Assembly: GCA_023254095.1 (NCBI GenBank)
Contig: JALNLM010000003.1
Span: 32,001 to 96,000, forward strand
Source of the DNA: Candidatus Geocrenenecus huangii
GTDB taxonomy: Archaea > Thermoproteota > Nitrososphaeria_A > Caldarchaeales > Wolframiiraptoraceae
DNA length: 64,000 nt
Direction: 5' to 3'
In this document: in pieces, positions 1 through 64,000 of the stretch
Layout: each line of letters begins with the position of its first letter
Position numbering within the stretch: the first letter of the stretch is position 1
The notes under the pieces: generated by a model
What the model was told of the DNA's origin: nothing
Databases searched by the model: none
Seen by the model: only the letters and a program-made list of their open reading frames with translations
Position numbers and translations under genes: made by a program

Positions 1-194
1 AGAATAGATGAGATGAAATCGTTAATTGTTTTTCTCTCTATTAATATGCCCCCAAGCAGGGCATAGTCTCCGACTTCTAACATGTCGAACCTGACGCTTA
101 ACCCACGTTTTATCAATAGTGAGGGGACGTCAGACCGCTCTTCTCTTCGATCGACTATCACTACCCCCGGCTTAATCACCCTCACTTCTTTCAA
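1..194 (-). CDS. xpf: ERCC4-domain (XPF/Rad1-like) structure-specific nuclease, 5' part; runs off the window
   Basis: Not in the ORF track. Manual translation from TTG at 194: MKEVRVIKPGVVIVDRREERSDVPSLLIKRGLSVRFDMLEVGDYALLGGILIERKTINDFISSI, containing the ERCC4 motifs VDxRE, GDY and ERKxxxD. The start may instead be a nearby GTG. Confidence 0.88.
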   Translation of the reverse strand, partial: MKEVRVIKPGVVIVDRREERSDVPSLLIKRGLSVRFDMLEVGDYALLGGILIERKTINDFISSI

Positions 195-312
195 GACTCT
201 AACCTAAAAGCTATCTACTACATAATCTAATATATACTCATATCTTCAGAATGCCTAAATATGTTAGCTCATCTCCCTACAAGAATACTTAGTTGGAGAA
301 ATGCATTGAGGG

Positions 313-1086
313 TTACGGAATATTTAACTTAACAAATAATTTAACGTAAATTGCTAGAGTGAACAATGTAATCGAGATCGACAATACCGTCAGGTCTCTC
401 TTCGTCATCTTCAATTCTCTGAGGTATGTTCGATTTTTCTTGGCTCCGAAGCATTTCACTTCTATTGCTTCTGCAAGTTCATACGATCTCCTCAAAACGT
501 TTACCATTAATGGGATGAGTATTGGGATATATCTTCTCAGCCTGGTTATCATGTTCCCCTTCTCCAGCTCCAGCCCCCTACTCTTCTGCGCATCTATTAT
601 TGATTGGAGTTCTTCTGCAAGAATCGGAGTGAACCTTATGGCTGAGATAAATGCGAAAGTATACATATACGGTACCTTCATCTTTGTTAGCGCCATCCCT
701 AGTTCTTCGGGGGTTGTGGTTAAGAAGAAGATCGAGAAGGATGCTAGAAAGGCTACGAGCCTGTATGCTAGTTGGAGAGCTTCGTAGATACTCTGAAAAC
801 CGAGAGATTGCCCAGGCATGGAGAGCTTGAATAAGACGTTCAGTAAGAATACGAGGATTATCAGGGGGGCTGCTCCATAAACTGTTCTAGCCCATCTACT
901 GAAAACCTTAGCTATGATGGATAATAGAGCCTCAACCGCTACTACTATCGTTATTATCGTTACTTCTAGATAAATGGCCGCCGTCATCATGAGTAGAAGT
1001 GATATCACTAGCTTAACTCTCGGGTCAAGCTTATGGATTACAGTCTTCCCGGGATAGAATTGGAGACCCCTAAGAATGGTTGACAA
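313..1086 (-). CDS. ecfT: ECF transporter transmembrane component T
   Basis: HKLDPRVKL N-terminus, hydrophobic helices, AQKSRG and AEAIEVKCF coupling motifs; follows two ECF ATPases. Confidence 0.93.
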   Translation of the reverse strand: MSTILRGLQFYPGKTVIHKLDPRVKLVISLLLMMTAAIYLEVTIITIVVAVEALLSIIAKVFSRWARTVYGAAPLIILVFLLNVLFKLSMPGQSLGFQSIYEALQLAYRLVAFLASFSIFFLTTTPEELGMALTKMKVPYMYTFAFISAIRFTPILAEELQSIIDAQKSRGLELEKGNMITRLRRYIPILIPLMVNVLRRSYELAEAIEVKCFGAKKNRTYLRELKMTKRDLTVLSISITLFTLAIYVKLFVKLNIP

Positions 1087-1087
1087 C

Positions 1088-1912
1088 TCACTTCAACCTC
1101 CTGGCAATCTCGACAGCTATCTCTTCAGGTCCTGCTAGCTTAGGCCTAATACCTAGGAAATCTAGCCTAGATGTTAATGAGACTATCTGGGGTGGAAGCA
1201 GACTGCATTCTTGAAGTAACGGGATATCGGTTAAGACTTCCTCCGCCGGCCCATCCTTGACAATTCTACCTTTACTCATTAGAATTATTCTAGGTTTAAT
1301 ATCCGCGATGAACTCGACATCATGGGAAGATATGATTATTGTCTTTCCCTGCTGATTAGCTTGTCTTATAATCTGTATCATCTTCTCTTTCTGGAGTATA
1401 TCCTGCCCAACTGTAGGCTCATCTAGAGCAACAACTTCAGGAGACCACGCAAGGATTATCGCTAGGGCCAGTCTCTTCTTCTCTCCTCCACTAAGGAGGA
1501 AAGGAGACTTATCTCTATATTCTTCAAGCTCCATGAACTTTAAAGCCCATCCAACTCTCTTCTGTATAATATCCTCCGGGTATCTGAAGTTATTTAATGC
1601 AAAAGCTATCTCTTCATAGATTGTTGGGGAGAAGAACATTTCTTCAGCATTTTGGAAAACTATTCCAACTTTTCTTGAGAGAGAGGCCACAGTTGTACGT
1701 CTAGTATCTACTCCGTCTACTAATACTCTTCCAGAAAAAGGTTTAAGTAAGCCATTCAAATGCTTCAGTAACGTTGTCTTCCCCGCACCATTCTCACCCA
1801 TTAATGCAACAATTTCTCCTGACTCTATCTCTAGGTTGACTCCGCGAAGCGCCTTGAACCCGTTGGGATACACGTATTCTACATTCTCGAAGACTATCAT
1901 TAATTTCTCCAC
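1088..1912 (-). CDS. ecfA2: ECF transporter ATPase (second A component)
   Basis: Walker A GENGAGKT, FQN Q-loop, LSGGEK signature, LDEPT, SHD. Confidence 0.92.
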   Translation of the reverse strand: MEKLMIVFENVEYVYPNGFKALRGVNLEIESGEIVALMGENGAGKTTLLKHLNGLLKPFSGRVLVDGVDTRRTTVASLSRKVGIVFQNAEEMFFSPTIYEEIAFALNNFRYPEDIIQKRVGWALKFMELEEYRDKSPFLLSGGEKKRLALAIILAWSPEVVALDEPTVGQDILQKEKMIQIIRQANQQGKTIIISSHDVEFIADIKPRIILMSKGRIVKDGPAEEVLTDIPLLQECSLLPPQIVSLTSRLDFLGIRPKLAGPEEIAVEIARRLK

Positions 1913-2748
1913 CTGCGTAGAATCTCTACAAATTCTTCAACTGAAAGAGGGACCACATGATTAAATGAATATCCTAGAGACTTCTTTAACTGTGTTGCAA
2001 CTTTAACTATCCTCGGGACAGACACTCCATATGGCATTACATCATGCTTATCCAGTACTTCTCTAGGTTTACCGTCTAGAACTATTCTTCCATCATCTAT
2101 TACGATCATACGGGAAGCATATGGTAGGAGCAGATCGAGGCGGTGTTCTGCTATCAATATAGTTATCTTGTATTTCTGGTTTAAACTTATTATTGTATCT
2201 ATCAATTGTTTGGCTGAGAATGGGTCGAGAGAGCTTGTAGGTTCATCTAGCAGGAGTATCTGTGGACGCATAGCTAGGATAGATGCGATCGCTACTTTTT
2301 GTTTCTGACCTCCTGACAATTCTAGCGAAGACTTATCTCTTAATTCTTCTATACCCATAACTCTTAAGGCCCAGTCTACCCTCTCCCTGATCTCTTCCTT
2401 CGGGATCGATAGATTCTCTAAAGCGAACGCTATATCGGCTTCTACTGTTAAGGCAAATAATTGATTGTCTGGATTCTGGAACACCATACCAGCATACTGG
2501 GATAGGATATACGTCGGGTTTTCACGAGTATCGAGACCGCATACTTCTACCTTACCAATCATTTCGCCTTCATAGAAGTGGGGGATCAAACCATTGAAGC
2601 ATCTCATGAGGGTTGATTTACCACATCCACTTCTACCTGCAAGTACGACGAATTCGCCTTCATTTATCTCTATGTTGACTTCTCTTATCGCCCATTCACT
2701 ACTTCCACTATACTTAAACCATAGATTGCTACTCTTTATGATCGTCAA
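1900..2748 (-). CDS. ecfA1: ECF transporter ATPase (first A component)
   Basis: GRSGCGKST, NGLIPHFY, FQNPDNQ, LSGGQKQ, LDEPTS, EHR. Confidence 0.92.
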   Translation of the reverse strand: MTIIKSSNLWFKYSGSSEWAIREVNIEINEGEFVVLAGRSGCGKSTLMRCFNGLIPHFYEGEMIGKVEVCGLDTRENPTYILSQYAGMVFQNPDNQLFALTVEADIAFALENLSIPKEEIRERVDWALRVMGIEELRDKSSLELSGGQKQKVAIASILAMRPQILLLDEPTSSLDPFSAKQLIDTIISLNQKYKITILIAEHRLDLLLPYASRMIVIDDGRIVLDGKPREVLDKHDVMPYGVSVPRIVKVATQLKKSLGYSFNHVVPLSVEEFVEILRRWRN

Positions 2749-3764
2749 GCTTCCAGCACCTCCGGATTTATACCTAACCTATTTTTCAATTCATCTACGA
2801 GGTATTCAGCTAATTCTTCTATAGATGCATTACATTCAAGGTGAGCCGCTGAAGCGTGGCCTCCTCCATACCCTCCAAACTTTACCCCTATTCTCCCAGC
2901 CAGGTCTATGCTTAAGTTTATCTTGGTCTGTTCTATAAAGTCTTGAGATGCTCGCATAGAGGCAGCCACTCTCGATTTATCTACTTCACCTATCGCTATT
3001 GCGAGATGTGCGCCTAGATTGATTAGAGACCTAGCTACAGAGCTTTGGAATTTCCCTACATTCGTAATTACTACCAGCCAGTCTCTAAACCTGTATATCT
3101 TCATCCTTGAAGCTCCCTTCAATCTCGCTATCCTCTCTGAAGTATCTACTGTCTGCTCTAGTTTAGCTAAGATGCTATTCAAGATTATCCCTTTACTGAT
3201 CAATCTACATATCTTGCTAGAGGTATCTAGGTCTGCTATTGAGAATCTTACGGTATCGTAGTATAACCCTATTAGTATAGCTTCCGCATCTCTTAATTCT
3301 AGTTGATAACCAAGGTATTCGGCTAGGTCGTAAATGACCTCTGTCACAGATTGATAACGTTCACTAGAGTATACTTTCACGTTAGGTGAATAACGATTAA
3401 CCGTATCCGAGTGATGGTCTATCACTATAACGTATTTATCTCCTCTAGAAATGACCTCAAAGTATTCATCCAACTGTTCAGGCGACCCTGCATCAACCAC
3501 AATATATGCATCTACATCCTCGACATTCTGGGTTAGCCCGATCCCGAAGTATTCTATTAGAGCTTTAACATGAGCTGTAGGGGAGCCTGGAACATCTATC
3601 CATACATTACCTACATTATAGATTTCTTTCAATAATTTTCTTAGAAAGTACGCTGAGCAGATTGAGTCCGGATCGCCGCCTGAATGGGTTAGAATAAATA
3701 CTTTATGCCTGCTAAGTTGATTTAACTCTCTGTCGAGAAGAGAGATAAGTATTTCATCTCTCAT
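2745..3764 (-). CDS. DHH/DHHA1 family phosphoesterase
   Basis: HxxxDPD, VVD, IDHH and C-terminal GGGH motifs; typical neighbour of prefoldin beta. Confidence 0.9.
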   Translation of the reverse strand: MRDEILISLLDRELNQLSRHKVFILTHSGGDPDSICSAYFLRKLLKEIYNVGNVWIDVPGSPTAHVKALIEYFGIGLTQNVEDVDAYIVVDAGSPEQLDEYFEVISRGDKYVIVIDHHSDTVNRYSPNVKVYSSERYQSVTEVIYDLAEYLGYQLELRDAEAILIGLYYDTVRFSIADLDTSSKICRLISKGIILNSILAKLEQTVDTSERIARLKGASRMKIYRFRDWLVVITNVGKFQSSVARSLINLGAHLAIAIGEVDKSRVAASMRASQDFIEQTKINLSIDLAGRIGVKFGGYGGGHASAAHLECNASIEELAEYLVDELKNRLGINPEVLEA

Positions 3765-3767
3765 TTT

Positions 3768-4151
3768 CTACGAGGTCTTCTTCTCCGCGAGAGCTGACTG
3801 TATTTCTTTCTGTAATGTATCGAGCTGGCTTCTAGTCCTCTGTTCTTGTTTCTCCAAGATCTTTAATCTCGTTTCCGCGAGTTCTTTCTTTTCACTGAGT
3901 TCCTGCACAAGTTTATCACGCGAAGACTGTACCAACACTGGACCAACAGCTTTGTATACAGTTGCCGTATCTGAAACTTTCTCTAATTCTTGTAGTGCAT
4001 TCTTGACCTCGAATAATTCTGTTTCAAGTCTCTGTCTCTCAACTAATATTACGTTCAAGGTTTGTTGAAGCTGCTGCAATCTTAGGATCTGCTGTTGCAA
4101 GCTCGGAGGCAGCTCCCCTTCTCTAACCGCCAACACTATCCCCTCCCACAA
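3768..4151 (-). CDS. pfdB: Prefoldin beta subunit
   Basis: ELPPSLQQQI, coiled coils flanking the VYKAVGPVLV hairpin. Confidence 0.93.
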   Translation of the reverse strand: MWEGIVLAVREGELPPSLQQQILRLQQLQQTLNVILVERQRLETELFEVKNALQELEKVSDTATVYKAVGPVLVQSSRDKLVQELSEKKELAETRLKILEKQEQRTRSQLDTLQKEIQSALAEKKTS

Positions 4152-4300
4152 TAATGAAAATCAAAGAGAATTTATAATTATTGTTTTTCCCATCTCCATC
4201 CTACTCTAACTTGATGGAGAACGTCTCCCAAACTCACTCAAAGATTCAGACTAGAAATTCTCATTAGTTTTAAGAGTAGTCTCTGTTTGACGGAATAATG

Positions 4301-4354
4301 GGAAAAAGTTATATAAGAGGAGGGGACTGAATTCAATAAGTATTTCAAGGGGGG
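4301..4354 (+). promoter_or_regulatory. Putative BRE/TATA (gggaaaaagttatata) and G-rich Shine-Dalgarno-like tract upstream of cimA
   Basis: Purine run plus TTATATA at about 4301-4316; GGGGGG at 4349-4354, 6 nt before the first in-frame sense codon. Confidence 0.5.
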
Positions 4355-4360
4355 AACTGA

Positions 4361-5956
4361 ATCGATTACATCGAAATTCTCGATACAACTCTCAGAGACG
4401 GTGCACAGACTACTGGTGTATCTTTCACACTAGAAGAAAAACTCAAGATAGTTGAAAAATTAGATGAGTTAGGCGTTGATTATATCGAGGGGGGATGGCC
4501 AGCCTCTAACCCAAAAGATAGTGAATTCTTTAGAAGAGTTAAAGATCTAACACTAAGGAATTCCAAGATAGCTGCATTCGGAAGCACCGCTAAAGTCGGC
4601 GTTCCTATCCGTCTAGACCAGTCTTTGAACTCCATTCTAGAAGCAGATGTCTCAGTAGCTGTCTTATTTGGGAAGTCTTGGTCTTTACATGTTGAGAAAG
4701 TCTTGAAATGCAGTTTTGAAGAAAACCTAGAAATCGTCTACAACAGCGTAAATTATCTAAGAGAACATGGATTGAAAGTCATCTTCGATGCGGAACACTT
4801 CTTCGACGGTTATCTCGACAACCCTGAATACGCATTGAAGGTTTTGAAAGCTGCTGAAGAAGCTAAAGCTGAAACCATTGTTCTAGCAGATACGAATGGG
4901 GGAAATACCTTCACGACGATAATGAAGGTTGTCCAGAATGTAAGAAGAGAGATAAAACCTAGGATCGGGATACATACGCATAACGATTCAGGACTAGCTG
5001 TTGCAAATACCCTAGCAGCAGTAGAGGCTGGGGCTCGTCACGTTCAAGGAACTATAAATGGTTTAGGTGAGAGGTGCGGGAATGCTGACCTGATACAGAT
5101 TCTCCCGGCCCTAATCTTCAAAATGAATTTTAATGCTCTGCGGACGAACCTTCCACGGGAAGAAAAATTACGGAAGCTCAAATCTATTGCAACATACGTT
5201 GCTGAAGCCTCAGGTATGCCTCTTTCACCATATCATCCATACGTTGGGGAATATGCTTTCAGCCATAAAGGTGGAGTACACATAGATGCTGTACTAAAAG
5301 AGAAAAGAGCGTATGAGCATATTGACCCTGGCTTGCTAGGAAACTTGACGAGGTTCGTCGTTTCAGACCAAGCTGGGAGGGCAGCTATCCTACAAGAAGC
5401 ATTCGAGATGGGTCTTAAGCTCTCTAAAGATGAACCCGCTCTAACTAAGGCATTGCAAGAGATCAAGAACATGGAAGCAGAAGGATGCAAGTTCGATAAT
5501 GCTACTGGAAGTATACGCTTAGTCATCTTGAAGTTTCTAGGATACAACATAGATAGATTGAAGATTATTTCTTGGAGGACCCTTGTAGAAAGAGGGCCAA
5601 CAGACAGGGTAGAGGCAATAGTTACACTACAGTTAAATGGAGAAATAGTTCATGGTATAGGAAACGGCGTAGGACCAGTACACGCATTAGACCTAGCTCT
5701 TAGAGATGCTCTGCTGAGAAGACTTCCACAACTAGAAAGAGTTAAACTAGTAAACTATAAGGTCTCTGTGGTGGATGCCGCAAGAGGTACGGGCGCCGCA
5801 GTAAGAGTCTTCATAGAGTTCACCGACGGGGAAAAAAGCTGGGCTTGTACTGCGTACTCTAGAAATATTCTTGAAGCAAGCTTGAAAGCATTAATCGACG
5901 GGTACACCTACAAGCTGATAACATATGAGTTGGAGAAGGACTTAGTCAATAGATGA
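4361..5956 (+). CDS. cimA: Citramalate synthase (LeuA/CimA, TIGR00977-like); true N-terminus lies upstream of the ORF-track start at 4625
   Basis: Frame is open from 4361: IDYIEILDTTLRDGAQ...EGGWPASNPKD...AAFGST, then GKSWxLHV, DAEHFFDGY, HTHND, HKGGVH and a C-terminal regulatory domain (GNGVGPVHALD). About 531 aa from 4361. Confidence 0.88.
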   Translation: MDYIEILDTTLRDGAQTTGVSFTLEEKLKIVEKLDELGVDYIEGGWPASNPKDSEFFRRVKDLTLRNSKIAAFGSTAKVGVPIRLDQSLNSILEADVSVAVLFGKSWSLHVEKVLKCSFEENLEIVYNSVNYLREHGLKVIFDAEHFFDGYLDNPEYALKVLKAAEEAKAETIVLADTNGGNTFTTIMKVVQNVRREIKPRIGIHTHNDSGLAVANTLAAVEAGARHVQGTINGLGERCGNADLIQILPALIFKMNFNALRTNLPREEKLRKLKSIATYVAEASGMPLSPYHPYVGEYAFSHKGGVHIDAVLKEKRAYEHIDPGLLGNLTRFVVSDQAGRAAILQEAFEMGLKLSKDEPALTKALQEIKNMEAEGCKFDNATGSIRLVILKFLGYNIDRLKIISWRTLVERGPTDRVEAIVTLQLNGEIVHGIGNGVGPVHALDLALRDALLRRLPQLERVKLVNYKVSVVDAARGTGAAVRVFIEFTDGEKSWACTAYSRNILEASLKALIDGYTYKLITYELEKDLVNR

Positions 5957-6283
5957 AGATCTCTCCAATTCGAAGATAGCTCTAATAGACTTCAACGATG
6001 AATCAATGAATCTTAAGAAAGAGTTTAGAGCAGCTCTCAGAGACACAACATCCTCCGCCTGGATCACTATCTTTAATCCTTCATTGACGGCAATTATATC
6101 GACTCGCGTTCTCTTCGAAGGTAGCTCTCCCGCCTCAATCGAGACGGACTTATATATTATATCTCTTTCTTCAGGAGGAATAAATATCACTACTTCGACG
6201 ATTGCGTTACCTAGCCTCGTATTATGGCTAGATGATATTCTAGGATCGGCATGTTGATCCTTCTTGCATGAAGACTTATCCAT
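5942..6283 (-). CDS. pcc1: KEOPS complex subunit Pcc1
   Basis: IQAEDVVSLRAALNSFLRFI motif; superoperon position after rpl37ae. The real start may be further downstream. Confidence 0.88.
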   Translation of the reverse strand: MDKSSCKKDQHADPRISSSHNTRLGNAIVEVVIFIPPEERDIIYKSVSIEAGELPSKRTRVDIIAVNEGLKIVIQAEDVVSLRAALNSFLRFIDSSLKSIRAIFELERSSSID

Positions 6284-6393
6284 CTAGTAGTTTAACATTC
6301 TTCGTTGATAATAAAAGTTTTAACTTAATGAGAACAGGATGTTTGACAATAGCATATTCACCTATGAAATGTTGATGCTAGTATATGCTTCAT

Positions 6394-6621
6394 TTATTTC
6401 TCCATGAAGGGAGACCAAGCTCCGCCCGCGAATTTATATCCGCATCTAGTACATTGCCAGACTCCGATTGAGACTCTTTTGACCTTCCCTTCCCCGCAAC
6501 CGGGACATATATGTAATGCTTTCTGCTCACGTTCTATCTCAGCAACCTTCTTTCTAATAGTTGCCCCATATCTAGCTTTAAATCTCTTAGCAGGATTATC
6601 TTGTAGACGGCCGACCCTCAT
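6394..6621 (-). CDS. rpl37ae: 50S ribosomal protein L37Ae (eL43)
   Basis: RFKARYGATIRK, CPGC...GVWQCTRCG...FAGGAW. Confidence 0.96.
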   Translation of the reverse strand: MRVGRLQDNPAKRFKARYGATIRKKVAEIEREQKALHICPGCGEGKVKRVSIGVWQCTRCGYKFAGGAWSPFMEK

Positions 6622-6793
6622 AACAGTTCTCTAAAATAATTTTAAAAGTGTAATATATATGTAATCTTGGTTACTGGAGGCTAAATGCCTTTTCCGGCAT
6701 GGTTCATGAGTAAGCGTCATTACAAGTTGATCGAGAGCATTATTAATGATTCATCGATATAGATAGTGAAACGGTTACATTGATGTTAGCTAC

Positions 6794-7621
6794 CTATATT
6801 TTGACGTTTAATGCTTCACAGAATTTCTGCCTAGTATACTTGCATTTCTCAGAGGCCACGTCTATCATCTGTTCTAGCATGTTCTCAGGTATTAACCCCG
6901 GAGAATTCTTCTGTATAGAGATTACGTTGTCTTTTTCATCCATGCCTATAATTATTGAAACATCTAGAGCAGATTCTTCTTCTAACTGTGGATCAACCAA
7001 GAATTTTTCTTTAATTATCCCGAAGGTGGTAGTGAAGGGTAGAGACTGAAGTTGGAGATTAAAGTATTCTCCAGTCTTCTCCACCTTACCGTCTAAAACC
7101 TCATACTTAGGGATTCTCGCAGTTGCTAGAGCGGCAAGGACAGCGATCGTTGAAGGATCATAATAGTTACCATCATAGTCGAGTACGTACACATCGACAA
7201 AAAGTATGTATGCTTTCTCCCCTTCGACCAAACATAGTTTTTCCAAGTCGATGCACTTGCTCTCCCTAATGCTACGGTCGACTACTCTGGCAAGCTCGAC
7301 TCCGCGTTCATCGGGTGGTCCAGGCTCGAAGCTTATCGAGGCCAATGGTAATAGTTCTGCATTTACTGTGAATGAGCCTTCTCTCGGTCTATCAGAATAT
7401 GGTGAGCCTATCTCTGCCTTTATTCCAACCAGTATCTTTGTTCCGCCCATTGAGGCAAGCGCAGAGCCGTCTGCCTTCTCGACGAGTCCCGTAACGATAT
7501 TTATCGGCCTCATATCTGTCGGAGACCTACCGTCAAGCCTCTTGCCCTGCTTTAGCAGGTTGTATATCTTTTCTTGAACTATCTTCGCTGTTAGACTCTT
7601 CTTCATCTGAGATATAGACAT
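6794..7621 (-). CDS. rrp42: Exosome core subunit Rrp42
   Basis: RLDGR, KADGSA, FEPGPPDERGVELARVVDRSIRES, LDYDGN. Confidence 0.96.
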   Translation of the reverse strand: MSISQMKKSLTAKIVQEKIYNLLKQGKRLDGRSPTDMRPINIVTGLVEKADGSALASMGGTKILVGIKAEIGSPYSDRPREGSFTVNAELLPLASISFEPGPPDERGVELARVVDRSIRESKCIDLEKLCLVEGEKAYILFVDVYVLDYDGNYYDPSTIAVLAALATARIPKYEVLDGKVEKTGEYFNLQLQSLPFTTTFGIIKEKFLVDPQLEEESALDVSIIIGMDEKDNVISIQKNSPGLIPENMLEQMIDVASEKCKYTRQKFCEALNVKI

Positions 7622-7627
7622 GCCTTC

Positions 7628-8365
7628 TTAAACCTCCATCAACGATACTCCACTATACTTTTTTCTTAGAGCCTCTCTTTGTTTCTGGTATATCTCCGTT
7701 ATTCCTTTCTTAGCAAACTCAAGAGCTCTTCTAAAATCTTCCTTCGCAAGCCTCCCATTCAGTTGTAGTAAGACTATGGAGTTAAGCCGTGGGGCCATGG
7801 CCACAGGCATATCTGCTTCACCATACTTATCTTCTAGGTCGCATAGATCGAGGACTAAGTGTCCTTCAATTTTTCCAACAGCCACGGCTGCTACTAGGTC
7901 GGCCATAGGTATTCCTGCTTCAGCGAGGGCAAGAGATGCGGCTGTCAGCCCAGCTGTTCTCGTCCCACCGTCAGCTTGTATAACCTCGATGTAGACATCT
8001 ATACTTGTACGGGGGAATTCTTCAAGGAAGACTACGCTCTCTAGCGCTTCCCTTATTACTTTTGACAATTCTATTTCTCTTCTAGTCATCCCTAGAGGCT
8101 TCCTCTCATCTACGCTGAAAGACGCCATGTGATACCTACAGTTTAATATTGCACGATCAGGTAAAGCTAGGTGTTTAGGATGTACTTCTCTTGGACCGAA
8201 GACCGCTGCAAAGACTTTTGTCTTTCCCAGTTCTACGTATGCTGACCCATCACTTTTATCCAGCACGCCTATCTCTATCTTCAGAGGTCTTAGCTCATCT
8301 GGTCTTCTCCCATCAATTCTAGTCCCTTCCTCATTTATCAATTTCAATTTTTCATCCTTCACCAT
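7628..8365 (-). CDS. rrp41: Exosome catalytic subunit Rrp41
   Basis: [37 protein letters not shown]. Start set at ATG 8365 because GGAGGTGA precedes it. Confidence 0.96.
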
Positions 8366-9029
8366 GTGATTCACCTCCAAGAATACTTCTAACCAAGTTT
8401 TCAACTCTTTCTGTTAATCCTTGTGAATGTGCTTCTCTTTCAATCAACCTTATCGCAGACAAAGCTGCAAACTCGTTGCTAGGAGATGGTCCCTTAATAA
8501 CTATGAACCCATTTCTCCCCACCAACAAGTCGCAGCCCGTCTCCTTCTTAATCATGTTAATCATCGACCCCCTTCTACCAATCAACCTAGGAATCTTAGA
8601 TGGATGCATACTTACCAGTAAGCCTGAGGTAACCTTCTTAATCTTCTCACCCGTCTCCAAGAATACACCTCTAAGTCCACTCTCTTTAACTGTTCCATAC
8701 ACTACCTCTCCAACTTTCAAGTTGAGAGCTTGAACCTCTTTTTTATCAGGTATTCTTATCGTCGCCGTTAGGTGTCTCCCTAGACTCACGTCGAAGCCAT
8801 TTGGCTTGACATCTATCACTACACCTATGACACGATCACCAGGCTGAGGATTATATGTGCTCTTGAACGGTATAACACATACTTTATCATTCTTAATAGT
8901 CGCGAATCCTACTGTTGCTGCGTAAACCTTATTCCCTAGCACGTATGTTCCTTCACCACTTCTCTTATCATCATCTGATAATAGCTGACCCGGTAAAACG
9001 ACCTCTCTCTCCGAGAAATATAAAGGCAT
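8352..9029 (-). CDS. rrp4: Exosome RNA-binding cap subunit Rrp4
   Basis: VVLPGQLL N-domain, [12 protein letters not shown]1 domain, KH domain [16 protein letters not shown]. Confidence 0.93.
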
Positions 9030-9033
9030 ACTT

Positions 9034-9726
9034 CTACCCCTCTAAAGGATTCACCTCTATCCTTCCGCTCGCTATCCTCGTTAACCTATCTATTAAGTCT
9101 AAGTGTAGGCCTGTTGGAACCTCGACTACACCAACCCAGCTACCATCCTTCCTCCATTCTTCCTTGACTAACTTACCCATATTCTTAATTAGTCCGTAAG
9201 ATTTCCCAACTACTTCTCCTGGAAGTCTTATCTGGAGTTTGATTAAACCTATCTTTAAAGGAAGTATAGACCTAAGCTTCTCTATAATCTTTAATGCTTG
9301 CTCTTTAGCATCTTGGAAGGGATCTATAGTTACACCTGCTTCATCCATAGCTAGCTCTATTCTCTGAGGAGGATGAGGAAGGTTAGTTCTAGGATCAATA
9401 GCATTCCTAGAGATAAAATCTACAATAGATTTCTTTTTTTCTTCTATAAGTTTTCTTCTTTGTTCCGCGGTAACCTGTATTGTTCCCTCCTTCAATATCG
9501 TCTCCGCTATCTTCAAGAACTCTGTTGTGCCAAACGCCTTTCTCAATTCTTCCTCGCTCGCCCTACTTCCTTTACGGGAATCTTTGTAAACTTCTTCGTA
9601 GACGACGATCTTTGATACAGGAATATTCTCTCCAAGCCTATACTTTAGAGCGCGGTCGGGATCCACAAGTATCTCGAAGAGTATACCTTTCTTTTCAATT
9701 CTTGCAACAGTATAGTTCTTAGACAA
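9034..9726 (-). CDS. Ribosome maturation factor SBDS/Sdo1
   Basis: FEILVDPD, AFGTT, IDPRTNLPHPPQRIELAM. Confidence 0.95.
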   Translation of the reverse strand: MSKNYTVARIEKKGILFEILVDPDRALKYRLGENIPVSKIVVYEEVYKDSRKGSRASEEELRKAFGTTEFLKIAETILKEGTIQVTAEQRRKLIEEKKKSIVDFISRNAIDPRTNLPHPPQRIELAMDEAGVTIDPFQDAKEQALKIIEKLRSILPLKIGLIKLQIRLPGEVVGKSYGLIKNMGKLVKEEWRKDGSWVGVVEVPTGLHLDLIDRLTRIASGRIEVNPLEG

Positions 9727-9812
9727 CCCTATTTATCCTCCCAGCTAATCCACTGTCATTTAATTAACCCTTCTGGAGATAGTCTAACTAAGAGATTTAT
9801 TAATATTCTCTT

Positions 9813-10550
9813 TCAGCTCTTCTTATCTTTTATTAATGGTTGAAGCCTCGCTTGCAATACTTCAGAAGGCATCACAGTATACTTTCTAGTCTTAGCAGGT
9901 ATAGTTACCAGACGGGCTGTCCATCCTTCTTCAACTTTATCGATAGAATTAACTAATGCTTTCAAAGCTAGGTCTACAGCTTCTTCAAGAGTGATGCCCT
10001 TTTGATAATTGTTTTCTAGAAACTCTTTTACTTTATCTGCACCTCTACCTATGGCCCACGCATCATATTCTAGGACTAGACCGCTCGGCTCTGTGTAGAA
10101 TATTCTCGAACCTGTTTTATCTACTCCACCAAATAGTAATGCTGTGCCGAATGGTCTAACGCCTGCATGTTGTGTATACAACTGCATTACATCTCCTATA
10201 CGTTTAGCTATCGCCTCGACAGTAGGCTCCTCATCATATGAGAGTCTTATAACTTGAGCGTAAACCCTAGCATTGTCTATGAGTACACGTGCATCAGAGT
10301 TTAGCCCAGCAGCCGCAGCGCCTATATGTTCATCCACCTGGAAAAGCTTCCAAGAGAAGTTAGGGTTTTGAAGTCTAGTATGCATCCTCTCCTCAACCGT
10401 TAAGACAACTCCTTCATTACATAGTATAGCTATAGCTGTAGAGCCAGACCTAACAGTCTCGAGAGCATATTCCACCTGGTAGAGTCTACCCTGAGGTGAA
10501 AAAACTGTTATCGCTCTATCATATGCTCCTGCAATACCGAGTGCTGCCAA
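9813..10550 (-). CDS. psmA: Proteasome alpha subunit
   Basis: YDRAITVFSPQGRLYQVEYA, YTQHAGVRPFG. Confidence 0.97.
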   Translation of the reverse strand: MAALGIAGAYDRAITVFSPQGRLYQVEYALETVRSGSTAIAILCNEGVVLTVEERMHTRLQNPNFSWKLFQVDEHIGAAAAGLNSDARVLIDNARVYAQVIRLSYDEEPTVEAIAKRIGDVMQLYTQHAGVRPFGTALLFGGVDKTGSRIFYTEPSGLVLEYDAWAIGRGADKVKEFLENNYQKGITLEEAVDLALKALVNSIDKVEEGWTARLVTIPAKTRKYTVMPSEVLQARLQPLIKDKKS

Positions 10551-10760
10551 CTCTCTTCCACCCTAATCATATCAATTATTCTTACTTAATAAAATTTCCT
10601 AGCTCTATAAGAAGACCTAGAATCTACTTAAAGGCTTGTAACCGTCTCTCAACCAATTCATCGAGCATAACAAGTTATCCATCTCTAGATAGAATCGACA
10701 ACTTTTCAGTATTGCAATATTGCCTAAGTCTAAATATCAGGAAGTGGGAAAAGATCTTGG

Positions 10761-11000
10761 ATGGCTGAGATCCTTTATACTATATTAGGGTTGATAATAA
10801 TTTTAATAGGGTTAGCCTTAATCTTCTCGACGATAAGTCCTAGAAAAGCTAATGTAGAAAGCGGAGGATTCATACTTATCGGACCATTCCCAATATTCTT
10901 TAAAGGTAAAGGCTCTAGACCTCTACTCCTCTTATTCCTAGCCTTAACGATACTGATTTTCTCCTTGTTTGTTTTCCTAGGGATGGTTAGATATGTCTGA
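10761..11000 (+). CDS. DUF131 (TIGR00304-like) small membrane protein
   Basis: TM helix, GGFILIGPFPIFF motif, TM helix. Confidence 0.75.
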   Translation: MAEILYTILGLIIILIGLALIFSTISPRKANVESGGFILIGPFPIFFKGKGSRPLLLLFLALTILIFSLFVFLGMVRYV

Positions 11001-11268
11001 AGAATCTAGAATAGTTATTCCGAGAAGCATAATATTCCTTGTCGGAGGCTTTCTAGTAATAATCGGTTTAACTCTGGTCTTCCTAGGGTTAAGCCATGAA
11101 GCTAAAATTGGTGGTCTAGTATTGATAGGCCCAATACCATTCCTCTTCTACTCAGAGGAGCCATCATCTATAATAGCGATTTTAGCATTCTTTATCTTCT
11201 CCATAGTACTTATCTTGAGCATCTTCGTATACCTAGTTTTGAAAAGACTTACACCGGTAACAGAGTAA
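10993..11268 (+). CDS. DUF131-like small membrane protein (tandem paralog)
   Basis: GGLVLIGPIPFLF between TM helices; overlaps the previous gene by 8 nt. Confidence 0.72.
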   Translation: MSEESRIVIPRSIIFLVGGFLVIIGLTLVFLGLSHEAKIGGLVLIGPIPFLFYSEEPSSIIAILAFFIFSIVLILSIFVYLVLKRLTPVTE

Positions 11269-11306
11269 CCATTATATAGTAAGGGTAGGAGACTCTAGTC
11301 GGAAAG

Positions 11307-11519
11307 GTGAAGAAGTTGCCTTTCTGCAGAGAATGCGGCTCAAAGTTATTCTACGATAGGAATTCGAAAGAATATGTATGTAGAAGCTGTGGGCTAACTT
11401 ATACATTCCAAGACCTAGTAATAGAGTCAGAGAAAATGTTTGAAGAAAAGCTAAAAAGGGATGAGAAGCGGAGAACTAGAGAAGAATATTTAGAATGGTG
11501 GTTATCTAGGAAGAAGTGA
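11307..11519 (+). CDS. Small zinc-ribbon protein
   Basis: CRECG...CRSCG, charged helix and YLEWWL tail. Confidence 0.75.
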   Translation: MKKLPFCRECGSKLFYDRNSKEYVCRSCGLTYTFQDLVIESEKMFEEKLKRDEKRRTREEYLEWWLSRKK

Positions 11520-11815
11520 GAACCATGGAAATGATACTATTTGTTGAAAAAAGCAGATATAAAGAATTAGAAGAAAGATTACTTAAAGATGACGTAGTAT
11601 CTAGAAGTAATATAATCTTCCGAGTCTCTGAACCATTAAGAGAAGGAGGCTTCTACGCTAGGATAATCGGGTCAGAAGAGCAATGTGATAGAGCAAGGAA
11701 ACTCGCTGGAGAAATAGCTCAAGAAATCTTGGGAGAAGAAAAAGAAAAAGTTCTAAAAGCCATAAAAGAAGAAGATGAAAAAATGCTTTCAGGCTTCTCC
11801 GGAATATTCAAATAA
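11516..11815 (+). CDS. Hypothetical protein
   Basis: 99-aa ORF coupled to the upstream gene by a GTGA overlap; native-looking composition. Confidence 0.7.
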   Translation: MRTMEMILFVEKSRYKELEERLLKDDVVSRSNIIFRVSEPLREGGFYARIIGSEEQCDRARKLAGEIAQEILGEEKEKVLKAIKEEDEKMLSGFSGIFK

Positions 11816-12086
11816 AATAGAGAATAGTAGGCGTGGCCGCTGAGACTTAAATCCCACAACAGCAACTATGACTGGGCCGATATTGTTTAATGCTCGGCTA
11901 TCTTACTTTAAGGCCTATCGCATAATATGATAGCAGTAACTCCTCCGAGAACTGATTAGCCAGTTCCTTGATTAAGTCCTATATCCTCTATTATTTTTAG
12001 CACGATTTAAAAACAGTGTAAGAATTAAATAGCATCGTATCAATTATACTCAAAAGGAACTGGGCAGAAAAGGTGTTGTACCAGCG

Positions 12087-12848
12087 ATGTATACTATCTT
12101 CATAACCGGTACTGCAGGCTCAGGTAAGTCAACACTTGCAGGAGCTTTCAGCGATTGGTTAAGAAGTCAAGAACAATCAACTCTACTTGTGAATCTTGAC
12201 CCTGCAGTTTTAACATTACCTTATGAGCCTGACGTAGACGTTAGAGAAATGGTGGACTATGAGAGAGTGATGACGACGAGGAGACTAGGCCCGAACGCGG
12301 CCCTGATAGCAACGTTGAGAGAAGTAGCAAGACATATAGAGGAAGTAGCTGACGAAGTAAACTCACATGAGGTTGACTTCCTTATAGTTGACACTCCCGG
12401 GCAACTCGAATTGTTTGCATACAGGAAGGAGGGAAGAATATTTACAAAGTACATTGGAGAAGGTAGAAAGGTTATGTTGTTCCTACTGGATCCCATGTTC
12501 TGCGCAGTAACGAGAAACTTCGTGGCAAGCATGTTCCTAGCCTCATCGATATATTTAACATTCCAGCTACCGATGATACAGATACTCAACAAAATAGACG
12601 CTGTCCCTAAAAAGTACATTGATAGAATTGAAAGGTGGAGTGAATCACTAGAATCACTTATAGTAGATATAGAGAATAGGTCGAAGAACGTGTTAATGCA
12701 TTTATCGAGAGAGATTGCTCAATCAGTCTACGATATAGTCTCCAACATGCCTATAGTTCCTGTTTCATCCATAACGATGGAGGGATTTGCAGAACTCCAC
12801 GCAATTCTAACAAGAGTAGTTGGTGAAGGAGAAATAGAATTAAGGTGA
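12087..12848 (+). CDS. GPN-loop GTPase
   Basis: GTAGSGKST, NLDPA, LGPN, DTPGQLE, NKID. Confidence 0.94.
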   Translation: MYTIFITGTAGSGKSTLAGAFSDWLRSQEQSTLLVNLDPAVLTLPYEPDVDVREMVDYERVMTTRRLGPNAALIATLREVARHIEEVADEVNSHEVDFLIVDTPGQLELFAYRKEGRIFTKYIGEGRKVMLFLLDPMFCAVTRNFVASMFLASSIYLTFQLPMIQILNKIDAVPKKYIDRIERWSESLESLIVDIENRSKNVLMHLSREIAQSVYDIVSNMPIVPVSSITMEGFAELHAILTRVVGEGEIELR

Positions 12849-12852
12849 AAAC

Positions 12853-13722
12853 ATGAGCATAATAGAATTAGAGAATAAACTACATGAACTAAGAGAAAGG
12901 TTAAGAAGCTTAAACATAGAAATAAATGAAAAACAATCGGAAATCAATCAATACATCTCTAAAAGAGATAGCATACATGTAGAGATCAAGAATGCATCAC
13001 AAGAATTAAAAAAGCTAAATCAAGAACTAAGTGAATACAGGGAGAGAATAGGTAAACTTAGAGAGCAGCTTCAGGAAAAGAAGAAAATACTCGAAGAAAA
13101 AAGAATGTTGTACCTAGAGGTTAAGAAGGAGTTGAGAACGCTAAGAAGTGTGAAAGACAATGTGGAAGAGATCCAGGAAAGGCTTGAAAGGCTTGATTGG
13201 CTTCTTCAAACGAAGCCGTTGCCGAAAGATGATGAGAAGAGAATATCCGGTGAAGTCGAGAAACTCCAAAATGAGCTCCAGTTTGCAAAGAGGAAGAAGG
13301 AATACGCTTACAGGATTGAAGAACTAAGAATCGAAATAAAGAATCTCAAAGAAGAAATACAGAAGATCAGAGAGGAGATTGAGAAGAGTCGAGAAGAGGC
13401 ATCACCTAAACTACTAGAACCGAGAACCTCGTTAAGAGAGAAGATCAAGATGCTGAAAGAGAAAGCTGATCAGTGGCATAGCAAGTATCTAGAAGCAAAG
13501 AATAAACTGCAGATGCTTGAGGCTGAGAAGATACTGTTATCTTCACAGATAGTAGAATTGCAGAACATTATACGGAAATATCGGGAAGAAGAAAATTCTA
13601 AGAAGGTACTAGAGCTAAAGGAGAAACTTAAAAACCAGGCTAAGGCCAAGCTGAACTCTGGAAAAAAGCTAACATTCGAAGAATTGAAGATCTTGGTAGA
13701 AGATGATGAATGGAAAGCCTAG
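12853..13722 (+). CDS. Archaeal coiled-coil protein (COG1340-like)
   Basis: Continuous heptads, LQTKPL...E motif, C-terminal GKKLTFEEL. Confidence 0.8.
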   Translation: MSIIELENKLHELRERLRSLNIEINEKQSEINQYISKRDSIHVEIKNASQELKKLNQELSEYRERIGKLREQLQEKKKILEEKRMLYLEVKKELRTLRSVKDNVEEIQERLERLDWLLQTKPLPKDDEKRISGEVEKLQNELQFAKRKKEYAYRIEELRIEIKNLKEEIQKIREEIEKSREEASPKLLEPRTSLREKIKMLKEKADQWHSKYLEAKNKLQMLEAEKILLSSQIVELQNIIRKYREEENSKKVLELKEKLKNQAKAKLNSGKKLTFEELKILVEDDEWKA

Positions 13723-13785
13723 TGTAGTAGGTTTGATACGATATACTTATCTGAAACCATGCAGTATAACCTATAGACAAGCCAG

Positions 13786-14979
13786 ATGACATTAGAACGT
13801 AAGAGACTCCTCGTATTGGTAGTTGACCGTGATGATGATCTCAAGAGAAAGACAGGCATATCAACCCCTCTTCTAGGATATGACCAGAATCTCCAAGCAG
13901 CTCAAATGCTAGCACTAAGCGATCCAGAAGAAGCAGATGTGAACGCAATGTTCGGTGCTCTCAGAGTCTACAAAGAACTAGCCGAGAAAATCGGCGAGGA
14001 GAATGTGCAGGTTGCCACTCTTGCAGGAGCGGAAAGTGAAGGCCTTGAGGCAGATGAAAAGATACTCCATGAACTTGAGGAGGTTTTAAAAATATTCAAA
14101 GCAGACGGAATAGTGTTTGTAAGTGATGGTGTAACGGATGAATACGTCATACCGATAATATCCTCCCGCGTCCCCATAATATCCGTTAAGAGATTAGTTG
14201 TTAGGCAAAGTGAGTCTGTGGAAAGAACATGGCTTCTCCTAGGAAGATACCTTAGGCTAGCTTTTACAGAGCCTAGGTACGCTAAGATATTTCTTGGAGT
14301 GCCGGGGCTGATACTGACCATCTCAGGCGTTCTCTACCTTCTAAACATTATTTCATTACCGTTGATATTGACGGCCATAGGCTTGATCTTAATCTTTAGA
14401 GGATTCAACCTAGATCAGAAGACAATAGGAGTCTATAAATGGTTTATCAACTTATTCAGGATGCCACCCTACAGACAGCTTAGAGCATTCGCTGCATTCG
14501 TTTCATTAATCTTACTATTGGCTGGACTATACATCGGATACGTTTCAGCGATAAACACTCTTACTACTGTCTATCCTAATCCTCCAGACCCCTCACTCTA
14601 TACGTGGTGGTGGATTGACAAGATCCCATTACTAACAGGAGCCTTCATAATAAGTAGCATAGATATAATCTCAGTGGGAATACTGATATCGATATTCTCC
14701 AATACGATATACTACCTGTTCATAAGAGAGCAGAGATTCTGGAGTACAATTAGGTCGATTATTTTAGCGATCTGGATGTGGGCTCTCTTGAAGAGGACGG
14801 GGGTATTGATTATTTCAACGATTCTTGGTCCACTAGAAGAATTACAGATTAATTTGTTGATACTGGTTGCAGTCCTAGGAGTAGTCACGATGGTGGTGAC
14901 GTTAATAGTTACTAGGATATTGAGAAACATATATTCTGACTACTTTAAGCCGAGGAAGAAAGAAAGTTCTGAAGAATAG
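13786..14979 (+). CDS. DUF373 family membrane protein
   Basis: LVLVVDRDDD, DPEEADVNAMF, VSDGxxDE, VVRQS, then a multi-TM C-terminus. Confidence 0.88.
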   Translation: MTLERKRLLVLVVDRDDDLKRKTGISTPLLGYDQNLQAAQMLALSDPEEADVNAMFGALRVYKELAEKIGEENVQVATLAGAESEGLEADEKILHELEEVLKIFKADGIVFVSDGVTDEYVIPIISSRVPIISVKRLVVRQSESVERTWLLLGRYLRLAFTEPRYAKIFLGVPGLILTISGVLYLLNIISLPLILTAIGLILIFRGFNLDQKTIGVYKWFINLFRMPPYRQLRAFAAFVSLILLLAGLYIGYVSAINTLTTVYPNPPDPSLYTWWWIDKIPLLTGAFIISSIDIISVGILISIFSNTIYYLFIREQRFWSTIRSIILAIWMWALLKRTGVLIISTILGPLEELQINLLILVAVLGVVTMVVTLIVTRILRNIYSDYFKPRKKESSEE

Positions 14980-15057
14980 AATCCGGTAATACACAATCTC
15001 TAGGAAAATAGAATAGTTTAGAGATAAATTAAAGGAGCACACATTATACTTGATGTA

Positions 15058-15846
15058 ATGAGCCTACTTAGAGCAGCTTTAAGAATATTCGGGGTTTACA
15101 AATTATATGAGAAATGGTTACATGAGAGTATAAAGAATGGTGAGATACCATCTCACGTTGCAATAATCCTCGACGGAAATAGGAGATGGGCTTTAGAGAA
15201 AGGATACAATGCATGGATAGGGCATAGATTCGGAGCAGAGAAAGTCGATGAGTTATTAGACTGGTGTCTAGAGCTAGGCATCAAGATAATAACGCTGTAT
15301 GTTTTTTCTACTGAAAACTTTAAACGTCCTAGGAGAGAGGTGAAAGAGCTTTTCCAATTATTGAAAGAAAAAGGTTTACAGTATCTTAGAGATGAAAGAA
15401 TACATAAACACCATGTTAGAATTAAGGTTATCGGAAGAAAAGACCTAATTCCACAAGATGTAAGAGAAGTATTAGAGAAGATCGAAGAAGCAACACAGAA
15501 TTATTCTAACTTCTTCGTAAATATAGCGATAGCGTACGGCGGGAGAGCAGAGATAGTAGATGCTACTAGAAGCATCGTAAGTAAAGTTCTAAGAGGAGAA
15601 TTAAACATAGAAGATATAGATGAAAAAATCATCGAGAAACATCTCTACACAGCTGATCTCCCCAAAAATGATCCAGACTTGATAATTAGGACCTCGGGGG
15701 AAGAGAGGATAAGCAACTTTCTACTATGGCAATGTGCTTATAGCGAGCTAGTCTTTCTAGATGTTTACTGGCCCGAGTTCAGGAAGATAGACCTTATGCG
15801 AGCGATAAGAATATACCAGAAGAGGCAGAGGAGGCTTGGAGCTTAA
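15058..15846 (+). CDS. uppS: cis-prenyltransferase (polyprenyl diphosphate synthase)
   Basis: HVAIILDGNRRWA, FSTENFKR, YGGRAEI, IIRTSGEERISNFLLWQ. Confidence 0.97.
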   Translation: MSLLRAALRIFGVYKLYEKWLHESIKNGEIPSHVAIILDGNRRWALEKGYNAWIGHRFGAEKVDELLDWCLELGIKIITLYVFSTENFKRPRREVKELFQLLKEKGLQYLRDERIHKHHVRIKVIGRKDLIPQDVREVLEKIEEATQNYSNFFVNIAIAYGGRAEIVDATRSIVSKVLRGELNIEDIDEKIIEKHLYTADLPKNDPDLIIRTSGEERISNFLLWQCAYSELVFLDVYWPEFRKIDLMRAIRIYQKRQRRLGA

Positions 15847-16904
15847 GCGATAGCTAACTCGTACGGATGTGAAGTAAGCTTCACTACGCTATCTCTACCC
15901 ACTATGATCGTATCCTCTATACGTATGCCAAATCTTTTAGGAACATATATCCCGGGCTCGATGGTTATCACATTATTTTCTTGGAGTATTTCTTGGCTTA
16001 CAGGGTTGATTCTCGGTGGCTCATGGATGTCTATCCCTATACCGTGGCCAAGACCATGAACGAAATAATCGCCGTACCCTTTACTGGTTATCATTGTTCT
16101 AGCAACCTCATCAAGCGAAGAGGCGAGAATCCACGACTTCGTGTTTTCTTCAACCATATTCTTTGTATCAAGAACTAGATTGTATATGCTTAATATTTCG
16201 GAGGGCGGGTTGGAGCCGACATAGAATGTTCTCGTCATATCTGCACAGTATCCTTGATATGATGAGCCGATATCTACTACAACTATGTCTCCGTCCCTGA
16301 TCGTTCTATCCCCTAACCCACCATGCGGGAACGATGACTTCTCACCTGAGGCGACGATGATGTCGAAGGCTGGTTTATCAGCTCCCGAATTTATCATTTC
16401 TTCGAGTATCTCTGCCTTAATTTCTGACTCTCTAACACCATCACTGATGATCTCGGAAGCCAGCTCCATGCACCTAGAAGTTATCCCTGCAGCTTTCGTG
16501 ATCCTCGCTATCTCTTCCTGATCCTTTATGCTTCGAAGTCTCCAGATGATGTCGGGAGAAGCTTCCAATGATTCAACATTTTCTCTAAGCTTGAGATAAT
16601 GCTCAATTTCTAGCCTATCGAATCCCATCTTCTTCTTTAGTGAGGTTGGTAGACCGAGGACTATGTCGGCTACGCTAGACGTAATCTTCATTCTAGTAAC
16701 TTCAACCCCCTGTGTACAGTATGTTTGAGCAGCTTCATAATCGATAGGATAAACATAGAGTCTTGAGACTTCGTTAAGAGAGGTAACAAGGTATCCTGAA
16801 CACATGAACCCTGTAAAATAGAATATGTTGGCAGGCGAAGTTAATACAAAAGAAGTAAAACCTAATTCCTCCATCAAGGCTTGAAGCTTCTCCAGCCTCT
16901 CCAT
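15843..16904 (-). CDS. Xaa-Pro aminopeptidase/prolidase (M24B)
   Basis: VDIG...YCADMTRT, HGLGHGIG..IHE, TIEPGIY, GIRIED. Confidence 0.94.
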   Translation of the reverse strand: MERLEKLQALMEELGFTSFVLTSPANIFYFTGFMCSGYLVTSLNEVSRLYVYPIDYEAAQTYCTQGVEVTRMKITSSVADIVLGLPTSLKKKMGFDRLEIEHYLKLRENVESLEASPDIIWRLRSIKDQEEIARITKAAGITSRCMELASEIISDGVRESEIKAEILEEMINSGADKPAFDIIVASGEKSSFPHGGLGDRTIRDGDIVVVDIGSSYQGYCADMTRTFYVGSNPPSEILSIYNLVLDTKNMVEENTKSWILASSLDEVARTMITSKGYGDYFVHGLGHGIGIDIHEPPRINPVSQEILQENNVITIEPGIYVPKRFGIRIEDTIIVGRDSVVKLTSHPYELAIA

Positions 16905-17135
16905 GAAGACTCAACTCTAGGAAAAAATTAGCTAAATCACTAAATATATTTATTGGATACATTATCTTTCAGACCTCAGCAGGTACAAGAATCATGTGGG
17001 TAAACTATTCAGCCTACTATCTGATACATGGTCTGATGTCTATCGGTAAGACTCTTTGTTTCCCATCGTATTATTAAGTAGGGGTTCATCTAATATATAT
17101 TAATAAGTCTTTAGTTTCCTCCATACCAGCAGAGA

Positions 17136-20100
17136 ATGGTTTATATTAAGAAATTAACAATCCAAGGGTTTAAATCGTTCGGCTCTAAGAAGAATTCTAT
17201 AGATTTTGAGAAAGGCTTAGTCGTAATAACTGGACCTAATGGAGGAGGAAAATCAAATATACTTGATGCTATAAGATTTGCTCTAGGAGAACTTAGCGCA
17301 CATAATTTAAGAGTAGGAAAGATGTCTGAACTAGTATATGATGATGCTTCAACCAGCATAGCTAAAGTTTCTCTAACGTTAGATAATTCTGAAAGGATAC
17401 TTCCAGTAGATTCCCCTGAAGTAACTATAACGAGAAGACTCGACAGGAATGGGGAAAGCGAATATCTTCTCAACGGTAGACAGGCATCCAGAGCTGAGAT
17501 ACTAACTATACTCTCCATGGCGAATATAAAGCCTACCAGCTTCAACATCGTGCCCCAAGGCTCAGTGACATCGATCGCTGAAATGAGTAACATAGAGTTA
17601 AGGAAGATGCTTGAAGACATTTCAGGAATAGGAGAATATGATAAGAAGAAGCAGGAAGCAGAAGAACATCTGCAAATAGCTGAGAAGAACATTGCAATAG
17701 CTAAAGCGGGGACAACAGAAGTTAAATCAAGAGTAAACCAACTTCAGAGAGAGAGGAACGAAGCTTACAGGAGGAGACAGATAGAAGATATACTTTCCGC
17801 CATAAGATTAGCTAAATTGAGGAGTACTGAGTCAACATTGAAGAAAGAATTGATAGAGCTAGATGCTGAGTTGATGAAACTTGAAGAAGAAATAACGAAA
17901 ATACAAGATAGTCGAGAACAGTATGCAAGAGAGCTTAGCGCAGCAGAAGAAGAATGGACAAGGTACACTAGAGAAATCTCTGAGCTTGAAGAAAAGATGA
18001 GGGGGGCAGAGAAGATTCGTGAAGAACTTAGACTAAGAGAAATATCTTTAACATCGGAAAAATCAACTACAATCGAAAGGCTGAGAAATATCGATATTGA
18101 GTTAACCAACCTAAAGAACTCGCTAGAAGAAAGCTCAAACCTTAAAGAGAACATCATACAAACAATAGCCAAAGAGAAAACAAAGCATGATTCCATAAAA
18201 GAAGACTTCTCTAACATAGTGGGAATACTTGAAGAACGTAAAAAGAAACTGGACCTTCTAAAAATCCAACTGAATAATCTTGAGAGAGATCTCGAAGAAG
18301 CAATTTCGAGAAAGAATAGATTAGAGAAAGACATCGAGTTGACTAAAGTCAGGATAGCTGAAGTCGAGAAGAAGATCACTTCAATAGAAGAAGAATCTAC
18401 AAAGATTTTGAACATTATTACAGAAGGTATTCAGGAGATCACGAAAATGCAGCATAGCTATAGAAAACGTGTAGATGAGTTACAAAAACTTGAAGAAACA
18501 TTAGAACATCTAAATCGAGAATATGTTAGACTGAGGAATAAATTATTGAAGGCCCAGGAGATTGAGAAGAATCTATCAAGAATAATCCAGACGATAGGCT
18601 CCATGGGGCTGATAGGAAAGAGGAGTTTAGAAGAAAAGGTCAAGGATGCGTTAGGAGAGGTTAAAGAGGTCTACGGAATATTGAGAGATTGGGTAGATGT
18701 AGAAGATTACAGGATGTTGATTAGACTTGAGGCTGGAACTTCTGGATGGATACATTCTCTCGTTGTCGGTAATTGGATGACGGGGATACAGTTAGCTGAA
18801 ATCTTCCATAAATCAGGATTAAAGATAAAGATCCTCCCTCTCGAAATGGTTAAAAAAGGAAATAACTTGAAATTTAAAGGAATTAAACCTAAAGCGAAAT
18901 GGGCTGAAGAGGTACTAAGCCATCTTCTAAAGAATATATCATTCAAGAATGTAGTCGAGCTCCCCCGCAATCCCAATACCGTAATAGTTGACAGTAGAGG
19001 GATTGTATCTTATCCAGATGGGAGAATAGAAGTTTCTAGCACGGTATTCGATCAGAACATCATACAGTTAGAACATGAATACAATGAGTCAATAAAGATC
19101 TTAAATCAGGTTAGAGCAAGGATCGAGGAGATACAAAACCTTCTCTATACCACAGAATTAGAGAAGAATCGAACATATGATGAGAAAGGCAAAATTAATC
19201 TAGAAAAAGAGCTTGAAGAAAGAGCACTAAAGAAGCTTCGAGAAGAAATATTCGAGAACTTCATAAAGTTCGCACACCTTCATGTAGAGAGGATTAAGCT
19301 AAAGAAAGAATTGTTGAATGATAAGCTGATGCTAGAGGAACATGTTAAGAATCTAGAGAGATTAAAGCAGATAGATGGATCCGAGATCCAGCTTCTAAAA
19401 GAGGATATTAAAAAGAATGAAGAAGAATTCCTTAATCTCTCGGCTAAACGTAAAGAGCTCGAATTAGAACTTCGTGAATCCTCCCGCTTAATTCAAGAAT
19501 ACAATAGAGAGTTTCAGAGACTTGAGGCTCAGATCGAAAAAACGAAGTTGAAGATTGAGGAGAAGAAGAAAGAGAAAGAAGAGTTGGAGAAGAAGCTTGA
19601 GCATATTCTGACGCAACACAACACAGTTCAGGCTGAGCATGAAAAACATAACCAAGAACTAAATAACTTGATAATGGGCATACAGCAGAGAAAGAATGAA
19701 ATAGAAAAACATTCATCACGTATCTCAAATATGAGGAGCGAGCTCAGACTTCTCGATTCAAGGCTTCAAGAACTAACTAATAAGAGGCTGAGCATAGCCG
19801 TAAGGAGAAGCCAACAAGAAACAGAATTAAAGAAGATTCGAGAAGAACTAGATTCTCTACCAGTATTGGATTCTCCTGAAATCCCCGTAGAGATGGCCGG
19901 TGAACTCGAAAATGAATTAATCGAAGAATTAAGGGAACTAGATAAGATTAATCAACTTGCACCACAACAATACGAAGAGCTCATTGGAAACTACAAGCTG
20001 AGGTCGCAGAGGATTAGAGAACTCGAAGAAGAGAGGGACGAGATATTCAGATTCATCAACTGGATAGAGAGTGAGAAGAGGAAAGTATTCATGAATACCT

Positions 20101-20543
20101 TCAACAAGGTCTCAGAAAGCTTCGAAAGATTTTTCTCTATCTTGACCGGGGGTCAAGCTTGGCTTAAATTAGAAGACTTCGATAACCCCTTTAGTAAAGG
20201 AGTAGAGATGATCCTACGATTTCCTGGAAAATCAGCGAGGTCTGCTAGAAGTGCTAGTGGAGGAGAGAAATCCGTCGCTGCCGTAGCTTTACTCTTAGCT
20301 CTCCAAGGATTAACGCCTGCGGAATTCTACGTCTTCGATGAAGTAGATGCACATATGGATATCAATTATAGTACTAGGTTGGCTGAGCTATTCGAGGAAA
20401 TGTCTAGGAAGACTCAGATAATAGTTATTAGCTTGAAAGATGTAATTGCAGAGAAAGCAGAGCAGCTGATCGGAGTGTATAATAGGGGCGGAGAATCTAG
20501 AATTGTCAAGATGAATGTTAATGAGGTTGTAGGCTATGAGTGA
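17136..20543 (+). CDS. smc: Chromosome segregation ATPase SMC
   Basis: GFKSF, GPNGGGKSN, VPQG, two long coiled coils around a hinge, SGGEKS, FDEVDAHMD. Confidence 0.96.
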   Translation: MVYIKKLTIQGFKSFGSKKNSIDFEKGLVVITGPNGGGKSNILDAIRFALGELSAHNLRVGKMSELVYDDASTSIAKVSLTLDNSERILPVDSPEVTITRRLDRNGESEYLLNGRQASRAEILTILSMANIKPTSFNIVPQGSVTSIAEMSNIELRKMLEDISGIGEYDKKKQEAEEHLQIAEKNIAIAKAGTTEVKSRVNQLQRERNEAYRRRQIEDILSAIRLAKLRSTESTLKKELIELDAELMKLEEEITKIQDSREQYARELSAAEEEWTRYTREISELEEKMRGAEKIREELRLREISLTSEKSTTIERLRNIDIELTNLKNSLEESSNLKENIIQTIAKEKTKHDSIKEDFSNIVGILEERKKKLDLLKIQLNNLERDLEEAISRKNRLEKDIELTKVRIAEVEKKITSIEEESTKILNIITEGIQEITKMQHSYRKRVDELQKLEETLEHLNREYVRLRNKLLKAQEIEKNLSRIIQTIGSMGLIGKRSLEEKVKDALGEVKEVYGILRDWVDVEDYRMLIRLEAGTSGWIHSLVVGNWMTGIQLAEIFHKSGLKIKILPLEMVKKGNNLKFKGIKPKAKWAEEVLSHLLKNISFKNVVELPRNPNTVIVDSRGIVSYPDGRIEVSSTVFDQNIIQLEHEYNESIKILNQVRARIEEIQNLLYTTELEKNRTYDEKGKINLEKELEERALKKLREEIFENFIKFAHLHVERIKLKKELLNDKLMLEEHVKNLERLKQIDGSEIQLLKEDIKKNEEEFLNLSAKRKELELELRESSRLIQEYNREFQRLEAQIEKTKLKIEEKKKEKEELEKKLEHILTQHNTVQAEHEKHNQELNNLIMGIQQRKNEIEKHSSRISNMRSELRLLDSRLQELTNKRLSIAVRRSQQETELKKIREELDSLPVLDSPEIPVEMAGELENELIEELRELDKINQLAPQQYEELIGNYKLRSQRIRELEEERDEIFRFINWIESEKRKVFMNTFNKVSESFERFFSILTGGQAWLKLEDFDNPFSKGVEMILRFPGKSARSARSASGGEKSVAAVALLLALQGLTPAEFYVFDEVDAHMDINYSTRLAELFEEMSRKTQIIVISLKDVIAEKAEQLIGVYNRGGESRIVKMNVNEVVGYE

Positions 20544-21192
20544 GAAGGTGATTACTATCTGGAGTGATCCTAGGTGGAAGATATTATTCGACGTAACTAG
20601 GCTGGATAGGGTGAAGCCATGGGAGATAAATCTTGTAAAGATTATTAGAGCATTGTTGGAGGAGCTGGGAAAACTCGAGATTATAGACTTGAACCCATGC
20701 GGAATAGCATTGTATTCTGCAGCAACAATCCATAGAATGAAGACTGAGAAATTACTTAAATCAGATACGCCTAGTGAACCCAAAGAAAAACCTCAACTAG
20801 TCATCCCCCGACCTATAGATCTCCCTATCCCCCCGGAATTCATGATACTGACTATACAGGAGCTGGCCTCTTCCCTTGAAGCCGTACTCTACCAAGATTT
20901 TAAAACAAAAAACATCCCGGAACGATTACAAGCATTTACAGATCTGAGCTTTGAAGATTATCTAGTAAAGCTGGAAGAGAGGATCGAGGAATTCATAAAA
21001 ACCCTTAGGGAAATATTCACAGAATATGAGATGATCGAATTCAGGGTCCTGGTGGAAGGTGTTGATAAGTTAGAGGCGGTACGACGATTTATATTACTGC
21101 TCTTCGCAGCTGCTAGAGGCGTAGTCGAGATAATCCAAGATGAGGAAACAGGCAAGATCGTGGTGAAGTGGGTTGCCGATGGAAGACTCTAA
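20536..21192 (+). CDS. scpA: Kleisin ScpA
   Basis: KPWEINLVKI N-motif, C-terminal FILLLF winged helix; lies between smc and scpB. Confidence 0.88.
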   Translation: MSEKVITIWSDPRWKILFDVTRLDRVKPWEINLVKIIRALLEELGKLEIIDLNPCGIALYSAATIHRMKTEKLLKSDTPSEPKEKPQLVIPRPIDLPIPPEFMILTIQELASSLEAVLYQDFKTKNIPERLQAFTDLSFEDYLVKLEERIEEFIKTLREIFTEYEMIEFRVLVEGVDKLEAVRRFILLLFAAARGVVEIIQDEETGKIVVKWVADGRL

Positions 21193-21784
21193 AGACATCG
21201 TTACAAGGATTGAGGCATTGCTCTTCGCTGCATCGAAGCCTGTGGAGGTAAGAGAAATGTTAAGTATATGCGGCTTAAGAAAGAAAGAGAAAATATTATC
21301 AGCCGTAAAAGAATTAATGAAGAAATACAATGACGGTAGGAGCGCTATTGAGTTGGTTGAGCTTCCAGGTGAAAGATTCTATCTTAGGCTTAGAAGAGAA
21401 TACCATGACTTGGTTAAGAGATATGTGAAAAAACCGTTGTTTAGCAGAGGGATCATGAGGACACTATCGTTCATAGCTTACCATCAGCCAATAGAGCAGA
21501 GTAAAGTCGCAGCCGTTAGAGGAAATTCAGCATACAGACATGTGAAGATCTTAGTAGAGAGAGGTCTAGTAGAAGCTGAAGAAAAGGGTAAAACCAAGAT
21601 CTTGAAGACTACACAGCTACTAGCAGATTACCTAGGAGTACCAAATACTCCTTCAGCCATAAAGAAGGCATTAATGTTAAATTTAGAAGGAAATAAAGAG
21701 AAAACCGGAAACAGGTCTTCTGAGGATACAATGAAAGCATACAATTTCGAGAAATCTGAAGAACCTTTATCAAGCAGTGCATAA
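21173..21784 (+). CDS. scpB: Segregation and condensation protein ScpB
   Basis: IEALLFAA, TLSFIAYHQPI, VRG, TT..LADYLG. Confidence 0.94.
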   Translation: MPMEDSKDIVTRIEALLFAASKPVEVREMLSICGLRKKEKILSAVKELMKKYNDGRSAIELVELPGERFYLRLRREYHDLVKRYVKKPLFSRGIMRTLSFIAYHQPIEQSKVAAVRGNSAYRHVKILVERGLVEAEEKGKTKILKTTQLLADYLGVPNTPSAIKKALMLNLEGNKEKTGNRSSEDTMKAYNFEKSEEPLSSSA

Positions 21785-21900
21785 GAGAACCATTCTATTA
21801 AGAGACTATGATGCAAGTCTTCATCGAGCATCTTCGTTAAAAATATTGTATAACGACTTTATCATTAAATATAGCTTTCTCATGAGATTACATGATATAG

Positions 21901-22287
21901 ATGGTACAGTGGCATTGGGATCTTCATAAGAGGAAGCCGACAGGCGGAAAGAAGCGCCCATATAGAAAGAAGAGAAGATACGAGAGAGGTAGAGACCCTG
22001 CTCTAACAATAATCGGTGATAGAAAAATTAGAGAAAAGAGGATAAGAGGTGGAGGAGTAAAATATTCACTTGCATCAGACCATTATGCAAACGTTATCGA
22101 CCCTGAGACCGGGGTCTGCAAGAAAGTAAAGATCTTGAGGGTTATCGCTAATAAAGCTAGTAGAGACTATGAGAGGAGAGGGGTTATAACAAAAGGAGCT
22201 ATAATAGAGACGGAGATCGGTAAAGCTAGAGTAACATCTAGACCCGGGCAAAACGGAGTGATAAACGCTGTGGTAACTAAAACATAA
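21901..22287 (+). CDS. rps8e: 30S ribosomal protein S8e
   Basis: RKPTGGK, RIRGGG, ITKGAIIET, VTSRPGQNGVINAV. Confidence 0.97.
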   Translation: MVQWHWDLHKRKPTGGKKRPYRKKRRYERGRDPALTIIGDRKIREKRIRGGGVKYSLASDHYANVIDPETGVCKKVKILRVIANKASRDYERRGVITKGAIIETEIGKARVTSRPGQNGVINAVVTKT

Positions 22288-22575
22288 TTCCTGAAAAAAG
22301 ATACCCTGTAATACTCCGTATTTCTCTATCCCTCAGATATGTAAATCAAACAGACAGAGCTGGATATGAGTTTTTTTGTCTTAACCTCACTTCCCGCCTC
22401 CATCAATTATCTTTGCGAGAACCTGACGATAACTCATACGTGAAGATTCAACGTGATTAATCTAGTTCTACCCCATTTTACATAAAGGCGACAAAAATGT
22501 TGAAGAGTACAATCTTAAAATAGTTCCCAAGATTAGAAGTATACAAGATAATTCTTAGGTTGGAGAAGACGGTGA

Positions 22576-22863
22576 ATGATTAAGCGGGATGGCTACATTG
22601 TCTGGCCAATATATTTCGATAAGAACGCCCCTAGGTCTAGATGTAGACGTGTCCCCCTTGATCTAGCTGTAAAGAATCCGTCAATTGAAAAAATAATCGA
22701 AGCTGCGAAAAGCTTAGGATGGAGTGTTGAAATAGAAGAGGGAGCTCATCCATCTACTTGGTGGATTAGAACAGGTAGGTTGATAATTAAACCTAACAAA
22801 CCAATCAATAAAAATTCTCTAATTAAGACCCTGGCTCATCGCCTCAAAATACTAACCGAGTAA
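22576..22863 (+). CDS. srp19: Signal recognition particle protein SRP19
   Basis: IVWPIYFD...RRVP...AVKNP, HPSTWW..TGR. Confidence 0.92.
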   Translation: MIKRDGYIVWPIYFDKNAPRSRCRRVPLDLAVKNPSIEKIIEAAKSLGWSVEIEEGAHPSTWWIRTGRLIIKPNKPINKNSLIKTLAHRLKILTE

Positions 22864-22904
22864 GAAAAGGTAAACTTTAAACATTCGAGAGAGAAAGAGT
22901 AGAC

Positions 22905-23153
22905 GTGTCGAAGAGAATAAATCCAGTGAGACTTGGAACATTGTGGAAGATTGTAAGAAACCGTCTAGTAATTAAGTGTGAGAGAAACCCGAGGATTAGA
23001 GTAAAAGTTTACGATTCATCTCTCAGAGAAGTTGGAGAAATAGTAAACATCTTCGGACCGGTCATCCAGCCTTTCGCCGAAGTCGAGCAAATTAATCCTG
23101 GTAATAGATACGTTGGAGAAGTATTCTACATCATTGAAAAGACGGAGAGGTGA
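22905..23153 (+). CDS. gar1: H/ACA RNP protein Gar1
   Basis: VYD...VGEIVNIFGPVIQPF; conserved position before tfb. Confidence 0.85.
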   Translation: MSKRINPVRLGTLWKIVRNRLVIKCERNPRIRVKVYDSSLREVGEIVNIFGPVIQPFAEVEQINPGNRYVGEVFYIIEKTER

Positions 23154-24019
23154 GAGGTATGGAGTATTGCCCACAGTGCGGGTCGAGTAGTCTCGTACAG
23201 GATGAAGAAGGCGGGGAGATAGTATGTTCGAACTGTGGGTTGGTAATCTCGCATAGAATACCAGACCGGAGACCTGAATGGAAACATTACAGCTTCACGA
23301 AAGACGATAGAGAAAGAGTCGGAGACCCATTAACGTTCCTGATCCATGACATGGGGTTATCTACTACAACCCTAGAATACGATCTACATTCCTACAGCAT
23401 ATCAAGAATACTCAAGAAGAACATAGTAGAAAGTGGAGATAAATCGTTAATGAAAACATTGTCAGCCATACATAGCCTCTCATCAAAGATGCATTTACCT
23501 GAAAGCGTTGAAGAAAATGCAGCTCTTATCGTTAGACGTCTCTGGAAGAAAGGATTAAGACTAGGTAGAAACTGTAAAGGATTAGCTGCGGCATCCCTCT
23601 ATGTTTCTTCAAAGATGTTCTCTATGCCTAGAAACATGAGAGAATTCATTATAAACTCTGGAATAAGCAGAAAAACATTCTGGGATTCTTATAAGAAGAT
23701 AATCCAAGATACAGGAATTAAGAAAGACCCAAGAACGATCGACATCATGATCTCCAAGATAGTTAACCAATCAAACCTTAAAGGAGAGGTTGAAAATCTT
23801 GCAAACAAGATAGTAGAAATGGCTAGAGATATGAAGATTGTAGATGGAAGAAAACCTGACGGGTTAGCTGCTGCAGCCGTCTATCTCGCTGCGAAGAAGC
23901 TACGACACAAGGTAAACCAACGTAAACTAGCCAAGATAGCTACAATAAGCTTAGTAACCCTCAGGAGTAGATGTAGAGAATTAGAGAGCATAATCAATAA
24001 GCTTCAAGATAGTTTTTAA
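23150..24019 (+). CDS. tfb: Transcription initiation factor IIB
   Basis: CPQCG...CSNCG ribbon, PEW, RVG.P...HDMGLST B-reader, two cyclin repeats (GRKPDGLAAAAVY). Confidence 0.93.
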   Translation: MRGMEYCPQCGSSSLVQDEEGGEIVCSNCGLVISHRIPDRRPEWKHYSFTKDDRERVGDPLTFLIHDMGLSTTTLEYDLHSYSISRILKKNIVESGDKSLMKTLSAIHSLSSKMHLPESVEENAALIVRRLWKKGLRLGRNCKGLAAASLYVSSKMFSMPRNMREFIINSGISRKTFWDSYKKIIQDTGIKKDPRTIDIMISKIVNQSNLKGEVENLANKIVEMARDMKIVDGRKPDGLAAAAVYLAAKKLRHKVNQRKLAKIATISLVTLRSRCRELESIINKLQDSF

Positions 24020-24052
24020 CAAATCTTCAATAAAAAACGAATAAGATATATA

Positions 24053-24460
24053 GTGGAGGAGCAGTATTTACTCTTGGTGTATGTTTTGCCTCCTAAAATG
24101 AGTAAACTTGAAGAGAAAGCTATAAAGCTTCTACTCAAGTATGAGAATAGAGGTCTACTTCAATCAGAGTTATGGCATAAGCTTGGGGTAACCAGTAGGG
24201 AAGGATCTAGAATAGCTATAAAACTAGAGAAAAAAGGAGTAGTTAAAAGAGTTAAGGAATTCGCTAAAGATAGATGGACTAGAAGGCTTGTCCCATTAAT
24301 TAAGCAGGTAACTCTTGAACCTATAAAAGGTGCTCCATGCCCTTCTTGTATATACAATAATGTATGCGGTAAACAAGGTACGGTCTCACCAAATACATGT
24401 CTATGGATCGAGGAGTGGGTAACCTCGTCTACATCCTCTAAGAGTCTAGAGAAGACTTAA
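24053..24460 (+). CDS. Archaeal RPC34-like protein (winged helix plus C-terminal Cys cluster); likely start ATG 24098
   Basis: GLLQSELWHKLGVTSREGSRIAIKLEKKG wHTH and CPSC-x5-C-x10-C..W; located after gar1-tfb, as known for TACK RPC34 homologs. Confidence 0.8.
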   Translation: MEEQYLLLVYVLPPKMSKLEEKAIKLLLKYENRGLLQSELWHKLGVTSREGSRIAIKLEKKGVVKRVKEFAKDRWTRRLVPLIKQVTLEPIKGAPCPSCIYNNVCGKQGTVSPNTCLWIEEWVTSSTSSKSLEKT

Positions 24461-24477
24461 CACTATTATTTTTAATC

Positions 24478-25086
24478 CTATAATCTAGACATGCCTATTA
24501 GGTATAGTTCTGAACTCGTCTTTCTAGTAGCAGAAGGAATAAATCTCTTAAAATAGCTGAAAGAAGACTTTACACGTTCTTCGAGTATCCTGAGTTCATC
24601 GCACTCAAATGCTTTCAACATTATTGACCCCCTCTTCTTTAGTAGTTCGAGAGAGATTTCATAACTTTTTTCTGTTAGCTCTATCTGCTTAGAAGTATCT
24701 ATATCTCTGATTCCCGTAAGATGGGGGGAGGCATCAGAGATAACTACATCCACCAGCTTCCCATTCAACGTATCAAGTATTTTCTGTAGAGTATCTTCTT
24801 CAAGAATATCTGATTGTATAGTTATTATGTTGGGTTCATTAAATTCTTTGAACTTTCTAATATCTACAGCGATTACCAAACCTGTTTCTCCGACTAGTCT
24901 AGAAGCTGCTTGAGTCATCCCTCCAGGCCATGCACCAAGCTCTACAACTATATCTCCATGTTTAATCAACTTAAATTTCCTGTTTGCTTCAAGAAGCTTG
25001 TAGGCTGCTCTAGACCTGAAGCCTTCAATTCTAGCTCTTCTCTTGAAACTATCCCTAGAAGCTTCTTCAACCCAGTTCCGAACCAT
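24478..25086 (-). CDS. rlmE: RlmE/FtsJ-family rRNA 2'-O-methyltransferase
   Basis: FRSRAAYKL, ELGAWPGG, ISDASP, K-D-K-E tetrad ending in SSELY. Confidence 0.92.
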   Translation of the reverse strand: MVRNWVEEASRDSFKRRARIEGFRSRAAYKLLEANRKFKLIKHGDIVVELGAWPGGMTQAASRLVGETGLVIAVDIRKFKEFNEPNIITIQSDILEEDTLQKILDTLNGKLVDVVISDASPHLTGIRDIDTSKQIELTEKSYEISLELLKKRGSIMLKAFECDELRILEERVKSSFSYFKRFIPSATRKTSSELYLIGMSRL

Positions 25087-25201
25087 TATACTCTGTTTAG
25101 CATATATCTTCTAGACAATTTAAGATTTGAGAATTATAGAGCACCTATTAGCCGAGTAACTGTGAAATAGAGTCAAAGGGCTAGGTGGAGTGCCCGGTGT
25201 T

Positions 25202-25612
25202 TTAAGTTATGGACGTGACAACATCTTTTTTCTGAAAGTTTTTAGAAACTTTACTCCATAATTCTTCGAGTTTTTTCTGCCAGCTTATGATAACTGATTC
25301 ATCAACTACACTCACAGCTTTAATTGTTATCAAGTCTTGAGCAGTCTTCAGTTCACAGACTATCCTTGAAACAACATCTGCTCCACAACATCCTACACAA
25401 AATCCCTGAACAGAATCTAGCATTGAAGGAGTAACATCATGAGCTAACCTTGGATGAAATTTGCATAAATTTATTAAGACCTTAGCTCCATCTAATGCAA
25501 TTCTAGTAGCTTGTGGAATATCAACTTTCCTGTTAATCAATTCTTTAAGCATCTCTGTTATCTCTGCCCAAATCCCGTCTAATACATTACATATCTCAGT
25601 TTCCGTCGACAT
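25202..25612 (-). CDS. DUF2096-like helical protein with a CxxCC insert
   Basis: W..I..ML.EL....V.IP...AK.LIN pattern and a terminal W..KL helix; family call from memory. Confidence 0.55.
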   Translation of the reverse strand: MSTETEICNVLDGIWAEITEMLKELINRKVDIPQATRIALDGAKVLINLCKFHPRLAHDVTPSMLDSVQGFCVGCCGADVVSRIVCELKTAQDLITIKAVSVVDESVIISWQKKLEELWSKVSKNFQKKDVVTSIT

Positions 25613-25706
25613 TCTCCCTATAAATACTTTGTTATAGTTATACTTAAGAAAGCAGTTATTACACTCTGGAATAATATATATAGTATATACTTGTTTTACA
25701 TGAAAA

Positions 25707-26924
25707 TTACTTTTTAGACAACATATATAGAAACATCTCTTTAATTACTTCGGAAGAAGCTTCTGTCTTAAAAGCCGTAGAATCAAAATGTGTTGTAGAT
25801 GATTTATAACCTCTATTTCTGAGTTCTTCAATTATAGCTTTAGGCTTAACAGGCGAGATCTTAAGAATAGATGCTATAGAGTTCACAGGATAGTATCCCA
25901 CTATCGACGTATCTTCCTGAAGTATTTCTTCAAGTAGTTTAGCTGCTTCTCTATAAAGTTCAAGATTGGCATATGCATGTCTATGCATCTTATAGACTAT
26001 CTCTTCTCTACATAGTCTTCCAAGCCATAGAGGTCCAGAGGAAGAAATAGGCTTCATGCATGTTGGACAACACGATATAGATTCTTCCCCTATCTTATAG
26101 GTGTAGATTGTGAAGCATCTTGGGCAGTAAGCAATCCAGCCAACTTGTCTCAACAATTTTTTAGCATCTTCTATCCCTGGAGAGACTCTTACGAAAACTC
26201 TAGTATAGTAGTCTTTGAGGAATGCGAAAACTGGTTCAGCAGCTAAACCTATTCTAGCGGCTGTCCTAACCATGAATCCAGCTAGGACCCTTACTGCAAC
26301 TTCTTTAAAGAATGGGGTCTTCATAACGTATGAGTCATATTTTCTCAGACAAGAAAGAGGCTTAGACCCCGTTAATGCTGAGAGATCGGTTGCTGTAGCT
26401 CCTAGAATAGAATTTTTTCCACATCCTCTGAAGCTGTTCTCCATGAATTTCGCAGGAGAGCCTGCGGGGTCTACATCAACATAATCGAATCTCGGCTTCC
26501 CTCTACCTCTAGATGCGAGAAGCTCATTTGCATCTAGAACAGAGACTTCAAGCTTATCTTCTACATTATTTATCTTAGCGTTTACCTTGATTAGTTCGTA
26601 AGCGTTTTTAGAGATGTCGTTTACTAATGCATGATCTATTAGGCCGGTCTCTAAGATTAATCTGATGCTCCTAACGCCGATGCCTGCTAGAGGCTCGCAG
26701 ATAGATATCTTTCTATCTTCGAAATAAGCTTTCAAGAAAAGTACTGCTATATCTCTACTCAGCTTTGAGGCTGGATTAAAGAAGGCAGGTAGAGAAGTGG
26801 GAGCAAACTCTCTGGTAGAAGGCAGGATCGGTGATAGAAATGTCGCTCTACCTTCATGTCTCAACTCGACTGGGAAAGAAAGCATTTTTCTGAATTCTTC
26901 ATACTCTTGGGACATACCCTCCAC
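25707..26924 (-). CDS. trm1: tRNA (guanine-26-N2)-dimethyltransferase
   Basis: FFNP...SRD, GIGVRSIR, VDVDPAGSP, TATD, CxxC...CxxC zinc finger, GPLWLG, THF. Confidence 0.94.
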   Translation of the reverse strand: MEGMSQEYEEFRKMLSFPVELRHEGRATFLSPILPSTREFAPTSLPAFFNPASKLSRDIAVLFLKAYFEDRKISICEPLAGIGVRSIRLILETGLIDHALVNDISKNAYELIKVNAKINNVEDKLEVSVLDANELLASRGRGKPRFDYVDVDPAGSPAKFMENSFRGCGKNSILGATATDLSALTGSKPLSCLRKYDSYVMKTPFFKEVAVRVLAGFMVRTAARIGLAAEPVFAFLKDYYTRVFVRVSPGIEDAKKLLRQVGWIAYCPRCFTIYTYKIGEESISCCPTCMKPISSSGPLWLGRLCREEIVYKMHRHAYANLELYREAAKLLEEILQEDTSIVGYYPVNSIASILKISPVKPKAIIEELRNRGYKSSTTHFDSTAFKTEASSEVIKEMFLYMLSKK

Positions 26925-27088
26925 CGATTTTCGACTCGCCTATCTCCGAGACGTCATTATCTCCTAGAAAACTACTTCACAACAACTATAAATACAATAG
27001 CGGCCACGGATTCAAGGTTAGTGCATAAACGTCTTTTGTGATTAGGATTTCCAGGAGAAGAGGGTAAAGTATGGTGTTAGCCTTCTTC

Positions 27089-28378
27089 TTAATATCTTCT
27101 CTTCAATAATGCGATGAAGAATCCGTTACACATATTCGAATGTGGGTATAGTCTACGGGCTTCAACTAGACCTCTTAGACCTGTTGAGCCTACGTCTATG
27201 GATGGTTCCACCAGCTCGAAGTCTGGATGAGTTTTTAGAAAATCTTCGATAACGTATTCGTTTTCTTCTACTGTGATACTACATGTTGAGTATACCAGGT
27301 ATCCTCCTTTCTTAACATTTCTAGATGAACTCCATAGTATGTTGGATTGAAGGTTTGCGAACATTCTAATATGCCTAGGCCTAATCATCCATCTATAGTA
27401 TGGCTCTCTCCATATTAATCCAGTAGAACTACATGGTGGATCAACCAATACTTTATCAGCTTCAATTCTTATCGGTAAAGACTTCGTAGCATCGGCTTGA
27501 ATTAATTTAACTATCTTTGCATTCAGAAAAGTCATTCTCTTTCTCTGGCTTCGAATTCTCTTCCATGAAGAATCTATAGAGAATATTATACCATTATTCC
27601 TCATTTCTAATGTTGTAAGCCATGTCTTAGTTCCAGGAGCTGAACAAACATCTAAGATGATGTCTTCTAGGCGAGGCTCCAGAACCTTAACAGCGTAGTA
27701 GCTCGAGAAATCATGTACTACTATTAAACCCTGATTCATTAAGGTTTTTAGATCTTTAGTACTTGAAGTTTCTACAATGTAGATTCCCGGAAGCCTACTA
27801 TCTTCTTTAAGGATTACATTTTTTTCCTCCGCTATTTTCAGAATATTCTCTTTATCCATTCTTAACGTGTTTAGCGAGCAATATATAGGTGGCTTAACAT
27901 TATCTTGGAAGTCCATGTAATGTTCTGCTTCTACTTTACCAATTATTTTCTCTAGATACTTTACGAACCAATCAGGATAATTAACTTCTCTCCTCGGTCT
28001 TGAATACATATATCTTAGAAGACCGAGAAATCTCTCTGATTGCTCTGGCCAATTCTTGCCCATGGATTGTCTCAGCCTAGATACTAGCGTGGAAATGTCT
28101 CCTAGATTCATTCGGCCTAGTATGCAGGATGCGAGAAGTTCTAGCAAAGTTTTGCTCATCCAGTCTAGAGTTGTATCTGGCAGGATCTTATCCAGATATA
28201 TTGAGGCTGACCTTCTATAGATAGAGTAGATATGCAGGATCTTTCTAGCCATCCTCAATTCTCTAGTGGTGTATCTTTTTCTCTTAAAAGCGAAATACAA
28301 TGCAGAGCTGGGAGAAATACCTGTATCTCGACACATTTTGAGAGCTTCTATAGAGAGTAGAATAGCCTGCGTATCCAC
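27089..28378 (-). CDS. RsmB/NOP2/Sun-family RNA m5C methyltransferase
   Basis: LDVCSAPGTKT, VLVDPPCSSTG, LVYSTCS...ENE, GFFIA. Confidence 0.93.
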   Translation of the reverse strand: MDTQAILLSIEALKMCRDTGISPSSALYFAFKRKRYTTRELRMARKILHIYSIYRRSASIYLDKILPDTTLDWMSKTLLELLASCILGRMNLGDISTLVSRLRQSMGKNWPEQSERFLGLLRYMYSRPRREVNYPDWFVKYLEKIIGKVEAEHYMDFQDNVKPPIYCSLNTLRMDKENILKIAEEKNVILKEDSRLPGIYIVETSSTKDLKTLMNQGLIVVHDFSSYYAVKVLEPRLEDIILDVCSAPGTKTWLTTLEMRNNGIIFSIDSSWKRIRSQRKRMTFLNAKIVKLIQADATKSLPIRIEADKVLVDPPCSSTGLIWREPYYRWMIRPRHIRMFANLQSNILWSSSRNVKKGGYLVYSTCSITVEENEYVIEDFLKTHPDFELVEPSIDVGSTGLRGLVEARRLYPHSNMCNGFFIALLKRRY

Positions 28379-28484
28379 TTGTCGTGGCCCATTTATCAGC
28401 TTAAAGTATCCATATTAATATTTTCCTAATAGAGTCCGCTATGTGTAAAAGGAAATAAGTAAGAGGTATCCAAGTAACTTTAGG

Positions 28485-30980
28485 ATGGGTCAGACAAGCT
28501 TAGATGAGCATTTGAAGTTTAAAACTTATTTCTTATTTGGATGTGCCTATGATGGTAAGGAGGGAAAAGCTTACTTAAAACTTCTAGACATAGAGAATAA
28601 TCAGGTTGAGATAATATACGATGAGTCAGGGCATAAACCATATTGTTATGTTTTAGAAAGCCTTGAGGAGGTAGAGAAACTCAAGCTTCAAGGAGTAGTA
28701 AAGATAGAAGTTGAAAAAAAGTATGACCTGTTTAGAGATAGGGAAGTGAAACTTACCAAGATTATTGCCAGCGACCCTCTAGCTATTGGTGGTACTTCAG
28801 CATCCATAAGAGAGAAGATGAAAGCATGGGAGGCAGACATACCATATCACCTTTGCTACCTATATGATATGAGGCTTATACCAAGTATTCCATACAGGCT
28901 AGATGGAAAGATACTCGAGCCATTAGAACAAGATAGAGAGAAGATTAGAAAAGTAATCGAGAAGTATTTCCCGGATTTATCGAGGGACGATAGGAAGGTC
29001 ATCGAGGAATGGATAGCATTAATGGAGGCTGAGCATTGTAAGCTCAAGCATCTATCACTTGATATTGAGGTCCTATCACCTGTGGCCACCCGTGTTCCAT
29101 CCCCTGATAAGGCCAGAGATAAAGTCGTCGCAGTATCCATGGTGGGAAGCGATGGTAGAAGAGAAGTCTATCTACTGAAAACTCCCAATTTCATAGAAGT
29201 AGATGGAGGCAGCGAATTTACCGTTAAGGTCTTCGATGATGAGGTCGAGATGCTGAAGAAGATATACGAAGTAATTGAGGAATATCCCGTTGTGGCCACG
29301 TTTAACGGAGACGATTTTGATCTACCTTATCTTAGACACAGAGGAGAACAACTTAAGATCCCTAAAGATAAGATACCTATAATTTTAAGTAGAGAAGGAG
29401 CGTCACTGCGGAAAGGTATCCACATAGACCTTTATAGATTATTTAATAATAAGAGTATCCAGGTATATGCATTCGATAACAAGTATAGGGAGCACACGCT
29501 GGAAGCAATTGCTCAAGCTTTGATAGGTAAAGGAAAGATAGCTATAGATAAACCGATTAGCCAGTTGACTAGTAGTGAGCTGGCGAGATACAGCTTCTAC
29601 GATGCATTGCTTGTCCACGAACTACTTACTTTCGATGACGAGCTATTGTTGAAGCTAATAATAGTGATCTCTAGGATTAGTAGATTGCCTATAGAAGATG
29701 TTTGCAGGCATGGAGTTTCAGGATGGATAAAGAGTTTACTATACTATGAGCATAGAAGAAGAGGATACCTAATACCTAGGTCTGATGAACTATTGGAAGA
29801 GAAGGGAGTAATCTCAACTAGACCCATAATCGAGGGAAAGAAGTATAGAGGCGCAATAGTAGTCGACCCCATACCCGGAGTACACTTCAACGTAATTGTT
29901 TTAGATTTTGCTTCTCTTTATCCATCTATCTTGAAGGAGTGGAATCTAAGCTATGAGACCGTAAGATGCGTTCACGAAGAATGCCGAGACAACATTGTTC
30001 CAGAGACAACTCACTGGATATGTAAAAAGAGGAAGGGAATACAGAGCGAACTGATAGGGTGTTTAAGAGATATCCGAGTTAGAATATATAAGCCTTTAAG
30101 CAGTGATAGATCGTTACCTGATCTTCAAAGAAGATGGTATGGAGTAGTCCAGAGAGCGTTAAAAGTATTCCTGAATGCTGCTTACGGCGTTTTCGGTTTT
30201 GAGGGGTTCCCACTCTATTGTCCACCAGTCGCTGAAAGCACAACAGCTATAGCTAGATATATTTTCCTTCAGACAATCAATAAAGCTAAGTCATCAAATA
30301 TCGAGGTGATATATGGAGATACAGATTCACTATTCCTAAAATCACAGGATGAGAAATCAATCGAAGAAATACTTAACTGGGCGAGGAAGAGTCTACATCT
30401 AGATCTTGAAATAGACAAGAAGTATAGGTATATCGTGTTCTCTATGAGGAAGAAGAACTATCTAGGGTTGACGGATAAAGGTATAGTAGATGTTAAGGGT
30501 TTAACTGGGAAGAAGAAGCATATACCAAAATTCATAAAAGAAGCATTCGATGAGATGGTCAAGGTTCTCCAAGAAGTAAAAGACGAAGATAGCTTGAGGG
30601 AGGCGAAGAATACTATACGTGAAATAGTTAGAACATGGTATAATAAGCTTAAGAATGGAGAGTTCGATCTTCAAGACCTATCTTTCAAAGTCATGCTATC
30701 GAGAGGTGTAGACAAATACGTCAAGACTACCCCTCCACATGTTAAGGCTGCTCGGAAACTCATTCAGAAGGGAATACAAGTAACATCGGGGGATATCATA
30801 GAGTACGTGAAGACAAAAGACAAGGATGGCGTAACCCCTCTACAGTTCGTCCGTAAAGATCAAGTAGACGTAGATAAGTACGTAGAATACTTGACGTCAA
30901 CATTCGAGCAAGTCTTTGATGCGTTAGACTTAGACTTCGAAAGAATCATAGGGGTTACAAGCCTCGAAAAATTTTTCTAA
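28485..30980 (+). CDS. polB1: Family B DNA polymerase, B1 type
   Basis: Exonuclease motifs LDIEV and TFNGDDFDLPY; polymerase motifs DFASLYPS, KVFLNAAYG, YGDTDS, KKNY; B1-type DPLAIGG/WEADI and VKGLTGKK. No intein. Confidence 0.95.
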   Translation: MGQTSLDEHLKFKTYFLFGCAYDGKEGKAYLKLLDIENNQVEIIYDESGHKPYCYVLESLEEVEKLKLQGVVKIEVEKKYDLFRDREVKLTKIIASDPLAIGGTSASIREKMKAWEADIPYHLCYLYDMRLIPSIPYRLDGKILEPLEQDREKIRKVIEKYFPDLSRDDRKVIEEWIALMEAEHCKLKHLSLDIEVLSPVATRVPSPDKARDKVVAVSMVGSDGRREVYLLKTPNFIEVDGGSEFTVKVFDDEVEMLKKIYEVIEEYPVVATFNGDDFDLPYLRHRGEQLKIPKDKIPIILSREGASLRKGIHIDLYRLFNNKSIQVYAFDNKYREHTLEAIAQALIGKGKIAIDKPISQLTSSELARYSFYDALLVHELLTFDDELLLKLIIVISRISRLPIEDVCRHGVSGWIKSLLYYEHRRRGYLIPRSDELLEEKGVISTRPIIEGKKYRGAIVVDPIPGVHFNVIVLDFASLYPSILKEWNLSYETVRCVHEECRDNIVPETTHWICKKRKGIQSELIGCLRDIRVRIYKPLSSDRSLPDLQRRWYGVVQRALKVFLNAAYGVFGFEGFPLYCPPVAESTTAIARYIFLQTINKAKSSNIEVIYGDTDSLFLKSQDEKSIEEILNWARKSLHLDLEIDKKYRYIVFSMRKKNYLGLTDKGIVDVKGLTGKKKHIPKFIKEAFDEMVKVLQEVKDEDSLREAKNTIREIVRTWYNKLKNGEFDLQDLSFKVMLSRGVDKYVKTTPPHVKAARKLIQKGIQVTSGDIIEYVKTKDKDGVTPLQFVRKDQVDVDKYVEYLTSTFEQVFDALDLDFERIIGVTSLEKFF

Positions 30981-31011
30981 ATGAAGAATAGAAATCTACT
31001 CGTCTAGCTCC

Positions 31012-31091
31012 AGATCTTAGCGTCAAAGCGTAATTTTGAGCTTGCTTGGGGTGTGACATCTTTAACGACTACGCTTTGAGGCACTAAATCT
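31012..31091. repeat. Intergenic inverted repeat / long hairpin
   Basis: TCAAAGCGTA (31023-31032) and TACGCTTTGA (31070-31079) are a perfect 10-bp pair, extended by AGATcTTAG/CTAAATCT. Confidence 0.6.
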
Positions 31092-31194
31092 TGCTATTCT
31101 AAATTCCTCATAATATCGAAGTCTAGAATACTTTAGGTAGCAGGATCCGGAAAACTTATAAAAGACATGTACCAGAATTCTCAGCGGGGATTTT

Positions 31195-31623
31195 ATGTCA
31201 ATGGTTCCAAGAGGGAAACTTATTGGGATGCAAGTATATAATCCGGATGGAACTCTTGTTGGAACAGTGCAAGATATTGCTTTGCCTTTAGGCGGTGGAG
31301 AAATGGGGTTATTACTGTTAACTAGAGCTCAAACGACGGAGACTATACCGTGGAGCAAGATCTCTGCAGTAGGAGACATAATAATCTTGAAAGAAAAAAT
31401 TGAGGTAAAGACTATGGCACCCGAGGTCTCGGCACAGTATCCTATCCCATCCACTCCTTCAATGGGTCCTACGCCACCCAAAGAGGAGAAGAAGGGGTTA
31501 GGGGTTATAACCAGCGTTTTTAAGAGGGGAGAGAAACCCGCCTGCCCAACATGTGGAAAACCCTTAACATATATTGAACAGTATAAGAGATGGTACTGCT
31601 ATAATTGTAGCAAATACATGTAG
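31195..31623 (+). CDS. PRC-barrel protein with Pro-rich linker and C-terminal zinc ribbon
   Basis: LIGMQVYNPDGTLVGTVQDI...IPWSKISAVGDIIIL; CPTCG...WYCYNC. Confidence 0.85.
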   Translation: MSMVPRGKLIGMQVYNPDGTLVGTVQDIALPLGGGEMGLLLLTRAQTTETIPWSKISAVGDIIILKEKIEVKTMAPEVSAQYPIPSTPSMGPTPPKEEKKGLGVITSVFKRGEKPACPTCGKPLTYIEQYKRWYCYNCSKYM

Positions 31624-31674
31624 ACGTTTAACTTTCTCAGTGGTGAATCGTTCCCGTCTAAGCTGGTGGCTACC

Positions 31675-32112
31675 TTACTTTATCTTTTGTGCAAATTCTT
31701 CTTTATCTACAATGTATCTTTCATGTATACCATAACCTATTAGCTTGTCTCCCCAGTATGCTGCAACATAAAAGATAAGCTTTCTACCATCTACCTGTAA
31801 CAACTTAGCTTCTATCACGACTTCAGAATTTATGGGAGCCGGCTTGACGTGATACACGTCTACATGAGTGCCCACCGTCGTCCGATTCTCTAGGAGGAAG
31901 TTATCTATGTTAACTCTACAAGTATGTTCCATGAAGAGTATCATAGCTGGAGTTGCTAAGACTTCCACGCTACCTGAGCCAAGGTGCTTCGCAGTATACT
32001 CAGATGTAACCACGTATTTTTCTCTAAATGTTAATCCTGGTGTAAGACTCATAAAGATAAAATCAGGAAATCTTTTTATAACCTTTTTCCCAGCAAGAAT
32101 CTTCGGATCCAC
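31675..32112 (-). CDS. FlK-like hot-dog thioesterase
   Basis: GSGSVEVLATPAMILFME, TVGT...H, GIHER. The real start is probably MSLTPG. Confidence 0.88.
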   Translation of the reverse strand: MDPKILAGKKVIKRFPDFIFMSLTPGLTFREKYVVTSEYTAKHLGSGSVEVLATPAMILFMEHTCRVNIDNFLLENRTTVGTHVDVYHVKPAPINSEVVIEAKLLQVDGRKLIFYVAAYWGDKLIGYGIHERYIVDKEEFAQKIK

Positions 32113-32167
32113 CTAACCCTTGTTTCATCTATGATACTCCAATCATAAATTCTAGAAAAGATCATGG

Positions 32168-33340
32168 TTACGCTAAGAAGGCGTATATCAGTATGAGTAT
32201 CAATGTTAAGATCGTGGCTGGGAAGATTAACCTATATGTTTTGGGGAGCTCTGTTTTGTAGTATTCTGCTGACATGACTAGGCATGCATGCGCAGGGCTG
32301 AGCATTGCGCCTACATATCCTCCTGTAAAAGATAGAAGAAGTCTCTCAGAATTAAGTAATGGCAGTAGTGGTGGGAACGCCAAAGCAATATATGTGAATT
32401 CTACGCCTGTCCCAATAACGATTAACAAGGGTATGAGGAAGACAGCTATTTCAGCATAGCCTGATAGGAGCTCCGCCAAGAAGTAAGCTACATTGCTCTT
32501 CTCAATATACTTGCTGAATATGAATGAAAAGACGACTATTGTTATGAAGGTTAGATTTACTGAATATTTTAAACCATGAATCAGTTTATCTTTCCCAGGT
32601 TTATAGACAGCTATTGATGTAGCCAGTGTTATGGCGACGGATATAGCGATATTTAGATTGAAGATTATGGATAAAACCGCTATCAGCACGAAAGGCCATG
32701 CATGTATCATCTTCTTCAAATTACTCCTAGGAAGCTTCTCAATTTTCTTCCCATTCCTCTTTACGTGCCTATACCCAAAAACGATCCCCGAGACTAAAGC
32801 CGCCAAAGTTATAGGCATGTTTAACATCATTATATGGCTTGAGGGAAGACCCAGTAGTCCGGAAGCCAGGATAACTCCTTGATATAGAGGCCAAGTAGTT
32901 ATCCATAAATGTCTAAACCAATAATTTATGAAGGTTTTAACATCGCCTTTCAGCCCCATATTGTTGTATAATGGGTCAACTACTACAGCTGACACGTATG
33001 CTCCGCCAGGCATAGGAAGCAAGCCTATTACAGCCGGTGTAGAAAAAGCTGCAAATCTTGGACCGATTACTTCGAAGCTTTCAATAAGCATGTTTGAGGC
33101 CTTAACAGAATTGTATAGGTCTGCTAAGAACATAGAGAAAGTTAATGCGATTAATGTTTGAACCATCTGTAGATTGAATGCTTCCAGGGTGGCGTCAAGT
33201 ATGCTCGTTTCGAGAGACAATAAACCATATAAGATTGCTCCCAATGCTAATGCGAGACCTATGTTTACTCTTCTAAAAACCAAGATAACTACAAGCAATA
33301 TAGATATGACTAAAACGATCCATGGATCGGCTAACGCCAT
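32168..33340 (-). CDS. DUF401 family membrane transporter-like protein
   Basis: GLLPMPGGA, INYWFRH, SPAHACL; many TM helices. Confidence 0.85.
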   Translation of the reverse strand: MALADPWIVLVISILLVVILVFRRVNIGLALALGAILYGLLSLETSILDATLEAFNLQMVQTLIALTFSMFLADLYNSVKASNMLIESFEVIGPRFAAFSTPAVIGLLPMPGGAYVSAVVVDPLYNNMGLKGDVKTFINYWFRHLWITTWPLYQGVILASGLLGLPSSHIMMLNMPITLAALVSGIVFGYRHVKRNGKKIEKLPRSNLKKMIHAWPFVLIAVLSIIFNLNIAISVAITLATSIAVYKPGKDKLIHGLKYSVNLTFITIVVFSFIFSKYIEKSNVAYFLAELLSGYAEIAVFLIPLLIVIGTGVEFTYIALAFPPLLPLLNSERLLLSFTGGYVGAMLSPAHACLVMSAEYYKTELPKTYRLIFPATILTLILILIYAFLA

Positions 33341-33437
33341 CTAGGTCTGTAGAATTTTTCTAGAACTATTTAATAAATTAATTTGCAGATACTTTTCACG
33401 CAGAATTCTTTTAACATTTTTAATGCGAGCGCCGCGT

Positions 33438-34610
33438 TCAGATATCTTCAGAGAATACCCAGAGACCTCTATTGATGACTAAGTCTTCTAGGATCCTCCT
33501 CGCAAGTGTTTCATCTATGTTCAAGATTAGTGCGTTAAGATGTTTACAGAGGCTCCGCGAAGCCTTGAGCTTAGACCAATCAGCACAATCATGGATTATG
33601 ATACGTTTCTCTAAATCTATTATGACGTTGTAGTATTTCACTCTTGCTGATAGATATTGTTCGGTTGCTTCTCTAACTTCAATTAAGCTTTTCGATATTT
33701 CTTTAGCTCTCTTTAATCTCGTCTTGTCCGTCAGCATAGCCAGCAATCCTTCTATATTCTCTGGAAGATTCTCTGGAGGAGTGTAGAGTGTAATGTCTGT
33801 ACGCTGTATTTTTGCTTCTATAAGGTTCTTTTCTACTTCTTCTAGAATCTTTCTCTGCGTAGGCGTGATTATCCCCAAGATCTCTAGGACTTGAAGTGCA
33901 TTATGAACAGCGTAGCCCTTAAAGTGATTATTAAAGTATCCATACACTTTCTTAACCTTACCTTTTATCTCCATGATTCTCGTCTTCCACTCATACAATT
34001 CAGCTATATCATAGTGATAGTAGTACCACGGGTTTCTACCTCTCCCATGCCACCTGATATACGCAAAATCCGTTGTTACATATGTATTGGGTGGGAGAAG
34101 TGGTTCATCTACTATGGTATATGCTAATTCATATTTTGAGAGTAGATTCAGGACGCCCTCCCTCATCCACGAAGTATCTCTAAACTCTACAGCGTACCGG
34201 TATTCTCCAACTGTAAGCTCTAAGAACTGTTTAAATACGTCGTAGTGTTTTTCATAACTATAGCTTGGAGGAAGCTGAATAAGTAGGCTGGCCAACCTAC
34301 CGGCTTTAAGGAGAGGCTGCATCAACTCTAAAAACCTATCTAGGTCTTTCTCTACGCCTTTTGAAACATCAAGCTTCTTCTCATGAGTTATAATCGAGGG
34401 TAATTTTGCTGTAAACAGGAAGTCTTCAGGGGTGATGTTCAGCAATCCTTTAACTAGGCTTGGAGAAGGATATGTGTAGAAAGTTGAATCTATCTCAACC
34501 GTGCTGAAAACAGTAGAGTACTTTTTCAATTTATGTTCTCCCGTTTTGTAGAATATGTTCTCCCAATCCGTGTAGCTCCAGCCACTCGTCCCAATATAGA
34601 TCCTCGACAA
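33438..34610 (-). CDS. DUF72 (YecE-like) protein with C-terminal SWIM-like zinc finger
   Basis: IGTSGWSY, VEIDSTFY, ITH, LIQLPPS, AVEFR, YIRWHGR, YFNNH; tail HDCADW...CKH. Confidence 0.88.
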   Translation of the reverse strand: MSRIYIGTSGWSYTDWENIFYKTGEHKLKKYSTVFSTVEIDSTFYTYPSPSLVKGLLNITPEDFLFTAKLPSIITHEKKLDVSKGVEKDLDRFLELMQPLLKAGRLASLLIQLPPSYSYEKHYDVFKQFLELTVGEYRYAVEFRDTSWMREGVLNLLSKYELAYTIVDEPLLPPNTYVTTDFAYIRWHGRGRNPWYYYHYDIAELYEWKTRIMEIKGKVKKVYGYFNNHFKGYAVHNALQVLEILGIITPTQRKILEEVEKNLIEAKIQRTDITLYTPPENLPENIEGLLAMLTDKTRLKRAKEISKSLIEVREATEQYLSARVKYYNVIIDLEKRIIIHDCADWSKLKASRSLCKHLNALILNIDETLARRILEDLVINRGLWVFSEDI

Positions 34611-34674
34611 CCTATGATAGAAATGTTGATAACTAGATTATGTAAGTTTCTACTCCATCTAGTCTGAATCATAT

Positions 34675-34690
34675 AGATGTAACTACATCT
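34675..34690. promoter_or_regulatory. Palindromic operator candidate between the divergent DUF72 genes
   Basis: AGATGTA-AC-TACATCT, a 7-2-7 perfect inverted repeat. Confidence 0.4.
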
Positions 34691-34778
34691 GCAATGCCAA
34701 TGTTATACTCTCTGATTATTCCATGGCCTAACATGTGAACTTCTTAAAATAAGGTTCACTACATGATATTAGTAGGAG

Positions 34779-35711
34779 ATGTCTTCAGGCCGCATAGTTG
34801 TTGGATGTGGTGGATGGAGCTACTTCAATTTACTGGATGAAGATCCATTGAGAGCATATTCCCTCGCATTCCGGTTCGTAGAGATCAATTCAACCTTCTA
34901 CACATTACCAGCCCACGAGGTCGTTAAATCGTGGAGAAAGCGTGTCCCCGCAGATTTCGAGTTTACAGTTAAAGCAAACAGGATAATCACACATTCAGAA
35001 GCATTAAGATCAACAGATAGAACACTGAAGACGCTGGAGAAAATGGTCGAGATATGTGAGGTCCTCAAATCTAGAGTATTGGTTCTTGAGACACCTAGGA
35101 ACTTGACGTTATCGTATATTCTCCCGAGTCTGAAAAATATCTTGACAAGAATTGATTTCGGAGATACGAGGCTAGCTCTAGAGCCTAGGTGTGGATGGTT
35201 TAGTGGAGAAGCATCTCTACTAATCGGTTTCCAAGAACTCGAGATAATACCAATAACTGATTACTCTATAGAAGAGCCACCGTACGATGATGAGGAAATA
35301 TCCTATAGTAGACTCTTCGGTCTAGGAGAACACAACATATACCAGTTTACAGACCAAGACCTAAAGAGAATAAGGGAAAGAGCTGAGAAGCGGAGATCCA
35401 AAAAGGTTTACCTTAGCTTCCATGGCATACAGATGTACATCGATGCAGCAAGAATGGAGAGATTCTTGAGCAAGAACGAGCTACCACCTGTTACGAGTAG
35501 CTATGGGGTAGATTCTCTAGCAGAAGTACTTAGGGATGCGAGATTCCCGATTAGTAAGGAAGACTTGGTAAAGAAGCATGGATGGAAGCTTATAGATATA
35601 GATTCGAGGACTCGGGCTCCAGCATCAATCATCCTTAAACAATTAAGGAAAGACAATTACAGAGATCTCGACGAAGTCTTAACCGAGCTTAGGAAGAGGT
35701 TTGAGAGATAA
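34779..35711 (+). CDS. DUF72 protein with C-terminal DUF2795/DUF5789-like helical domain
   Basis: VGCGGWSY, VEINSTFY, KANRIITH, ALEPR; tail LRDARFPISKEDLV...Y.DLDEV. Confidence 0.82.
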   Translation: MSSGRIVVGCGGWSYFNLLDEDPLRAYSLAFRFVEINSTFYTLPAHEVVKSWRKRVPADFEFTVKANRIITHSEALRSTDRTLKTLEKMVEICEVLKSRVLVLETPRNLTLSYILPSLKNILTRIDFGDTRLALEPRCGWFSGEASLLIGFQELEIIPITDYSIEEPPYDDEEISYSRLFGLGEHNIYQFTDQDLKRIRERAEKRRSKKVYLSFHGIQMYIDAARMERFLSKNELPPVTSSYGVDSLAEVLRDARFPISKEDLVKKHGWKLIDIDSRTRAPASIILKQLRKDNYRDLDEVLTELRKRFER

Positions 35712-35895
35712 AGCTCATCAAATTTCTTTGGATAATTTTTCCAATATTTTTAGCAAACTTCATCGTAACACGCTTCGATGAAAACCCGGATACTGCATGG
35801 AGCTACCTGTATCATTTCTTATCATGATCAGCTAGAATAGCTGTATAAAGTAGACTTTTCAGAAAATTTATTATATTTATCGTCAACATATTATC

Positions 35896-36585
35896 TTGAA
35901 GCATATGGAGGCTCAGGTAGAGAAAGGAGAGGTCAGGTCAGGACTTACCATAGCTGGAGCTTATGCCTACAAGTTGAGAAAATCTCTATTCGCTCAATTC
36001 GCCAATAAAGTCAAGGCTGGAGAATTTAGTAAAGAAGATGTTGCTAGAGCTTCAAGAGAGCTGAATACTTTTCTCTACCATATTCTCGTCGAGAGACTGA
36101 AGCTGGACAAATTAGATGTAGTTAGGATAAATGTAGGATATGAAGTTCATGGGAGAGAGCTGAGATGGGATTACGATAATTTGAGAATAGAAGCGTACAA
36201 GAAGATACCTAAAGAGAAAATAGACGAAGCAATAATCGAGGCAGTAAGGCATATGAAAGAAATTATAGAAGGTAGATACATTGTAGAAGAAGTTGGTAAA
36301 TCCATTACAGGAGACAGCCTATACAAGATTAGGCTAGGGGACTTAAATGTGGGTATGCTAGAAGCCATCAGATTGAATGATGAAATACTTCTAAAGGGAG
36401 CTCTCACATCCCCTGAGCCCCTCATAATAGAAAAAGTGAGGATAGAATTGTATGGGAGAGAGTTTTTAGAAGTATTATCAGAAAAGCTGAACGAGATTAT
36501 CAGCAAGGGTAGGAAGATCTCTAGAGAAGAGGCTGAAGAAACCATCAGAGCATTACTGAGCATCGTCAAAGTACATTCCAATTAA
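35896..36585 (+). CDS. ThermoDBP-related (DUF2258) single-stranded nucleic-acid-binding protein
   Basis: SGLTIAGAYAYKLRKSLFA...ELN..LY.ILVE.LKLDKLDVVRI...WDY signature. Confidence 0.82.
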   Translation: MKHMEAQVEKGEVRSGLTIAGAYAYKLRKSLFAQFANKVKAGEFSKEDVARASRELNTFLYHILVERLKLDKLDVVRINVGYEVHGRELRWDYDNLRIEAYKKIPKEKIDEAIIEAVRHMKEIIEGRYIVEEVGKSITGDSLYKIRLGDLNVGMLEAIRLNDEILLKGALTSPEPLIIEKVRIELYGREFLEVLSEKLNEIISKGRKISREEAEETIRALLSIVKVHSN

Positions 36586-36656
36586 TTGGCCACTATCCAG
36601 GTTCTTAGAGAGAATTGAAGCTTATCTGTAGTCGAGCATATTCATGTCTCTCCTCC

Positions 36657-37136
36657 CTACCTCAAGATGTATAGGTATATCTTGTGTCGTTTACCGGTTT
36701 CGATAGAATTTACTTCGTATATCTCAGCGGGAGTGAGACCAGGAATCCCATAATCATGGCTAACTATTCTCGTATCCTTCTTCATCTTAACGAATTTTGG
36801 ATAAAGCTTCTTAAGTACATCGGGTAAGAGGTACAATGTAACTACATCTGCATTCGTGAAGTCATAATTGTACAGGTCTCCTCTTATCACAGTTACTCTA
36901 TCTAAACCCATGCTGAGGATCTTCCTCCTAGTCAGTTCAACCAGTCTTGGATTCTTCTCGATGCCTATAGACCAACATTTGTATTTTCTAGAAGCAGACA
37001 ATAATATTCTACCATCGCCTGACCCGAGATCTACCAGTAACTCATCTGGGGCTGGGCTAGCTATATCTAACATCTTTTCAACTACATCTTTAGGAGATGG
37101 GACGAAGGGTATCAGCCTTCGCCCTACTCTCCCCAT
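36657..37136 (-). CDS. Small class I SAM methyltransferase (aKMT/FAM173-like protein-lysine methyltransferase)
   Basis: PFVPSP, DLGSGDGRI, GIE, ADVVTLYL, RIVSHDY. Start set at ATG 37136 because the upstream extension is AT-rich promoter-like sequence. Confidence 0.85.
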   Translation of the reverse strand: MGRVGRRLIPFVPSPKDVVEKMLDIASPAPDELLVDLGSGDGRILLSASRKYKCWSIGIEKNPRLVELTRRKILSMGLDRVTVIRGDLYNYDFTNADVVTLYLLPDVLKKLYPKFVKMKKDTRIVSHDYGIPGLTPAEIYEVNSIETGKRHKIYLYILR

Positions 37137-37236
37137 ACTCTCTACTTTTTTAAGAATAATCACGTAGATAAAAACATAAAATATCTTTAGAATTGTATTT
37201 ATAGATTGGGTGTTACGTATAAGGTAGCGGGGTAAA

Positions 37237-38193
37237 TTGTTCAAGTATCTTGAAGGATGCAGTAGAGTACTTGTTCTAGGAATTGGGGGAGGTGGAGATA
37301 TATTCGCTACAATACCTACTAGAAACCTCTTGAAGAAGATGGGTATAGAAGTTTACTTAGGATGCGTTGCCTGGGAAAGGTTTGTACTAGATCCTAAACC
37401 AGGTCCAAGACCCTTAGAGGAACTTGTAAATATTCAAGAACTATCGGAGACCGTGTGTATCGGAGGTCCTGATACAATCACGGAAGATGGTATAAAGCTT
37501 CAAGCTTCACATCTATCTGAAAGACTCGGCGAAAAAGTCGTCCTGGTCGATATTACGAAAGGTGTGAAGAGAGTGGCGGAGGGGCTTGATGAAGCACTCT
37601 CGAAACTTGGAGCTAGCCTAGTTATAGGGATAGATAGTGGAGGAGACGTACTTGCTAGAGGATCGGAGAAGAATCTTAGGTCGCCTCTCTGCGATTCAGT
37701 AATGCTTGCATCACTCCACTATATGAGGAATAGAAACTTTCTAGGAGTCTTCGCTTCTGGATGTGATGGAGAATTATCTATAGAAGAAGTACTAACATAC
37801 ATTTCAGAGATCGCTTCAACCGGAGGATACCTAGGAGCTTACGGGATGGCTAGAGAAGATGCAGAGATGCTTGAAGCACTAGTCAACGGCATGGTTAGCG
37901 AAGTAAGTAAGATTGCATTGCTATCTTTTAAAGGTTTCAGAGGGAGCGTAAGTATAAGAGATGGTCTCTTTAAAGCGGAGGCATCAATCGTCTCAACATT
38001 GACATTCTACCTTGATACCGAGAAAACATATAATCGTAGCCCTATCGCTAAGGCCGTCTCAAACTCGGAGAGTATTCCAGAAGCAAGCAAAGAGTTGAAC
38101 AAGATAGGTATCCGGACAGAACTCGACCTAGAGATAGAAGCATATCGTAGAAGAGCTCGATCGTATAGAGAATTGCTAGGGAGACAAATTTAA
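37237..38193 (+). CDS. DUF1152 family protein
   Basis: GIGGGGD, WERF..DP.PGP, DSGGDVLA.G.E..LRSPL.D, GCDGEL. Confidence 0.85.
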   Translation: MFKYLEGCSRVLVLGIGGGGDIFATIPTRNLLKKMGIEVYLGCVAWERFVLDPKPGPRPLEELVNIQELSETVCIGGPDTITEDGIKLQASHLSERLGEKVVLVDITKGVKRVAEGLDEALSKLGASLVIGIDSGGDVLARGSEKNLRSPLCDSVMLASLHYMRNRNFLGVFASGCDGELSIEEVLTYISEIASTGGYLGAYGMAREDAEMLEALVNGMVSEVSKIALLSFKGFRGSVSIRDGLFKAEASIVSTLTFYLDTEKTYNRSPIAKAVSNSESIPEASKELNKIGIRTELDLEIEAYRRRARSYRELLGRQI

Positions 38194-38203
38194 AAACCGA
38201 TGA

Positions 38204-39097
38204 TTGTTATTCAACAACTTGGAATTGCGGTTCGTGAATGAAAGATTCAACAAGATAGTGGGGGTCTCGTTCGTAAGTATCGCTGCAGCCATATGGGGCT
38301 CGAACGGCGTAATAGTCAACTTCATCGAACTAGATCCGTTCCTCATCGCTTATTATAGAACGCTGCTTGCTACTCTTCTATTAATACCAACAGTCTTCCT
38401 GGTCAATAAAAGGGAATTCATTAAAGCCGTCAGAGAATGGAAGCTATTAATCTTTAATGGTTTCATGAACGCTCTAGGATGGGGGTTCTTGTTCTCCTCG
38501 ATGAAGCTTATACCTATTGCGGTATCAGTCTTACTGAATTATCTAGCACCCATCTTTGTAGCAATACTATCACCATTCTTCCTAAAAGAAAAAATCAAGA
38601 CCACTACAATCGTTTCTCTACCATTATCATTGTTAGGGGTCACGTTAATATTTAATGAGCAAATCAACTATGGAAGTGCTAGTATCCCAGGAATAATCTA
38701 TGGATTATTGTCAGGACTATTTTATGCGGTCTTCATCTTAATCTCTAAGAAGATCCGAAGAGAATATTCAAGCTATACTCTAGCATCGTACACCTACATG
38801 TTTACGCTGGTATTTCTAGCAATTATCGTTTCAGCGTCTTCTCAAACAATCAATGTTAAGGAAGAAGCCATCCCATTATTATTACTGATAGGCTTCGTCA
38901 ATACTGCCTTCGCTGTAACTATTTATTTTCATGGATTGGGACTTATAGAAGCCCAGAAAGCAGTAATCCTGACTTACTTTGAACCATTATGTGCAGCACT
39001 CTTCGGAGTCCTATTCCTAAACCAGACACTTTCCATACCATTAATTGTAGGAGGAATTCTCATAATACTATCGGGATACATCGTGGCAAGATACTGA
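38204..39097 (+). CDS. EamA/DMT family transporter
   Basis: About 10 TM helices, IWG, YLAPIFV...FLKEK, EPL.A.LFG. Confidence 0.9.
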   Translation: MLFNNLELRFVNERFNKIVGVSFVSIAAAIWGSNGVIVNFIELDPFLIAYYRTLLATLLLIPTVFLVNKREFIKAVREWKLLIFNGFMNALGWGFLFSSMKLIPIAVSVLLNYLAPIFVAILSPFFLKEKIKTTTIVSLPLSLLGVTLIFNEQINYGSASIPGIIYGLLSGLFYAVFILISKKIRREYSSYTLASYTYMFTLVFLAIIVSASSQTINVKEEAIPLLLLIGFVNTAFAVTIYFHGLGLIEAQKAVILTYFEPLCAALFGVLFLNQTLSIPLIVGGILIILSGYIVARY

Positions 39098-39146
39098 CCA
39101 GAATACTCTTTTTAAATACATAAATCATTATTCAGAATAGTAGTCT

Positions 39147-40169
39147 GTGGGGGCATTATTCTTGAGCTTGGAAAATACAATCGCGAGAGATACCCAGATC
39201 AACGTGATACAATATAATGAGAACTTCTTTAAAGAAGAAGCATTGGAAGATTTAGAGGAGATAACGGTTCCTACTGATAGAAAGAAGGTTACGTGGATAA
39301 GAATCTGCGGATTATCAAGTAGGGAAAAGATAGCAAAGCTCGCCGAGAAGTTTAACATCCATCCGCTTACTCTAGAAGATATTCTAAATACTGTTCAGAG
39401 ACCCAAGATAGAGGAATTCTACAACTATACGTATATCGTCTTAAGAATTTTCAGGTTCGACTCATCTGAAAAAGAATTATTGTCCGAGCAGATGAGTATA
39501 ATTCTCGGAGAAGGTTTCATAATATCCATAGAGGAAAAAAGGAGTGAAGAGTTAGGGAAGATCTTAGACTGGATAAAATCTCACAGAGGTATAATCAGGA
39601 AGATGGGCCACGACTACCTACTCTACCTCCTCATTGATGAAGTAATCGATGGATACTTCATAGTATTAGAGAATATAGAAGATGAGATAGGAGAATTAGA
39701 TAGAGAACTTACTACTAACCCAACATCTTCAACACTTCAAGCAATCCATAGATTCAAGATTCAGCTTCTCCAGTTTAATAAGAATATGTGGCCTCTTAGA
39801 GAAGTTATCGGTACACTTGAACGAGTTGGGCACCAGTTCATTGATAGCCAGACTACACCATACTTTAGAGACTTGTACGATCACATGGTTAGAGTCATAG
39901 AAAATACGGAGACATTACAGGTAATACTGTCCGATATGCTTGACGTATATTTCTCCGCAGTAAGCAATAAGCTGAATGAGATAATGAAGGTGTTGACGAT
40001 GATCGCGACCATCTTCATGCCTCTAACATTCATAGCCGGAATATACGGTATGAATTTTAAGTATATGCCTGAGATAGAATGGGTTTGGGGGTATCCCGCA
40101 ACATTACTCGCCATGCTCACAATAGGATTATACATGATACTCTACTTTAGAAGAAAGAAATGGATATAG
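39147..40169 (+). CDS. corA: Magnesium/cobalt transporter CorA
   Basis: IHPLTLEDI, QRPKIE, YFRDLYDH, PLTFIAGIYGMNFKYMPE. Confidence 0.96.
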   Translation: MGALFLSLENTIARDTQINVIQYNENFFKEEALEDLEEITVPTDRKKVTWIRICGLSSREKIAKLAEKFNIHPLTLEDILNTVQRPKIEEFYNYTYIVLRIFRFDSSEKELLSEQMSIILGEGFIISIEEKRSEELGKILDWIKSHRGIIRKMGHDYLLYLLIDEVIDGYFIVLENIEDEIGELDRELTTNPTSSTLQAIHRFKIQLLQFNKNMWPLREVIGTLERVGHQFIDSQTTPYFRDLYDHMVRVIENTETLQVILSDMLDVYFSAVSNKLNEIMKVLTMIATIFMPLTFIAGIYGMNFKYMPEIEWVWGYPATLLAMLTIGLYMILYFRRKKWI

Positions 40170-40319
40170 AAATGGCAAAATCTACAAAATCCAAGGCTCA
40201 CATTAACAGCATGCTCTTCAGTATAAGTGTGTAAGCTTAAATGTACTCAGCTTGAGCGATCTCCTACTAGATTAAAAGATAAAATAATCTACGAACAAGA
40301 TAAATAATGTCGAAAAGAA

Positions 40320-40979
40320 ATGAAGACGAGGATAATACTGCTTCTATTAATAACCTCAATTCTTCTCTATCTCTTGCTCTCTCAAAACTTTCCTACTAGT
40401 CTCTTCATACATGAAGATGAGATCTATCCTAGACCAGTTGTCGAAATCGATTTATATTGTAAGAAGGGAGTCGTCAAGATCATGACAGATGGGAGAATTG
40501 ATGGATGTCTTGATGGAAGAATTCTAGAGTTATCGATAAAACTGATTAATAATAGTAGTGAGGCAAGCTTGAGAGGGTATGATCTGTCAGCTGGATTGCT
40601 TCTGATAATAGAGGGAGGGAAAATCATTGAATACGATATTAGAGAATTCAATTACATTATCGGGATATCTGAAGAACTCGAGCTAACTACACCGATTAAC
40701 TCGAGAATGGTTGAAGCTTTCGCAGACTACATCCGTGGAGGAGAAGTCAAGCAGACCTATCTTAAGATTGAAGTCAACTCAGACGAGGATGTTGTGAAGA
40801 TATCTTTCAGAGGATGGATAGTCGATGAAGACAAGAAAATCTATAATCCCGTTATTAGAGAAGAGGAACACTATGTTGCAAGATATCCGATGGAAGAGTA
40901 TGAAGGAAACCCGCCTGATACGAGATGGGCTGGGAAAGAATTCTTGAAGTATAAAGTCTATACTGTGGAAATATCGTGA
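40320..40979 (+). CDS. Hypothetical exported or membrane-anchored protein
   Basis: MKTR followed by a hydrophobic signal helix and a beta-rich body; no family recognised. Confidence 0.65.
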   Translation: MKTRIILLLLITSILLYLLLSQNFPTSLFIHEDEIYPRPVVEIDLYCKKGVVKIMTDGRIDGCLDGRILELSIKLINNSSEASLRGYDLSAGLLLIIEGGKIIEYDIREFNYIIGISEELELTTPINSRMVEAFADYIRGGEVKQTYLKIEVNSDEDVVKISFRGWIVDEDKKIYNPVIREEEHYVARYPMEEYEGNPPDTRWAGKEFLKYKVYTVEIS

Positions 40980-40982
40980 AGC

Positions 40983-41888
40983 TTAGAATCGGAGATATTG
41001 TTTACATGATCTTTGCCTAATCTTAGTGAGGTGGCTTCCATCACATGTTGGAGAACTATGTAGTTCTGGGAAGCCTTCTCTACAAGTAGCGAAACTTAAC
41101 CCTATCTTAGCACATTCTTCTGCAACTTCTCTCATAATCTTAAACCTGGCATTTTTCGCAAGATACCATGACCTCCCAATTCTTTCTCCATCTACGAAGT
41201 ATAGCTTTCTTAATGATTCCTCCAGCTCAGGGAAGACGTGAATCATTCTTCTCCACCCATCAAATCTTGGTTTATAGGTACTGGACACAACATGTTTCAC
41301 ACCTGCATCTCTAGCTTCAGCCAACAATCTTCTAATATCATGATCATTTAACATGGGGATTATTGGGTCTAGTCTTAGTCCAGTATTCACACCTTCTTCA
41401 GACATCTTCGCCAAGGCTTGAATTCTCTTTGACGGTGGAGGGGCTGAAGGCTCTATCTTCCTAGCCAGAGAATCATCGAGTGTTGTAATACTTATAGTTA
41501 CAGCGGCTCCTACTTCTCTCAATAAATCTATATCTCTTAGGACTATATCGCTCTTAGTTACCACCAGCAATCTTATAGGATACTTGCAGAATTCCTCAAG
41601 GCATATTCTAGTAAGCTTGAGTTCTTTCTCTATTTGCGGATATGGGTCAGAACTGTTAGACATAGAAATGATAGAATTCTCTGGAAGTCTTACTAAATCC
41701 TTCTTGACCATTTCTATAAGCTTCTTCTTTGGTCTGCAATTGTGGAAATCTCTAATGTAGGATGATGCATAACAATACAAACATCCATGGCTGCATCCAG
41801 TATATGGGTCGAATGAGTACTTTATAGGACATGTACATAGGCTACTTCTCCAAGGATCGAATAACCTGATTAATTGAGTATTCCTCAA
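40983..41888 (-). CDS. Radical SAM protein, spore-photoproduct-lyase-like family (COG1533-like)
   Basis: DPYTGCSHGCLYCYA, SNSSDPY, TKS, EP.APPP..R; extra CTC and CREG/CDGSH cysteines. Confidence 0.87.
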   Translation of the reverse strand: MRNTQLIRLFDPWRSSLCTCPIKYSFDPYTGCSHGCLYCYASSYIRDFHNCRPKKKLIEMVKKDLVRLPENSIISMSNSSDPYPQIEKELKLTRICLEEFCKYPIRLLVVTKSDIVLRDIDLLREVGAAVTISITTLDDSLARKIEPSAPPPSKRIQALAKMSEEGVNTGLRLDPIIPMLNDHDIRRLLAEARDAGVKHVVSSTYKPRFDGWRRMIHVFPELEESLRKLYFVDGERIGRSWYLAKNARFKIMREVAEECAKIGLSFATCREGFPELHSSPTCDGSHLTKIRQRSCKQYLRF

Positions 41889-42091
41889 CGCCGATTATAA
41901 TCTTAACAAATTACTAAATTAACTTAACCATGTAAGTATTTGATGACCTATATAAATAAACATTATCGAACGAGAGCTATATTGTGAGACGTTTGTAACT
42001 TCTTCACAATAAACTTAATAGAGGCGCGTCTAAGGAGAGATTAATCTTAAATTTCATCCTTGTTTAATGCTTTTAGGGTCTAAGTGGGCCT

Positions 42092-42631
42092 ATGATCTTA
42101 AGTGATAGAGAGATATTAGATTATATTACAAGAGGATGGCTGGTGAAGCCGGGATCGGATGTTATCGAAAATAATCTAGTAGGCTCAAATAGTCTAGACC
42201 TTAGGATAGGTAGTAAGATTATCAGATTAAGAAGTCGTAAAGAGATAATTGATCCTGATGAGATAGACGAAATGCACGACTACTATATTCTAGAAGAAGG
42301 TGAAGAATTTATTATAGAACCAAGAGAAAGCCTATTGCTCACTAGTCTAGAGTACTTAAAGCTACCTACAAACATCATGGGATTCGTGAGCTTAAAGAGT
42401 ACCTATGCAAGACTGGGTCTTAGCATACCCCCAACAATAGTTAATGCTGGATCAGAAGGTGAACTAACCATTGAGCTTATAGGTGGACCATTTCCAATAA
42501 AGATACGTAGAGGTGCTAGAATCATACAGATAGTATTCGTTAAATTATCTTCTCCAGCCGAGAAACCATATAGGGGTAGATACTTTAACCAGAAGGGCCC
42601 AACACTTCCGAAAGTATGGAATAAGCCGTAA
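42092..42631 (+). CDS. dcd: dCTP deaminase-family protein with atypical motif residues
   Basis: MILSDREI, SLDLRIG, KSTYARLGL, IVNAGSEGELTIE, PYRGRY; aligns by eye to crenarchaeal Dcd. Confidence 0.8.
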   Translation: MILSDREILDYITRGWLVKPGSDVIENNLVGSNSLDLRIGSKIIRLRSRKEIIDPDEIDEMHDYYILEEGEEFIIEPRESLLLTSLEYLKLPTNIMGFVSLKSTYARLGLSIPPTIVNAGSEGELTIELIGGPFPIKIRRGARIIQIVFVKLSSPAEKPYRGRYFNQKGPTLPKVWNKP

Positions 42632-43554
42632 TGCAGAATTCGCCTATGAGCCGGGCCATAGAAGTGTGGAGCGAGTTCAATCTAGAGCAATCACTAGAAG
42701 CCTCCTTCACACTACCATTCTTCGATAAGATTAAGGACGAGTACGTGAAGTCTTATGGAAGGTACCGAGGTCTGAGAATAAGGCAGGAGAGAAACTTGTT
42801 AGAATTTGAGGGGGGAAGTAGGCTTGAAGCCATGATGCTGAGTGGAGCATGGTTTAACCCACATGTAGAGATCCGTAGAATTAACAGAAACGAAAGAAAC
42901 ATTTTGGAAAAACTATTAGATGTATTTCCAGGCCTCGGAATAGCCATTAATCCATGGGATAAAATAGCAACATTCTACACGGTCTTCCTATCGAGAAACA
43001 CCGACTATCATAGTAATACTGTCAAATGGGTGAAGAGAATTTTAAGAGAGGCCCAGGATGAAGAAATGATAAAATCAGTTAATTTAAGCGAAGTTGGAAA
43101 GAGTTATCAATTAAGACAACTGATTGAAGTTAGAGATAGAATTGATTCATTATTCAGCCTAGGAGAATTCAAAAAAGAGAAATATGAGTTAGAAGATTTC
43201 CTAGGTCTTCGTACGAAGATGCTCTCTATTAAGTACTGTGGACCGAAAGTAGTGCATGGATGGGGTCTATTCACATTAGGCTTAACATATCTAAGCCAGG
43301 TCGATAGACATTTACTGAATATTGGAAGATCTCTACGAATAATTAATCCAGATGATAGAAATCCTGAGAAAGCCTTATGCATAACTTCAAGATGCTTCCT
43401 AGATAGAGATTGTAGGATACTTGAAAGATGTGTTACCTATAAGCTTTACAGGTTATTCGGATGCATGGCCGGATGGTTTCAGACCGCTGCATATCTCTAC
43501 GGAGCGAGATACCTGAGTAAAGGAATAGACCCTTATAGTGTCGTGAGAAAATAG
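42631..43554 (+). CDS. HhH-GPD superfamily DNA glycosylase-like protein with C-terminal Cys cluster
   Basis: FLSRNT helix, HhH motif LSIKYCGPKV, VDRH, then C-x4-C-x5-C-x5-C and AGWFQ. Confidence 0.68.
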   Translation: MQNSPMSRAIEVWSEFNLEQSLEASFTLPFFDKIKDEYVKSYGRYRGLRIRQERNLLEFEGGSRLEAMMLSGAWFNPHVEIRRINRNERNILEKLLDVFPGLGIAINPWDKIATFYTVFLSRNTDYHSNTVKWVKRILREAQDEEMIKSVNLSEVGKSYQLRQLIEVRDRIDSLFSLGEFKKEKYELEDFLGLRTKMLSIKYCGPKVVHGWGLFTLGLTYLSQVDRHLLNIGRSLRIINPDDRNPEKALCITSRCFLDRDCRILERCVTYKLYRLFGCMAGWFQTAAYLYGARYLSKGIDPYSVVRK

Positions 43555-43628
43555 ATAACCAACGGTTTCACTCCCAGTAGAACGACCATATTCTCAAACT
43601 TCTCGTAAACAAATAGCCATGTAGGCTT

Positions 43629-44345
43629 TTATGCCGCTTCGGTCCAAATTCTATCAAATTCATTTCTATAGAGTTCGGCTACTCCTTTATCTCTTATCAC
43701 TAAGACGTTTTCGTCATTTTTATCCTCAGCACTTGCTGACCAGTTATAGCTACCGGTAATCACGATTTCATCATCGATGACGGCGAATTTGTGATGCATT
43801 AGATCAGGGTTTCCATCAACTTTTATATCTACTCCTGCCCTCCTCAGCTTCTCATACTCTGAACCCTTAACATCCACCTGCTGTTCTTCCACTACCACTC
43901 TTATTCTTATTCCTCTATTTTTAAGCTCTATTAAAGAACCCGCCAACAGATCGCTTGTAAAAGAGTAAACAGCTACATAGACGTATCTTTTAGCACTGCT
44001 TAGAATATCAACGATCTTTGTATCGCACCTATCTGTTTTAGAGAAGCAGACGAGAGAGATAGTTTTATCAATTTCTTCCCGGGAGACTGTGACCGTAGAT
44101 GTTTCTCGGATAGTGACTGTGATTACCATTTGAGTGGTTTCAACCCTACCAGTCACCTCGGGGATAGTTATGGTCCTATACTCTGTTAAGGTAGTGGTCT
44201 TAACTCTCACACTCGAGATGAAGATGCCCAGGATGAAGCCGACGATACACATGACGATTATCGCCATGATTACCGTCTTGATGGATAGATTTCTCGCTAA
44301 TCCTCCACTAGACATATCAACTACCTCAACTCTAAGCATTCTCAC
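43629..44345 (-). CDS. Membrane-anchored PLD/Nuc-family protein (single HKD motif)
   Basis: N-terminal TM helix, Thr-rich linker, AVYSFT, MHHKFAVID...TGSYNWS...NDEN. Confidence 0.9.
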   Translation of the reverse strand: MRMLRVEVVDMSSGGLARNLSIKTVIMAIIVMCIVGFILGIFISSVRVKTTTLTEYRTITIPEVTGRVETTQMVITVTIRETSTVTVSREEIDKTISLVCFSKTDRCDTKIVDILSSAKRYVYVAVYSFTSDLLAGSLIELKNRGIRIRVVVEEQQVDVKGSEYEKLRRAGVDIKVDGNPDLMHHKFAVIDDEIVITGSYNWSASAEDKNDENVLVIRDKGVAELYRNEFDRIWTEAA

Positions 44346-44493
44346 AGCATATTAAACATATTGAGTGGCTCACGTTCTTCACCCTCTAAAGACTACTTCC
44401 GGTATCCGAGCTTACTGCGAATTACTGTGGTCTCATCTTATGATGCTCGAAGTATCCAGAGATTAAGGATAGATATCTATTAAGAACGGAGAG

Positions 44494-45315
44494 ATGGAGA
44501 AGAGTGAAGAGAAGATGGATGAAGTAAGAGTTGGAAGAGGATATGACCCGTTGGAATTGACGGAAGAAGTTAGAGAAAAAGTAGTCCGAGTAATTAATAG
44601 TGTAGAAGAGAGAAAGTATTACAGGTTTAGGAAGGATAGGTGGTATGGTGGAATAGCTACAGGAGATGTTGTTGGATGTAATCTAAGATGTGGAATGTGT
44701 TGGAGCTGGAGGTCCGCGAGCCACATAATGGCTAAAGGCTTCTATTGTAGTCCTAGCCAATCCTTCAAGCAGTTGAGGAATATTGCTTACTCCTCAGGTT
44801 TTAGAATGGTTAGGCTAAGTGGGGGAGAACCAACAATTTCTAAAGAACACCTACTAGAGCTGTTAAGATTGTTCGAGAACTCCAAGCTAGAATTCATACT
44901 TGAGACGAACGGTATAATCATTGGAAGCGACATAGATTTTGCTAAAGAACTAGTACGATACAACTATTTGGTCGTCAGAGTTTCCATAAAAGGATGTTCG
45001 AGAGAAGATTTCTACAACATTACTCTAGCTAGACCAGAGTTCTTCGATCTACAATTGAAAGCTTTAGAAAACCTTATCGAGCAAGGAGCGAAACCTTGCG
45101 AGCAAGTCTACCCAGCAGTTATGCTTAGCTTTAGTGAGAGAAAAGACTATGAGCTCCTTCAAGAAAAACTTTCGGATATCCATCCTCTCCTCTCAAAATG
45201 CATTGACGAAGAATACGTCATACTCTACCCACATGTTGTTAAACTATTAGAGGTGAGGAAACTGAGGCCGAAGATATGTTTTCGCCCCAACGGTATCCCT
45301 GAGCACATGATCTAG
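44494..45315 (+). CDS. Radical SAM protein (archaeal COG5014-like)
   Basis: RKYYRFR...YGGIATGDVVGCNLRCGMCW, RLSGGEPT, LETNG. Confidence 0.87.
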   Translation: MEKSEEKMDEVRVGRGYDPLELTEEVREKVVRVINSVEERKYYRFRKDRWYGGIATGDVVGCNLRCGMCWSWRSASHIMAKGFYCSPSQSFKQLRNIAYSSGFRMVRLSGGEPTISKEHLLELLRLFENSKLEFILETNGIIIGSDIDFAKELVRYNYLVVRVSIKGCSREDFYNITLARPEFFDLQLKALENLIEQGAKPCEQVYPAVMLSFSERKDYELLQEKLSDIHPLLSKCIDEEYVILYPHVVKLLEVRKLRPKICFRPNGIPEHMI

Positions 45316-45391
45316 AAAAAACAAGATATCAATGTAGGAAGACATTTCCAGAGTTAGATTTTTTAAATGCATAAATACATTTTCTAGCCGA

Positions 45392-46822
45392 ATGGAGAAT
45401 CGGTGGAGCGTTCTCACGGTCACCACTGTCGGCATATTTATGGCGTCCCTTGATGCCAGTCTTCTTGTTGTAGGTTTACCGGTAGTTATAAATGAGCTGG
45501 GAACAGACCTGGCTACTGGAAGCTGGCTTATAACAACTTACCGCCTTGCATTAACCATCTTGCTTGTACCATTCGGCAGGTTGGGAGACATACATGGTAG
45601 AGTTAAGTTATACTCTATCGGATACTTCGTCTTCGCTGTCAGCTCACTACTATGTGCACTTTCATCCAATGTCTACCAGTTACTAGTTTTCAGATTGATT
45701 CAGGGAGTCGGTGGAGCAGCGATGTTCGTTAACTCTATGGCGATAGTTACAGATGCATTCGCAGGCAGAGGGCTTGGACTCGGTATAGGCGTAAACCAGA
45801 TAGCAATAAACGCGGGAACAATAATCGGCTATACGTTGAGCGGCATGGTGATCAGCTTATATGGCTGGAGAGCATTGTTCTTGATAAATGTACCTATCGG
45901 TATATTCGGCGGGCTCTGGTCCAAATTTAGATTAAGAGAAACAAGTCCTTCTCAAGGATCTGGAAAATTCGATTTTGTAGGGGCAGCCATATTTTCTATT
46001 TCTATAACCTTGCTGATGCTAGGATTAACCTCAGGGGCCATCACCACCACTATACCGTTATCTTTAATCGCTTCAAGTCTAATCCTATTTGTAGTGTTCA
46101 TACTTTTCGAGAGGAAAGCGTCTTACCCAATGCTCGATTTTAACTTATTCAGAATTAAGACGTTCACGGTTGGAAACATATCGAATCTATTAAACGGCGT
46201 ATCTTTTGCGTCTTTAGCTTTCCTAATCTCAGTATATCTTGAGATTATCTTAGGGTTTACTCCTATCCACGCCGGTTTAAGTTTGATACCCATAGATTTA
46301 ACGCTGGTACTAGTTGGACCAGTTAGTGGATGGCTTTCAGACAAGATTGGAGCTAGAATACTTAGTACAGCCGGATTAGCAATTACCAGCATCGCTTTGA
46401 TAGTATTAGCTAATATCTCTGTTAATCTTAACTATAATATTCTCTTAGTGGGGCTGATGCTAGGAGGGCTTGGAGTAGGATTATTCAGAAGTCCTAACGC
46501 TAGCTCAGTTATGGGTTCAGTACCAAGTGAGAGAAGAGGTGTAGCTGCAGGTGTTAGAAGCACTATCATAAATACTAGCATGGCTTTAAGTATACCGTTC
46601 TCAATAGCTGTAATATCCACAACAATGCCTTCTAGCGAATTATATAAATTCTTTAATGATAGAAAAATTGGTATGGAGTCTGTTACTCGGTACGGCGAGC
46701 TGCTACAGGGTATAAGAAATGCTCTATATGCTTCAGCAATATTAAATATTTTTGCCGCTATCCTTTCATACCTACGTGAAGAAAAACGTTATGCCGTGAG
46801 AAATATCCACACCATCGAGTAA
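45392..46822 (+). CDS. MFS drug:H+ antiporter (DHA2/EmrB-like, 14 TM)
   Basis: FMASLD, GRLGDIHGR, RLIQGVG, WRALFLINVPIG, SPN. Confidence 0.92.
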   Translation: MENRWSVLTVTTVGIFMASLDASLLVVGLPVVINELGTDLATGSWLITTYRLALTILLVPFGRLGDIHGRVKLYSIGYFVFAVSSLLCALSSNVYQLLVFRLIQGVGGAAMFVNSMAIVTDAFAGRGLGLGIGVNQIAINAGTIIGYTLSGMVISLYGWRALFLINVPIGIFGGLWSKFRLRETSPSQGSGKFDFVGAAIFSISITLLMLGLTSGAITTTIPLSLIASSLILFVVFILFERKASYPMLDFNLFRIKTFTVGNISNLLNGVSFASLAFLISVYLEIILGFTPIHAGLSLIPIDLTLVLVGPVSGWLSDKIGARILSTAGLAITSIALIVLANISVNLNYNILLVGLMLGGLGVGLFRSPNASSVMGSVPSERRGVAAGVRSTIINTSMALSIPFSIAVISTTMPSSELYKFFNDRKIGMESVTRYGELLQGIRNALYASAILNIFAAILSYLREEKRYAVRNIHTIE

Positions 46823-46948
46823 GAACGCGAAACATAGATATGGATAAGATATTTTCATAGCGTCTTTATCCCCTCCTAACGTATTCATGATATTAGGGGT
46901 GTTATCGGTAGTGTTGAGGGATCAACCTCGGTTTTACATGTCGGTGAT

Positions 46949-46965
46949 GCCAATGATACATTGGC
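46949..46965. terminator. Hairpin between the convergent MFS and Lrp-domain genes
   Basis: GCCAATG-ATA-CATTGGC perfect 7-bp stem followed by T-rich sequence. Confidence 0.35.
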
Positions 46966-46996
46966 TCTATCTATTTATGGGAAAAAATAAGGGAGG

Positions 46997-47230
46997 TTAT
47001 GTGGTTACGACCGCTGTCTCTGTAGATTGCACACCTCTTACTCTGTGGATTCTTGATGCAACAAGTTTTCCGATCTCCTCAAATGATTCAACTTCTATGA
47101 ACGCTACAATATCATATCTTCCGGTCACCATTCTAGCGGACTTTACACCTTTAATTCTTGAAACCCCTCTTAAAACCGCGTTCGCATTACCTTTTAAGGC
47201 TCTTATGAATACGTATGCCTGTACAGGCAT
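46997..47230 (-). CDS. Stand-alone Lrp/AsnC ligand-binding (RAM) domain protein
   Basis: AYVFI...VTGRYDIVA...I..VRGVQSTET; no HTH. Confidence 0.9.
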   Translation of the reverse strand: MPVQAYVFIRALKGNANAVLRGVSRIKGVKSARMVTGRYDIVAFIEVESFEEIGKLVASRIHRVRGVQSTETAVVTT

Positions 47231-47236
47231 CCTCTC

Positions 47237-47470
47237 TCACCCCACTGAGAGAAGCGTCTCCGTTCTCTCAACTCCCTCGATAGCCTGGATACGTTCAATA
47301 ATCAATTCATACAACTTCCTCAGATCTTCTACTTCAACTTCTACTACAGCATCGAATCTACCAGTTACAGGATAAGCAGCTTTAACATTTTCAATCTTCT
47401 GGATTTCAGGTATCATGTCTCTTAGTTTTCCCATTCTACATCTCAGTAGAATATACGCATATACGGCCAT
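47237..47470 (-). CDS. Stand-alone Lrp/AsnC ligand-binding (RAM) domain protein
   Basis: AYILL...VTGRFDAVV...IQAIEGVERTET; no HTH. Confidence 0.9.
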   Translation of the reverse strand: MAVYAYILLRCRMGKLRDMIPEIQKIENVKAAYPVTGRFDAVVEVEVEDLRKLYELIIERIQAIEGVERTETLLSVG

Positions 47471-47818
47471 GAACTCTCATTGTAGATATTGCATAAAATG
47501 GTAGATAAGGCTTCCTTTGAACAACATTATTTATAAACACCTGCTCGTAACGCGGATAAAAACCATAAACTATCTTTAAAAGAATCTTGACCTATGAGAG
47601 AGTGACGAAGCAAGTATACCAGTCCATGTTCTAGGGAATTGATTACATTAAAATATACTTCAGAGATTACTCAACAAATATTGCATCCATATAATTCTAT
47701 CTTCTATTACTTTTTCATAGAGATTTCGTTCTTCTCTTTTATCAATTTACACGGTCTAATAGTTTACCTTGACTCCGTTTATCTTGTGTTGTTCTATCAG
47801 CCTGCTACTTAACAATGT

Positions 47819-47855
47819 AAGCCCTCTAGCTTCCATTCGGGGGCTTTTCATTTTT
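47819..47855. terminator. Terminator-like hairpin just past the htrA stop
   Basis: AAGCCCTC...GGGGGCTT stem with an adjacent T tract. Confidence 0.35.
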
Positions 47856-47869
47856 CTATGCTCATGATT

Positions 47870-49114
47870 CTATGATATCGACCCTAATGTTAATGGAATA
47901 TCTATTTCACGATTATCTCTCAATATTTTTAGTGTTATCGTATCTCCAGGTCTTTTATATTCTTCAATGTATGATAGTATGTCTGCTAGACCGAAGACGA
48001 CTATACCGTCAACGCCTATTATTACGTCTCCTCCAATATTTATTCTTGTTCCATCTGAGAGCGTGATCACCCTGCTGCCAGCTCTCAACCCAGCTTTCTC
48101 TGCAGGGCTATCCTTTGCAACAGCTGTTATTAGTAGTCCATATGCTTTCTCCAAATTCATCAATTGAGCTACCTCCATGTTAACATCTATTCCACCTATA
48201 CCCATCCATGGATGCTCATAGTTGCCTTTCTCGATTAATGATTTAACAACTCTTACAACTATGTTGGAGGGTATCGCGAAACCTATTCCCGCAAATTCTC
48301 CAGTAGTTGATGCGATAGCGGTTGTAACGCCTACGACTTTTCCAGAATAGTCTAGTAATGGTCCACCACTGTTCCCTGGGTTTACAGCTGCGTCGAACTG
48401 TATTACTCCAGGTATACCTCTACCGCCAGGGCTTTCGAGAAGTCTGTTCAACTGGCTTATCACTCCCGCAGTTAAAGTAGCTGTTAATCCGAATGGGTTC
48501 CCTATAGCGATCACAGGCTGCCCAACTCTAAGTTTTGACGAGTCACTAAAAGCTAAGGGGTTCAGAGTTTTCTCACCAGGCTCTATTTTTAATACTGCTA
48601 AATCAGCGTAAGGGTCTACTCCAATTATCTTAGCCACGTATACACTTCTATCTGGGAAGAATACCTGTACACTTTCAGCATTCTCAACAACATGGTAGTT
48701 CGTGATAATGTATCCATCAGGAGAGTATACGAATCCAGAACCCTCAGACGAGGCGTAAGTTTTACCGAAGATCGTTTCTACAACGATTCTAGATTTTATC
48801 AGGACAATCGAGTCTTTAACTTTCTCATATACCATCTCCGGAGCGGTGAGATTATGCTGAGCCAATGTTAAAACAGCCGTTGAGGAAATATTCGACCTCA
48901 GAATGGATAGATTTTCTTCTATATCTGTTAAGCGATATTCATAGTTTGAGAGCCTGGACCTCAGATCGTCGATCTTCTCGGAAAGTTGTAGAAGCTTTAT
49001 GTTAAAATCATTAATAGATAGTTGGTATAGGATTAGTGATCCTGCAGACAATATTAGTGCAGCCACGATAACTATGGTTAATGCGATGTATGCTCTGTTC
49101 ATCTTACTTACCAC
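47870..49114 (-). CDS. htrA: Membrane-anchored HtrA/DegP serine protease with coiled-coil stalk and PDZ domain
   Basis: TM helix, coiled coil, GSGFV, ITNYHVV, DLAVLK, DAAVNPGNSGGPL, PDZ (SPAEKAGL...GGDVI). Confidence 0.95.
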   Translation of the reverse strand: MVSKMNRAYIALTIVIVAALILSAGSLILYQLSINDFNIKLLQLSEKIDDLRSRLSNYEYRLTDIEENLSILRSNISSTAVLTLAQHNLTAPEMVYEKVKDSIVLIKSRIVVETIFGKTYASSEGSGFVYSPDGYIITNYHVVENAESVQVFFPDRSVYVAKIIGVDPYADLAVLKIEPGEKTLNPLAFSDSSKLRVGQPVIAIGNPFGLTATLTAGVISQLNRLLESPGGRGIPGVIQFDAAVNPGNSGGPLLDYSGKVVGVTTAIASTTGEFAGIGFAIPSNIVVRVVKSLIEKGNYEHPWMGIGGIDVNMEVAQLMNLEKAYGLLITAVAKDSPAEKAGLRAGSRVITLSDGTRINIGGDVIIGVDGIVVFGLADILSYIEEYKRPGDTITLKILRDNREIDIPLTLGSIS

Positions 49115-49136
49115 CTCTTATCCAGACATCTATTTT

Positions 49137-49156
49137 CACAAATGATAGCATTTGTG
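49137..49156. promoter_or_regulatory. Palindrome between the htrA TATA box and start codon
   Basis: CACAAATG-ATAG-CATTTGTG, perfect 8-4-8. Confidence 0.55.
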
Positions 49157-49161
49157 GACTT

Positions 49162-49194
49162 TATAAGGAATTTCCTGAAACAAGCTGGAACAAG
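49162..49194 (-). promoter_or_regulatory. htrA promoter: TATA element with upstream direct repeat
   Basis: Plus strand reads TATAAGGAA-tttc-CTGAAACAAG-CTGGAACAAG; same layout as 56428-56460. Confidence 0.6.
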
Positions 49195-49266
49195 ATAACT
49201 AGAAGACTGCGTTAACAAAGAAAAATATCCTAGGCTTTCCCTATATTTTTCGAAAAGATTTTTCAG

Positions 49267-50679
49267 CTAATCTAGATGGAATCTACCAATCATATCGATT
49301 CTCTCAAATCCGTGATATCCGAATCTTTCTCTAAGAGCCTGGATAAGGTTTGCAGGTAGTCTCTCACGTTTTAGGGCTATCAGGTAATTTAGAGACGAGT
49401 CGAAGATAGGTGTAGGAATATTCGTAAATTTTAACTTAGAAAGAAGTAGTCTAAGAGAACCTTCTAGACCAGTAACCTCTTTGAATAGCTCGTCATCCAT
49501 TAGAATATTCTCTATTCCCGGATTTCTCTCAACTACTTCTATAAGCTTGTTTAGTAGTGCAGAACGTATTATGCATCCACCCCTCCATATCTTCAACAAT
49601 TTCACTATGTCGATATTATATGAATACTCGTCTGAAGCCTTCTTGATAAGATGTAGACCCTGAGTATACGATAGAATCATAGCCAGATGAAACGAGTTCT
49701 TTAAATGTTCGAGGAAGAGCTCCGTTGACCCTAAATTACTCTTATTCTTATTTGAGGATTCACAGAGTTTCCTCGACAACGATGTACGTAAGTCCTTATA
49801 CGTAGATATTACTCTAGAAGTAACGGCTGCATCAATACATGGTGTTGGAACAACTATATCTAAGGCTGTCTGGGTAGTCCATTTACCTGTTCCTTTCTGT
49901 TCAGCTTTATCATATATTAGTTCTACAATTGGTAAATTTGTTACTTCATCTACCCTCTGTAGCACATCTACAGTTATCTCAAGAAGATATGAATTCAAAT
50001 CATGCTTAAGCCATTCTCTAAACATGTCCCTGATATGTGGGATCTCCAACATCATAACATTCCTCATAATATCATATGTTTCTGCAATAGATTCCATGAT
50101 AGCGTATTCAATACCGTTATGAACCATTTTTACGAAGTGCCCTGCTCCTCTAGATCCAACGTATCCTGCGCAGGGCTCACTATCTACTTTTGCGGAGATA
50201 CTCCTCCAAAATTCTCTCATAACAGAGTATCCATACTCTTCTCCGCCCACCATGATTGATGGACCCTTCAATGCTCCTTCTTTTCCGCCGCTTATCCCAA
50301 CCCCCATCAATACAATATTCTTCTTCTTTAACTCATCCTGTCTCCTCTCCGTATCTTTATAGAAAGAATTACCACAATCACAAACAATATCTCCCTCATC
50401 CAAGTATTTTGAGAGGGAGACGAGTATCTGGTCGACTGGCTGGCCTGCTGGAACTAGTAAGATTATCTTTCTAGGTTTCTCAAGAGAGTTGACGAATTCT
50501 TCAATAGTATATGTAGGCTTAATCTCAAACATGTTTGATGCTTTTTCATAAAGTTTCTTTGTCTTCTCCACTACTTTATCATATATAGACACGGTGAATC
50601 CCTTTGAAACAGTATTTAACGTAAGGTTTCCACCCATAACTCCAAGCCCAATTATACCAAGATAGCTTAATGTATGCAC
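49267..50679 (-). CDS. gnd: 6-phosphogluconate dehydrogenase, decarboxylating (long GndA type)
   Basis: GLGVMG, LVPAG, DCGNS, GISGG..GA..GPSIMVGG, GHFVKMVHNGIEY, QKGTGKW, WRGGCIIRS. Confidence 0.94.
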   Translation of the reverse strand: MHTLSYLGIIGLGVMGGNLTLNTVSKGFTVSIYDKVVEKTKKLYEKASNMFEIKPTYTIEEFVNSLEKPRKIILLVPAGQPVDQILVSLSKYLDEGDIVCDCGNSFYKDTERRQDELKKKNIVLMGVGISGGKEGALKGPSIMVGGEEYGYSVMREFWRSISAKVDSEPCAGYVGSRGAGHFVKMVHNGIEYAIMESIAETYDIMRNVMMLEIPHIRDMFREWLKHDLNSYLLEITVDVLQRVDEVTNLPIVELIYDKAEQKGTGKWTTQTALDIVVPTPCIDAAVTSRVISTYKDLRTSLSRKLCESSNKNKSNLGSTELFLEHLKNSFHLAMILSYTQGLHLIKKASDEYSYNIDIVKLLKIWRGGCIIRSALLNKLIEVVERNPGIENILMDDELFKEVTGLEGSLRLLLSKLKFTNIPTPIFDSSLNYLIALKRERLPANLIQALRERFGYHGFERIDMIGRFHLD

Positions 50680-50834
50680 AGACTATAGAGCCTAGCCTTT
50701 AATATTAAATCTTACAGAATATTAGGGGTAACATGAACATATTGAGGTGCCGATCTTCATAACATTACCGCATTATTCTTTGCTTAGAAATGTATAAATA
50801 AGGTTTTCCAGACATCATAGGTAGGAGCATCTAG

Positions 50835-51662
50835 ATGGCTGAAGATTCCGAAGAACTCTATCTTTCGTTCCTGTTCCTAGCCTTCATAATACTCGTCTTT
50901 ACCTCTTCAGCTAATGCTGTTACTATGGGTGAGTTGATCCTGCGTATATATGAAGATGGAGTAGTCGCCATAGAGGATAGAATCTTACCTGAAGTTGATT
51001 ATGGGAATGTTACGGTTAAGCTTCTTACAAACAGAGTAGAGAACATCTTAGTAGTAGGTGGAGAAGGGAGACTAGTCAGCTATCAACTTAACGGAGACCT
51101 AGTAACATTGTATGGGGAAATACCAAACCAAGTCGTAATCCATTACGAGACCTCGGCTTTAACTATAAAGAATGGATCATTATGGACGTTGGAAATATAT
51201 CTACATAGGGATGCAGAAGTAGTGATGCCAAGTAGAAGTGTCATCATATCTCTAAGCGATGTCCCTAAAATGATCGTGGGGGAAGCAAATTCTCTAAAAC
51301 TATTATTAAGCCCAGGATTTTGGAAGATCGAGTACGTGATACAGTTTACGCCTCATAACACTATACAGGAAGCACAAGACAGTTCTTACATAATTATTTT
51401 TTCAAGCATTATTGGAGGACCTATTGCGATAGTTTCAGCTATGCTCTACATTAGGAGGAAAAAGAATTCAAGCATGGTTCTTGATGATGAGAAGAAGGTC
51501 TTCGAATTGATTAAAAAGAGGAGGAGGGTTACGGAAGCGGAGATTAGAGCTTTAACACGTCTGCCTAAGACGACGGTTTGGAGAATTGTTAGAAGACTTG
51601 AAAGAAAGGGATTAGTAAGAGTTATCAAAGTTAATAATAGGAATGAAGTGGAGCTTGCTTAG
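50835..51662 (+). CDS. Membrane-spanning transcription regulator: signal peptide, extracellular beta domain, TM helix, C-terminal winged HTH (COG2512-like)
   Basis: Signal ending in SSANA, beta-rich ectodomain, TM helix followed by RRKK, then EAEIRALTRLPKTTVWRIVRRLERKGLVRV...N.VEL. Confidence 0.82.
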   Translation: MAEDSEELYLSFLFLAFIILVFTSSANAVTMGELILRIYEDGVVAIEDRILPEVDYGNVTVKLLTNRVENILVVGGEGRLVSYQLNGDLVTLYGEIPNQVVIHYETSALTIKNGSLWTLEIYLHRDAEVVMPSRSVIISLSDVPKMIVGEANSLKLLLSPGFWKIEYVIQFTPHNTIQEAQDSSYIIIFSSIIGGPIAIVSAMLYIRRKKNSSMVLDDEKKVFELIKKRRRVTEAEIRALTRLPKTTVWRIVRRLERKGLVRVIKVNNRNEVELA

Positions 51663-51698
51663 CTCGAAGACACAGAATATTCATTTCATTCAGCATTG

Positions 51699-52388
51699 TC
51701 ATGCAGGGATTTTACAAGTTTCAGGGCTACTCATAGTCTTTAAGGACCTTAATGTTTCATTGATTACTCTAAATGCTTCATTCAGCTTTCTACCAGCTTC
51801 AATATAAGAGCTTTCATCAATTAGCTCTCTTGCTTCATCGATCAACTGCCTCAATTTTGTAGTAGAGTTCGATAAGAGTCCTCTAACTTCTTCATCGCTA
51901 GTCTTCTCATATAGATTTGTAAAGATGTTTAACCAGTGCTTGGCTCTCTCCAACTTACCCAAGAGCATATTCCTCAACATCAATTCTTCATGGTACGTCT
52001 CGTTACCGCCTAAAGGTGGAGGGGGCATAGATTTACGGAATAGAAACATAAGTTCTCTAAGCTTCCTCCAAGCCGAGAAACGGTCGCCTCTCTCCATAAA
52101 TCCGTAGGCTTCTTTGAGCAGGTCTTTAGCTTTCTCGATCTCGGCTTTGCTGAGGTATGGGGGACTACCAATTGGAGGCTGTTCTGCTTCTCTAATCTCT
52201 TTCTCCATTAAGTCTAGAAGCATTTTCAGATCATCCATCTCCTTTACTCTGAGATTTATGAAATAATTGTATGCTAGGATTATGGAGAGAGCTGACAATA
52301 CAACTACTATGCAGATGAAAGTGATCCACTTACTTCTCCCGGTGAACAGCTTGTTTACTGCTTTCACTAGTTTACTCTTGTTACTCAT
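51699..52388 (-). CDS. Membrane-anchored all-helical hypothetical protein, last gene of the ABC operon
   Basis: One N-terminal TM helix, two similar helical units (A..L..EA......G/S....A..KL), Pro-rich linkers; overlaps the permease stop. Confidence 0.7.
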   Translation of the reverse strand: MSNKSKLVKAVNKLFTGRSKWITFICIVVVLSALSIILAYNYFINLRVKEMDDLKMLLDLMEKEIREAEQPPIGSPPYLSKAEIEKAKDLLKEAYGFMERGDRFSAWRKLRELMFLFRKSMPPPPLGGNETYHEELMLRNMLLGKLERAKHWLNIFTNLYEKTSDEEVRGLLSNSTTKLRQLIDEARELIDESSYIEAGRKLNEAFRVINETLRSLKTMSSPETCKIPA

Positions 52389-53637
52389 ACCTGAGCGCCT
52401 CCAATGGGGTATACTTGGCAGCTCTCCACGCTGGAATTATCCCTGCTAATAATCCTATTAGTACGGCCATCACTAATGCTGTTATTAATACTTCAGGAGT
52501 TATCTTGGGAGCTATCTGGAGTGTTAACATCGTCTGGCCCCCTCCACCTCCTGCACCAGGCATTCTCAAGTTACCGAATGGTGCAAAGAAGAAGTATCCT
52601 CCCACAGATCCCGCTATTATTCCTATTACTCCTCCCATAAATCCTATTAATATCGCTTCAGTTAGGAATATCCCAAGTATATGTCTTGTCTTGAAACCAA
52701 TTGCTTTAAGTATACCTATCTCCCTAATCCTCTCTGTAACTGATGTAAACATCGTCGTCATTATCGCCAGGAAGGCGACAACGAATGACATGAAGGCCAT
52801 GGAACCTAGAAACATTGAGAATTGACCTATCGTCTGCTGGATCGTCTGCACCATTTGCTGAGGTGAGAACGTTCTAACACCGTCTCCTAGAACATTTGTT
52901 ATCCCTCTCTGAACATCCTCTACATACTCAGCGTCTCTAGCGATCACTAATACCTGATTGTATGTTGACGTGCTTGCCAGCTTACTTCCAGCTTTCAGAG
53001 GAATAAATATAGTTGTATCAGGATTATAAAAAAGACCTTGACCATACTGTTTAAGCACTCCTATCACCTTCACTGTAATCATTCGCGTTTCACCTCTACC
53101 CGTAGTCGCCTCTATAGTTATTAAGTCGCTGATATTCACTTCCGGTAGGTCGCTTTGATCAGGTTTTGCAACCTTTGAACCTATCACTGCGATGTATCTT
53201 CCAGAACCCGAAATCTCTCCTTCTTGGATTTCTAATCCTTGAAAAATCTTTTCAAGAAGATCTAAGTCAACTGCAACGATTCTGTATGTTTCCTCACTTC
53301 CTGGAGTTAATTCTATTGTTTTACCTTTGATCTTCACTGTGGCTGCAGGTATGGTATATACTGGGGCTACTGCGTCTACATCTTCGATTTTAGATATTTT
53401 CTGTATTGTCTTGTCTGTAAACTCAACCCCGCTTCTCGGCATGGACGTCAACATGATCACGTTTGCACCTAAAGATTGTAGTCTACTTGTTAAAGCTTCT
53501 CCAAATCCTTGAGTTGAGGCAATTGCTGCAACGTAGAGGGCTGGGCCAATAACCATTCCAAGTATAGTTAAACTCGTTCTGAGTTTTCTAGATTTGAGAG
53601 CTGCAAAAGCCAGGTATAACATGTCAGGGAGCTTCAC
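52381..53637 (-). CDS. MacB/FtsX-family ABC permease
   Basis: KLRTSLTILG, large extracytoplasmic domain, SVTERIREIGILKAIG, PAWRAAK..PLEALRYE. Confidence 0.94.
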   Translation of the reverse strand: MKLPDMLYLAFAALKSRKLRTSLTILGMVIGPALYVAAIASTQGFGEALTSRLQSLGANVIMLTSMPRSGVEFTDKTIQKISKIEDVDAVAPVYTIPAATVKIKGKTIELTPGSEETYRIVAVDLDLLEKIFQGLEIQEGEISGSGRYIAVIGSKVAKPDQSDLPEVNISDLITIEATTGRGETRMITVKVIGVLKQYGQGLFYNPDTTIFIPLKAGSKLASTSTYNQVLVIARDAEYVEDVQRGITNVLGDGVRTFSPQQMVQTIQQTIGQFSMFLGSMAFMSFVVAFLAIMTTMFTSVTERIREIGILKAIGFKTRHILGIFLTEAILIGFMGGVIGIIAGSVGGYFFFAPFGNLRMPGAGGGGGQTMLTLQIAPKITPEVLITALVMAVLIGLLAGIIPAWRAAKYTPLEALRYE

Positions 53638-55657
53638 GTTTTTTACGCCTCCTCAGCAAGATCATTACCGATACCCCGACGACAGCCGCTACCACTATTG
53701 AAATCAGGATAGGGTTCTGTAAAATCATATACGGTTGCCACCCACCTTGGATTGTTGTCTGGCGTTGTACTGTTCCTGTGGCAAATGAGCGTGTAGCAGT
53801 AGGAAGAATACTTCTCGAAGTTACTTCTATCTCTATTGTCTTTGAATATTCTGTAACCTCGCCGAAGACGTCGCTACATGAAATTGTGAGGTCTGCAGTG
53901 TATTTCCCAGGTCTTGCATTCTCCGCTACATCTACCGATACTGAGAATGACGCTTTTGAGAGACTAGATATATCGCCTATGTAGTATACAGAGTCTATCG
54001 TCTCGATTAAGGGTGGAGATGCTCTTACCCTTACTTCACATAGTTTGCCGGTTGATAATCCTCTGTTGTATATATCTCCAGAGATATCCAACGATTCGCC
54101 AGCGGCCACTGAGGTAGAAGAGAGAACAACTCCGCTGAACCCGAATCTTAAGTCAGGCTTTATTATTATCGGAACCATTACTTCATCTGTCTTCAGTTCT
54201 CCAGAGGGGTTGCGATAAGTTATTGAAAGTTTGCCGTATGAGGTGCCTGTTGAGGCTGATGGAGAAACTCTTACTGGAATCTCTAATTCTATAAAGCTTT
54301 TTGCAGGTATCTGCTCAAAATAGAATATGCCGTTGCTTGCTAATGCTAATGGAAGACTCTCGAAACTTGTCTTTATGATGATGTCCCTAATCGGCGAATC
54401 ATATGGATTCTCTATAACGATAGATAGATCATGGCTTTTGCCTATGATTACTTCAGGGTTTTTTATGTAGCCGGAGAGACTAACAGTGGGCGGAGACCTT
54501 ACTTCGACTTTTATCGTCTTGGATAGTGTCTGGGTAACACCATCTGAGGAAATGTATTCAGCTTGTATTGTAATAGGATAAAAGCCTTCAGATAATGCTC
54601 CTGGAGCACGCACGAGAAAACTAAAACTCAATTCCTTACCGGGATCAACTTTAGTAATTTTAATTCCGTTATCTAATATTATTAGGTCATTAGAGGAGAG
54701 GGAGACTTTAACCGAGTATATTGGGCTACTTCCAGTATTCATTATCTTGATACCTATATTTGAAGTAGAACCAGTAGTGAAGATTGGAGATTGCGTGGAG
54801 ATATCTAAATCACTGCTACCTGCTATCGTTACCGGGATGAAGATTTCTTGGTTTTGTATACTTAACCATCTATCGTAATAGTTTAAGACAAGCTTTAAGT
54901 TGTAAGTCCCGAGAGGGATGTCCGACTTTATGTTTAATGGGAATTTCAATGTAAAATACTGGCTCTCACTTGACTGCCCTGCATAACTAGCCTTGACTAA
55001 GTCTCCTCCTGTGAGATTAGTAAAGTGATCATTAAGATGTAGGGTTGCAGCAATGTTAGAGACCTCGTAGTATTTTGGGACAGTAAATGTTACCGAAAGA
55101 ATCTTATTGAAGTCACCAGGCCCCGCAGAAGTTTGAAGACCTTCACCATTAAGCCAGCTTATATCAATTATTCTAAATTCTGGCAGTGGCCACACATAGA
55201 TATCTATCTTTTTCAATGCCATTATCAGAGGATATTCTGGGTCACTACAATCGTAATAGAAGAAGTAAAGGTAGGCTTCGTATTTTCCGGGTTTAGCACT
55301 ACTATCAATTATCACGTCAAAGATAAGTTGTGCTTTATCTCCGAATCCTATCTGCTGATCAGTATATGTTGTTATGTTTCCAGGCTTAACGCCCTTGAAT
55401 GGGAATGGCCTAAAAGGATCTATTGGCCATAGGATGACTTTCAGACCACAAATAGTCTCGTCTTCAATTAAGCTTCTGAAATCAATTACTAGGTTTGCTC
55501 TATCACCAGGCATAGCCGCCATTTCTTTTCCTGACTCACCCCAATAAGCATCTATTATCTCTATCGTCCCTGTCTCGGCGTAAGCATATGGGAGCACAGT
55601 GTTCAGCAGAATAATACACGCTAATAGGAGATAGACTGCAACAGTTTTAGACTTCAT
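53624..55657 (-). CDS. COG1361-like (S-layer-domain, Ig-repeat) surface protein with C-terminal TM anchor
   Basis: Signal peptide, repeated PG.Y...L...Y.D beta-sandwich units, Thr-rich spacer, TM helix and RRRKKR. Confidence 0.82.
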   Translation of the reverse strand: MKSKTVAVYLLLACIILLNTVLPYAYAETGTIEIIDAYWGESGKEMAAMPGDRANLVIDFRSLIEDETICGLKVILWPIDPFRPFPFKGVKPGNITTYTDQQIGFGDKAQLIFDVIIDSSAKPGKYEAYLYFFYYDCSDPEYPLIMALKKIDIYVWPLPEFRIIDISWLNGEGLQTSAGPGDFNKILSVTFTVPKYYEVSNIAATLHLNDHFTNLTGGDLVKASYAGQSSESQYFTLKFPLNIKSDIPLGTYNLKLVLNYYDRWLSIQNQEIFIPVTIAGSSDLDISTQSPIFTTGSTSNIGIKIMNTGSSPIYSVKVSLSSNDLIILDNGIKITKVDPGKELSFSFLVRAPGALSEGFYPITIQAEYISSDGVTQTLSKTIKVEVRSPPTVSLSGYIKNPEVIIGKSHDLSIVIENPYDSPIRDIIIKTSFESLPLALASNGIFYFEQIPAKSFIELEIPVRVSPSASTGTSYGKLSITYRNPSGELKTDEVMVPIIIKPDLRFGFSGVVLSSTSVAAGESLDISGDIYNRGLSTGKLCEVRVRASPPLIETIDSVYYIGDISSLSKASFSVSVDVAENARPGKYTADLTISCSDVFGEVTEYSKTIEIEVTSRSILPTATRSFATGTVQRQTTIQGGWQPYMILQNPILISIVVAAVVGVSVMILLRRRKKREAP

Positions 55658-56403
55658 GATTTCACCTCTTCCTTCTCGATTAAACCATCCCTAATGTAGA
55701 GTATTCTTTTTGCATATGATGCGATTTCAAGGTTATGTGTAACCATAACGATTGTTCTACCTTTCTCGTTAAGCCTCCTAAATAGTTCAGCGATCATTAC
55801 ACTGTTCTTTGAGTCTAGGTTTCCAGTAGGCTCATCTGCGAGAAGTATCTCGGGATTATTTATGAGAGCCCTAGCTATTGCGACCCTCTGCTGTTCTCCA
55901 CCGCTTAATCTTGTAGGCCTAGTATAAGCTTTATCTTTTAACCCAACTTCTTCAAGCAGCTTCAAGATTCTTTCTCTCCGTTCCTGAGAAGATACATCTT
56001 TTACGATTAGAGGTAGCTCAACATTCTTAAGGACTGGCAGGTATGGTACCAGGTTGTAGAATTGAAAAACGAAACCTATTTTTTCATTTCTAAGTTCAGC
56101 TAACTTATCATCCGAGAGCTTGTTGATGTCTACTCCTCCGATTAAGATTCTTCCGCTCGTCGGCCTATCTAATCCACCTATAAGATGCAGGAGAGTTGAT
56201 TTACCGCTTCCTGAAGGGCCGACTATGGCTATGAACTCTCCTCTTAAGATTTTAAGTGAGACACCTCTTAAAGCTTCTGTGGGAATACCATCTGATAAGT
56301 AGACTTTCTTAACATCAATTAATTCGATGACAACACTATCCATACCGATAGAGCCTTGCCCATATTCTTTAACAGAGCCAATTGCGGTCATCCCTGAACT
56401 CAT
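55654..56403 (-). CDS. ABC ATP-binding protein (LolD/SalX type)
   Basis: GPSGSGKST, IGFVFQFYNL, LSGGEQQRVAIARAL, ADEPTGNLD, VTH. Confidence 0.95.
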   Translation of the reverse strand: MSSGMTAIGSVKEYGQGSIGMDSVVIELIDVKKVYLSDGIPTEALRGVSLKILRGEFIAIVGPSGSGKSTLLHLIGGLDRPTSGRILIGGVDINKLSDDKLAELRNEKIGFVFQFYNLVPYLPVLKNVELPLIVKDVSSQERRERILKLLEEVGLKDKAYTRPTRLSGGEQQRVAIARALINNPEILLADEPTGNLDSKNSVMIAELFRRLNEKGRTIVMVTHNLEIASYAKRILYIRDGLIEKEEVKS

Positions 56404-56427
56404 GCATCATATATTGAGGGTGGATGC

Positions 56428-56460
56428 TATAAGGAACTTGATGAAACGTCGATGAAACGT
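56428..56460 (-). promoter_or_regulatory. ABC operon promoter: TATA element with upstream perfect direct repeat
   Basis: TATAAGGAA (56428-56436), then GATGAAACGT at 56440-56449 and 56451-56460. TATA lies about 25 nt from the ATG at 56403. Confidence 0.62.
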
Positions 56461-56789
56461 TCAAAGATAAGACGTGGAGTAGTATATAGAACAGCTTATT
56501 TCGTCTGATTATAAGTCAAGGTATACGGGTCTTGATCGACTTCTGATTCATTACTTCGTCTTCTTTACAAGCATTTGAAGTAGAAGCTATATCGGAAGAT
56601 GAATAATAATGGGAACTGATATACGGCTATGCTAAATTTCCAGGATAACTATATAATCGTATTTAAGTATGGATGCAGACTAGCATCCCAGATAATGTAG
56701 AATTACCTAACCTTCAGAAGTATTCCCCTCAATTCTATAAAAAATTATAGTATATATGAGAGTGCATGGAAATCTTAGCGTGATGTAGT

Positions 56790-57800
56790 ATGGAGAATGT
56801 CAGGTTTGCTGTGTATGGGGTTGGACCAATCGGTTCCCTCGTCGCTAGATACGGGTTAGAGAGAAAATGGATGGAGCTTGTCGCAGCATTCGATATAGAC
56901 CCAGTGAAGATTGGGAGAGATATTGGAGAACTTGTAGGTTTAGATGAAAGGATCGGGGTAGTTGTTCAGAAACCAAGTCTAGATATTTTAAGGTCAGTTA
57001 GGCCCGATGTTGTTCTCCATGCTACTGGAAGCTTTCTAGACAGGATCTACGAACAAATTCTAGAATCGGTGAAAGCAGGCTCAGACGTAATCTCCACATG
57101 CGAAACACTCTCCTACCCATACTATAGATATTCTGAGCTGGCAAACATACTCGACTTAGAAGCTAAGAAGAATAACTCGACAATACTTGGTGTTGGTGTA
57201 AACCCTGGGTTTCTGCTAGACCTTCTCCCAGCCATACTTACTACGCCATGTTTAAGAGTTGAAAAAGTCATAGCTAGAAGAATTATAGATGCTTCAAAAA
57301 GGAGAGAATCTTTCAGGAGGAAGATAGGACTTGGACTTGACAAAAAAATATTTGATGAGAAGATTAAGAATGGGGAGATTACAGCACATGTAGGATACGC
57401 TGAATCTATATGTTTGATAGCGGATGCGTTAGGGTTGAAACTAGACTTCATTGAGGAACGTCAAGAAGCGGTCATAGCAGAAAGAGAAGTGATGGTAGGC
57501 GGCATCAAGATAGATGCTGGAAGAGTTCGAGGTGTCAGGGGATATGGCGCAGGCATAAAGAATGATAAAGAGATATTGAAGATAGAGTTTACTGCGGCTG
57601 TAGGTGTAGAAGAAGAATTCGAAGAGATAATTATTGAAGGTGTTCCGAGAATTGTTTGGAGAAGCGTTGGCGGAACACCTGGAGACCTAGCTACCGCAGC
57701 CGTAGTCTTAAACTATGTTCCGATAGTTCTGAAGGCCGAGCCAGGCGTCGCAACCGTTAATAAGCTTAGACCTCCATCCTATTCTATGGTCGGAGTATAG
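56790..57800 (+). CDS. NAD(P)-dependent amine dehydrogenase family protein (2,4-diaminopentanoate dehydrogenase/DapB-like)
   Basis: YGVGPIG, GRDIGEL, HATGS, VISTCE.LSYP, GVGVNPGF, HVG..ES, PGDLATAA. Confidence 0.8.
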   Translation: MENVRFAVYGVGPIGSLVARYGLERKWMELVAAFDIDPVKIGRDIGELVGLDERIGVVVQKPSLDILRSVRPDVVLHATGSFLDRIYEQILESVKAGSDVISTCETLSYPYYRYSELANILDLEAKKNNSTILGVGVNPGFLLDLLPAILTTPCLRVEKVIARRIIDASKRRESFRRKIGLGLDKKIFDEKIKNGEITAHVGYAESICLIADALGLKLDFIEERQEAVIAEREVMVGGIKIDAGRVRGVRGYGAGIKNDKEILKIEFTAAVGVEEEFEEIIIEGVPRIVWRSVGGTPGDLATAAVVLNYVPIVLKAEPGVATVNKLRPPSYSMVGV

Positions 57801-57803
57801 ACT

Positions 57804-59066
57804 CTATGGCCAGATTCCACGAGAATTAATTGCATCGGCTACTCTCTCTACTGCTAGCACCATTGCAGCCTTCCTAAATGGGATTCTGTATTTCTCTACA
57901 TGGTTTAAGACGTCGTTGAATGCTTTCACAATTTTATCTTCAAGCTTCTTTAATACTTCTTCTTTAGTCCATCGGAACATTTGGAGATTTTGAACCCATT
58001 CTAGGTAGCTTACCGTTACCCCACCTGCATTAGCAAGGATATCTGGTATGACCTTGACCTTCTTTTCTTCTAGGATTCTGTCAGCCTCCGGCGTTGTTGG
58101 ACCATTTGCACCTTCAACGATTACCTTTGCTTTGATATTGTTTGCATTGCCTTTATGTATCTGACCTTCTAGAGCTGCTGGAATCAGGAAGTCACATTCA
58201 ATCTCTAATAATTCCTCATTCGTCAGATTCTTTGCATCAGCAAAGTTTACTACGCTTCCAGTCTTCTTCTTATGCTCCATAACCTTGTAGGGATTTAAGC
58301 CATCCTTAAGTAGTATCCCTCCTTTAGAATCGCTTACAGCTATTATTCGTGCTCCCCAGTCATGGAGTATCTCAGCAGCATATGATCCTACATTCCCATA
58401 TCCTTGTATAACTATCTTAGCATTCTTTAACGGTATGTCAAACTTCTTCGCAGACTCTCTAACACATACTGCAACACCATATGAAGTTGCCTCGGCCCTG
58501 CCTTCCGACCCGCCCAGGCTGACGGGTTTACCTGTAACTACAGCAGGTGTCGGCTCTCCCTTCAGCTGACTGTATGTATCCATTATCCAGGCCATCGTCT
58601 GAGCGTCAGTATAGACATCGGGCGCAGGTATATCCGTCAACGGTCCAATAATGCTGCTAATCATAGCGGTGTATCTTCTGGTTAATCTTTCCAACTCACT
58701 ATTTGACATCTCTTTAGGATTGCATCTAACCCCGCCTTTCGCCCCACCATAAGGTAGGTCTACTACAGCGGTCTTCCAAGTCATAAGCATAGCTAAAGCA
58801 GTAACCTCTTCAACTGTAACTGAGGGATGATATCTTATGCCGCCTTTATATGGTCCACGCGCACTACTATGCTGTACTCTTACACCCATAAACGTCCTGA
58901 TCGATCCATCATCCATCTTAACTGGGATTGAAACGATTAAAGTTCTCTTAGGAATCTTCAGGAACTCTCTCAACCCTTCATCGAGCTTCAAAATATCTGC
59001 AGCTTCTTCAAACTGCTTAATTGCTGATTCGAGAAATTCTTTACCACTTACAGAACTTGCCGACAA
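57804..59066 (-). CDS. gdhA: Glutamate dehydrogenase
   Basis: GPYKGGIRYHP, MTWK, GGAKGG, DIPAPDV, GYGNVG, EGANGP, NAGGVTVSY. Confidence 0.96.
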   Translation of the reverse strand: MSASSVSGKEFLESAIKQFEEAADILKLDEGLREFLKIPKRTLIVSIPVKMDDGSIRTFMGVRVQHSSARGPYKGGIRYHPSVTVEEVTALAMLMTWKTAVVDLPYGGAKGGVRCNPKEMSNSELERLTRRYTAMISSIIGPLTDIPAPDVYTDAQTMAWIMDTYSQLKGEPTPAVVTGKPVSLGGSEGRAEATSYGVAVCVRESAKKFDIPLKNAKIVIQGYGNVGSYAAEILHDWGARIIAVSDSKGGILLKDGLNPYKVMEHKKKTGSVVNFADAKNLTNEELLEIECDFLIPAALEGQIHKGNANNIKAKVIVEGANGPTTPEADRILEEKKVKVIPDILANAGGVTVSYLEWVQNLQMFRWTKEEVLKKLEDKIVKAFNDVLNHVEKYRIPFRKAAMVLAVERVADAINSRGIWP

Positions 59067-59217
59067 TATGCTCTCACATATTCTAGAATACCTGGCCTAT
59101 ATTTAACTAATCTTTCCGATAAACATCAGATAAGGTTTATTATTTGGTCTTAAGAGGAGATCTACATTGTTAAATCTTCTCGGAAAACTATTTACAGCTT
59201 AATCCTAAGAATCATTG

Positions 59218-60639
59218 TTATATCTTCTCAATCTTTGAATAAGATTCTACATGTATTTCAGGCTCATTGAACAGATTTAACTTCACTGTTATCCATTTTA
59301 GCCTAATCTTTTCTCCTTCGGGAATCTGAGCTATTTCCTGAGCTTTGGAACGCCATGCTACACCTCGTATAGCCGTGTCTTCATCTTTAAGCCAGAACAG
59401 TATCTTCTCTGCAGCACCATATCTCGTTTCAACTTTTACAATGTTTGTCTTGGTGTACAATGTTCCCTCAATGGTTACGTCTTCTAATACGTCCGGCTTC
59501 TCTTCAATTATTTTCCTCAGGCTGGTTATCCTATTAGGTATCGGGATCTCCACGCCTGGACTCTCAATCTTCTTTATCATCTCCTTTTCTAAAGTTATCC
59601 TTCCAAGAGTCTTCTTTTCATCGGTTAATCCGTATACTTCTATGTATTCTCCAGGCTTCAAGTCTAATCCTCCACGATATGTTAACTGTATTATCTTTCT
59701 TCCGTCCGTGGCTATTATTATGCTGTAGCTTGGCTGAGTTTTCACGTCGATTATTCTTAGAATCTTCTTTCCGCTCTGCTCATCCATGATTTCTTTAACC
59801 TTATCCAAGTCCACCTTATTCACCATTGCTAGGCTACTCCTAGAAGTTAGAGAGAATCTACCATCTTGGAATTTAACGTCGGTAATGAACACCTCTACTC
59901 CTGGAGAAAGATTCCTGAATTGCTCAATCATATCTCTCCATACATTAAGCTTTGCTAGGATAGACCCATCAGAAAGAGTTAATTCGATAACTGATGCTTC
60001 CCCATATCTTGTAGCTACTTTCTTCTCTTCACTTATTGAGATAAGGTATCCTCTCATATCGTATACTCCCTCACCTTCCATTATTACCTGGCTTAGAGTC
60101 CTATAGAAGAGGTGAGGATCCGGCTGGGCTGGGTCAGTAGGCAGCTTCTTGATAGTACTGTTTTTACCTACATGGATTTCGACTGTTCCCGTCTCGATCT
60201 TCTCTTTCGTATATGCATTCATAACCGCTATACTATCACCAATCTTTACTGAAAGACTAGTTAATTCATCTATCTTCTCGTTCCACGCATATACTTCAGC
60301 TACCCCTGTCTTATCCCCTATCTTTAATCGGAGTATCCTATGTTCTCCAGCGATTTTGGGTCCTATGACCGCATACACTACTCCTCTAACGTTTACACTG
60401 TTGAGTCCTGGAACTAGGTCTCCAATCATCGTATAAGCTAATTCTTCCATTAAATCCTCTGGAACTTCCTTCGATTCTAGGACTTTTAGTTCTTCAGCTA
60501 CTAGCAGTATCGCACCAACTTTATTCAAGTAGGGATGAGTCTTGACTTTCTCATTTACAAGTGCCTCTAATTCATCGATAGTTAAGCCTGGAACTGCTTT
60601 GAGGATCCTCGCCATCAACCGCCTATACTCTTCTTCCAT
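59218..60639 (-). CDS. rpa: Replication protein A-like multi-OB-fold ssDNA-binding protein
   Basis: Helical N-domain (GAILLVAEEL) and repeated OB folds (IGDL.PG...V.V.G, GDKTG....AW, DEDTAIRGVAW, EIHV). Confidence 0.82.
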   Translation of the reverse strand: MEEEYRRLMARILKAVPGLTIDELEALVNEKVKTHPYLNKVGAILLVAEELKVLESKEVPEDLMEELAYTMIGDLVPGLNSVNVRGVVYAVIGPKIAGEHRILRLKIGDKTGVAEVYAWNEKIDELTSLSVKIGDSIAVMNAYTKEKIETGTVEIHVGKNSTIKKLPTDPAQPDPHLFYRTLSQVIMEGEGVYDMRGYLISISEEKKVATRYGEASVIELTLSDGSILAKLNVWRDMIEQFRNLSPGVEVFITDVKFQDGRFSLTSRSSLAMVNKVDLDKVKEIMDEQSGKKILRIIDVKTQPSYSIIIATDGRKIIQLTYRGGLDLKPGEYIEVYGLTDEKKTLGRITLEKEMIKKIESPGVEIPIPNRITSLRKIIEEKPDVLEDVTIEGTLYTKTNIVKVETRYGAAEKILFWLKDEDTAIRGVAWRSKAQEIAQIPEGEKIRLKWITVKLNLFNEPEIHVESYSKIEKI

Positions 60640-60725
60640 GATACCTATCTATATGATCGTCAATAGAGACTAAAAGAGTTTTGTCTTTCACTCTCCTGTA
60701 TTCCAAGATTATCAATTTCATTTCA

Positions 60726-61292
60726 TTAAGGTTTCATAGTCCATTCTTTCTCCTTGTACCCTTTCTCCAAGTTGATGTATCTAGCCAGTAGGAATAGTAG
60801 TGTTGAGATCCTATTTACGTAAGCCAAGACTTCTGGCTGAATAGATTCTCTTCTTGATAGAGTTGTTAATCTACGTTCTATTCTTCTAGCTATTGACCTT
60901 GAAACATGTAGTATCGCAGCAGATTCGTGGCCCCCTGGAAATATAAATCTTCTAAGAGTAGGTAGTTTAGCTTCGTACTCCATGACCCAGGCCTCTAAGC
61001 TTTCTAGAGACCTCTTGACCATCTCGCGTATAATCGGGTCTTCATGCTGTAATTGGATCCGGTAACCTATAATGAACAAGTGTTCTTGAAGTGTTTCTAA
61101 GATCATGCAAATATTTTCTTCTTCAATAATCGATCTCGCCAACCCTATGAAGGATGAGAGCTCGTCGAGGCCGCCGATGACTTCAAGTCGAAGATCATCT
61201 TTCCAGACTTTCTCACCAGATAGGAGGTACGTTTCACCCTTGTCTCCTCTGCCATACTTCGTCATATCGCTCATCTGAATTTTTATTATCAT
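60726..61292 (-). CDS. pduO: ATP:cob(I)alamin adenosyltransferase, PduO type
   Basis: GDKGET.L..G..V.KDD.R, G.LDELSSFIG, FIFPGG, RSIARRIER, YVNRIS. Confidence 0.88.
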   Translation of the reverse strand: MIIKIQMSDMTKYGRGDKGETYLLSGEKVWKDDLRLEVIGGLDELSSFIGLARSIIEEENICMILETLQEHLFIIGYRIQLQHEDPIIREMVKRSLESLEAWVMEYEAKLPTLRRFIFPGGHESAAILHVSRSIARRIERRLTTLSRRESIQPEVLAYVNRISTLLFLLARYINLEKGYKEKEWTMKP

Positions 61293-61324
61293 GGTCTGAT
61301 TTCAATCTTTACATAACCTGCTTT

Positions 61325-63466
61325 CTACTCGCTTGAAATTAGCTGTATCATCTGGAGAGGGTGTCTGCTCGGCAGAGTTGAGAGATGCTGGAATTGAAAA
61401 AGACACGCGCTACATTCTGTTACGATGAATTCTCCACCTAGTTTCTCGTACTCTCCTACTAGATATCTACCAATCTCTACACTGATATCATATCCATGCC
61501 CATCCTTCTTCATCCCCCACGTCCCAGCAAGACCACAGCACCCAATCCTCTTGAAGTAGACCTTCGCGCCTAGTGCTTCGAGAAACTCCTTTACAACTAT
61601 GCTCCCATCTCTAGTCTTAGAATGGCATGGTAGATGATACGTGACATATAACCCTTCTAGATTTTTTAATACTCTTGTAACTTCTCTCCAACCTATCATT
61701 TTTAAGAACTCGAAATATCCGTAGCTGTTCTCAGCTACTTTTCTAGATTTTTCACCATGTAAAAGTTTAGGATAATAGTTTGTTAAACATTCTTGCGCTG
61801 TAGGTTCTAAGGATACAACTTTATAGCCTTTGTCGATCAAATCGTATAGATTCTCTACGTTGTATTGAGCTATTTCTCTAGCTTCATCTAGGAATCCATA
61901 TTGGATGAGGGGCATCCCGCTACTCTTCAGGGAGGGTATTATGACTCTGTATCCTAGAGCTGACAAGATCTTAGCTGCTTTAATAGCCCAATCTGGATAT
62001 ACATAATATATTAATGCTTCTGTGAATAATGCTATGCTGCCTTTCTCGGCTGAACCTATCTCTGTGAAGATCTCTCCTAGATTCTTCTCGGCAAGCCTAG
62101 GTAGAGGTCTCCTAGAATCTATTCCTATAAACTTCTCTATTGATTTTCTGACAAAACTAGAGTTTAACAATTTACTTGATAAGCTCGGAGCCCTACTTGC
62201 TAAAGTAATCAATGATTCATATTTTTTCAAAGACTTGTTTATAGATGGGTAGCCGTACTTCTTACCGTACCTTTCTTTTACTATGGAGTTCAGGTAGGGA
62301 AGGTCTATGTCTAGCGGGCAGGCTTCTCTACATAGTCCACATGTATTGCACAATTGAGCAAAAACTGTCTTGTCTAAGCCGTGAGCTATCATCGTCCAAG
62401 CTATCCCCATCGGTCCACTGTATATATATCCGAAGACGTGGCCTCCGACAATATTGTAGGGTGGGCAGACCTGAAGGCATGAAGCGCATCTAATGCAGTA
62501 TAGTATTTCTTTAATTTCTTTATCTTGTCTAGCTTGAAGTCTACCATTATCTATCAGTATGTAGATTGTTTTGCGAGGTGCAGCTGCGTCGTCTCTAGGG
62601 TAAGTATTCATCATCGGGATATGGAATGATACGTATGAGCTTAATCTCTGTCCAGTAGCGTTTCTAGGCAAGATCTTCAAAATCTTCAATACGTCCGTAG
62701 TTGAGGATACAATCTTCTCTACACCTGCTATAACTACATGGATTGGAGCGAAGGCTAATGCCAGTCTATCGTTTCCTTCATTCGTCACTAGAACCGTGGC
62801 ACCGTTCTCTGCAATGATAAAGTTTGCTCCAGTAACAGCCATCCCAGCCTTCTGATACTTCTCTCTAAATTCTCTTCTTACCTCTAAGACTATTTGATGA
62901 GGATCTGGGGGAACTGTTCTACCATAGTATCTCGAGAATACTTCTGCTACTTCATTCCTAGTCATGTGGAAGGCGGGGCCAAGTATATGTGAAGGCCTCT
63001 GACCTGCAAGCTGGACTATTCTCTCCCCTAAGTCTGTCTCGATCACTTCTACACCTTCCGATTCTAGAAGCCTGTTTAACTCTATCTCCTCGGTTGTAAG
63101 AGATTTAGATTTTACTACAAGCTTAACATTGTGCTCTTTGCATAGTTTTAGAACCATTCTTGAAGCTTCTAACCCATCTTTAGCGATTTTTAGCTCAGCA
63201 CCTCTACTCTCTAAAGCTCTTCTCAGCTTTTCAATATTCTCTTCCAATTTCTCTACAGCCTCTTCTTTAATCTTTCTAGCTTCTCTTAGTATATCGTCGC
63301 TTATCTCATGTAATACTTTCTCCTTTCTCTCTCTAATCCTAAGATTATTTCTTAACATAGGCCAATTATCTTTGAAGATAGAGATCTTCACTAAAACATC
63401 CTCAGGCAATGCTCTTTTATCATTTTTCCCCATTTCCCGGATCTGTAAAGCAATCAAACTGCACAT
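61325..63466 (-). CDS. lutB: LutB/LldF-type LUD plus 2x[4Fe-4S] protein fused to CCG domains (start may be ATG 63433)
   Basis: KSKSLTTEEI, ETDLGE, PSHI..PA.H, NEGN, CIRCASCLQVCP, CNTCGLCREACP, then YHLPCH and GCCGLAG. Confidence 0.85.
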   Translation of the reverse strand: MCSLIALQIREMGKNDKRALPEDVLVKISIFKDNWPMLRNNLRIRERKEKVLHEISDDILREARKIKEEAVEKLEENIEKLRRALESRGAELKIAKDGLEASRMVLKLCKEHNVKLVVKSKSLTTEEIELNRLLESEGVEVIETDLGERIVQLAGQRPSHILGPAFHMTRNEVAEVFSRYYGRTVPPDPHQIVLEVRREFREKYQKAGMAVTGANFIIAENGATVLVTNEGNDRLALAFAPIHVVIAGVEKIVSSTTDVLKILKILPRNATGQRLSSYVSFHIPMMNTYPRDDAAAPRKTIYILIDNGRLQARQDKEIKEILYCIRCASCLQVCPPYNIVGGHVFGYIYSGPMGIAWTMIAHGLDKTVFAQLCNTCGLCREACPLDIDLPYLNSIVKERYGKKYGYPSINKSLKKYESLITLASRAPSLSSKLLNSSFVRKSIEKFIGIDSRRPLPRLAEKNLGEIFTEIGSAEKGSIALFTEALIYYVYPDWAIKAAKILSALGYRVIIPSLKSSGMPLIQYGFLDEAREIAQYNVENLYDLIDKGYKVVSLEPTAQECLTNYYPKLLHGEKSRKVAENSYGYFEFLKMIGWREVTRVLKNLEGLYVTYHLPCHSKTRDGSIVVKEFLEALGAKVYFKRIGCCGLAGTWGMKKDGHGYDISVEIGRYLVGEYEKLGGEFIVTECSACLFQFQHLSTLPSRHPLQMIQLISSE

Positions 63467-63714
63467 ATATAAATTATCCTGATATGTCGCAAATCTTACT
63501 CAAACAGTATTAATTAAATACAAGACAAGATTCTAAGATGTTTGAAGGCATTCTTGATGATTTGGAACACATAATTTCTTAGAGTTTACGATTATTTATT
63601 AACTTCTCGAGACATCAAATTACAGATCTGCTCAATTTCCACCATTATCAATACGTAAGAAGGAGGCAGTAATGTTCCGGGAATATTTATATAATAGATA
63701 AAAGATAGTAGTTC

Positions 63715-64000
63715 ATGAAATACTACAATAAATTCTTCTCAGCGTTGATAGTATTGATATTGGGAGTATTAGTCTTGGAAAATGCTATAGCTGCTTTTCC
63801 CACTCCTTCACAATCTGATATATCAAGTTTAACGGAGGGGTGGGTGAAAGTTGTCTCAGGAGGTTTTAACGATACAAATAATGTGGGTATAACCAATTTC
63901 GTCGATTTTAAAGGATACCGATACATAGGTGTAATTAACTCTGAAAAAGGTGGAGAAATATGGAGGACTCAGGATGGTGATAACTGGGAGAAGATAGGCC
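63715..64000 (+). CDS. Exported protein, probably a beta-propeller; 5' part only
   Basis: Not in the ORF track. Manual translation: MKYYNKFFSALIVLILGVLVLENAIAAFPTP...GWVKVVSGGFNDTNN...GGEIWRTQDGDNWEKIG, i.e. a signal peptide and an Asp-box-like motif. Confidence 0.7.
   Translation, partial: MKYYNKFFSALIVLILGVLVLENAIAAFPTPSQSDISSLTEGWVKVVSGGFNDTNNVGITNFVDFKGYRYIGVINSEKGGEIWRTQDGDNWEKIG

Follow-up and report, generated by a model that had tools for sequence, protein, structure and literature searches.

Genes and promoters of the locus

The locus, within the window (the whole 64,000-nucleotide stretch of DNA that was analysed), combines a protease gene and an ABC transporter operon with a gene for a membrane-spanning regulator, REG, that lies between them.

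47870..49102, minus strand: htrA, encoding an HtrA/DegP-type serine protease that is anchored in the membrane and carries a single PDZ domain
49162..49191, minus strand: htrA box, GTTCCA-N4-GTTTCA-N8-CTTATAAAG on the coding strand; two half-sites, then a TATA-like element
49267..50679, minus strand: 6-phosphogluconate dehydrogenase (6PGD) gene (Pfam 6PGD 3.7e-98), between the REG gene and htrA
50835..51662, plus strand: REG, a transmembrane transcription regulator of 275 aa (Pfam, AF2 model)
51699..52388, minus strand: exported membrane-anchored helical protein (the partner), last gene of the ABC operon, convergent with REG
52381..53637, minus strand: MacB/FtsX-type ABC permease (Pfam FtsX 1.5e-21, MacB_PCD 1.3e-18)
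53624..55657, minus strand: COG1361/CARDB-type surface protein of 677 aa (signal sequence at the N-terminus, anchor at the C-terminus)
55654..56403, minus strand: MacB/LolD/FtsE-like ABC ATPase, whose gene opens the operon (Pfam ABC_tran 2.8e-37)
56428..56458, minus strand: ABC-operon box, CGTTTCA-N4-CGTTTCA-N8-CTTATAG on the coding strand; a direct repeat with an 11-bp period

Pfam searches bore out the gene content given in an earlier note on this DNA, namely HtrA, 6PGD, the 275-aa winged helix-turn-helix (wHTH) protein, the helical protein, the permease, the 677-aa protein and the ATPase. The htrA product matched Trypsin_2 (3.4e-37) and PDZ_2 (2.2e-11), as well as NCBIfam degP_htrA_DO at 5.9e-91, under its curated cutoff; the MacB/LolCE-like NCBIfam matches of the permease also lay under their curated cutoffs. 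For the 677-aa protein, the Pfam matches (NPCBM_assoc, CARDB and PTHB1_GAE) were sub-threshold or marginal over the whole protein, with no single stretch passing; its identity is 72% to its counterpart in the related genome G006 and 56-59% to the Wolframiiraptor loci, and the remaining genomes of the genus have just a paralogue (35-40% identity).

For htrA, the ATG at 49102, which is preceded by a GAGGTGG, is a likelier start than the GTG at 49114, and the predicted transcript leader is ~35 nt. The ABC-operon transcript is probably leaderless, because the ATG of the ATPase gene lies 30 nt past the C of CTTAT. The 6PGD gene is a bystander: its promoter region (50680-50834) contains no box, and neither does REG's own promoter. 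Three metatranscriptomes yielded only six reads at the locus, all from htrA or the ABC ATPase gene.

The regulator and its predicted partner

The architecture previously assigned to REG, of a signal peptide, ectodomain, transmembrane (TM) helix and wHTH, was matched by Pfam and by the AF2 model. A signal peptide or N-terminal anchor is followed by the ectodomain (residues ~29-170), the TM segment (~186-206), a short linker and the wHTH (~214-275). In the model, an N-terminal hydrophobic helix leads into an all-beta ectodomain (a beta-sandwich at 29-169, pLDDT >90), and the hydrophobic residues 173-215, of low confidence, are predicted as one helix running into the wHTH. This domain is of the TrmB/MarR/DUF7343 type, with Pfam matches to HTH_24, TrmB and MarR_2 at 218-267, and structural matches (Z 10-11.5) to DNA-binding wHTH proteins of solved structure. 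The family of archaeal transmembrane transcription regulators to which REG belongs is large (194 representative clusters at E<=1e-30) and uncharacterised; across 13 aligned homologues, both the recognition helix and the half-site are nearly invariant.

The ectodomain resembles the membrane-proximal luminal beta-sandwich of ribophorin I/Ost1, a subunit of the eukaryotic oligosaccharyltransferase (OST) (6s7o_E, Z 11.9, rmsd 4.1, 151 aligned; 6c26_1, Z 11.6, rmsd 3.3, 148 aligned), which is likewise followed by a single TM helix, and it scores similarly against the N-domains of M1 aminopeptidases (Z 11.0). Neither Pfam nor a PDB profile search gave a sequence-level match between REG and ribophorin I/Ost1, which has an OST-binding tail, whereas the C-terminus of REG is the wHTH.

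The partner was modelled as a TM helix and two three-helix bundles, and a fold search with it was uninformative, the best match (Z 10.9) lying within the common range for helical bundles. By hhalign (probability 95.2%, E 2.5e-8), it is homologous to the N-terminal half of a 421-aa protein that is the target in other lineages. A complex model places the partner on the REG ectodomain with a score of 0.88 in all three runs, versus 0.01 for the best of three controls; at least 83% of contacts agree between runs, partner pLDDT is at least 78, and part of the modelled interface coincides with invariant columns of A1 and A2. Of 157 solved complexes, 116 reach the 0.88 mark, as do 2 of 215 mismatched pairs; for REG and the partner these rates are only rough, because alignments made for this analysis went in. 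This complex, a prediction with an alignment of six rows behind the partner, suggests with reasonable likelihood that the partner binds the REG ectodomain.

The promoter box and its distribution

Both motif strings, at 49162-49191 and 56428-56458, were confirmed letter by letter, and the two promoters do share a cis-element, as had been claimed, matching at the motif positions and differing in the flanks. The pattern TATAAGGAA-N4-6-TGRAAC-N3-6-TGRAAC matched twice in the window, and never in 100 dinucleotide-preserving shuffles of it (mean 0.00, maximum 0). Across the assembly (1,609,249 bases, or 1.61 Mb, in 32 contigs) there are exactly two copies of the full motif and four of the bare direct repeat, the two beyond the box promoters being inside ORFs. 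By itself, TTCCTTATA has 30 copies in the assembly, against ~27 expected by chance on a rough hand estimate, and is therefore not a general promoter element. A matrix was built from 18 sites, all from other genomes (the window's own sites were left out) and gathered by a regex already demanding the core pattern; scanned over 3,217,090 positions of the assembly, it ranked the ABC-operon box first (25.8 bits) and the htrA box second (21.7 bits), the next-best scores (20.3, 18.4 and 15.8 bits) all falling within ORFs.

The box consists of GTTTCA half-sites, the proximal one standing exactly 8 bp before CTTAT. Upstream of it come one to three more half-sites, directly repeated or inverted, with a period of ~10-11 bp. 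Matrix information is 1.2-2.0 bits in the half-site and YCCTTAT, versus 0-0.5 bits in flanking columns. The YCC immediately before TTAT is strongly conserved at the BRE position and looks like a third, weaker half-site (RTYSCT, with the same period). The suggestion of a weak BRE was not clearly borne out: TTATA promoters in general are A-rich at -4 to -7 in this genome, and both box promoters partly match this, though with an unusual CC at -1/-2.

The earlier note had proposed asking whether the motif occurs at background frequency in unrelated promoters, is conserved upstream of orthologues, and co-occurs with the regulator family. The box is absent from unrelated promoters of the genome, is kept at orthologous target promoters in related genomes, and was found together with the family both among 41 relatives and in a 401-genome phylum sample. 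It stands at all 27 fully visible promoters of the partner gene or operon: by target arrangement, seven of the ABC-operon type (including L081, whose spacing is altered, at 10 bp), 13 of a 421-aa helical and Ig target convergent with REG, four of a target unlinked from REG, one of a second module in G023, and two in another family of the order, where a third is partly visible. The orthologous ABC operon has a like box architecture in G006, G007, L080, L082 and L083.

Judged by these comparisons, the gene that always bears the box is that of a predicted exported helical protein, which stands alone, is fused to an Ig-like domain, or comes last in the ABC operon. The pair proposed earlier as the regulon, htrA and the ABC/COG1361 operon, is not its core; ABC/COG1361 genes accompany the helical-protein gene in some lineages, and most REG loci are without an ABC transporter. 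Orthologues of htrA occur in 41 of 41 relatives, and the box at 5 of the 23 orthologous htrA promoters read, all from one subclade of one genus (complete in G000, G006 and G004; with the distal half-site decayed in G007 and G002), making htrA an apparent lineage-specific member of the box regulon.

In counts that overstate significance, since related genomes are not independent, the direct-repeat pattern had seven matches in five of the 41 relatives (control matches, 0), the palindromic pattern occurred in 5/5 genomes of genus g4 and 0/36 others, and the helical and Ig target was confined to genomes with REG homologues (g4 5/5, g7 3/3, others 0/33). With the same proviso, the 401-genome sample gave 28 palindromic matches in 27 genomes versus five control matches; a close REG homologue (E<=1e-59) was present in 38 genomes, including 25 of those 27, with the box within ~2 kb of REG in at least 16 of the 25. 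The palindromic pattern is missing from 13 of the 38, four being of the direct-repeat type, one a variant and eight unexplained. At L084/G045, neither target nor box is present. Conservation and co-occurrence thus lend support to the earlier link between the cis-element and the membrane-spanning wHTH protein.

Proposed regulation and its relation to known systems

The best overall explanation is that REG reads the box, activates from it, and receives feedback from the partner, to which we assign a probability of roughly 0.5. In this hot-spring archaeon, REG most likely controls, through the box, the helical-protein gene, the transporter operon and, in this lineage only, htrA. REG would be a one-component regulator whose membrane-tethered wHTH reads the GTTTCA half-sites, the proximal one adjoining the BRE position 8 bp upstream of the CTTAT that starts the TATA element. 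From there, it would most likely aid formation of the pre-initiation complex (TFB/TBP), which would make it an activator. Its target promoter would be that of the exported helical protein, whose gene closes the ABC (MacB-type)/COG1361 operon in the source organism, with htrA having presumably recruited the same box. With the partner on the ectodomain, sensor and target would be coupled by feedback, like CpxP-CpxA or ToxS-ToxR, and REG activity inside the cell would be set by how much partner is free outside. REG is probably the factor that occupies the box; given this, its acting as an activator is somewhat favoured; and envelope or surface-protein stress is a tentative candidate for the signal.

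A functionless likeness of the two promoters, arising by chance or left by a local duplication, is scarcely credible: although the element is short and just two copies exist in the genome, none is expected by chance, the promoters are alike at the motif positions only, with unlike flanks, and at least seven families of the phylum keep the motif at promoters both orthologous and paralogous. As far as the comparative data reach (conservation, matrix ranks and co-occurrence), this idea is refuted. It is also improbable that the box is read by a soluble transcription factor, or by a specialised TFB/TBP paralogue for the YCCTTAT core, REG co-occurring with it only because REG and the helical protein work together at the membrane, with some other role for the wHTH. 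In G004 and G007 the boxes are kept and REG is deleted from the locus, and it was not found in either genome (G004 being only 59% complete), so either the box can outlast REG or another factor reads it; the box promoter of G041-G044 is also unlinked from REG. However, a 6PGD fragment and a truncated COG1361 gene mark the loci of G004 and G007 as scarred by deletion, only REG and the target constantly accompany the box whereas other neighbours vary (PEPCK, GNAT, ABC-2, carbamoyl-phosphate synthase), and 25 of 27 box-bearing genomes have the close REG homologue. Furthermore, a paralogous module in genus g2 alters the recognition helix (WRHVKK versus WRIVRR) and the half-site together (GATTCC/GGAACC types, beside TYCCCTAA, with placement unchanged).

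Were REG instead a repressor, which we consider possible but unlikely, the proximal half-site and YCC would occlude TFB until an ectodomain signal, such as the loss of bound partner, freed the promoter. The YCC is conserved like a half-site (1.3-2.0 bits) and continues the 10-11-bp period, for which a mere weak BRE would give no cause, and REG on this position would block TFB and therefore repress. The promoters have reasonable TATA elements (TTATAAA in the case of htrA), box-less htrA promoters (G003) have an ordinary A-rich BRE/TATA, and the retention of htrA behind the box in G004 and G007 is harmless if loss of REG means derepression. Yet the 8-bp spacing, invariant over order- and phylum-level divergence, fits stereospecific contact better than occlusion, and the main half-sites leave TATA and the TSS uncovered, being upstream of BRE/TATA; archaeal activators usually bind at a fixed distance just upstream of BRE/TATA. 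The transmembrane regulators that have been characterised (ToxR, TcpP, CadC, BcrR, ArnR) are also mostly activators.

The proposed activator with partner feedback has relatives in design. The earlier note knew of no described archaeal system of this kind, which stands insofar as our literature search found no description of REG's topology, family, box or partner; it does not extend to archaeal transmembrane transcription regulators (TTRs) as such, given that, in the accessible text of each source, these have been catalogued (PMC10269533), and ArnR/ArnR1 of Sulfolobus acidocaldarius are characterised membrane-bound one-component regulators (PMC6396743). The accessible part of the survey by Demey et al. 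(2023) counts 1,384 TTRs in 367 of 404 archaeal species, single-pass proteins being commonest; these likewise join a TM segment and a DNA-binding domain in one polypeptide thought to act from the membrane, but no family, operator, target or partner is named there for REG's architecture (PMC10269533). REG has a C-terminal DNA-binding domain, with the N-terminal ribophorin-I-like beta-sandwich as sensor.

Compared by description, ArnR/ArnR1 are similarly archaeal membrane-bound regulators of surface-structure genes (archaellum and pilus, for ArnR) with boxes upstream of the core promoter. However, ArnR has an N-terminal HTH, C-terminal TM helices, no large ectodomain and no known extracellular partner, whereas REG has a C-terminal wHTH, a large ectodomain and a predicted partner. 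ToxR-ToxS and TcpP-TcpH of Vibrio cholerae and CadC-LysP of E. coli are built on single-pass membrane wHTH regulators that bind repeats just upstream of the core promoter, and a second membrane or periplasmic protein binds and modulates the outer domain, as predicted for REG. These are bacterial regulators with an N-terminal OmpR-type wHTH, the opposite topology to REG, acting at sigma-70 promoters rather than an archaeal BRE/TATA, and their partners are co-transcribed with the regulator, whereas REG's partner is its target. BcrR and BceRS-BceAB of Firmicutes are membrane sensor-regulators encoded beside, and controlling, an FtsX/MacB-type ABC transporter operon; REG is likewise encoded beside such an operon, but its constant target is the helical protein, most of its loci having no transporter. 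In the Cpx envelope stress response of E. coli, the helical exported CpxP, itself encoded by one of the pathway's prime target genes, binds the outer domain of the sensor, and the regulon includes DegP. The likeness is one of logic only, with an HtrA-family protease in the regulon of the source genus: CpxA/CpxR is a two-component phosphorelay, whereas REG is a single polypeptide in which Pfam shows neither a kinase nor a receiver domain; the fold of the REG partner does not specifically match CpxP/Spy; and htrA has the box within one subclade only.

A putative operator shared by distant promoters

The element claimed for two promoters of this stretch in the earlier note is present, letter for letter, at both, within a locus that is laid out as follows.

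47870-49102, minus strand: htrA
49162-49191, read on the minus strand: box of the htrA promoter
50835-51662, plus strand: 275-aa membrane-spanning winged helix-turn-helix (wHTH) regulator, here REG
51699-52388, minus strand: exported helical protein, here the partner, last gene of the ABC/COG1361 operon
52381-53637, minus strand: MacB-type permease
55654-56403, minus strand: ABC ATPase
56428-56458, read on the minus strand: box of the ABC-operon promoter

On the coding strand the box consists of two GTTYCA half-sites 10-11 bp apart and then TTCCTTATA, with the downstream genes on the minus strand. This combined pattern has two matches in the window, against a mean of 0.00 in 100 dinucleotide-preserving shuffles, and exactly two in the whole 1,609,249-base assembly, where the bare direct repeat has four copies, the remaining two lying inside ORFs. 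By itself, TTCCTTATA occurs 30 times in the assembly versus approximately 27 from a rough hand estimate on base composition, and since this count is about that expected by chance it is not a general promoter element. When a position matrix was derived from 18 sites in other genomes, with the two of the window excluded, it ranked the window promoters 1st and 2nd of 3,217,090 positions (25.8 and 21.7 bits), and the matches ranked 3 to 5 (20.3, 18.4 and 15.8 bits) are intragenic. Columns of the proximal half-site and of YCCTTAT contain 1.2-2.0 bits each and those of the flanks 0-0.5 bits, among sites gathered by a regular expression that already demanded the core pattern. The scan of this assembly for a box regulon found no third site; GTTYCA-N8-CTTAT gave four matches versus three for the reversed control, and its two extra matches look like chance and were rejected as further regulon members. 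Also dropped was the argument from a weak BRE, which was not clearly borne out: the TTATA-anchored promoters of this genome are only modestly A-rich at -4 to -7, and both box promoters partly match this signal. Three metatranscriptomes of the same study yielded only six reads on the 8.9-kb stretch, all from one run. These map to htrA and the ABC ATPase gene (window 48097-48690 and 55819-56412) with first mates on the plus strand, as expected of minus-strand transcripts provided that the library follows the common stranded design.

Across related genomes (G handles; L denotes extracted loci and g genera, the window's being g1), the element is kept in orthologous promoters though their flanks have diverged, bearing out the expected conservation. 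It stands at the htrA promoter of the same-genus G006, whose REG is 68% identical, and at the ABC-operon promoter of Wolframiiraptor allenii (G008, REG 48% identical), and the strict pattern matches seven times in five of the 41 relatives, with none for the reversed control. Terraquivivens and many further MAGs differ in that REG, 25-35% identical, is convergent with a single gene for a protein of ~421 aa and not with an ABC operon. The promoter of this gene carries TGAAACG-N3-CGTTTCA, often with a third half-site ahead, its proximal GTTTCA again 8 bp before CTTAT. In g7, which belongs to another family of the order, the REG-like gene is directly preceded by the homologous target, whose promoter has three or four direct GTTTCA repeats with unchanged proximal spacing. 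The palindromic box is still present where the target gene is unlinked from REG (G041-G044), and also in a second module of G023. Overall, the box was found at 27 of 27 fully visible target promoters, including L081 with a 10-bp spacing; one further promoter is partly visible, four loci are cut off short of the promoter, and L084, from G045, yielded neither a target homologue nor a convincing box. With a single exception, every visible promoter has 8 bp between the end of the proximal half-site and CTTAT. The upstream half-sites vary in number and orientation: g1, g2 (Wolframiiraptor) and g7 have direct repeats, other genera an inverted repeat with one additional site.

Two local observations accompany this survey. 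In g7 (L109-L111), two or three direct TGAACAAT/TAAACAAT-type repeats lie between the target gene and the REG-like gene, upstream of the latter, and may serve the promoter of the regulator itself as a distinct operator. At G014:C3:6132-8363 (L037, L153, L171), REG has one in-frame TGA and the 421-aa target two, with the box intact, and this module may be decaying.

Box and regulator also occur together, as the earlier note proposed should be checked: among the 41 relatives, all eight with a strong full-length REG homologue have the box, two have it without REG (G004 and G007) and the other 31 lack it. The 421-aa target is likewise confined to REG-bearing genera (g4, 5/5; g7, 3/3; others, 0/33). 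In a sample of 401 genomes from the phylum, the palindromic box gave 28 matches in 27 genomes versus five control matches, and REG-family proteins were found in 116 genomes at E<=1e-25, of which 38 had close ones (E<=1e-59). These 38 include 25 of the 27 box genomes, and the remaining two have non-canonical matches that look like chance. The palindromic pattern is absent from 13 close-REG genomes, four of which have the direct-repeat type and one a variant, leaving eight without explanation. In at least 16 genomes of this sample, the box lies within ~2 kb of REG. Since the genomes share ancestry, all these counts are descriptive and do not amount to a formal test.

A paralogous module of Wolframiiraptor provides a further comparison. 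Its seven loci (L112-L118, for instance L118:4749-7012) encode a REG-like protein of 299-324 aa with the helix ...TTLWRHVKKLEKLGY... and, downstream on the same strand, an exported helical protein of 380-484 aa; G008 has three modules altogether. The recognition helix is altered, and the half-sites of the intergenic region differ too (GAAACC/GGAACC/GATTCC) while keeping the same place, beside TYCCCTAA (TTCCCTAAWAT). Such a joint change of recognition helix and half-site is of the kind expected if the wHTH reads the box.

A membrane-spanning regulator and its predicted partner

The architecture predicted for the 275-aa REG agrees with its AF2 model: a hydrophobic N-terminus (residues 9-24, then SSANA), an all-beta ectodomain, a TM helix and a wHTH. 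The predicted TM segment is hydrophobic at ~186-206 and followed by RRKK, with an AF2 helix running through the region. Residues 218-267 match HTH_24 (6.7e-6), TrmB (7.5e-6) and MarR_2 in Pfam, the domain as a whole matching DUF7343, TrmB, HTH_24 and MarR-type models, and its fold aligns with DNA-bound wHTH structures at Z 10-11.5 and rmsd 1.4-1.8 over ~60 residues. REG is therefore a transmembrane transcription regulator (TTR) by the definition of Demey et al. 2023. Its family is large, an exhaustive profile search returning 1,427 representative clusters at E<=0.001, 623 at E<=1e-10 and 194 at E<=1e-30. The nearest clusters in the Atlas view are archaeal and without a name, and hot-spring MAGs are the source of the close homologues and related loci, under the labels Candidatus Wolframiiraptor, Candidatus Terraquivivens, 'Bathyarchaeia' or 'Nitrososphaeria' archaeon. 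These homologues place the window among the Wolframiiraptoraceae-like Caldarchaeales (Aigarchaeota), its genus g1 being distinct from both Wolframiiraptor and Terraquivivens. In four loci (L095, L097, L098, L103), REG is convergent with carbamoyl-phosphate synthase, and upstream of it lie a ~350-aa protein and a gene containing …RRAISPVIATIIIVAVAI…, which we take to be a class-III (type IV pilin-like) signal peptide.

The ectodomain found no Pfam or NCBIfam model, and BLASTP found nothing between it and either the COG1361 protein or the 421-aa target, nor between these two. Its predicted fold (residues 29-170) matches the luminal domain that lies next to the membrane in ribophorin I (Z 11.9, rmsd 4.1, 151 aligned) and Ost1 (Z 11.6, rmsd 3.3, 148 aligned), as well as the N-domain of M1 aminopeptidases (Z 11.0). 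The likeness to ribophorin I and Ost1 is one of fold alone, with no Pfam match to Ribophorin I and no sequence match to solved Ost1/RPN1. In the phylum sample, many complete 1.4-2.0 Mb genomes of family f5, genus g26, have proteins of 336-373 aa whose match to the REG profile is confined to its ectodomain and TM parts (positions ~6-221, E 1e-26 to 1e-37). The sensor domain may occur with other C-terminal parts.

The exported partner (51699-52388) has no Pfam or NCBIfam match except a sub-threshold DUF4363, and its fold search returned only generic helical bundles (best Z 10.9), with CpxP/Spy absent among the 50 matches listed, so that it was placed in no family. Homology (hhalign probability 95.2%, E 2.5e-8) links it to the N-terminal helical half of the 421-aa target, a helical and Ig protein. 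Because of this homology, the constant unit of the system is REG together with an exported helical protein behind a box promoter. When the REG ectodomain (27-176, 13-row alignment) was modelled with the extracellular part of the partner (46-229, six-row alignment), the complex scored 0.88 in each of three runs, versus 0.01 for the best of three controls. The mark applied is reached by 116 of 157 solved complexes and two of 215 mismatched pairs, and is a rough guide here, where custom alignments were used. The runs share at least 83% of contacts, partner pLDDT is at least 78, and the modelled interface (REG 37-45 and 70-83; partner 143-168 and 206-222) takes in invariant columns of both alignments. 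The model supports the predicted binding of the partner to the REG ectodomain and suggests a feedback pair, in which the exported product of a controlled gene would report back to the sensor domain of its regulator.

Accessory genes and the place of htrA

By Pfam, the gene content is HtrA, 6PGD, the 275-aa C-terminal-wHTH protein, the helical protein, an FtsX/MacB permease, a CARDB-type surface protein and an ABC ATPase. The product of 47870-49102 belongs to the HtrA/DegP family, whose trypsin-like serine protease domain contains a GNSGG-type motif at the active site and is followed by a C-terminal PDZ (Trypsin_2, 3.4e-37; PDZ_2, 2.2e-11), and matches NCBIfam degP_htrA_DO at 5.9e-91, under the curated cutoff. 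The products of 52381-53637 and 55654-56403 form a MacB-type (type VII) ABC transporter, having an FtsX four-helix permease domain (1.5e-21), a MacB periplasmic core domain (MacB_PCD, 1.3e-18) and the cognate ABC ATPase (ABC_tran, 2.8e-37). The ATPase, the COG1361 protein and the permease join the constant unit only in the window's genus and some Wolframiiraptor genomes.

Within g1 the whole cassette is accessory, being intact in G000 (the window's assembly) and G006 and not found in G001, G002, G003 or G005, where the search recovered only a COG1361 paralogue at 35-40% identity. G007 and G004 look like natural deletion variants. In the former (L046, G007:C62:34000-53999), a deletion runs from mid-COG1361 through 6PGD and has removed REG. 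What remains is the box and the ABC ATPase, plus a COG1361 gene cut at ~residue 496 and almost directly joined to htrA. In the latter (L047, G004:C10:8000-26212), the cassette has gone and REG with it, leaving the order DAPDH, a C-terminal 6PGD fragment (52% identity) and box-htrA. Full-length COG1361 paralogues, 35-40% identical to the window's, are present in all five other g1 genomes searched (G001:C30, G002:C26, G003:C9, G004:C26 and G005:C51; L120-L124), which points to a possible second system.

The earlier note had placed htrA and the ABC operon in one regulon. Both promoters do carry the box, but htrA is not its centre, as 18 of the 23 orthologous htrA promoters read lack the box and have unrelated upstream regions. 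The other five have it, complete in G000, G006 and G004 and with a decayed distal half-site in G007 and G002, and all five adjoin the cassette or its remnant; htrA is therefore a recent recruit. An apparent second, independent link to htrA, at L080 in a Wolframiiraptor-related MAG, was rejected: the htrA-like gene there (L080:15586-16800), divergent from an ABC-operon box promoter, has about seven in-frame stops and is a pseudogene or an assembly error.

Direction of control and comparison with known systems

The module is real, conserved and testable, and the favoured sign of its control is activation, because the site lies upstream of BRE/TATA, its spacing is strict and known transmembrane regulators provide precedents for activation. 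A linker of ~8-10 residues would tether the wHTH domains to the membrane, the TM and ectodomain parts would serve for dimerisation, and the promoter-proximal copy would make a fixed contact with TFB/TBP; the fixed proximal spacing and variable upstream half-sites fit such an arrangement. Transcription would be expected to begin ~24-30 nt downstream of CTTAT, in which case the ABC operon would be leaderless. The main counter-argument comes from the YCC that is conserved at the BRE position and resembles a further weak half-site, as a protein bound there would block TFB. Activation by REG is nevertheless preferred, and a role in envelope stress is offered as a hypothesis. In the broadest reading, to which we assign a probability of roughly 15%, REG and its partner would be an extracytoplasmic surveillance loop widespread in archaea: free surface partner would report surface-protein assembly to a ribophorin-I-like sensor that sets transcription directly from the membrane, HtrA and the MacB-type machine would be lineage-specific effectors, and the sensor and TM segment would be the prokaryotic relative from which ribophorin I/Ost1 was recruited.

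Signal pathways that run from the cell surface to transcription are, to our knowledge, very few in archaea. This work provides a complete testable circuit for a large uncharacterised family, comprising a regulator, an operator with fixed BRE/TATA geometry, a conserved target and a predicted extracellular partner that is the target itself. With its fixed 8-bp spacing, the module is well suited to asking how a factor tethered to the membrane communicates with TFB/TBP, and the ribophorin-I-like fold of the sensor is relevant to how the eukaryotic glycosylation machinery arose. The circuit is present in Wolframiiraptor gerlachensis (L083), which has been cultivated (PMC9246946).

The earlier statement that no archaeal system of this design had been described holds in part. 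TTRs are already a class catalogued in archaea (PMC10269533), and ArnR and ArnR1 are its characterised archaeal members (PMC6396743) and, in the sources consulted, the characterised archaeal membrane-bound regulators found so far. Neither the family nor the box nor the partner was found described in literature on COG1361 with ABC transporters in archaea, on archaeal membrane-bound one-component wHTH proteins or on archaeal HtrA and envelope stress, and no paper on DUF7343 was found; the supplementary tables of PMC10269533 may list family members.

Set against ToxR/CadC and ArnR, REG differs in topology, in type of DNA-binding domain, in sensor fold and in having its own regulatory target as predicted partner. 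In ToxR/CadC-like proteins the wHTH is of OmpR/PhoB type (Trans_reg_C), N-terminal and cytoplasmic, and leads through a TM segment to a periplasmic domain at the C-terminus, whereas the wHTH of REG is C-terminal and of TrmB/MarR/HTH_24/DUF7343 type, Trans_reg_C not being among its matches at E<=0.01. ArnR and ArnR1 have an N-terminal HTH and C-terminal membrane helices, again a different topology from that of REG. CpxAR and CssRS are two-component systems, and neither REG nor any of the 11 locus proteins has a HisKA, HATPase_c or Response_reg match. The likeness to Cpx is one of logic and not of family membership: the module resembles a one-protein version in which an exported helical protein would give feedback, joined in this genus by an HtrA protease.
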